The translations under genes were made by a program, and so were the position numbers. 27,235 bases of DNA from positions 1 through 27,235 of IMG/VR virus record IMGVR_UViG_3300042893_000406, one strand, 5' to 3'. How positions within the stretch are numbered: the stretch's first letter is position 1; the number at the start of each line of letters is the position of its first letter. Below, in pieces: positions 1-27,235 of the stretch. Source of the stretch: a virus. Its lineage: Duplodnaviria > Caudoviricetes. Under the pieces are notes generated by a model, which saw only the letters and a list, made by a program, of their open reading frames with translations, did no database searches and had not been told where the DNA came from.

Positions 1-30
1 GATAAAGCACCACCTTGGGCGGCTAAGTAA
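1..30 (+). CDS. 3' end of an upstream gene, probably a phage ssDNA-binding protein (DUF669-like)
   Basis: Reads DKAPPWAAK* from base 1; PPW tails are typical of such SSBs, which often precede Cas4-like nuclease/helicase genes. Confidence 0.5.
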   Translation, partial: DKAPPWAAK

Positions 31-43
31 ATACTAGATTTCA

Positions 44-59
44 TGCACAAGGATGTGCA
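44..59 (+). promoter_or_regulatory. GGA-loop hairpin, candidate CsrA/RsmA site
   Basis: TGCACA-AGGA-TGTGCA perfect 6-bp stem containing ACAAGGATGT, 18 nt before the ATG at 78. Confidence 0.5.
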
Positions 60-77
60 ATTTACTAAAAGGTTAAA

Positions 78-1106
78 ATGAAAATTCCAGAATCAAATTA
101 TTCAATATCGTCTTTAATAGACCAAGCACATGAAGACAGGAAAGAAAAACCAAGGCCTCATATGGGCGCATCTATGCTTGGACATTCATGTGACAGATGG
201 TTATGGCTGTCTTTTCGTTGGGCAGTGCAAGAAGAGTTTAAAGGTAGATTATTAAGATTATTTAGGCGTGGACATATGGAAGAAATTACCATTGTTTCTG
301 ATCTTAGAGCTATGGGTATTAATATTGGTAATACTTCAGAGCATCAATCCCGTGTAGATTTTGGATGTCATGTATCAGGATCAATGGATGGAATTATCTT
401 TTCTGGCGTACCGGAAGCGCCAAGTAAAAAACATATTTTGGAAGCCAAAACTCATGCTTTAAAATCATTTGATAGCTTAGTTAAAGATGGTGTAGAGAAG
501 TCTAAGCCTATGCACTACATACAAATGCAAGTTTATATGCAGGGATCTGGAATAGATAGAGCCTTATATTATGCTGTTTGTAAGAATGATGATCGTATTT
601 ACACAGAACGAATTAAATTTGTACCTGAGATAGCAGAAAAATACATTGAGCGAGGACATAGGATTGTTAAATTAGATCGTATGCCTGAACCTTTAAGTGC
701 AGATTCAAGTTGGTATGAATGTAAGTTTTGTGCAGCTCATGAGTTTTGCTATAAAACCAAAGTAACAAAACATGTTAATTGCCGTACATGCGCTCATTCA
801 ACTGCAATGGATGATAGCACATGGAGATGTGAGCGCCATGATGCTGATAATATACCTGTAGAGTTTCAACACAAAGGTTGTGAATCACATGTATTACATC
901 CTGATCTTGTACCTTATCAACGCAAAGACTCCCCTGATTCTAATCAAGCTATATACGTTATTAATGACCAAGATGTTGTTAATGGCGATCCTACTGATGG
1001 AGTTTATAGTTCTGTTGAAATATTATCCAACCCTGAAGCTTGTGTTAGTGGAGATCCAATCATAGCTAAATTAAGATCTGTATTTGATGGGAGCATAGCA
1101 GGATGA
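78..1106 (+). CDS. Cas4-like PD-(D/E)xK exonuclease (phage type)
   Basis: GSMDG...LEAKT catalytic motifs, YIQMQVYM motif, split Fe-S-type cysteines (HSCDR ... CKFCxxxxxC) plus additional C-terminal cysteines. Confidence 0.8.
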   Translation: MKIPESNYSISSLIDQAHEDRKEKPRPHMGASMLGHSCDRWLWLSFRWAVQEEFKGRLLRLFRRGHMEEITIVSDLRAMGINIGNTSEHQSRVDFGCHVSGSMDGIIFSGVPEAPSKKHILEAKTHALKSFDSLVKDGVEKSKPMHYIQMQVYMQGSGIDRALYYAVCKNDDRIYTERIKFVPEIAEKYIERGHRIVKLDRMPEPLSADSSWYECKFCAAHEFCYKTKVTKHVNCRTCAHSTAMDDSTWRCERHDADNIPVEFQHKGCESHVLHPDLVPYQRKDSPDSNQAIYVINDQDVVNGDPTDGVYSSVEILSNPEACVSGDPIIAKLRSVFDGSIAG

Positions 1107-2713
1107 AATTAAGGGATTACCAACAAAGAACAATTGATGAGTTATACAAATGGTTTAATGATGGCAACAAAGGCAATCCATGTTTGGTGCTTCCTACCGG
1201 ATCTGGAAAAAGTCATATTGTTGCTGCGCTTTGCAAAGATGCTTTGCAACAATGGCCTGAAACTCAAGTTTTAATGTTGACACATGTTAAAGAACTTATT
1301 CAACAGAACGCAGAAAAGATGAGGGAACATTGGCCTGGTGCGCCAATGGGAATTTATTCATCAAGTTTAAATAAACGCCAATTAGGTGAGCCAATAACTT
1401 TTGCAGGAATACAATCAATAAGAAATAAAGCTAATCAGTTAGGTCATATAGATTTAGTTATTATTGATGAATGTCATTTAGTCTCTCATAAAGACGAAGG
1501 AGGTTATAGAAAATTATTATCTGCTTTATTGATTATTAATCCTGCTATGCGAGTAATAGGTTTAACCGCTACTCCATATAGATTAAATCATGGCATGATT
1601 ACCGATAAGCCAGCTTTATTTGATGATTTAATTGATCCAGTAAGTATAGAAGAGCTTATTTATAAAGGTTTTTTATCAACCCTTAGGTCAAAAGGTACTA
1701 AATCAAAATTAGATATTAGTGAAGTACATAAGAGAGGTGGTGAGTTTATAGATTCAGAGCTTCAAGCGGCTGTTGATAATGAAGACAAAAATTATGATGT
1801 AGTAGAAGAGGTCATTCAATTAGCTGGAGATAGAAAAGCCTGGTTGTTCTTTTGTGCAGGAGTTGCTCACGCTCAACATATAAAATCAGAGCTATTAAGA
1901 CAAGGTATTGTTGCTGAATGTATTACTGGAGAAACTAACCAAAAAGAACGGGCGCAAATCATAGCTGATTATAAGGATGGTAAGATTCAAGCACTTACTA
2001 ACGCGAACGTCTTAACTACTGGTTTTGATTATCCAGATATTGATTTGATAGCTATGTTACGACCTACTATGTCAACCAGTCTTTATGTTCAAATGGCTGG
2101 TCGGGGTATGCGCCCTAAATCGCACACAGATCATTGCTTAGTGCTGGACTTTGCTGGCGTAGTGGAAACACACGGCCCAATTACTAATGTAAGACCTCCC
2201 AATAAAAAAGAAAAAGGTGATGGAGAAGCGCCTGTTAAATTATGTGATGAATGTGGAGAATTAGTTTATATTTCTGCAACTGTATGTCCTGCGTGTGGCA
2301 CTCCATTTCCTCCTCCTGTAAGACCTGATCTTGTTTTAAGAGATGATGACATAATGGGCTTAAGAGGCTCAGAAATGGATGTGACTAGTTGGAACTGGCG
2401 CAAGCATACATCTAAGACTTCTGGCAAAGAAATGCTTGCAGTTACTTATTATGGTGCGTTATCTGATGTACCTGTTACTGAATATTTATGTGTTGAACAT
2501 GATGGTTATGCAGGGGATAAAGCTAGAAAGTTATGGAATGATATTTGTTTTAAAGCAAGAGTAATTTCATATAACAAGAATATAGACGGAGATGATTATT
2601 CATTAGTTGAAGCTTCATCGCACATTATGAAGCATGGAACACCACCCACATCAATAGAATACATTAAAGATGGTAAATTCTACCGTATATTAAATAGGAG
2701 TTGGGATGTATAA
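1103..2713 (+). CDS. Superfamily 2 DNA helicase (RadD/SSL2-like) with C-terminal Zn finger
   Basis: LRDYQ Q-motif, PTGSGKS Walker A, DECH, TATP, QMAGRGMR motif VI, CDEC/CPAC zinc finger. Confidence 0.93.
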   Translation: MKLRDYQQRTIDELYKWFNDGNKGNPCLVLPTGSGKSHIVAALCKDALQQWPETQVLMLTHVKELIQQNAEKMREHWPGAPMGIYSSSLNKRQLGEPITFAGIQSIRNKANQLGHIDLVIIDECHLVSHKDEGGYRKLLSALLIINPAMRVIGLTATPYRLNHGMITDKPALFDDLIDPVSIEELIYKGFLSTLRSKGTKSKLDISEVHKRGGEFIDSELQAAVDNEDKNYDVVEEVIQLAGDRKAWLFFCAGVAHAQHIKSELLRQGIVAECITGETNQKERAQIIADYKDGKIQALTNANVLTTGFDYPDIDLIAMLRPTMSTSLYVQMAGRGMRPKSHTDHCLVLDFAGVVETHGPITNVRPPNKKEKGDGEAPVKLCDECGELVYISATVCPACGTPFPPPVRPDLVLRDDDIMGLRGSEMDVTSWNWRKHTSKTSGKEMLAVTYYGALSDVPVTEYLCVEHDGYAGDKARKLWNDICFKARVISYNKNIDGDDYSLVEASSHIMKHGTPPTSIEYIKDGKFYRILNRSWDV

Positions 2714-2897
2714 AGAGCCAGATTATTTAACCGAATATAAAAAATCAAGAAAATTAGGGCCACCAAGGTGCTGCCATACATGTGATTTTTACGCAAAAGA
2801 ATATATGTTTTGTTCTAAATTTAACATGAGTCCTCCAGAAGAATTTACCCAAGAGCGTGATTCATGTCCTGATTACTTTGAGGAGATTCCATTTTGA
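2706..2897 (+). CDS. Small Cys-rich protein with acidic ...EEIPF C-terminus
   Basis: Overlaps both neighbours; CCHTC, C and C residues; ends PDYFEEIPF. Confidence 0.7.
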   Translation: MYKEPDYLTEYKKSRKLGPPRCCHTCDFYAKEYMFCSKFNMSPPEEFTQERDSCPDYFEEIPF

Positions 2898-3235
2898 CTA
2901 CTGAAAAAATACCTACAGAACATCATGAACAAGCTTTGTTTGTGCAATGGTTTAGAAGAAAATATATTGGTGTATTAATACACTCCATTCCCAATGGAGG
3001 TCATCGTAGTTTTTCAACAGCCACAGCTCTTAAAGTAGAAGGAACTGTTAAAGGCATACCCGATTTATTTATACCTGAATGGCATATATGGGTAGAAATG
3101 AAACGCATCAAGGGCGGTAGCTTAAGCCCAGAACAAAAAAATATTATTGAATATCTTGAAGAGTGTGGCTATCAAGTCATTGTTGGAAAAGGGTTTTTAC
3201 ATGCTAAAGAACAAATAGAAACATTAAAATATTAA
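2894..3235 (+). CDS. VRR-NUC domain nuclease
   Basis: EHHEQ...IPNGG...GIPDL...WVEMK...LSPEQ motifs; TTG start overlapping the upstream stop. Confidence 0.88.
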   Translation: MTTEKIPTEHHEQALFVQWFRRKYIGVLIHSIPNGGHRSFSTATALKVEGTVKGIPDLFIPEWHIWVEMKRIKGGSLSPEQKNIIEYLEECGYQVIVGKGFLHAKEQIETLKY

Positions 3236-3252
3236 TAATTAATATTGTAGTG

Positions 3253-3281
3253 TTGACATAAGTATTTCTTAGTTTTAAGAT
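3253..3281 (+). promoter_or_regulatory. Sigma70-type promoter
   Basis: TTGACA (3253-3258), 17-bp spacer, TAAGAT (3276-3281), in the intergenic gap before 3315. Confidence 0.75.
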
Positions 3282-3314
3282 AACCACACTTCAACAACAA
3301 CGAGAGAAACTAAA

Positions 3315-3533
3315 ATGAACAATAAACAAATAGCAATAATTATAATAACAGCCATGACTTGTGGCTTTATAATTGGAACGACCTATGCCAAGGACAGCCA
3401 TTCTGTCCAGATCCACAAGACTGGCTCAGGCATGTTTATCATTGATAATTCACCAAAAGGTGAACGTATCTACCAAGTGTTGGAGTTACCCACCAACGTA
3501 CCATCGTTTGTTGCTCCAAGAGGTGACTTCTAA
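3315..3533 (+). CDS. Hypothetical protein with N-terminal signal/TM segment
   Basis: GAGAG upstream; MNNKQ followed by a hydrophobic stretch ending TYA. Confidence 0.7.
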   Translation: MNNKQIAIIIITAMTCGFIIGTTYAKDSHSVQIHKTGSGMFIIDNSPKGERIYQVLELPTNVPSFVAPRGDF

Positions 3534-3805
3534 TGTTTGCCTATGATGACCGTGAAGAAGCAAGTATGGAGTTTGATAGCGTAATTGATGATATGCTAAC
3601 CGATCAGCAAATTGGTGGATCGCTAGTAGCCCAAGCATTTGTAGATTATCTGCAAGCATTGATTAACGCTGACATAATAGAAACAGATGGATCAAGTTTC
3701 TTTCAGTTGCTAGAAAACGCTACATTATCCACCAAGTACACAGACATTAATGTTCTTGTCCAGAATGCGATGAACTGGAGAGCATTACAACTAATAACTT
3801 CTTGA
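3533..3805 (+). CDS. Hypothetical acidic protein
   Basis: GAGGTG RBS, TAATG coupling with the upstream gene. Confidence 0.75.
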   Translation: MFAYDDREEASMEFDSVIDDMLTDQQIGGSLVAQAFVDYLQALINADIIETDGSSFFQLLENATLSTKYTDINVLVQNAMNWRALQLITS

Positions 3806-3819
3806 AGGGAAGCCCACTC

Positions 3820-3848
3820 GCCAGCCGTTAAAAGCTGGCATTTTTTTT
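3820..3848 (+). terminator. Rho-independent terminator
   Basis: GCCAGC-cgttaaaa-GCTGGC stem-loop followed by A and eight T. Confidence 0.75.
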
Positions 3849-3861
3849 AGGAAATAAGATT

Positions 3862-3975
3862 ATGAAAGATTACAAGAACCCACCATTAATACCATTTACC
3901 AAGCACCAAAAAATATTATTAATTGCAATGACTGTAGCGTTTATTTTTTTAGTAATAGAAGGAATTTGTTTATGA
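3862..3975 (+). CDS. Small membrane peptide, 37 aa (not in ORF track)
   Basis: AGGA upstream; MKDYKNPPLIPFTKHQKILLIAMTVAFIFLVIEGICL*; ATGA overlap with next gene. Confidence 0.6.
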   Translation: MKDYKNPPLIPFTKHQKILLIAMTVAFIFLVIEGICL

Positions 3976-4448
3976 TGACCGAACAAGAGCGCATTGTAAA
4001 AAGGCAGGAGCATAACCAACGCTACAGGCAACAAAACAAGTTATCAATTAATGCTCGTGCTAGAGCTAAAACATTGAGGTTAAAGATGCCTGATATGCCA
4101 GTTATTGATGAGCAGTTAAATATCACCAAAAAAGAAGTTGCTAAACTGGTTGGCGTTAAAATACTAACCCTTGAAAAGATATTAAAAGATAAAAAATACT
4201 GCGCACCAAGTCATATTGGTATGCACTTTGATGGAACTGTACTTTATAACAGAGTTGCAATAATGGAGTGGCTACCTTACATTCGGGAAGCATCGGCCTT
4301 TATTGGCAAAGGCAAACCTATTAAGATTACTGGCATGGCGGCACAAATAGTTGAATTTATGCATAGAAATAAAAAAGTAGAATTGTTTTGTAATGAGCTA
4401 AGGCGCAAAGAAATAGATGGGAGGAGCAATAATGGAACGAGATATTGA
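3972..4448 (+). CDS. Basic protein with probable HTH (excisionase/AlpA-like) region
   Basis: ITKKEVAKLVGVKILTL...LYNRVAIMEW pattern; start moved to ATG 3972 after GAAGGA. Confidence 0.55.
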   Translation: MMTEQERIVKRQEHNQRYRQQNKLSINARARAKTLRLKMPDMPVIDEQLNITKKEVAKLVGVKILTLEKILKDKKYCAPSHIGMHFDGTVLYNRVAIMEWLPYIREASAFIGKGKPIKITGMAAQIVEFMHRNKKVELFCNELRRKEIDGRSNNGTRY

Positions 4449-4677
4449 TTTTGCATTAATGCTCCAAGTGCTACATGTAAGAGGTTTTAGTTTGGCGGAC
4501 ATAGCTAGGAAAACTAATACTTCAATGAGTACATTGTCAACGGTAAAACAAGAATCTAAATGCCCACCAGCAGGATGGTTAGAAGCAATTAATCTTCTTG
4601 ATTATTGGCTTAAAGCAACTGGGGAAAACCCTCCGAGGGTTGGGGATCATATTAGTGTGGAGGTGGGGAATGAGTAA
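4432..4677 (+). CDS. Small HTH DNA-binding protein
   Basis: GFSLADIARKTNTSMSTLS HTH pattern; AGGAG RBS before ATG 4432. Confidence 0.65.
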   Translation: MERDIDFALMLQVLHVRGFSLADIARKTNTSMSTLSTVKQESKCPPAGWLEAINLLDYWLKATGENPPRVGDHISVEVGNE

Positions 4678-4993
4678 AGAAAGAGAGCTGTTGCAGAGAA
4701 TCTTAGACACAGACCCTAAATTTTTGGGTGGAAGATTTATAGCTGAAATACAAGAACTCCTCGCCCAACCTGAGCAGACTGAGCCTCTTTTAGCAGAAAC
4801 AAAGATTGAATGGTATGGGAAAGGGTTTAGACAAGGGGTCAATGAGTTTGCACCACCCAAACCCTTAACAGAAGATGTTATATATGCTCTTGATAAAGAA
4901 GGGATTGTTGAAAATATGGACGATCATCAAGTCAGATACGTCATTAGATGGATAAGAAGCGTAGAAAAAGCACATGGCATTGGAGGTGAATGA
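4670..4993 (+). CDS. Hypothetical phage protein
   Basis: GGAGGT RBS before ATG 4670 (MSKERELL); ends VEKAHGIGGE, a tail seen in many phage hypotheticals. Confidence 0.7.
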   Translation: MSKERELLQRILDTDPKFLGGRFIAEIQELLAQPEQTEPLLAETKIEWYGKGFRQGVNEFAPPKPLTEDVIYALDKEGIVENMDDHQVRYVIRWIRSVEKAHGIGGE

Positions 4994-5160
4994 TGATTAA
5001 AGTTAATACGCTTATAAAAAAACACAATAAAATTTTAGAATCTATGCAATTAAAAGATAATAAAAAATATATGACCGTAATGGATGAGCATAAAAATTAT
5101 TATATTATTGAAAAGCAAGCTTATATAAAAAGAATAAAATTAGAGGCAAGTAATGAGTAA
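4990..5160 (+). CDS. Small basic hypothetical protein, 56 aa (not in ORF track)
   Basis: GGAGGT RBS; MMIKVNTLIKKHNKILES...EASNE*; fills the gap and overlaps both neighbours. Confidence 0.6.
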   Translation: MMIKVNTLIKKHNKILESMQLKDNKKYMTVMDEHKNYYIIEKQAYIKRIKLEASNE

Positions 5161-5359
5161 AATGAAATATCCATTACCAAATGAAAACGCACGTTGCTTA
5201 GGTAGCAACTGCGATAAGAAACAAGATTGCCAACGCTACCTAACCATTGAAGTGGATACTAAGGATTACATGTGGCACGGGGATTTTAAAAAAGAACTAA
5301 AAAAAATAGAGTGTGATTTATTTATAGATTGGCGCAATAATAATTATTACGAAAACTAA
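5153..5359 (+). CDS. Small Cys-rich hypothetical phage protein
   Basis: GAGG RBS; CxxxxCxxxxxCxRY...C pattern. Confidence 0.7.
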   Translation: MSKMKYPLPNENARCLGSNCDKKQDCQRYLTIEVDTKDYMWHGDFKKELKKIECDLFIDWRNNNYYEN

Positions 5360-5373
5360 CCTGGAGAATAAAA

Positions 5374-5718
5374 ATGATATTTTATAGCTGTGAAGAAATT
5401 GAAACTAAACTTTATAAAGCAAGAATGATTAACCTTTACTTAACTGTAGCGTTGGTTATATCAATTATGTTTAACATTGCGCCAGCAGAAGCCGCCTCGT
5501 TATATGCACCAGATGGAACGTATCTTGGTGAGTTATCAGCTAACCAATTTGATCCTAACTCGACTAGCAATCCTTATGGCAAATACGGCTCGCAATTCTC
5601 ACCAACAAGCATTAATAATCCTAATGGGCAGTATGGATCGCAGTTTTCACCACAAAGCCCTAACAACCCTTATGCTACATCAACAACAACTCGGCTTCCT
5701 TTGATCTTCGGACGGTAA
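5374..5718 (+). CDS. Probable exported/membrane-anchored protein with NPxGxYGSQFS repeats
   Basis: GGAG RBS; hydrophobic segment ending AEA; 16-aa periodic repeats. Confidence 0.7.
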   Translation: MIFYSCEEIETKLYKARMINLYLTVALVISIMFNIAPAEAASLYAPDGTYLGELSANQFDPNSTSNPYGKYGSQFSPTSINNPNGQYGSQFSPQSPNNPYATSTTTRLPLIFGR

Positions 5719-6109
5719 GCCCTTTCATTTCTTTACCAGCGGCTTTGTTCCATTTCTTTATTTCGGATGAAGCCGCTATCCAGTTACCCGCATCAACTTG
5801 TTTCTTTAATGTTGATTTAGAATAATTGCCAATGCCTAAGTTGTATATGAAGTCGGCTATTGCAGCTAATTTCTCAATATTGACTGTTGCTAGTACGGGG
5901 GAATACTTTACCGCTCGGTCGAGAACACTCATGGCGGTTATTAACAAACATTCATCAGCTTTTTCTTGTGTCCAACAAACACTTTTCTTTACTTCTGCCC
6001 CGGTGAAACCCCACCCCACTGTCCACACCCCAGCAGGGCATTGGTATGCAGTTAATTTGCAATTTTCACTATCTCTAATAAGTTTTAAAAGTATCTCTAA
6101 AGCAGACAT
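5675..6109 (-). CDS. Endolysin, phage lysozyme (GH24)
   Basis: E15-X8-C24-X5-T30 catalytic triad, GVWTVGWG, FIYNLG, KWNKAAG...GLTVRR..E motifs; no SAR segment seen. Confidence 0.93.
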   Translation of the reverse strand: MSALEILLKLIRDSENCKLTAYQCPAGVWTVGWGFTGAEVKKSVCWTQEKADECLLITAMSVLDRAVKYSPVLATVNIEKLAAIADFIYNLGIGNYSKSTLKKQVDAGNWIAASSEIKKWNKAAGKEMKGLTVRRSKEAELLLM

Positions 6110-6366
6110 TAATGTTTAACCATATCAATAAACCAAGTAATCAGCGTAGCTACAGATGCGCCAATACCACCAACTACTAGTAACAACTTCCATCCACCTT
6201 TAGCTTCAGATAAAGTTTTGCTTATTTCTCTAATAGCATCTTTTATCTCTTCCATGTCTTTAGTCATTTTATCCATATCAGTCTGAAGGTGCCTTATATC
6301 TGCACTATGCGTAGCAAGTTCCCTTACTGTTTGCATTGCCGGATCATCCGCTCTCTGGTGTTCCAT
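6109..6366 (-). CDS. Coiled-coil protein with C-terminal TM helix (holin/XhlA-like lysis protein)
   Basis: Heptad region then GGWKLLLVVGGIGASVATLITWF; directly upstream of the lysozyme. Confidence 0.6.
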   Translation of the reverse strand: MEHQRADDPAMQTVRELATHSADIRHLQTDMDKMTKDMEEIKDAIREISKTLSEAKGGWKLLLVVGGIGASVATLITWFIDMVKH

Positions 6367-6368
6367 AA

Positions 6369-6605
6369 TTATACCCTAATGCCACGTATCCAGAGCAATG
6401 CAAGTTCTATAGCGCAGTTTACTAACACGCTTCCCACACCACCAGCTAGTAGCTTAAGATCGTTAAATACAGATGCTCGTTTTTCAGCATTTGTTAAACT
6501 TGTATCAGTTTCTAATGTAGACACAAGATGGCGAGCATTTGCCCACAGGTTACTACCTAGAACTAGTTTTGCTAAACTACTTATTGCAGTTGATTTTAAA
6601 TTCAT
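6369..6605 (-). CDS. Hypothetical lysis-module protein
   Basis: Tightly packed in the operon; amphipathic with NAEKR motif. Confidence 0.65.
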   Translation of the reverse strand: MNLKSTAISSLAKLVLGSNLWANARHLVSTLETDTSLTNAEKRASVFNDLKLLAGGVGSVLVNCAIELALLWIRGIRV

Positions 6606-6785
6606 TTAAAACTCACAAGTTAAGACGGCTTTGCCACCGTCTATTAAGGCATCTGAAAAACCAATTTGCTCAACAAGTTCTGGCATTAATTGGCATTTAT
6701 TTACTGTGCAGTTTGTCAGGAGTAATAATACCACAAGCCCCGCTAAGTGCCATACCCAACGCAATAATCGCCTCAGCCTGTTCAC
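6606..6785 (-). CDS. Hidden small lipoprotein (59 aa from GTG 6785, or 52 aa from TTG 6764) overlapping the holin-like gene
   Basis: MNRLRRLLRWVWHLAGLVVLLLLTNC|TVNKCQLMPELVEQIGFSDALIDGGKAVLTCEF*; lipobox-like LTNC; stop abuts the next ATG (TAAATG). Confidence 0.6.
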   Translation of the reverse strand: MNRLRRLLRWVWHLAGLVVLLLLTNCTVNKCQLMPELVEQIGFSDALIDGGKAVLTCEF

Positions 6786-6879
6786 CTTTAAATGCTATTA
6801 AACCAAAAGATGTGGCAACCCATATCGCTGCTCTCCAGCTTGAAGGTTCTTTTAAACGTGCTAAAAAAAAGTCTTTCAT
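6697..6879 (-). CDS. Small holin-like membrane protein
   Basis: RLKEPSSWR N-terminus with two hydrophobic segments; in the lysis module. Confidence 0.65.
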   Translation of the reverse strand: MKDFFLARLKEPSSWRAAIWVATSFGLIAFKGEQAEAIIALGMALSGACGIITPDKLHSK

Positions 6880-7232
6880 CAGCTTAAGTTCTTTAGTTTA
6901 TAAATAGTTGAAAGATAAAGATCAGTCACAGAATCCATTAAGTTTTCCAATGCTGGTAGACCTTTAGTGCATTTAGAGCGGTATTCATTTAGCCACATAA
7001 CTTCTTTAGCAAGATGAGTTGTAATATTGGCAGGAGATACTTGCTTAACATCAACAGCACCCATCAACCCAAAAGCACCTTGATAGGCTTCAACAAGATT
7101 ATCTACAAGATCAATTATTTGATTGTAGAACTTCTCCAATGCTTTATGCTCTGCATAAGATTTTGTACGCCAATGTTGTAGATGTGCCGCATTACGGCTT
7201 GCAAATGTTTTTGCTACTAATTGTTCAATCAT
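6879..7232 (-). CDS. Ferritin/Dps-like four-helix protein (DUF5856-like)
   Basis: HLQHW...AEHKAL..FY...D..VEAYQG and terminal YKLKNLS motifs; GAGG RBS before ATG 7232. Confidence 0.7.
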   Translation of the reverse strand: MIEQLVAKTFASRNAAHLQHWRTKSYAEHKALEKFYNQIIDLVDNLVEAYQGAFGLMGAVDVKQVSPANITTHLAKEVMWLNEYRSKCTKGLPALENLMDSVTDLYLSTIYKLKNLS

Positions 7233-7579
7233 AACCATACCTCGTTTGGTGCAACAGGCCACACTAAATCGCCTGCTGTGGGATAAACAGCAATTTGCCT
7301 TACTAAGTTACGGTAAGCAATAAACTCAGCTTGGTTAGCTAAATAAGGGCTGTTGATAGGGTCAGCAACATCAGCAATGGTTGTCCAATCTGTAGCCGTT
7401 AATAATACAGACGCAGTTGCTTTGTTTTGCTCTAATGTCGGCAAAATAGGTAAAGGCCAGTTGCCTGTAATATCTACCCACCCATTATTTATAGCTTGTT
7501 GAATATAAGGTGCTTGACTAGGGTCTGTTTCATCATATCCGTAAACTTGTAAATCTGTTAAATCTTGGTAATAAATCAT
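7229..7579 (-). CDS. Tail fibre assembly chaperone-like protein
   Basis: LLTATDWT...YRNLVRQI...WPVAP motif; follows the fibre gene; start moved to ATG 7579. Confidence 0.75.
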   Translation of the reverse strand: MIYYQDLTDLQVYGYDETDPSQAPYIQQAINNGWVDITGNWPLPILPTLEQNKATASVLLTATDWTTIADVADPINSPYLANQAEFIAYRNLVRQIAVYPTAGDLVWPVAPNEVWL

Positions 7580-8838
7580 TATCTTAGCTCCATCCAAACA
7601 AATCCAGCCGTTAATTGACTACAAAGATATGTAGAGCCATTAGGCACTATTATTGTATATCTATTGAAAGAATAAAAATTTGCCAGTGCGTAATCTGCAA
7701 TATTGCCGTTTACAGTCATATAACCAGTTCCGCCTGCTGTATTAGATTCAACATTTACCATAATTGATCGACCTGTAGAGTTAGTGTAGCTTGTTGCTGC
7801 TGCTCTGCTTGCCGTTACATTTTGCCAAACTTGACCATACCCTATTGCGGTATTTACTACATTAGCTGTGGTTGCTAATTGGGTTGTATTTGTTCCTGAA
7901 GCAGCCGTTGGAGCTGTAGGCGTTCCACTAAAAGCAGGAGAAACAAAGCTTGGTATTACTACCACAAAATCAGTACCGTCATAAATAATGTCGGCTATTT
8001 GATTTAATGCAAAAACAGCATCTATTTTAGTGCCTGAGCTGTGGTACATTTTTAATAATTTAGCACCTAAACCGCTAACATTAATAGTGTTGGTTGCTGC
8101 ACTTATAGAATTAAAAGTTACATTAAATCGTTTATTTACAGCGTAAGCAGTAATTGCAGGCAATGGAGTAAGTGTATAAACGCCTGTAGTGCCGCCAGTT
8201 GTAAATGCTGTCCAAGATTGTGATTGTATGCCTGCCTGCGTGTTGCTGTTTACTCCACTAGAATCAAAAGAAGGAAAAGCAGGATCTAAAAATCCATAAT
8301 AAACCGTTGCTAATGAAGCATCTAGTACGCCACTATCAAGCACTAGCGTTACTGTAGTTACGCCAGCGGCAAACACAGAAGCCCCATTAATTGTGCCGTA
8401 ACGATCCGTACCCGATACCGTAGCTTTTACACGCCTTGTGTTATCAAATGTCGCTGTAGCGTCACCAACCACGCTAAATGTTGTGCCACTAAGATACGTT
8501 GCAGCTCCAGCGTACAACACCCATTCTGATATGATCGGAACAGATGTGTCATTTACCCCAGATATGTTATCAACAGTTCTAAGTAAATTTCCAGATGAAT
8601 CATTAAGAATAGCTTTGTAGGCGTTTCCTGTTTGCAACCAAATTGGATTTGTTGGCTCACCCCTTGTGTTAAGAACAACAGGGTTTGTATTAGCTACAGA
8701 GCCGCTTGATTCTGAATATACAATAACTGGCGTTGTAGTGCCTGCAATGTACCAATAAACAAGACCACCTGACAATGGCAAGCCATTATTGTCAAGTTGG
8801 GCATCATTAAAGAGCGGTGAAATTTTAACTGATGGCAT
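7579..8838 (-). CDS. Tail fibre/tailspike with podoviral virion-binding N-terminus
   Basis: GLPLSGGLVYWYIAGTTTP...NTNPVVLNTRGE N-domain; FSGTPTAPTAASGTNTTQLATT fibre motif; GYGQVWQNVT...YTNSTGR tip domain. Confidence 0.85.
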   Translation of the reverse strand: MPSVKISPLFNDAQLDNNGLPLSGGLVYWYIAGTTTPVIVYSESSGSVANTNPVVLNTRGEPTNPIWLQTGNAYKAILNDSSGNLLRTVDNISGVNDTSVPIISEWVLYAGAATYLSGTTFSVVGDATATFDNTRRVKATVSGTDRYGTINGASVFAAGVTTVTLVLDSGVLDASLATVYYGFLDPAFPSFDSSGVNSNTQAGIQSQSWTAFTTGGTTGVYTLTPLPAITAYAVNKRFNVTFNSISAATNTINVSGLGAKLLKMYHSSGTKIDAVFALNQIADIIYDGTDFVVVIPSFVSPAFSGTPTAPTAASGTNTTQLATTANVVNTAIGYGQVWQNVTASRAAATSYTNSTGRSIMVNVESNTAGGTGYMTVNGNIADYALANFYSFNRYTIIVPNGSTYLCSQLTAGFVWMELR

Positions 8839-8877
8839 TGTTATTTACCTTGTGTTGTTTTAATAATTTTATCATGA

Positions 8878-10797
8878 TTATTTATTTTGGTATTGCGTTA
8901 ATGCACCATAGAGCGCATTACGACCAGCCGCAGATTTCATATCAATTGGGCCAGACAGTTTATACTTACGCATTAACATGGCGGCATAAGCAGGATCAAG
9001 CTCGGCTTTTGCTAATATATCTGCTATCTCACCAGTTCTACCCGTTACATTTGACAGGCCTTTTGTTACTGGACGTAGAATATTAGATAATATGCCTGGT
9101 TGATTTTTAACATCAGAGCCAAGCAACGCCCTAGTAACATCGTCAGATATAAGTTGCTCCATCTTAACATTTTGCATGGTGTTTGATCCCCTAGCCATGC
9201 CCATGCTACCTCTTGTTCCTGCTGTTGCCGCTCTCTGTGCGTTTTCCATGATTGCTCGTTGATTAAGCGACAAATCTTCCATATCTTTTTTATTAAGTGT
9301 TTGAGTCTTTAAATTAGCCGCAGACAAAGGAAATACTTCTTCTTGCACACCACTTCTATTGCTAACAATAGGTGTTTTGTTGGTGGCTTGATTAATCATT
9401 TTTTCAGCTTGCTTTGATTGATTAATCTGCCTAATGCCAATCGCTTGCGTTTTTAAAAATTGTTTAAAGTCTGGTTCAACCGTGCCTAATGAATCGGACA
9501 ATTCTTTTTTAACATTATTTAATGCAGTTCCTGATTTTGCAATTTGCATAGAGGCAGGATCGTCATATTTACCACGCAACGCATCATCAATGTATTGTTT
9601 AAAATTATAAACCTCATTAAAACCAACGTCACCTTGCGGAATCTTTTCTTTAATACTTTGTAATGCGCTTTCAATAGCTGGATTGCCTTTGTGCTTAAGC
9701 AACGCATCATCAAGAGAAGCAACAACATTATCAATGTTGGTTGGTAAATTTCTATCGCGCATAGGCTTAGAAACGGTATCAACAACTTCATATAAATAAT
9801 TTTCTTTTTTGGCTTTACTTGCGTTAGAGCCTATAGTTTTATTAATATAATCTTTTAATGATTTTGCATTATTAAATAAACGCTCACTAAGTACAGTTGA
9901 GGCATAAGGGTCGATCTCAACAAACCTTGCTAATGAAGATATACCAGCATTGCCTGCTATGTCAGAAGTTTTTGGTTTAAAACCAGCAATAGGTTTAACG
10001 CCTTGTACTCCACCAGTTTCAAGCAATCCTGCAACCACATCTGCTTCTTCACCAGCTTGACGGTTTAACAATCTTCCTGCTAATGGTTCTAATGCGCCAA
10101 AACTGCTTTGTGCTGTTCTTAATGCTGCTCTTGATGTTGGCTTAACCATACTAGCTAAACTAGATGATCCACCGCCCCCAGCTATGCCGCCAGCTATTGT
10201 TGCAAGAGTTTTTAAAGTTGGCGATGATTCATCAACCATACCGCCAGCAATTTCACCACCAGCTTTACCGCCTAATCCACCAACCACATTAACTACAGGT
10301 GCGTTAGCCCCAGATATTGCTCTAATTCCAGCAGGAATAGCGCCACCTAATGCCCTAATTGTTCCACCACCAGCTAATAAACCAGATGCTAATCTAGCAT
10401 ACTCCATTGGCTTCTGTTCTGCTTCTGTAGGCTGTGTTAGCTTTAAATAATCAGCTAATTTAGTACCATATTGTTGCGTGTCTATACTGCTTGGAACACC
10501 CCATTCATTAGTTTCTGGTATTTCTTTTTTTTGTATAAGACTTGGTAAGTTAGATACAGTAGAGGCAAAGTTATATACGCCCCCAGGAATACCAGCCACA
10601 CCCTCTATAGCCGCACGACCACCTAAACCAGCGTATCTTTCTGCTTGGTCAAGCATAGATGGTTCAGCAGTAATTGTTTCTTCTGTTTTTTTGGTTGGAG
10701 TAACGTCAGATAAAAAATCAACAGCCGACATTCCTTTCTTTTTGTCTTTTGGCGCAACATCAGACAAGTAATCAATAGCGTTTTGTTTTGCTCTCAT
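8878..10797 (-). CDS. Probable ejection (DNA transfer) protein, large
   Basis: Gly/Ala-rich hydrophobic N-half with helical C-half; third of three genes after the tail hub, as in P22 gp7/20/16. Confidence 0.6.
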   Translation of the reverse strand: MRAKQNAIDYLSDVAPKDKKKGMSAVDFLSDVTPTKKTEETITAEPSMLDQAERYAGLGGRAAIEGVAGIPGGVYNFASTVSNLPSLIQKKEIPETNEWGVPSSIDTQQYGTKLADYLKLTQPTEAEQKPMEYARLASGLLAGGGTIRALGGAIPAGIRAISGANAPVVNVVGGLGGKAGGEIAGGMVDESSPTLKTLATIAGGIAGGGGSSSLASMVKPTSRAALRTAQSSFGALEPLAGRLLNRQAGEEADVVAGLLETGGVQGVKPIAGFKPKTSDIAGNAGISSLARFVEIDPYASTVLSERLFNNAKSLKDYINKTIGSNASKAKKENYLYEVVDTVSKPMRDRNLPTNIDNVVASLDDALLKHKGNPAIESALQSIKEKIPQGDVGFNEVYNFKQYIDDALRGKYDDPASMQIAKSGTALNNVKKELSDSLGTVEPDFKQFLKTQAIGIRQINQSKQAEKMINQATNKTPIVSNRSGVQEEVFPLSAANLKTQTLNKKDMEDLSLNQRAIMENAQRAATAGTRGSMGMARGSNTMQNVKMEQLISDDVTRALLGSDVKNQPGILSNILRPVTKGLSNVTGRTGEIADILAKAELDPAYAAMLMRKYKLSGPIDMKSAAGRNALYGALTQYQNK

Positions 10798-10802
10798 GCT
10801 AG

Positions 10803-12248
10803 TTACTCCAAGCCAAATTTGTTGCGTAAAATCTCATGTGCGTCATCTAATTCTAAATCACCGTTAGCAACAGCGGCTTTTACTTCTTCTTTAGAATTAT
10901 AAACGCCATACTGCCCAACGTCTTGTATAATATTTTTAGGATTTAATTTGTTACGCAATGCCACTTCTTTGTAATTTTTATCAAGCAAACGCTGTTGCTT
11001 TGTTGCGGCTTTATAAACGTCTTTAGTAGCCTCTTTAAATAATTTAATTTGAGAATCAGTTAATACTTCACCTTTACTAATTCTATTCATATAATTGGCG
11101 GTTTTATCAAGTTTGCCTGTTGCATTTAACGCCATGCCTAATTCTGACTCTCTTACAACAGAACCAGGGTCAAGTAATTTCATGTAAGCAGTTGCAGCCG
11201 CTAATGTGGCAGGAGCAGAATCTTTTGCCTTATCAAATAAAATATTAGTTTTTTGATAAGCATCTGACAAATCTCTAAATGCTTTAGATTCACTTTGATA
11301 TTTATTAGCTAATTTTTCCTCATTTTCAAATGATTTTGCTTTGGTTTCTATGTCTACTTCAGCTTGTTTTCTTTGGTCTGCTGTAGGAATACCATGTTTT
11401 TTCTCATAATCAAGTTTTTGTTGTGCAACATTAGCCGCATATTCTTGTGCCAAGTTTAGGTCAGATTGCCCCTGTGGGGTGTTTTGAAAGTTATAGCTAA
11501 CTGGTGGCGCTTGCTCTTGTTGCATTGGCTGTTGCATCATTTGTGGCTGTTGTTGTTGCATTGGCTGTTGTTGTTGACCCTGCCCCATCACTTGGCTTTT
11601 AAGGATTGCCTGTGCTTGCTCCAATGGAATATGCCCTTGCTCAACTAATTTACTTAATGTATTTGCCATGCCAATATCAAACTTATTGCCAACATCATAA
11701 GCGCCAGGCATGTATGGTTGGCCTTGTGCATTAAGCATAGGAGCAAACGCACCATCTTTAAACTCTAATATACCTGTGCTTGTATTGACAGTTGGATGAT
11801 ATTCATTGCTTGCTGCGCCCATAGCCGCCAATGATTTAAGCCCATTAATGTCAATAGGTTTTGATGGATCATCTTGATGACCAAAAGCACTAGCAACTAT
11901 TGGACGCATAGGCGTTCCATATTTTTCTACAGCTTGGTCAAACTCTGGTGTTCCTTCTGGTGCAACTTTAGATGCTTGCGCCAATATTTGCTTTGCAATA
12001 TTAGAACCCATTGTTATTTTTTGTTGATGAACTTTCTGTGCATTTAAATCAGCATCAGCATTATAATTTTTTGTTTGCGCTTCCAGCATTTGACGATTAA
12101 TAGGAGCGTTTCTTTCTGCCTCCATCATCTTCATTTCATTCATTTTAAACTCTTGTTGATTAGAGCGAGTTTTATCCGTAATATCGTATAAGTCAGCTAC
12201 GCTATAAGGTTTGGTGGTCATGTAATTTGGTACGTTTAATTCTGACAT
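10803..12248 (-). CDS. Probable ejection (DNA transfer) protein
   Basis: Helical Q/A/K-rich protein with KLLDPGSVVRESE motif; start moved to ATG 12248 after AGGA. Confidence 0.6.
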   Translation of the reverse strand: MSELNVPNYMTTKPYSVADLYDITDKTRSNQQEFKMNEMKMMEAERNAPINRQMLEAQTKNYNADADLNAQKVHQQKITMGSNIAKQILAQASKVAPEGTPEFDQAVEKYGTPMRPIVASAFGHQDDPSKPIDINGLKSLAAMGAASNEYHPTVNTSTGILEFKDGAFAPMLNAQGQPYMPGAYDVGNKFDIGMANTLSKLVEQGHIPLEQAQAILKSQVMGQGQQQQPMQQQQPQMMQQPMQQEQAPPVSYNFQNTPQGQSDLNLAQEYAANVAQQKLDYEKKHGIPTADQRKQAEVDIETKAKSFENEEKLANKYQSESKAFRDLSDAYQKTNILFDKAKDSAPATLAAATAYMKLLDPGSVVRESELGMALNATGKLDKTANYMNRISKGEVLTDSQIKLFKEATKDVYKAATKQQRLLDKNYKEVALRNKLNPKNIIQDVGQYGVYNSKEEVKAAVANGDLELDDAHEILRNKFGLE

Positions 12249-12267
12249 TGTCATTAATCCTATATTA

Positions 12268-13146
12268 TTAAAGAGGCCAACCGCCACCAGTTCCGCCACC
12301 AGTATTTGAGCCAAAATTAACATTGGCTTGCCCCATTCCACCGCTACTTCCACCACCCATAAGACCACCAACCCTAGACACACCTCCACCGATGGCATTA
12401 CCAATTCCACTTATGTTACTAGCATTTATCTGGCCTTGTCCTAACGCCAAATTACTCATATTATTACCATTATTAGTAGCCAAATTTGACAACGCTGCTC
12501 CTGTACTTATTGCATACCCTCCTTGATTAACAGCAGCATTTTGACCACTAACAGCCATTCCTTGCAAGTTGGTAAATTTTTGTTGATTACGACTAAAAGC
12601 ATTAGTATAAGCATTTTGCGCTCTATCCCACGCATTCTGATAACCTGTTGAAGCTTGCCCTTGTGCGTAGTCATTAATAGCTTTCATGTTAGCACCAGAC
12701 AACAAACCGCCCCTAGCGGCTGCGGAATTATTAACGCCCTGCAATCCTTGTTCTAATTGAAATTGATAACCTGGCGTTGCTTGCAAATCAGCCAATGAAT
12801 TAACCATAGGCGTGTAACCAACATCTTGCTGATATTGATCCATACCATAATTAGCTAAACCACCCTTTTGCGTGTTTGCGCTTGTATAGCCTTCTGTTGG
12901 AGTAGTCAACCCCATGCCATACGCTAACTCATCAAGTGCGCTACCTCCAACCGTTGCATAAGGCTTAATGTATCCTTGTGCAGCTGCCTCTGCTTTTTCT
13001 AAAGCGGCTTTAGCTTCTGCGTATTTTTGAGCTTGAATTTTAGCCGCTTCTTTATTTGCTTTTGATGAAGCCGCACTACTTGCCGCAGAAGTTCCTGCGC
13101 TTATTGCCGCCCCTGCTACGCCTACACCTACTGCTACAAAACTCAT
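12268..13146 (-). CDS. Probable ejection protein, P22 gp7-like
   Basis: Hydrophobic Gly/Ala N-terminus; TPGYQFQLEQG...SAAARGGLLSGA motif. Confidence 0.75.
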   Translation of the reverse strand: MSFVAVGVGVAGAAISAGTSAASSAASSKANKEAAKIQAQKYAEAKAALEKAEAAAQGYIKPYATVGGSALDELAYGMGLTTPTEGYTSANTQKGGLANYGMDQYQQDVGYTPMVNSLADLQATPGYQFQLEQGLQGVNNSAAARGGLLSGANMKAINDYAQGQASTGYQNAWDRAQNAYTNAFSRNQQKFTNLQGMAVSGQNAAVNQGGYAISTGAALSNLATNNGNNMSNLALGQGQINASNISGIGNAIGGGVSRVGGLMGGGSSGGMGQANVNFGSNTGGGTGGGWPL

Positions 13147-13619
13147 TGTATAACTCCTAATTTGATGGATTCATCAATCCACGACAAGTCGCTTTGATGA
13201 ACTAATTCATCTTCAATTTCTGCAATTTCAGTATGTTTTGTTGCATGGATTGTAGACCATATTGTTTCTTCATGCACATAAATTAAGCGTTTAGTGCCAG
13301 CTTTAGAAATCCAAGTGGCAGGCGCTTTTATGCGAGTTATTCCTTCATTTGTTAATACGGATACATCACCAGTTGAAATAATGCTTGTATGGTCATAATT
13401 GTGTACACGACCAGTTAATAGTGCGCCCTTTGGTAAAGTAATTTGCCGTACATAAGTTTTATTGCAAATGGTATGGCTTAAAGGCCAATCAACCTCTGTT
13501 GTACCCCCTGCATAATTTAATAAATAATATTCTGCTAGTTCAATTTTTTGTATGTTAGATAACAATGCTAAATCTTGTTTATACTTTTCAGCTATTATTG
13601 GTAAATTAAACTCTATCAT
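13143..13619 (-). CDS. Cupin-fold-like phage protein
   Basis: YVRQITLPKG..LTGRVH..DH..IISTGDV...AGTKR...HEETIWSTIH pattern. Confidence 0.6.
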   Translation of the reverse strand: MIEFNLPIIAEKYKQDLALLSNIQKIELAEYYLLNYAGGTTEVDWPLSHTICNKTYVRQITLPKGALLTGRVHNYDHTSIISTGDVSVLTNEGITRIKAPATWISKAGTKRLIYVHEETIWSTIHATKHTEIAEIEDELVHQSDLSWIDESIKLGVIQ

Positions 13620-13622
13620 AAC

Positions 13623-14147
13623 TTATGCTGGCCTTATCATTGCTGCTTGGAAGTAGGTAGGTGCCGCTGTCGCTATACTATTCTGTGCGACACTTGTAGA
13701 TGTAAAAATCTCAATATAGTCGGTAGTCCCGTTACAAAGTACAATAGCAGACACAGTAGCTAGTGCTGCTACAGTAGGAACGCCCCCATACTTATATACT
13801 GCACCATTTTTATAAACGGCACATATAAGCTGGCAAGCTGTTGGGCTTATCTGATAACAAGCATTAACTTGATAATACCCAGCTACTGTTGGGGTAAACC
13901 GAGAAGTAGCAGTATCATAATTGTTATTAGTATCAAACTCCTCAGTCTGGAATAGCATTTTAGTAAATGTAGAAGCTGGCAGTGCCTGTAACGTACTCTG
14001 ATAAGCACTGAACGCTGGGCCTGTTTGCAAGGTATCAACAGAAGTAGACAATGTTATTAAATTAGCAACTGTCTGACTAAACCATTGCACCCACGGCAAT
14101 ATGCCTGCTATTGGTGCAGCGTGTATTGGTGGTTGTGGGAAGTTCAT
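13623..14147 (-). CDS. Virion protein with C1q-like C-terminal domain (tail needle/knob position)
   Basis: PAFSAY...FQTEEFDTNNNYD...RFTPTVAGYYQVNA...TDYIEIF; AGGTAA RBS. Confidence 0.7.
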   Translation of the reverse strand: MNFPQPPIHAAPIAGILPWVQWFSQTVANLITLSTSVDTLQTGPAFSAYQSTLQALPASTFTKMLFQTEEFDTNNNYDTATSRFTPTVAGYYQVNACYQISPTACQLICAVYKNGAVYKYGGVPTVAALATVSAIVLCNGTTDYIEIFTSTSVAQNSIATAAPTYFQAAMIRPA

Positions 14148-14170
14148 TATTTACCTCTTAATAATTTTTA

Positions 14171-14179
14171 TGTTACAAT
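14171..14179 (+). promoter_or_regulatory. Extended -10 promoter candidate (leaderless)
   Basis: TGtTACAAT ends 7 nt before ATG 14186; TTTACC 18 bp upstream. Confidence 0.45.
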
Positions 14180-14185
14180 TTATTT

Positions 14186-14374
14186 ATGAAAACTATAGTC
14201 AACAGAAATATTAAAATGTCTAAAAAAATGATGGAATCTCTATCGCTTTTTGAATCGTATTGCATTATTTATAAAATACAACAAACAACAGAACATACAG
14301 TTAAAGAATTTATAAAAAAACATTATAATCAAAATTTAGCTGATAAATTTAATATTAATTATTTATATCAATAG
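14186..14374 (+). CDS. Small hypothetical protein, opposite to the late operon
   Basis: Fills a very AT-rich gap; own promoter candidate; stop overlaps that of the convergent 419-aa gene. Confidence 0.6.
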   Translation: MKTIVNRNIKMSKKMMESLSLFESYCIIYKIQQTTEHTVKEFIKKHYNQNLADKFNINYLYQ

Positions 14375-15627
14375 CCTAAAGACTTTAATATATCAGATGT
14401 TATCTGCCCCGAATATATACCTAATTCCATAGATCGTCTATCAGAATCGCTTGGCTTTCTAGGGTTTTGCATATTTCTTGTAGATACAACATGTGGCAAA
14501 AGCTCATGCGCCATAATATCTTGATTTAATTTACCTAAACCTTGCCCTGGAACGCCTTTTGGATATGCTCGATGCCCAGAAGAATTAATAATCTTATCGT
14601 TTGCAAAAATTTGACCTACATTTTGTAATCCTAAAACTGGTGATGATAATTGATTTGGATCTGCAACAGCAAGACGAGCTTCTCCAATACTTAATCCCCC
14701 TTCATTTCTATAAGTTTTATCAAGCATATTTTTTAATGCTTTTCTAGTAGTGTCTGAAGCTGTTCTAAATTGATCTATACCTTCTAAAGATCCAAGTCCT
14801 TTAAAATTAGGAATAAATGTTTTTATATCTTTATTTACTAATCTTTGTGTTTTATTAGACATGTTATTGCTCATATATTTAAGCATTGTTTCGCCAGTCA
14901 TATTTGCAAAATCGCCACCTGTTGGCGACATACGCCAGGGTAAATATAATGGATCTTTACCAGTCCATTCTTTTAAGTTTTTTGCATACTTCATAATAGA
15001 ACTAACAGGCGCATTTCCTGATGCCCAAACTTGCCCAGGATTATTAAACATATAATCTTGACCACCTTGTAAATCTACATTTAAAGGAACGTCATTTATA
15101 GATTGTAATTTTCCAACATTAGTTCTATCAGACATAGAAGTTATAAATGGATAACCCTCATAGTCTGCCAAAGATATATTTTGTATTTGTGTATCAGGAA
15201 CATCAATAGAAGTTGTTAAATTTTTTAATTTTTCTTGCTCTAATTTTCTAGGGTCAAATCTAGGGTCAAACCCAAAATCCCCCATGCGAATGTTTTTAAT
15301 ACTCATACCAACTGGCAACCCTTCAGTCATTTTTGCCATTGGGGTTAAAGCAGAAAGCGCATCTACTAAACTTTGTTTACGTTCCCTTTTAATTTGTGGC
15401 AACCCCATTTCTGTAGATTGAAATGGTGAATTACCATAAGACCAGTTTTCTATTTCTTCTGGTGACTTACCAAGAAACATGTCGCCCATGCCGCCAAGAT
15501 ACGGCACGTTTACTTTATTGCCAAAATTACGAACAGCGCCAAGTCCAGACGATAAGCCACCCAATAATTTATCTTGGGGAATAGACTGCATTTTGTTTTG
15601 ACGCACCATATCCGCTAGACTTGCCAT
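14368..15627 (-). CDS. Hypothetical protein: low-complexity N-terminus plus globular C-terminal domain (possible injected effector)
   Basis: 419-aa ORF coupled (TAATG) to the gp10-like gene; no family recognised. Confidence 0.8.
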   Translation of the reverse strand: MASLADMVRQNKMQSIPQDKLLGGLSSGLGAVRNFGNKVNVPYLGGMGDMFLGKSPEEIENWSYGNSPFQSTEMGLPQIKRERKQSLVDALSALTPMAKMTEGLPVGMSIKNIRMGDFGFDPRFDPRKLEQEKLKNLTTSIDVPDTQIQNISLADYEGYPFITSMSDRTNVGKLQSINDVPLNVDLQGGQDYMFNNPGQVWASGNAPVSSIMKYAKNLKEWTGKDPLYLPWRMSPTGGDFANMTGETMLKYMSNNMSNKTQRLVNKDIKTFIPNFKGLGSLEGIDQFRTASDTTRKALKNMLDKTYRNEGGLSIGEARLAVADPNQLSSPVLGLQNVGQIFANDKIINSSGHRAYPKGVPGQGLGKLNQDIMAHELLPHVVSTRNMQNPRKPSDSDRRSMELGIYSGQITSDILKSLGY

Positions 15628-17306
15628 TATTTACTCGCCTCTGTTGCTTCAATAACACCTTGCATTAGCAAGAACTTAACAGGATCAGTCATTCTAATTT
15701 TAAACACAAAATCCCTAGCCCAACCAAGTCTACGCCATTCAGCTCGCATAGAATATTCGCCTAATGCACCCATACTTACCCATAATTCTTGGCCATAAGT
15801 ATGCCCACCATCACGGCTTATAGATAGCATAATTTTTGGGTTACTTCCTATTACACTAGAATTGCCCATACCACCTTCCATATCAAGCCTTAAACGGCTT
15901 ACACGCACTTTATTTCTACCAGTAGTAAACAAGTGTCCACTTGATAGCTCACGTTCAATAGGCAGGCCGTTATCAGTAAATGCTTGCTGTGAAAAATAAG
16001 ATAACAATCCGCTGTTATAGTCACTAACAATCAACTTAGTATTAAAAGCACAACACAAATCACCAAAGTGGCGAGTCATATCCCATGATTTTAATTGTGA
16101 CCAAGCATTTGACATTACATCATATAGCCAAGTTTTACCTTCTGATTGAAATGTAATTTGATAATAGATACGCCCATTCAACGTATAACCAAAACCAACG
16201 GCATCAGATGGTGAAGCATATTGATTAATAATGTAATCAATATCTGGCGTTGACACTTGAATTACTTCATAGCCTTGTAGTTGACCAATAAATAATGCGC
16301 CATGCTTGTTCTTGAATAACCCTGTTAAAAAGTCACCACAACGGCTTAATGACCATCTAGCCATTAATCCTGACGGTGATGGCGCTCCGTTGATGCGTTC
16401 AAAAGGAAACGCTTGTGCGCCACTATTTACCCATAGTTCAATGCTTGACGTACCAAGTAACGCCAAGTAACCTTTATCAGCAATAACCACTTGTAGATTA
16501 TCGGGATTAGATTCGGCAGTTGCAAAGTTTAAAGCATCCCATGTTAAGCCGTCATACTGCCCAGATATATAAAACTGTCCTGTATTGGCACGATTAACAA
16601 TAAAATATGAATCAAGAAAAGTAACAGTATCAGCACCACCAGCAGGCAACAATGCAGTAATACCTGTTAATGAATTTAATGTTGGATTATAAATATAGCC
16701 ATAAGTGCCTGTAACAATACAAAGTTGAGCGCCATTATTAGCCATACTTACACGACCATTAATATCAGTTGGATTGATACTAGTTAATGTGCGTGTTGTA
16801 GATGTAAAGGCAGAAAATGCAATAGTTGCATCACCTGTGCCTAATGTTTTGGTTAGTGTGCCGCTTGCTGATGGCGCTGTGCCGCTTGTTTTACTGCAAA
16901 CAATAGTACCAGAGCCAGCGGTAATATTAACGGTTTGAACGGTAAATATACAGCCATTATTGCTGTAGGTGCTTGAGTAGATTACTGGCAATACAGTTAC
17001 ACCAGATACAGTAAAAGTATAATAAGTTGGCTTTATTATATTTGCCGTTCCATCTGCCGCTATTGACCACAAATCACCACGTTGCACAACATACAACGCA
17101 TTATTGGCTTCCATCCAGTGCATACCACGGCTAGGGCTTGAAGATACCGTTGAAAATAATACAGTACCTGGCGTTCCATAAGCAACAACATTTGCTTTGT
17201 CAGTATCAGCTTGCACATCATAATAAACATTAAGACGATGCATAGCAGTAATGTTAGATGATTTTGATTGTTGGCCTAAACCAAATAGTTTTATTTCTTG
17301 TGGCAT
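15627..17306 (-). CDS. Tail hub / packaged DNA stabilization protein, P22 gp10-like
   Basis: YGTPG, GRVSMANNG, FATAESNPD, SIELW, SRDGGHTYG, WRRLG..RD.VFKIRMTDPV motifs. Confidence 0.9.
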   Translation of the reverse strand: MPQEIKLFGLGQQSKSSNITAMHRLNVYYDVQADTDKANVVAYGTPGTVLFSTVSSSPSRGMHWMEANNALYVVQRGDLWSIAADGTANIIKPTYYTFTVSGVTVLPVIYSSTYSNNGCIFTVQTVNITAGSGTIVCSKTSGTAPSASGTLTKTLGTGDATIAFSAFTSTTRTLTSINPTDINGRVSMANNGAQLCIVTGTYGYIYNPTLNSLTGITALLPAGGADTVTFLDSYFIVNRANTGQFYISGQYDGLTWDALNFATAESNPDNLQVVIADKGYLALLGTSSIELWVNSGAQAFPFERINGAPSPSGLMARWSLSRCGDFLTGLFKNKHGALFIGQLQGYEVIQVSTPDIDYIINQYASPSDAVGFGYTLNGRIYYQITFQSEGKTWLYDVMSNAWSQLKSWDMTRHFGDLCCAFNTKLIVSDYNSGLLSYFSQQAFTDNGLPIERELSSGHLFTTGRNKVRVSRLRLDMEGGMGNSSVIGSNPKIMLSISRDGGHTYGQELWVSMGALGEYSMRAEWRRLGWARDFVFKIRMTDPVKFLLMQGVIEATEASK

Positions 17307-17593
17307 TAAATAACCCTCATTTCAATAAGTTGGCAGGCTAGTGCTATTATAATCATTTCTTCATCATCTTCTTCATTATATTGCTCAGGTTCTTCTTTTA
17401 ATTTGCCTTTATATGTGCCAGCTCCACCGTATAAATTTACTGGTTGTTTTTTTACATAAGTTAGTGTTGCATTGTTGCCAACAAAAATATAACTTCCTGT
17501 AGCGCAAGTTAGCGCATAACTTACTTTTGCAGCAGGCGCATCTGGTAATGATGCCCACGGTGCTGAAGCAAATGACCCAAATCCAAAAACCAT
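17306..17593 (-). CDS. Hypothetical structural-module protein
   Basis: FGFGSFASAPWASL N-terminus and acidic tail; coupled on both sides. Confidence 0.7.
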   Translation of the reverse strand: MVFGFGSFASAPWASLPDAPAAKVSYALTCATGSYIFVGNNATLTYVKKQPVNLYGGAGTYKGKLKEEPEQYNEEDDEEMIIIALACQLIEMRVI

Positions 17594-19437
17594 TATAATT
17601 TACTTATAGTATAAATAACACCAGGGGATTGAGGCGTTACAGGCGTAGCTGTTGCAGGAAGTGTTTCTAGTAATACCCCTGCCACATCTGAATGCCACCA
17701 AAGTTCAATATAATCCCCTGCCGCCATATTAAATAATTGGTTTAATGATAAAATTATTTGTCCATTTATACTGCCACGCTTAACTGGTATCCCTGTTGTT
17801 GACGCAGAATTAACAACATCAACTCCGTTATATCTAACCCAGAATGAAGTTTCAGCTATTGACGCTGTTGGGTTGGCTGTTTGTATACTAAATTGAAAAT
17901 TATATACACCAGCTATGGCCACCGTAATTCTGCCTGCTGATATAGATACCCCATTACTTATGAGTGTTGAAGCGCACCCCACCAAATAAGCTATTGTAGT
18001 TAATGTTGCTGTCTGAGTAGTTGTGTCATAAAAAGAACCAAAAACAGGTTTAATGTATGACGGATACCATTTTAAAGTAACAGCATCGTACGTCATTATC
18101 AAGGCTTCGCCAATTACAGCCGTTGTAACCAAAGCTATATTCCCTGCTGTTGTGGTAGACCATACCCCTGTTGGAATCAATGTAATTTGACCACCTGTTG
18201 TTGCTATGCCCGTAGGCGGTGTGATGGTTGCAATGCTGATATTACCTGATACAAACACAATGCTGGTTGTAGGCGCAATGGTTGTAGCACTGGCTATGGT
18301 CGGTGCTACTTGACCTGATGCTTGCACCCCGAATACTTTAGTAGCCAGTGTTGATGAGTTACCAATAGTAGTTGTGTTTGATCCAATACCTATGGCGTTA
18401 TAACCAATAACTGTTTCATTCGTATTGTTGTTAGCTAAGGCTCTGGTGTTGTAACCAACATAAGTCGAGTTATTTGTTATAGTTAGTGCTGTTGCTCCGT
18501 CAGCAATGTAGCGCCCAGCGCTCACACCACTAGCTGTGTTCTGGGTGCCTGTGGTGTTGCTGAAGAGGGCGCTCACACCACTAGCTGTGTTCTGGGTGCC
18601 TGTGGTGTTGCTGAAGAGGGCGCTCACACCTACAGCTGTGTTGTAGTAGCCTGTGGTGTTGTAGAAGAGTGCACTCACACCACTAGCTGTGTTCTGGTAG
18701 CCTGTGGTGTTGCTCAGAAGTGCAGACACACCACTTGCAGTATTATTGTAACCTGTGGTGTTGCTCAGAAGTGCATTCACACCACTAGCTGTGTTGCTAG
18801 TACCTGTGGTGTTGTTCTGAAGTGCAGACACACCACTTGCTGTGTTGCTGCCACCTGTTGTGTTATACCTACCTGAATTTAAACCAAGAAATGTGTTGCC
18901 AGTTGCTGTATTTACCCTTGCTTCAAAGCGTACGGTGTTGGTTGAATCTTTGAGTGAGATAACCGGAGTAGACACAGCCGTTAGCGATTTGATAGATACA
19001 ATAATTGATCCAACAAATGTAGCAGTCGGTGTTATAACTAGATTACCCGTTGTTGTAGCAGTTGGCCCAAACGCACCTGTTGCAGTAATACCAGCTACTG
19101 ATTGTCCACCAAAGGCAAGTGTAAACGACCCCGCACTCCGCACTACTGTATAAGCAATTTGATACTTTGTAGCTGATACTGCGGCTGTGGGATACGATAA
19201 AGGCGATACATTACTAGCACCATTGACCCAACCTGTCGTGTTGTTACCCGTCCAGCCTGTTGAAGTCCAAGTGGCTGTAGTTAAAAACTCTGCACTGTAC
19301 GTTGGTAAATCAGTTGATGGTGTACCGTTTGACGTCAGCGTACCAATAGTAACGGCTACTTTGTTTTGGAATGCCATATCCCCAAGCATACCATTGACTG
19401 GCACTTGATCTGGTTCTGTGCCTATTAATGTACTCAT
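17593..19437 (-). CDS. Fibre/adhesin with YadA-head-like repeats and C-terminal jelly-roll (C1q/BclA-like) domain
   Basis: Thr/Gly-rich; seven 17-aa NTTGxxNTAxGVxA repeats; FGSFYDTT...GVYNFQFSIQ...GDYIELWW. Confidence 0.75.
   Translation of the reverse strand: MSTLIGTEPDQVPVNGMLGDMAFQNKVAVTIGTLTSNGTPSTDLPTYSAEFLTTATWTSTGWTGNNTTGWVNGASNVSPLSYPTAAVSATKYQIAYTVVRSAGSFTLAFGGQSVAGITATGAFGPTATTTGNLVITPTATFVGSIIVSIKSLTAVSTPVISLKDSTNTVRFEARVNTATGNTFLGLNSGRYNTTGGSNTASGVSALQNNTTGTSNTASGVNALLSNTTGYNNTASGVSALLSNTTGYQNTASGVSALFYNTTGYYNTAVGVSALFSNTTGTQNTASGVSALFSNTTGTQNTASGVSAGRYIADGATALTITNNSTYVGYNTRALANNNTNETVIGYNAIGIGSNTTTIGNSSTLATKVFGVQASGQVAPTIASATTIAPTTSIVFVSGNISIATITPPTGIATTGGQITLIPTGVWSTTTAGNIALVTTAVIGEALIMTYDAVTLKWYPSYIKPVFGSFYDTTTQTATLTTIAYLVGCASTLISNGVSISAGRITVAIAGVYNFQFSIQTANPTASIAETSFWVRYNGVDVVNSASTTGIPVKRGSINGQIILSLNQLFNMAAGDYIELWWHSDVAGVLLETLPATATPVTPQSPGVIYTISKL
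18508..18864 (-). repeat. Coding tandem repeat, 7 x 51 nt
   Basis: gcgctcacacc recurs at 18518, 18569 and 18620; units 18518-18568 and 18569-18619 are identical. Confidence 0.92.
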
Positions 19438-19898
19438 AAGATCACCTCAGGCCAGCCAGCCCAATTATTAGGTATATGCAAAACAGGAGGGACAGGGTCA
19501 CCGTCCTCGTCTGTCGTATCAGGTAGATAGTTAATAAAACTAAGGTCTAGTGGTTCAAGTTCAATTAAAGAGGACTCAGCATTGCCTTCCCATTGCCACA
19601 TACCCATCACGGTAAACGGTAGGTCTAGTGCTGTAATTGCTTCAACAGTAAAATTGTCTGTTGTTGTTGCGTCTAGGATTGATAACCCCGTGTACACTGT
19701 GATAATGTCGGGTAATGGTGCATCTGTTGTAGACTCAGGGTCAGGCGTAGTGATTGTATAAGTTTCAGTACCATAGCTGATCGTACCCGGCATTGGCATA
19801 ATGTACTGAGCAAATACAGAGCTAATACCCGCCTGTTGCTCAGGTGTCAGTTGGTCAAAAGTAAGCCCTGTGGGGCTTGTAAGTATTAGTCTTTTCAT
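19434..19898 (-). CDS. Hypothetical acidic Pro/Thr-rich protein (possible fibre accessory)
   Basis: ATGA overlaps on both sides; ends HIPNNWAGWPEVIL. Confidence 0.75.
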   Translation of the reverse strand: MKRLILTSPTGLTFDQLTPEQQAGISSVFAQYIMPMPGTISYGTETYTITTPDPESTTDAPLPDIITVYTGLSILDATTTDNFTVEAITALDLPFTVMGMWQWEGNAESSLIELEPLDLSFINYLPDTTDEDGDPVPPVLHIPNNWAGWPEVIL

Positions 19899-20152
19899 TC
19901 CGGATAACTCACTAAGATAATGTGTGGTTCTTCTATTGGGCCATCATACGTTGATATAAACTCTACTTTGAAATCGGTGAAGGGTACTATTTCACTGTTC
20001 TCGTCATCGGGATTTGAATAGACTTCTATATCTTCCCAATGGTCTAATTTACTGAACTTTGCCGATTCTTCATCTTCAGCCACACATACCCATGCTTCAC
20101 CGTAAATCTCATGACTGCCAGTCCAGTCTTGAGATACTTTATATATATTCAT
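19895..20152 (-). CDS. Hypothetical acidic protein
   Basis: AGGGA upstream of ATG; packed in the operon. Confidence 0.7.
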   Translation of the reverse strand: MNIYKVSQDWTGSHEIYGEAWVCVAEDEESAKFSKLDHWEDIEVYSNPDDENSEIVPFTDFKVEFISTYDGPIEEPHIILVSYPE

Positions 20153-20161
20153 AATATTCCC

Positions 20162-20689
20162 TTAGCTTGTGAGAGCGACTAATTCGGTTGATGTGAGTGC
20201 TTTTGGATAGTAGGTGAGTTTCTTTATGTATGTATTACAATATCTTCCACCATTAGCAATACTATATCCTATAGATAATGTATTAAAAATACCAAGCTGT
20301 TTACCTTGAGTAATGGTAGCTGTAACTGGCGCAACGCCATTGACTGATATTTTTGTATCTAAAAGAGTTACGTTAAACGCAAGTTTGCCTTGTGTTGCTG
20401 TGGTATTGATATAGTAAATATCCCCAAAATTTCCAGCTCTATATGCTATTGTAGTAGCAGGTAAAGAGTTAGCAAATTCTTTGCCTACTTTTAAATACGC
20501 ATTACTAGAAGAAAATAATTCAAAAAGTTGTGGATAATCACCTTTGGCAGAATCAACATCTAAGTAAAAACTCCCTTGACTCTGATTATACCAAGAGCTA
20601 AAGTTAGTCGAAACCATTGACGCAGCATCAGCAGCACGAGTTATCGTGGTGGCAACTGTGGGTATATACGATGTTGCAAAGCTAGCCAT
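20162..20689 (-). CDS. C-terminal half of split fibre/adhesin (LamG/ConA-like beta domain)
   Basis: Starts M-ASFATSYIPT...TRAAD, the expected continuation of WGAQxE; AGGT RBS 7 nt before ATG 20689 (alternative ATG 20695); ends IKKLTYYPKALTSTELVALTS. Confidence 0.85.
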   Translation of the reverse strand: MASFATSYIPTVATTITRAADAASMVSTNFSSWYNQSQGSFYLDVDSAKGDYPQLFELFSSSNAYLKVGKEFANSLPATTIAYRAGNFGDIYYINTTATQGKLAFNVTLLDTKISVNGVAPVTATITQGKQLGIFNTLSIGYSIANGGRYCNTYIKKLTYYPKALTSTELVALTS

Positions 20690-21385
20690 ATTCATTACCT
20701 ATGTTATAATAAGAAAACTTTAGCTTCTTATTGAGATTATTATGAAAACATACGGAATCATTAACTGCCCCGATTGCAATATTGAGTTTACTAAACTTTC
20801 TCCAAATACTAAGCGATGCAAGCCTTGCGCCCTTTCTGCTCATGGTGAAACTAAGTCTGGGTATAAAATTAAAAATTGTATTGTTTGTGATTGTGACTAT
20901 AAGCCATCTGGTACCACACAAAAAGTTTGCGAGTCCTGTAAACCTGCTTATAGGCAACAACAAAATATAACCAAACTTAAAGAGATGAGGAAAAAAGCTG
21001 GTGCAATAGTTATTGGCACCGTTCTTATGTGTCCTGAATGTGCTGATGATTTTGTTTATAAAGCTGGGCCACAACATAGATGCCCAAGTTGCCAAAAACA
21101 AGCAGAAGTTAAAAAAATACATGAGTGGCTTGCTTCTGATAAAGATAGACTTAAAAAATACACAGAAAAAGCTAAAGATAATTATACCTTTGGAGGCAAT
21201 AGAAAAACAGCCCTTGAAAGAGACAATTACACATGTCAGCATTGCCAAACTAAAGACGACCTGCATGTCCACCATATTGACGGCAAAGGCACTACTACTG
21301 AAAGAGAACTCAGGAATAATGCTATTGACAATTTGATTACTCTTTGCAGAGGTTGCCATACTAGAGAACATGGTAGAATTCGTCA
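20690..21385 (+). mobile_element. HNH homing-endonuclease-like insertion (696 nt) splitting the fibre gene
   Basis: Lies exactly between the GAA (E) of WGAQAE and the ATG-GCT-AGC-TTT of MASF; flanks remain in the same frame. Confidence 0.8.
20702..20710 (+). promoter_or_regulatory. Extended -10 promoter for the HNH gene
   Basis: Perfect TGnTATAAT, 31 nt before ATG 20742. Confidence 0.6.
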
Positions 21386-21422
21386 TTCTGCTTGCGCTCC
21401 CCAGATAAATACACCGCTATAA
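20742..21422 (+). CDS. HNH endonuclease with N-terminal zinc ribbons
   Basis: Six N-terminal CxxC; LERDNYTCQHC...LHVHHID...N..DNLITLCRGCHTREH HNH domain. Confidence 0.92.
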   Translation: MKTYGIINCPDCNIEFTKLSPNTKRCKPCALSAHGETKSGYKIKNCIVCDCDYKPSGTTQKVCESCKPAYRQQQNITKLKEMRKKAGAIVIGTVLMCPECADDFVYKAGPQHRCPSCQKQAEVKKIHEWLASDKDRLKKYTEKAKDNYTFGGNRKTALERDNYTCQHCQTKDDLHVHHIDGKGTTTERELRNNAIDNLITLCRGCHTREHGRIRHSACAPQINTPL

Positions 21423-23152
21423 CCATTACCAACAACCGAGTTACTTGTGCCATTAGTTGAACTACCAAACTGAGTAACTAAACTTGTAGCTGTGTTACTT
21501 GTACCTGTGATATTGCATCTATACCAACCGTTACCAACTGATGTAGGTGTAGTTGCAGACAAAGCAGTAAACGCAGTTCCAATACCAGCAACAGCGGTAG
21601 AAATAGCACCAGTGGCCAGGTTGAAATAAACTATAGCACCATTACCAGCACCATCAGATATTTGTAACCATGAATATGTATATTGATTAGCTTTAAAGTG
21701 AACCGTTGATGTATAAGCTAAAGCTGATGCAGCTTTAGTAACTGTTTGCGCAATCGCTTGTAATCCGGTTGCTGTGTTGCTTACCAAGTTAAATGCAGTC
21801 TGCGTACCATCTGGTGCAATAGTCGCTGCCGCTGTTACTGTGCTATTAGTTAATGTCCAAATTAACGTAACTGTTCCACACGTAGCTGTAGCTCCGCTAG
21901 TGCTTCCTGTTAATGTTCCAGTAAAAGTTCCTGTACCATTATAAATAGCAGCAAGTGTAGCTGTTGATTTATCTAATAGGTATTCACCCGTCCCTCCACC
22001 AGAAGCAGTTACTGTTTCACCATTAACAAAAGTGCCAGAAACAGCAGATAACACAACAGTATGAGAAATAAATGATTGACTATAAGTAAAAAGATTAGTC
22101 CTCTGCTCCTCAATCAGTAACCCCAACGCCACCCCTGTTATCGGGTTATAGTCCAAGCGTGGCACACCAGCAGCAGCAGTCATTAATACTGGGATGTAGT
22201 TGGTAATAGGTGCGGTGGTAGTTGGAGTATAGGCGGTGACTGAGGAGCGTTGTTCGAGTTGTGCGCCCCAAGCGTATATTGTTTGAGCTACTTGAGCTGA
22301 TTGAGTTATATCTCTTAAATCCACGCCTAATTGAATATAATTTATGGATGCACCAGCAGTATGATTAAGGGTAAATCGTTGCCAAGATGTTGTTAATGTG
22401 CAAGTTGTTTTGACAGAAGTAGAACCATTTGGTGTCCACATCAAATATATAACTTCACCACCAACAGACCCTCTTAAATAAACTGAATCTGTGTAAATTA
22501 AAGTATTTATTTGAGTAGGGGCTTGAAATACAATTGAAAAAGCATTTACTCCTGTAACTGCTGGGTATGCAATTTGCGATGCAGTAGTTGTCCCATCAGG
22601 TGCAGTTGTAGCATTTCCTGTTACTACTGGAGCAGTTGCTGTTATGGCACTTTTAATCCAAACAGCGTTGCTGAAGTCTTGACTCTGCAACAACAAATTC
22701 TCCTCAGCCTTAGCAGTCGTCTTACCATCATAATAAGTCGCTGTGCTGTTTCTAACGAACGTAATGCGAGGGTCTACGGTTTTGCTGTTGGCAAAGTCTA
22801 GGTTGAGGGTTGGTTGGACAGTGGGGTATGCAGCAGGAGCGGCTAACACAGCCGTTGCCGCAGGATAGGTACAAAATACATTCTTAGTGCCAGCAGCAAA
22901 GGAAACAGCGGTTGTACCGCCTGCACTTGAAGTTAATATTTTATCAACAGTGATTGAATTGGCGGCAGAGGTATATGTACCTAAAATGTCCATCCAATTA
23001 GTGCCATTGGTAATGGTGTAATAAGTGCTATTTGTATTGCCAATTCCTACGCTAAATGTTTGGTATCCTGTAACGCCTCCGCCCAGAACAAATGGCCCAG
23101 AACCAGTTGAAGTTGAAACTTCTTGTACTCTATCATTTACTACTAGCGTCAT
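21383..23152 (-). CDS. N-terminal half of split fibre/adhesin
   Basis: MTLVVNDRVQE N-domain, PTLNLDFA...FVRNSTATY, GLLIEEQRTNL; two NLL...APDGT...WGAQxE repeats, the second ending abruptly at WGAQAE*. Confidence 0.87.
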   Translation of the reverse strand: MTLVVNDRVQEVSTSTGSGPFVLGGGVTGYQTFSVGIGNTNSTYYTITNGTNWMDILGTYTSAANSITVDKILTSSAGGTTAVSFAAGTKNVFCTYPAATAVLAAPAAYPTVQPTLNLDFANSKTVDPRITFVRNSTATYYDGKTTAKAEENLLLQSQDFSNAVWIKSAITATAPVVTGNATTAPDGTTTASQIAYPAVTGVNAFSIVFQAPTQINTLIYTDSVYLRGSVGGEVIYLMWTPNGSTSVKTTCTLTTSWQRFTLNHTAGASINYIQLGVDLRDITQSAQVAQTIYAWGAQLEQRSSVTAYTPTTTAPITNYIPVLMTAAAGVPRLDYNPITGVALGLLIEEQRTNLFTYSQSFISHTVVLSAVSGTFVNGETVTASGGGTGEYLLDKSTATLAAIYNGTGTFTGTLTGSTSGATATCGTVTLIWTLTNSTVTAAATIAPDGTQTAFNLVSNTATGLQAIAQTVTKAASALAYTSTVHFKANQYTYSWLQISDGAGNGAIVYFNLATGAISTAVAGIGTAFTALSATTPTSVGNGWYRCNITGTSNTATSLVTQFGSSTNGTSNSVVGNGYSGVFIWGAQAE

Positions 23153-23153
23153 A

Positions 23154-23567
23154 TTATGCTACCTGAAAAACACCGTTAATTAAATCTAAGGACGCTGTAA
23201 AAGTATCAGCATTGCCACCATTTAATGCAACTATTGAACTGTAATCCCAATACCCTATGGAAGCATTAAGGGTCTTATCAACTAAGATTACATATTGAAA
23301 ACTAAACCCTGCGCCTGTAGCTGTCCACGTTGGTGGAGAAGTTAAAGCTAATTTATATACGCCAGCGGTTTCACTAGATGATGTTGTCGTGACATTAGCG
23401 CCACCCTGTGTGTATCCACTTCCAGTTACTAAATCAGTTGTGCCAGCAATAAAGGTTGTATTGGTTGGCGCTGTTATAGCTAAAGCAACGCCCCATTGAT
23501 CTGTAGCGGAATTAACCGTGCTTTCTAATAAAGCAATAGCGCCTGCAACTTTATTATAAATAGCCAT
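23154..23567 (-). CDS. Small structural protein (fibre-associated)
   Basis: GSGYTQGG...WTATG...IGYWDYSS motifs typical of small phage virion proteins; in operon. Confidence 0.65.
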   Translation of the reverse strand: MAIYNKVAGAIALLESTVNSATDQWGVALAITAPTNTTFIAGTTDLVTGSGYTQGGANVTTTSSSETAGVYKLALTSPPTWTATGAGFSFQYVILVDKTLNASIGYWDYSSIVALNGGNADTFTASLDLINGVFQVA

Positions 23568-23569
23568 TA

Positions 23570-24004
23570 TTATTCCTGCTCAATAACAATTTGAGCTATT
23601 TTACCATCTTCATCACGCAAAACATTTAAGGTAATGCTTTTTTTCTGCGTTAATAATCGACCTAATTTAGCCATATGTTGCCCATGCTCAATTAATGCGT
23701 TTGCAATAGCTGTATTGTCAGGAGCGGACACATTAATAGAAGCAGGAGAAATATTAACGCTTGGAGGTGTTATTACTAATTCTTTCAGCTTTTCTATTAA
23801 CCCTTCCCAGTGTTTTGCATCATGTTCAATAGATAATGTTGCGTGAGCATCTAATTTTTGTGGAGGCAATTTATTTAATAAATTTCCTATCATTTTATTG
23901 GCTAATGAATCAAGTTGTTTAGTATCTTGATCTATTGCCTTTGTTTTTTTTGGCGCTTGTTTAATTTGAGAACTTAAATTAAAAAGCATGTCGTCATATT
24001 TCAT
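23570..24004 (-). CDS. Hypothetical protein
   Basis: Start moved to ATG 24004 just after the upstream stop; ends VLRDEDGKIAQI. Confidence 0.7.
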   Translation of the reverse strand: MKYDDMLFNLSSQIKQAPKKTKAIDQDTKQLDSLANKMIGNLLNKLPPQKLDAHATLSIEHDAKHWEGLIEKLKELVITPPSVNISPASINVSAPDNTAIANALIEHGQHMAKLGRLLTQKKSITLNVLRDEDGKIAQIVIEQE

Positions 24005-24005
24005 C

Positions 24006-24722
24006 TTATTGCCCTGTATAGATGTTAAATCTACGTTTACCACTAACTGCTAATGCAGCAGGGTCAATTTGCAAAGTTAATGGCCTTCTGTTGGTGCGTT
24101 TTAAATTAGCTTTAGCGCCAATAGCTAATTGAATAACATCAGCACCAGCGGACACCTGATACTCTGGCGCTAACTCAACAGCTAATGAATACTTTAATGC
24201 TTTAGCATAGCCAACTGGTAATTGAATTGGTGTTGTTAATGATGCAAATTGCGTTAATGGTTTGCGACTATAAAGATTAATAGTAGATGCCGTTGATGGC
24301 ACAGGATACATATAAAGATTGCCAAGTATTGGCGAATTACGATCAAAATACATGTACTCTGGATAAACATTCTGCAATGTTTTTAACTTTATAACTGCAT
24401 AATCATCATAATCAATCTGTATGATTGGATAATCAACACCACCGACAGTAACGGTTGATGCTTCAATATGTATTGGAACGTCTGTACTAAAGCTACCACC
24501 TACACCAATAGTATGTGGATTTAACCCTGGAGTACAAGTAAACTGCTCAAGTTGCACATGGTATAACATAAGGCTTTCATTAGACCAACCATCAACCATT
24601 TGATTTAATGCTTCAAAAGCATCATTAGATTCATCAGCGGTTATAGTTACATCAGTTGACGCAACCTGTAACAAACGTAATGCACCATTAATGATTGTTT
24701 GAGCAGTTACACTTGTAGTCAT
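24006..24722 (-). CDS. Head-to-tail adaptor, P22 gp4-like
   Basis: TAQTIINGALRLL...ALNQMVDGW...LPVGY..AL.YSLAVELAPEY; GGAG RBS; position after the coat gene. Confidence 0.75.
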   Translation of the reverse strand: MTTSVTAQTIINGALRLLQVASTDVTITADESNDAFEALNQMVDGWSNESLMLYHVQLEQFTCTPGLNPHTIGVGGSFSTDVPIHIEASTVTVGGVDYPIIQIDYDDYAVIKLKTLQNVYPEYMYFDRNSPILGNLYMYPVPSTASTINLYSRKPLTQFASLTTPIQLPVGYAKALKYSLAVELAPEYQVSAGADVIQLAIGAKANLKRTNRRPLTLQIDPAALAVSGKRRFNIYTGQ

Positions 24723-24750
24723 TGTTTATGCTCCAGCCAAAAAATTAGTT

Positions 24751-24769
24751 GACCACGTTCCTTGTGGTC
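24751..24769 (-). promoter_or_regulatory. GGA-loop hairpin (candidate CsrA/RsmA site or attenuator)
   Basis: GACCAC-AAGGAAC-GTGGTC on the - strand, upstream of the gp4-like RBS. Confidence 0.4.
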
Positions 24770-24776
24770 TGGGGTT

Positions 24777-25139
24777 TTATTTACTAAATTGACCTAAAGC
24801 GGCAACAGTCCACACACCAGCGGCAGGGATTGCGCCAGCAGGAATTGCAACAGCTAAAGAGTTACGCCACACAACAGTTACTGTATTAGTAGCAGATACA
24901 ACGCTTGATACTAATTGCAAGCCTTTTGGGATTGCAGACCATACAACGTCCCTTGCTCTAACAGCAACATCAAGATCAGTTGTTAAAATACCAGTAGCAG
25001 TAATGGTTTCAGTGACAGAAGCACCAGCAGCAATAGCAGAACCGCCATTGATTTGATACGATGATGATGCGTATGAAGCTATTGGTAATTTGCCATCTAA
25101 CTGACCAATACCAAAGCTGTTATTATTTAAATCTGGCAT
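24777..25139 (-). CDS. Possible capsid decoration/accessory protein
   Basis: AGGAGG RBS, beta-rich Ala/Val/Thr composition, directly after the coat gene. Confidence 0.55.
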   Translation of the reverse strand: MPDLNNNSFGIGQLDGKLPIASYASSSYQINGGSAIAAGASVTETITATGILTTDLDVAVRARDVVWSAIPKGLQLVSSVVSATNTVTVVWRNSLAVAIPAGAIPAAGVWTVAALGQFSK

Positions 25140-25160
25140 AAGTGCCTCCTAAAATAGTTT

Positions 25161-25184
25161 AAAAGGTGGGCTATTACACCCACC
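25161..25184 (-). terminator. Probable leaky intrinsic terminator after the coat gene
   Basis: GGTGGG-tgtaatag-CCCACC followed by TTTT on the - strand. Confidence 0.55.
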
Positions 25185-25194
25185 ATAAATGATA

Positions 25195-26409
25195 TTAACC
25201 AGTTATACGAACAGCTAACTCTGGATAGATAGTTTTCCATCCGTATAGTACGTCAAAACGAACTGGGAACAAATCAGAATTAATGTCGTACTGACGAACC
25301 ATACGCATTGAAATACCATCAAAGTTATCACGCTCAGCCATATCAACACCACCTGGTAACAACAAATCAGCAGATGCTAAAGTAAACGCATCTTTATGAT
25401 AAGCCAAGTTTTGTGCATAAGGGCCAGCCGCAACAGCGCCAGACAATAGAACAATAGCCGCAGTTGAACCAGGAGTTCCGATACAAGTTGCAAACTGACC
25501 TGATGGAATATAAGCAGGATAGATTGGCAAAGTACCAGAAGTGGTTACAACAGTATCAGCAGTAACAACAAACTGCATTAAAGAGTTAGTTGATTGACGG
25601 CTTTGTGGGTTAATTGCAAATACACCAGCCACAGTAAATACAGTACCACGAGGCACAGTACCAGCAGTTGTAGTAACAGCCAAAGTAGTTGCGCCTGAAG
25701 CAGGAACAGCACTAATAGCAGTTAATGAACCAGCCGCCTGTGGAGTAAATGAAGCCACGTTGGCATCTTCAGCAAAGTTAAAACCTAAAACGCCATCACC
25801 TAATGCGCCATTGTTAAAGATTTTAGAGATTGTGCCAGATGGGTTAAACAGGTTAGTTAAACCAGAAACAATGTTAGCTGATGAATTAGGATCAACAGTA
25901 ATGTTTCTTGGTGAATAAGGAACACCGTTTTCAGTCATCTTTCTACGAGCTGCAAGAATAGTTTGTTGCACTTGAGCAGAAGTAACAGAACCACCGTTCA
26001 ACACGCCAGCAGTACCAGCAAAGTTGTTTACATCTCTAAACAACTGCAAACCATCATAGTCAACTTTGTTGGCTACAGTAGCCATTGCAGGCTTTAGGAA
26101 ACGATCAGCAAACTCGTCAATGCTTAAAGTCAAATCAGCAGAACTGAAAGAAATATCAACACCAAATTGAGTATCTAAAGTAATAGGTACATAAGTTTCA
26201 GTAGATGCTTCAACTTGTAGTGCTTGACCTAAACGACCAACGTAGCGTGGTGGTTTACGAGCATTGATAGTAGCACCGACTTTAGCGCCAGTTACACCAA
26301 ATTTTTCATCATACTCACGATTAACGCCACGAGTAAAAGTTAGTTCATTCTTCAGAATCCGTAAAGATTCTTTCATAATGACACTACTTGTTAGTAATGT
26401 ATTAGACAT
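25195..26409 (-). CDS. Major capsid protein, P22 gp5 coat family
   Basis: MSNTLLT...ESLRILKNEL...VNREYD...KVGATIN.RKP, terminal RFDVLYGW...PELAVR; GGAG RBS. Confidence 0.93.
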   Translation of the reverse strand: MSNTLLTSSVIMKESLRILKNELTFTRGVNREYDEKFGVTGAKVGATINARKPPRYVGRLGQALQVEASTETYVPITLDTQFGVDISFSSADLTLSIDEFADRFLKPAMATVANKVDYDGLQLFRDVNNFAGTAGVLNGGSVTSAQVQQTILAARRKMTENGVPYSPRNITVDPNSSANIVSGLTNLFNPSGTISKIFNNGALGDGVLGFNFAEDANVASFTPQAAGSLTAISAVPASGATTLAVTTTAGTVPRGTVFTVAGVFAINPQSRQSTNSLMQFVVTADTVVTTSGTLPIYPAYIPSGQFATCIGTPGSTAAIVLLSGAVAAGPYAQNLAYHKDAFTLASADLLLPGGVDMAERDNFDGISMRMVRQYDINSDLFPVRFDVLYGWKTIYPELAVRITG

Positions 26410-26449
26410 TGTGTATCTCCAAAAATGGAATTAATTTAATAGGGTTAGT

Positions 26450-27235
26450 TTATCTTTTGGCTTGTTGCTTATCTCTCAAAGCATTATATTCAGCCATACT
26501 TTTTGCCTGACTTAAGTCAGTGATAACGCTAGAATTCTTCGCACCGCTTAAAGCGGAGATGGGTTTGGGTGCAGATGATGCTTTCTTTACAGCAACATCC
26601 GTAGTTTGTTCGGTTAATAATGCTTCAATTCGCCCAATATATCTTGCGGCTTGTGAAGCAGTCATATCGCTAATCTTGTCCAATTCAACAGGATTTTTGC
26701 CCAAGTAATAAGCAATTTCCGTTGGGTTATCGGATTCTAACACAAGATTAGTAAAAGCAGATACTTTTGCTAATGGATGTGTCAAAAATTCTTCACTAGC
26801 CATGTCATAGTCAGAATATGTTTCTCTGGCTTTAGACTCTGCTTGTTGTAGTGATGCCCTGCGTTCTTGTATGGAGCTTTGTTCACGTTGTGCATCAAAA
26901 CGCTGTTGCACCTTAAAATCTGTTAATGCTTCTAGGTAATCAGGATCATAACGTCCAGCCGCAAACTCATCGGGGTCAGGTGCGCCATTAGCTAATGCTC
27001 TTGGTTGCTGTTGTTGTGTACCACTTCGCATTGAGTGTAATTCTTGCTCAAGCCTGTCGGCACGTTCGTTGGCACGTTGACGCTCTCTGCGTTCCTCGTA
27101 CTTTTCTCTTGTTATTTCATCAATGCGCTTTTGTACGCCTTTTGGCACTCGTTCTGGTTCTGCCTGCTCCTCAGTTTCTTCAACTTCATCTACAAGCGGA
27201 GCTTCAATTATATCTTCTACTATTTCTTCTGACAT
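26450..27235 (-). CDS. Scaffolding protein
   Basis: Acidic coiled coil with VQKRIDEITREK, IAYYLGKNP and SSAPKPI motifs, directly upstream of the coat gene; start lies at the window edge. Confidence 0.85.
   Translation of the reverse strand: MSEEIVEDIIEAPLVDEVEETEEQAEPERVPKGVQKRIDEITREKYEERRERQRANERADRLEQELHSMRSGTQQQQPRALANGAPDPDEFAAGRYDPDYLEALTDFKVQQRFDAQREQSSIQERRASLQQAESKARETYSDYDMASEEFLTHPLAKVSAFTNLVLESDNPTEIAYYLGKNPVELDKISDMTASQAARYIGRIEALLTEQTTDVAVKKASSAPKPISALSGAKNSSVITDLSQAKSMAEYNALRDKQQAKR

Follow-up and report, generated by a model that had tools for sequence, protein, structure and literature searches.

An open reverse frame across an inverted HNH gene in a split phage fibre gene, read as a probable translational relay

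Free-standing HNH endonuclease genes that split a host gene have been described in mobE, which lies in nrdA of Aeh1, and in mobA, which lies in the topoisomerase gene 39/60 of T4 (PMC2988022). Coupling by termination and reinitiation is reported to need overlaps or very short gaps between genes and to fail across gaps of about 20 nt, and such overlaps are enriched among the subunits of complexes (PMC10666635). Given that limit, a gap of 693 nt between two mutually needed halves of a gene would uncouple them. Here we describe such a gap in a phage fragment of 27,235 nt, a single contig that we refer to as the window and that occurs in lake and freshwater metagenomes, with none of RNA among the 24 runs listed for it. 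An inverted HNH gene fills most of this gap, and its reverse strand is one uninterrupted reading frame.

The split fibre gene and its inverted HNH endonuclease

Profile matches to PHROG and Pfam identify scaffold, P22-type coat, adaptor, fibre, head-closure and ejection genes in a run on the − strand of the window, where many of the late genes are joined by −1 or −4 overlaps; the HNH gene at 20742-21422 (+) is one gene reversed relative to this run. Elsewhere in the window, between the tail-fibre and lysis genes, an ORF at 6879-7262 (−) matches phrog_858, a starvation-inducible regulator. The virion fibre gene is split into an N-half at 21383-23152 (−), whose 589 aa end WGAQAE-stop and match the tail protein family phrog_5939 over profile positions 435-583, and a C-half at 20162-20689 (−), whose 175 aa match positions 586-761 of the same profile and for which an alternative ATG lies at 20695. 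The last domain of the N-half matches the head spike fibre Rcc01080 of RcGTA (E 1.9e-16), which mediates capsule attachment (PMC7296036), and the C-half contains a LamG-like domain (PF13385, E 3e-4, below that family's cut-off).

Three intact alleles (L331-L333) read WGAQLE-QGSFATSY where the window reads WGAQAE-stop followed by MASFATSY, so that no residue is lost or repeated at the split point, WGAQxE/MASFATSY. The halves are colinear with these alleles and share a frame in the window, and the intact alleles are 95% identical in amino acids and 90.7% in nucleotides to the end of the N-half, over its last domain. Occupied and empty alleles of the site both exist, which makes the HNH gene an optional presence, and 11 of the 120 best homologues of the intact protein stop at the split. 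A structure model of the intact allele (mean pLDDT 86) places the break at the predicted end of strand 382-392, before a loop; a fold search with the intact protein matched phage baseplate, LamG and CBM folds no more than in part (best TM 0.31), which does not name the protein. The fibre genes are mosaics, with nine N-halves 94-96% identical to that of the window over the last 160 aa and 38-50% identical over the first 200 (window 21383-23152 and P0067-P0122). This pattern may bear, indirectly, on excess inheritance; the intact alleles carry the same module, so module shuffling would fit it as well.

The HNH gene encodes 226 aa with a Cys-pair N-terminal region and a PF01844 match above the cut-off (E 1.5e-6), belongs to phrog_1271, and runs antisense to the end of the N-half over its last 40 nt. 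Residues H177, H178, D180, N197, H206 and H210 are invariant among 45 HNH sequences, as are the Cys pairs; an HNH domain with intact catalytic residues beside a separate DNA-binding region makes the product a putative free-standing HNH homing endonuclease. There are 44 near full-length homologues at 42-89% identity, many of which end in a reverse reading of the host motif. After dropping L052 (HNH as in L221), L131, L252 and L254 (as L251), L132 (truncated, as L257) and repeated contigs, we counted 14 distinct family loci with DNA, the window included, and all 14 are inverted and sit at the same motif of the fibre gene, which indicates site specificity across diverged hosts. One of them, L256, is without its N-half. 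Ten of the 14 were taken as near-independent, with fourfold sites 19-50% identical, about six lineages and HNH proteins at 46-82% mutual identity. Since 10 of the 64 parts were read in the metagenome scan, and 23 of the 64 in one viral scan, more loci exist and the family numbers at least 14. The HNH had zero matches in 50,697 annotated phage records, and two scans of genome contigs found no family member, the first confirming none and the second giving four matches that lie neither in a fibre gene nor near an HNH relative.

The insert is real DNA: contigs from two of four runs, both possibly the window's own source, span it unbroken with zero differences. Among contigs of eight DNA runs, which drop rare variants, there was no joint across the insert and no variant inside it, and no intrinsic terminator was found in 20500-21600 of the window. 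Between 20860 and 21080, the HNH alleles of the window and of L001 alternate between long stretches of identity and two strongly divergent patches, which suggests recombination between the two alleles; the reverse frame is open through both patches. L001 also carries, at 4550-5119, an extra co-oriented ORF of nuclease-like sequence directly upstream of its N-half, which is not at that place in the window.

The reverse frame in the window and across the family

On the late strand the insert is read by a single ORF of 234 codons at 20682-21386 (−), here called the bridge, which is antisense to and exactly in phase with the HNH gene. It starts within the N-half stop, in an ATGA at 21383-21386 (−), 10 nt after a Shine-Dalgarno-like GGAG at 21397-21400 (−; duplex −7.6 kcal/mol, this and the other duplex energies being scored against an anti-Shine-Dalgarno motif). 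Its stop overlaps the C-half start (ATGGCTAG, 20682-20689, −), before which lies a weak AGGT at 20697-20700 (−; −3.8 kcal/mol). An earlier note on this DNA had described both the open frame and its coupled ends, and its codon counts also hold: the 11 Leu codons in the 215-codon overlap are 8 CTT, 1 CTG, 1 CTC and 1 TTG, the Ser codons are 5 TCT, 1 TCC and 1 AGT with zero TCA, and the first Leu beyond the overlap is CTA. TTA is indeed abundant elsewhere, with TTA and CTA together making up 59% of Leu codons, and TCA 27% of Ser codons, in 30 window genes. From the usage of those genes, the probability of finding zero TTA, CTA and TCA, the three codons that would close the reverse frame, is 5.6e-6; under a stricter null, which takes the HNH gene's own third-position use of A, it is 2.9e-3 for the window gene alone. 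The longest run free of these codons in the 30 genes is 129 codons, and the other two late-strand frames across the HNH gene contain 10 and 26 stops. The bridge contains C and G in equal number (128 each), and thus shows no clear Rho-loading bias. Its ATG is an HNH His codon read backwards, the GGAG is drawn from host Trp-Gly-Ala codons and the window's TAG from Met-Ala-Ser, so single signals of this kind can arise without selection.

We then compared the reverse frame across the family, since the same note had proposed that relatives should keep it open with coupled ends while the encoded peptide drifts. This is the pattern in the 14 loci, four of which have one internal stop. That relatives might carry stops had been put forward as an argument against the idea; the relatives do not bear this objection out, with the qualification that these four each have their one stop. 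The bridge ATG lies at −4 from the end of the N-half stop in 12 of the 14 loci; the two others are L224, whose N-half stops with TAG (−8), and L130 (+11). In all 14 loci, the end of the terminal bridge stop falls between −12 and +8 nt relative to the C-half ATG, across differing spacers and frame relations, and among the near-independent loci the first stop past the HNH start falls inside that interval in 10 of 10 bridge frames versus 0 of 20 other frames. Both junctions thus have a stop overlap or a very short gap, the geometry of termination-reinitiation coupling.

The 10 near-independent HNH genes together contain two TTA, CTA or TCA codons, versus 41.8 expected from flank usage or 43.8 from an internal null, and with one locus per lineage there is one such codon in six genes. 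Within the family HNH genes, TCA accounts for 1 of 50 codons versus 93 of 391 for the other NCA codons (p 7e-5), TTA for 1 of 27 versus 207 of 439 (p 3e-6) and CTA for 0 of 99. Low counts extend to GTA (4 of 80 Val codons versus 15.6 expected) and ATA (10 of 68 Ile codons), although neither makes a reverse stop; part of the Leu signal may therefore come from a general avoidance of NTA, and the low GTA weakens the CTA signal and leaves the TCA signal intact. The relatives avoid the three codons beyond composition, as ambigrammatic genes do.

The bridge peptide itself drifts. Its identity among the 10 loci is 23-47%, versus 24-41% after synonymous shuffling of the HNH codons (mean z 1.0, with 10 of 45 pairs above 2, five of these being close pairs). 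The window and L001 differ at 37 codons; 34 of these differences alter a bridge residue and none creates a stop. No PHROG or Pfam family matched the bridge, and in the Atlas its peptide had no match at or above 0.9, the best (0.83-0.84) falling inside the shuffled range. The claim that selection keeps a dummy frame open thus draws support from the relatives' open frames, coupled ends and drifting peptides, and the effect on coupling and polarity attached to it is one that we infer.

Where internal stops occur, L130 has one TGA mid-frame with only a TTG, 6 nt later, and the one TAA common to L251, L255 and L256 has an ATG or GTG 3 nt beyond it, with AGGT upstream, which would allow restart. Five loci have the bridge and the C-half in one frame, and all five retain an intervening stop, so fusion of the two seems to be disfavoured. 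The bridge frame differs from the N-half frame in all 13 loci with N-half DNA, the C-half takes different frames relative to the N-half from locus to locus, and seven of the 14 C-halves have a Shine-Dalgarno site of their own of −7 kcal/mol or stronger; such C-halves may need no coupling.

Upstream of the HNH gene, the window contains an extended −10 promoter-like motif, TGnTAnnnT, at 20702-20710 (+). Of the 14 family spacers, 13 carry this motif, 19-31 nt ahead of the HNH start, versus 1 of 103 background windows; a promoter scan by itself found 3, no more than chance would give (3.5 expected), and the candidate promoter is put forward to the extent of this conservation. The nTA of the motif forms a late-strand stop in 12 loci, outside the bridge frame in eight and in frame in four. 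Those four have a shorter spacer, a C-half ATG 1-4 nt further on and a weak or absent Shine-Dalgarno site (−0.3 to −3.1 kcal/mol), a pattern in which the C-half start tracks the bridge stop.

HNH genes in other orientations and settings

A search of viral DNA with the motif-plus-stop pattern returned 11 loci: eight known family contigs, L315, which was rejected as a chance match, and two others, L317 and L320. In these two, a different, sense-oriented HNH_3 gene (2018-2503 in L317) occupies the same site of the fibre gene. The same ATGA provides the start of its ORF, whose end is at +1 in L317 and −2 in L320 relative to the C-half ATG; with 6 and 7 antisense-stop codons, the gene has no open reverse frame. 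In either orientation of the nuclease gene, the gap is thus occupied by a coupled ORF on the late strand. With two unrelated nucleases in one split, one of them may have entered a gene that the other had already divided.

We next considered 189 control HNH genes, 148 after removal of near-duplicates. The idea of recoding would have been undermined by the same bias in HNH genes elsewhere, and the controls do not have this codon gap: zero TTA, CTA and TCA were found in 2 of 99 genes at GC below 0.42 (mean 4.7 per 100 codons) and in 1 of 13 at GC 0.50-0.58. Among distant HNH genes at 37-50% GC, with a simple ORF rule used to define neighbours and some of the genes being related, at most one stop in the best antisense frame was found in 6 of 13 inverted versus 2 of 31 co-oriented genes (p 0.005), a count in which L103, inverted by eye, was kept as co-oriented per the script; at 41% GC and above the same comparison gave 4 of 11 versus 1 of 12. 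Inspection of the 13 inverted cases identified four that are open and coupled at both ends (L057, L065, L071 and L082), the reverse frame of L057 using another phase, and several that are partly so; L275 and L247 are inverted and not bridged.

Several of these loci have further features. Three of the four reverse frames at L057:2229-2858, L065:2375-3103, L071:2180-2830 and L082:2081-2785 adjoin DNA methylase or ParB-like genes. In L070 (1318-2223), L082 (2081-2785), L150 (2102-2749) and L154, the peptide at one end of the reverse frame resembles the start or end of a neighbouring gene, as though a gene end and the coupling site belonging to it had been copied during insertion. L032:2707-3201, a co-oriented HNH fusion gene (39% GC), has zero TTA, CTA and TCA in 163 codons and is an exception to the orientation rule.

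A relay for ribosomes, its rivals and its relation to known systems

We consider it likely that the reverse strand of the inverted HNH gene serves as a relay frame from the N-half stop to the C-half start, translated so that ribosomes cross the 0.7-kb insert and restart on the C-half. For a gene split with its reverse frame open, the ends of that frame set at both junctions, TTA, CTA and TCA lacking and the peptide drifting, the best reading is that the frame is selected for being translated and not for its product. Ribosomes would terminate on the N-half, reinitiate at the overlapping ATG, read the bridge and reinitiate again on the C-half, which would keep the two halves in step for reassembly as proteins. 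A long untranslated stretch of mRNA invites Rho-dependent polarity; the relay would leave no long ribosome-free stretch in the late mRNA and so spare the downstream tail genes. On the opposite strand, meanwhile, a dedicated promoter would drive transcription of the HNH gene, whose spread would occur through homing into intact alleles.

Translation of the frame might instead serve to cover the RNA, against decay, premature termination or antisense pairing with the HNH transcript, possibly damping HNH, with the C-half starting alone. The strong Shine-Dalgarno sites of half the C-halves fit such a role, as do internal stops tolerated where a restart codon comes next, and ambigrammatic narnaviruses are reported to need translation of their reverse frame, with RNA protection proposed as the reason (PMC8316113). 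Coverage, however, requires neither a bridge stop within 12 nt of the next start, which every locus has, nor a stop followed by an ATG without a Shine-Dalgarno site, as in four loci, and we regard it as unlikely. Sequence does not separate coupling from coverage: the end positions favour the former and the strong sites in 7 of 14 loci leave room for the latter. That the bridge encodes a functional protein, such as a membrane protein or a nuclease inhibitor, appears more doubtful still. Its start, Shine-Dalgarno-like motif and conserved length would suit a gene, as would one to four hydrophobic windows per locus and the slight excess of identity over shuffles, and antisense phage genes with real functions exist in olg1 and gene 10 of Fc02 (PMC9936078). 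Against this, the identity stays near shuffle expectation, nearly all window-L001 codon differences change the peptide, four loci are interrupted, the hydrophobicity is what the genetic code yields when Lys, Glu and Gln codons are read backwards, and the peptide has no family match, with other inverted HNH genes using unrelated peptides, even in another phase (L057).

The exact colinearity of the split with intact alleles, and the shared frame of the halves in the window, could also point to halves rejoined by splicing, ribosome hopping or frameshifting, with the open frame as a side effect. We give this little credence: there is no Rfam intron match, the frame of the C-half relative to the N-half differs between loci, every C-half has a new Met and many a new Shine-Dalgarno site, the stop between bridge and C-half is kept wherever the two share a frame, and the window has no matched in-frame landing codon across a gap of 693 nt, versus the 50 nt reported for T4 gene 60 (PMC5009743). 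Of the specific candidates, a group I or II intron was rejected because no intron family is among the Rfam matches up to E 5 in 20400-21700, where the sole match is a snoRNA family below its gathering score, and because the HNH gene fills the insert except for about 50 nt. An intein was rejected because the N-half ends in a stop and the bridge frame differs from it in 13 of 13 loci, and a bypass of the T4 gene 60 type because there is no in-frame GAA before the resume codon, the inserts measure 578-695 nt and the frame relation varies. Least credible, and already largely refuted, is a shadow ORF left open by chance through the codon bias of the HNH family. The low GTA and ATA, the 52-60% GC of nine of the 10 independent relatives, at which TTA, CTA and TCA are rarer, and the co-oriented control L032 would all be in keeping with it, but zero counts are rare among controls in both GC ranges, TCA is depleted against its sister NCA codons within the same genes, and codon bias does not place the ends of a frame.

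Taken beyond this family, we lean towards the view that relay frames represent a general and so far undescribed solution, one that lets phage operons tolerate inverted selfish genes and takes its place beside splicing of RNA or protein and ribosome hopping. The element would be selected to keep its reverse strand translatable, and the ORF kept only for ribosomes to walk; the arrangement would have arisen more than once, in other HNH lineages, target genes and phase, and would fill the slot of a sense HNH gene one-for-one. If true, this would add to the ways in which selfish genes can reduce the damage they do to their host, provide a case in a bacterial system of selection on an ORF for translation alone, explain a class of long antisense ORFs that are annotated as hypothetical proteins or discarded, and offer a design rule for placing inverted cargo in operons without polarity. 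Natural controls exist in the intact alleles and in the sense-oriented HNH genes at the same site.

In the full-text literature searched, which takes in a minority of subscription papers, we found no description of a coupled antisense relay across a homing endonuclease. Its individual elements have counterparts. Like mobE and mobA, the window holds an HNH gene within a coding region, without splicing and with two polypeptides that need reassembly, and T4 mobE likewise overlaps an upstream stop, which has been read as translational coupling; mobA and mobE, however, are described as promoter-less cassettes read from host transcripts (PMC2988022). In the window, by contrast, the HNH gene is inverted, has its own promoter-like motif and leaves the coupled slot to a product-indifferent reverse frame; the sense HNH_3 of L317 and L320 is the conventional form at the same site. 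The −4 and −1 overlaps and very short gaps recall known termination-reinitiation coupling, although the coupling described there links two functional genes, whereas the window interposes an apparently dispensable ORF as a spacer (PMC10666635). T4 gene 60 also offers a translation-level remedy for an insert linked to a homing endonuclease, but hops 50 nt between matched codons to yield one protein, as opposed to 693 nt, a variable frame and two proteins expected here (PMC5009743). Pseudomonas phage Fc02 carries opposite-strand overlapping ORFs in olg1 and gene 10, yet both products have exclusion activity, and the account as cited describes neither a mobile nuclease nor relay geometry (PMC9936078). 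Ambigrammatic narnaviruses keep a long reverse frame open behind a real gene, with translation rather than product proposed to matter; they differ, as far as the cited account goes, in being eukaryotic RNA viruses with a whole-segment frame, no neighbour-gene coupling and no mobile insert (PMC8316113). Collectively, gene-splitting free-standing HNH genes and reverse frames kept for translation are already known, whereas the proposed relay across an inverted HNH gene appears to be new and is well supported by the comparison of loci.
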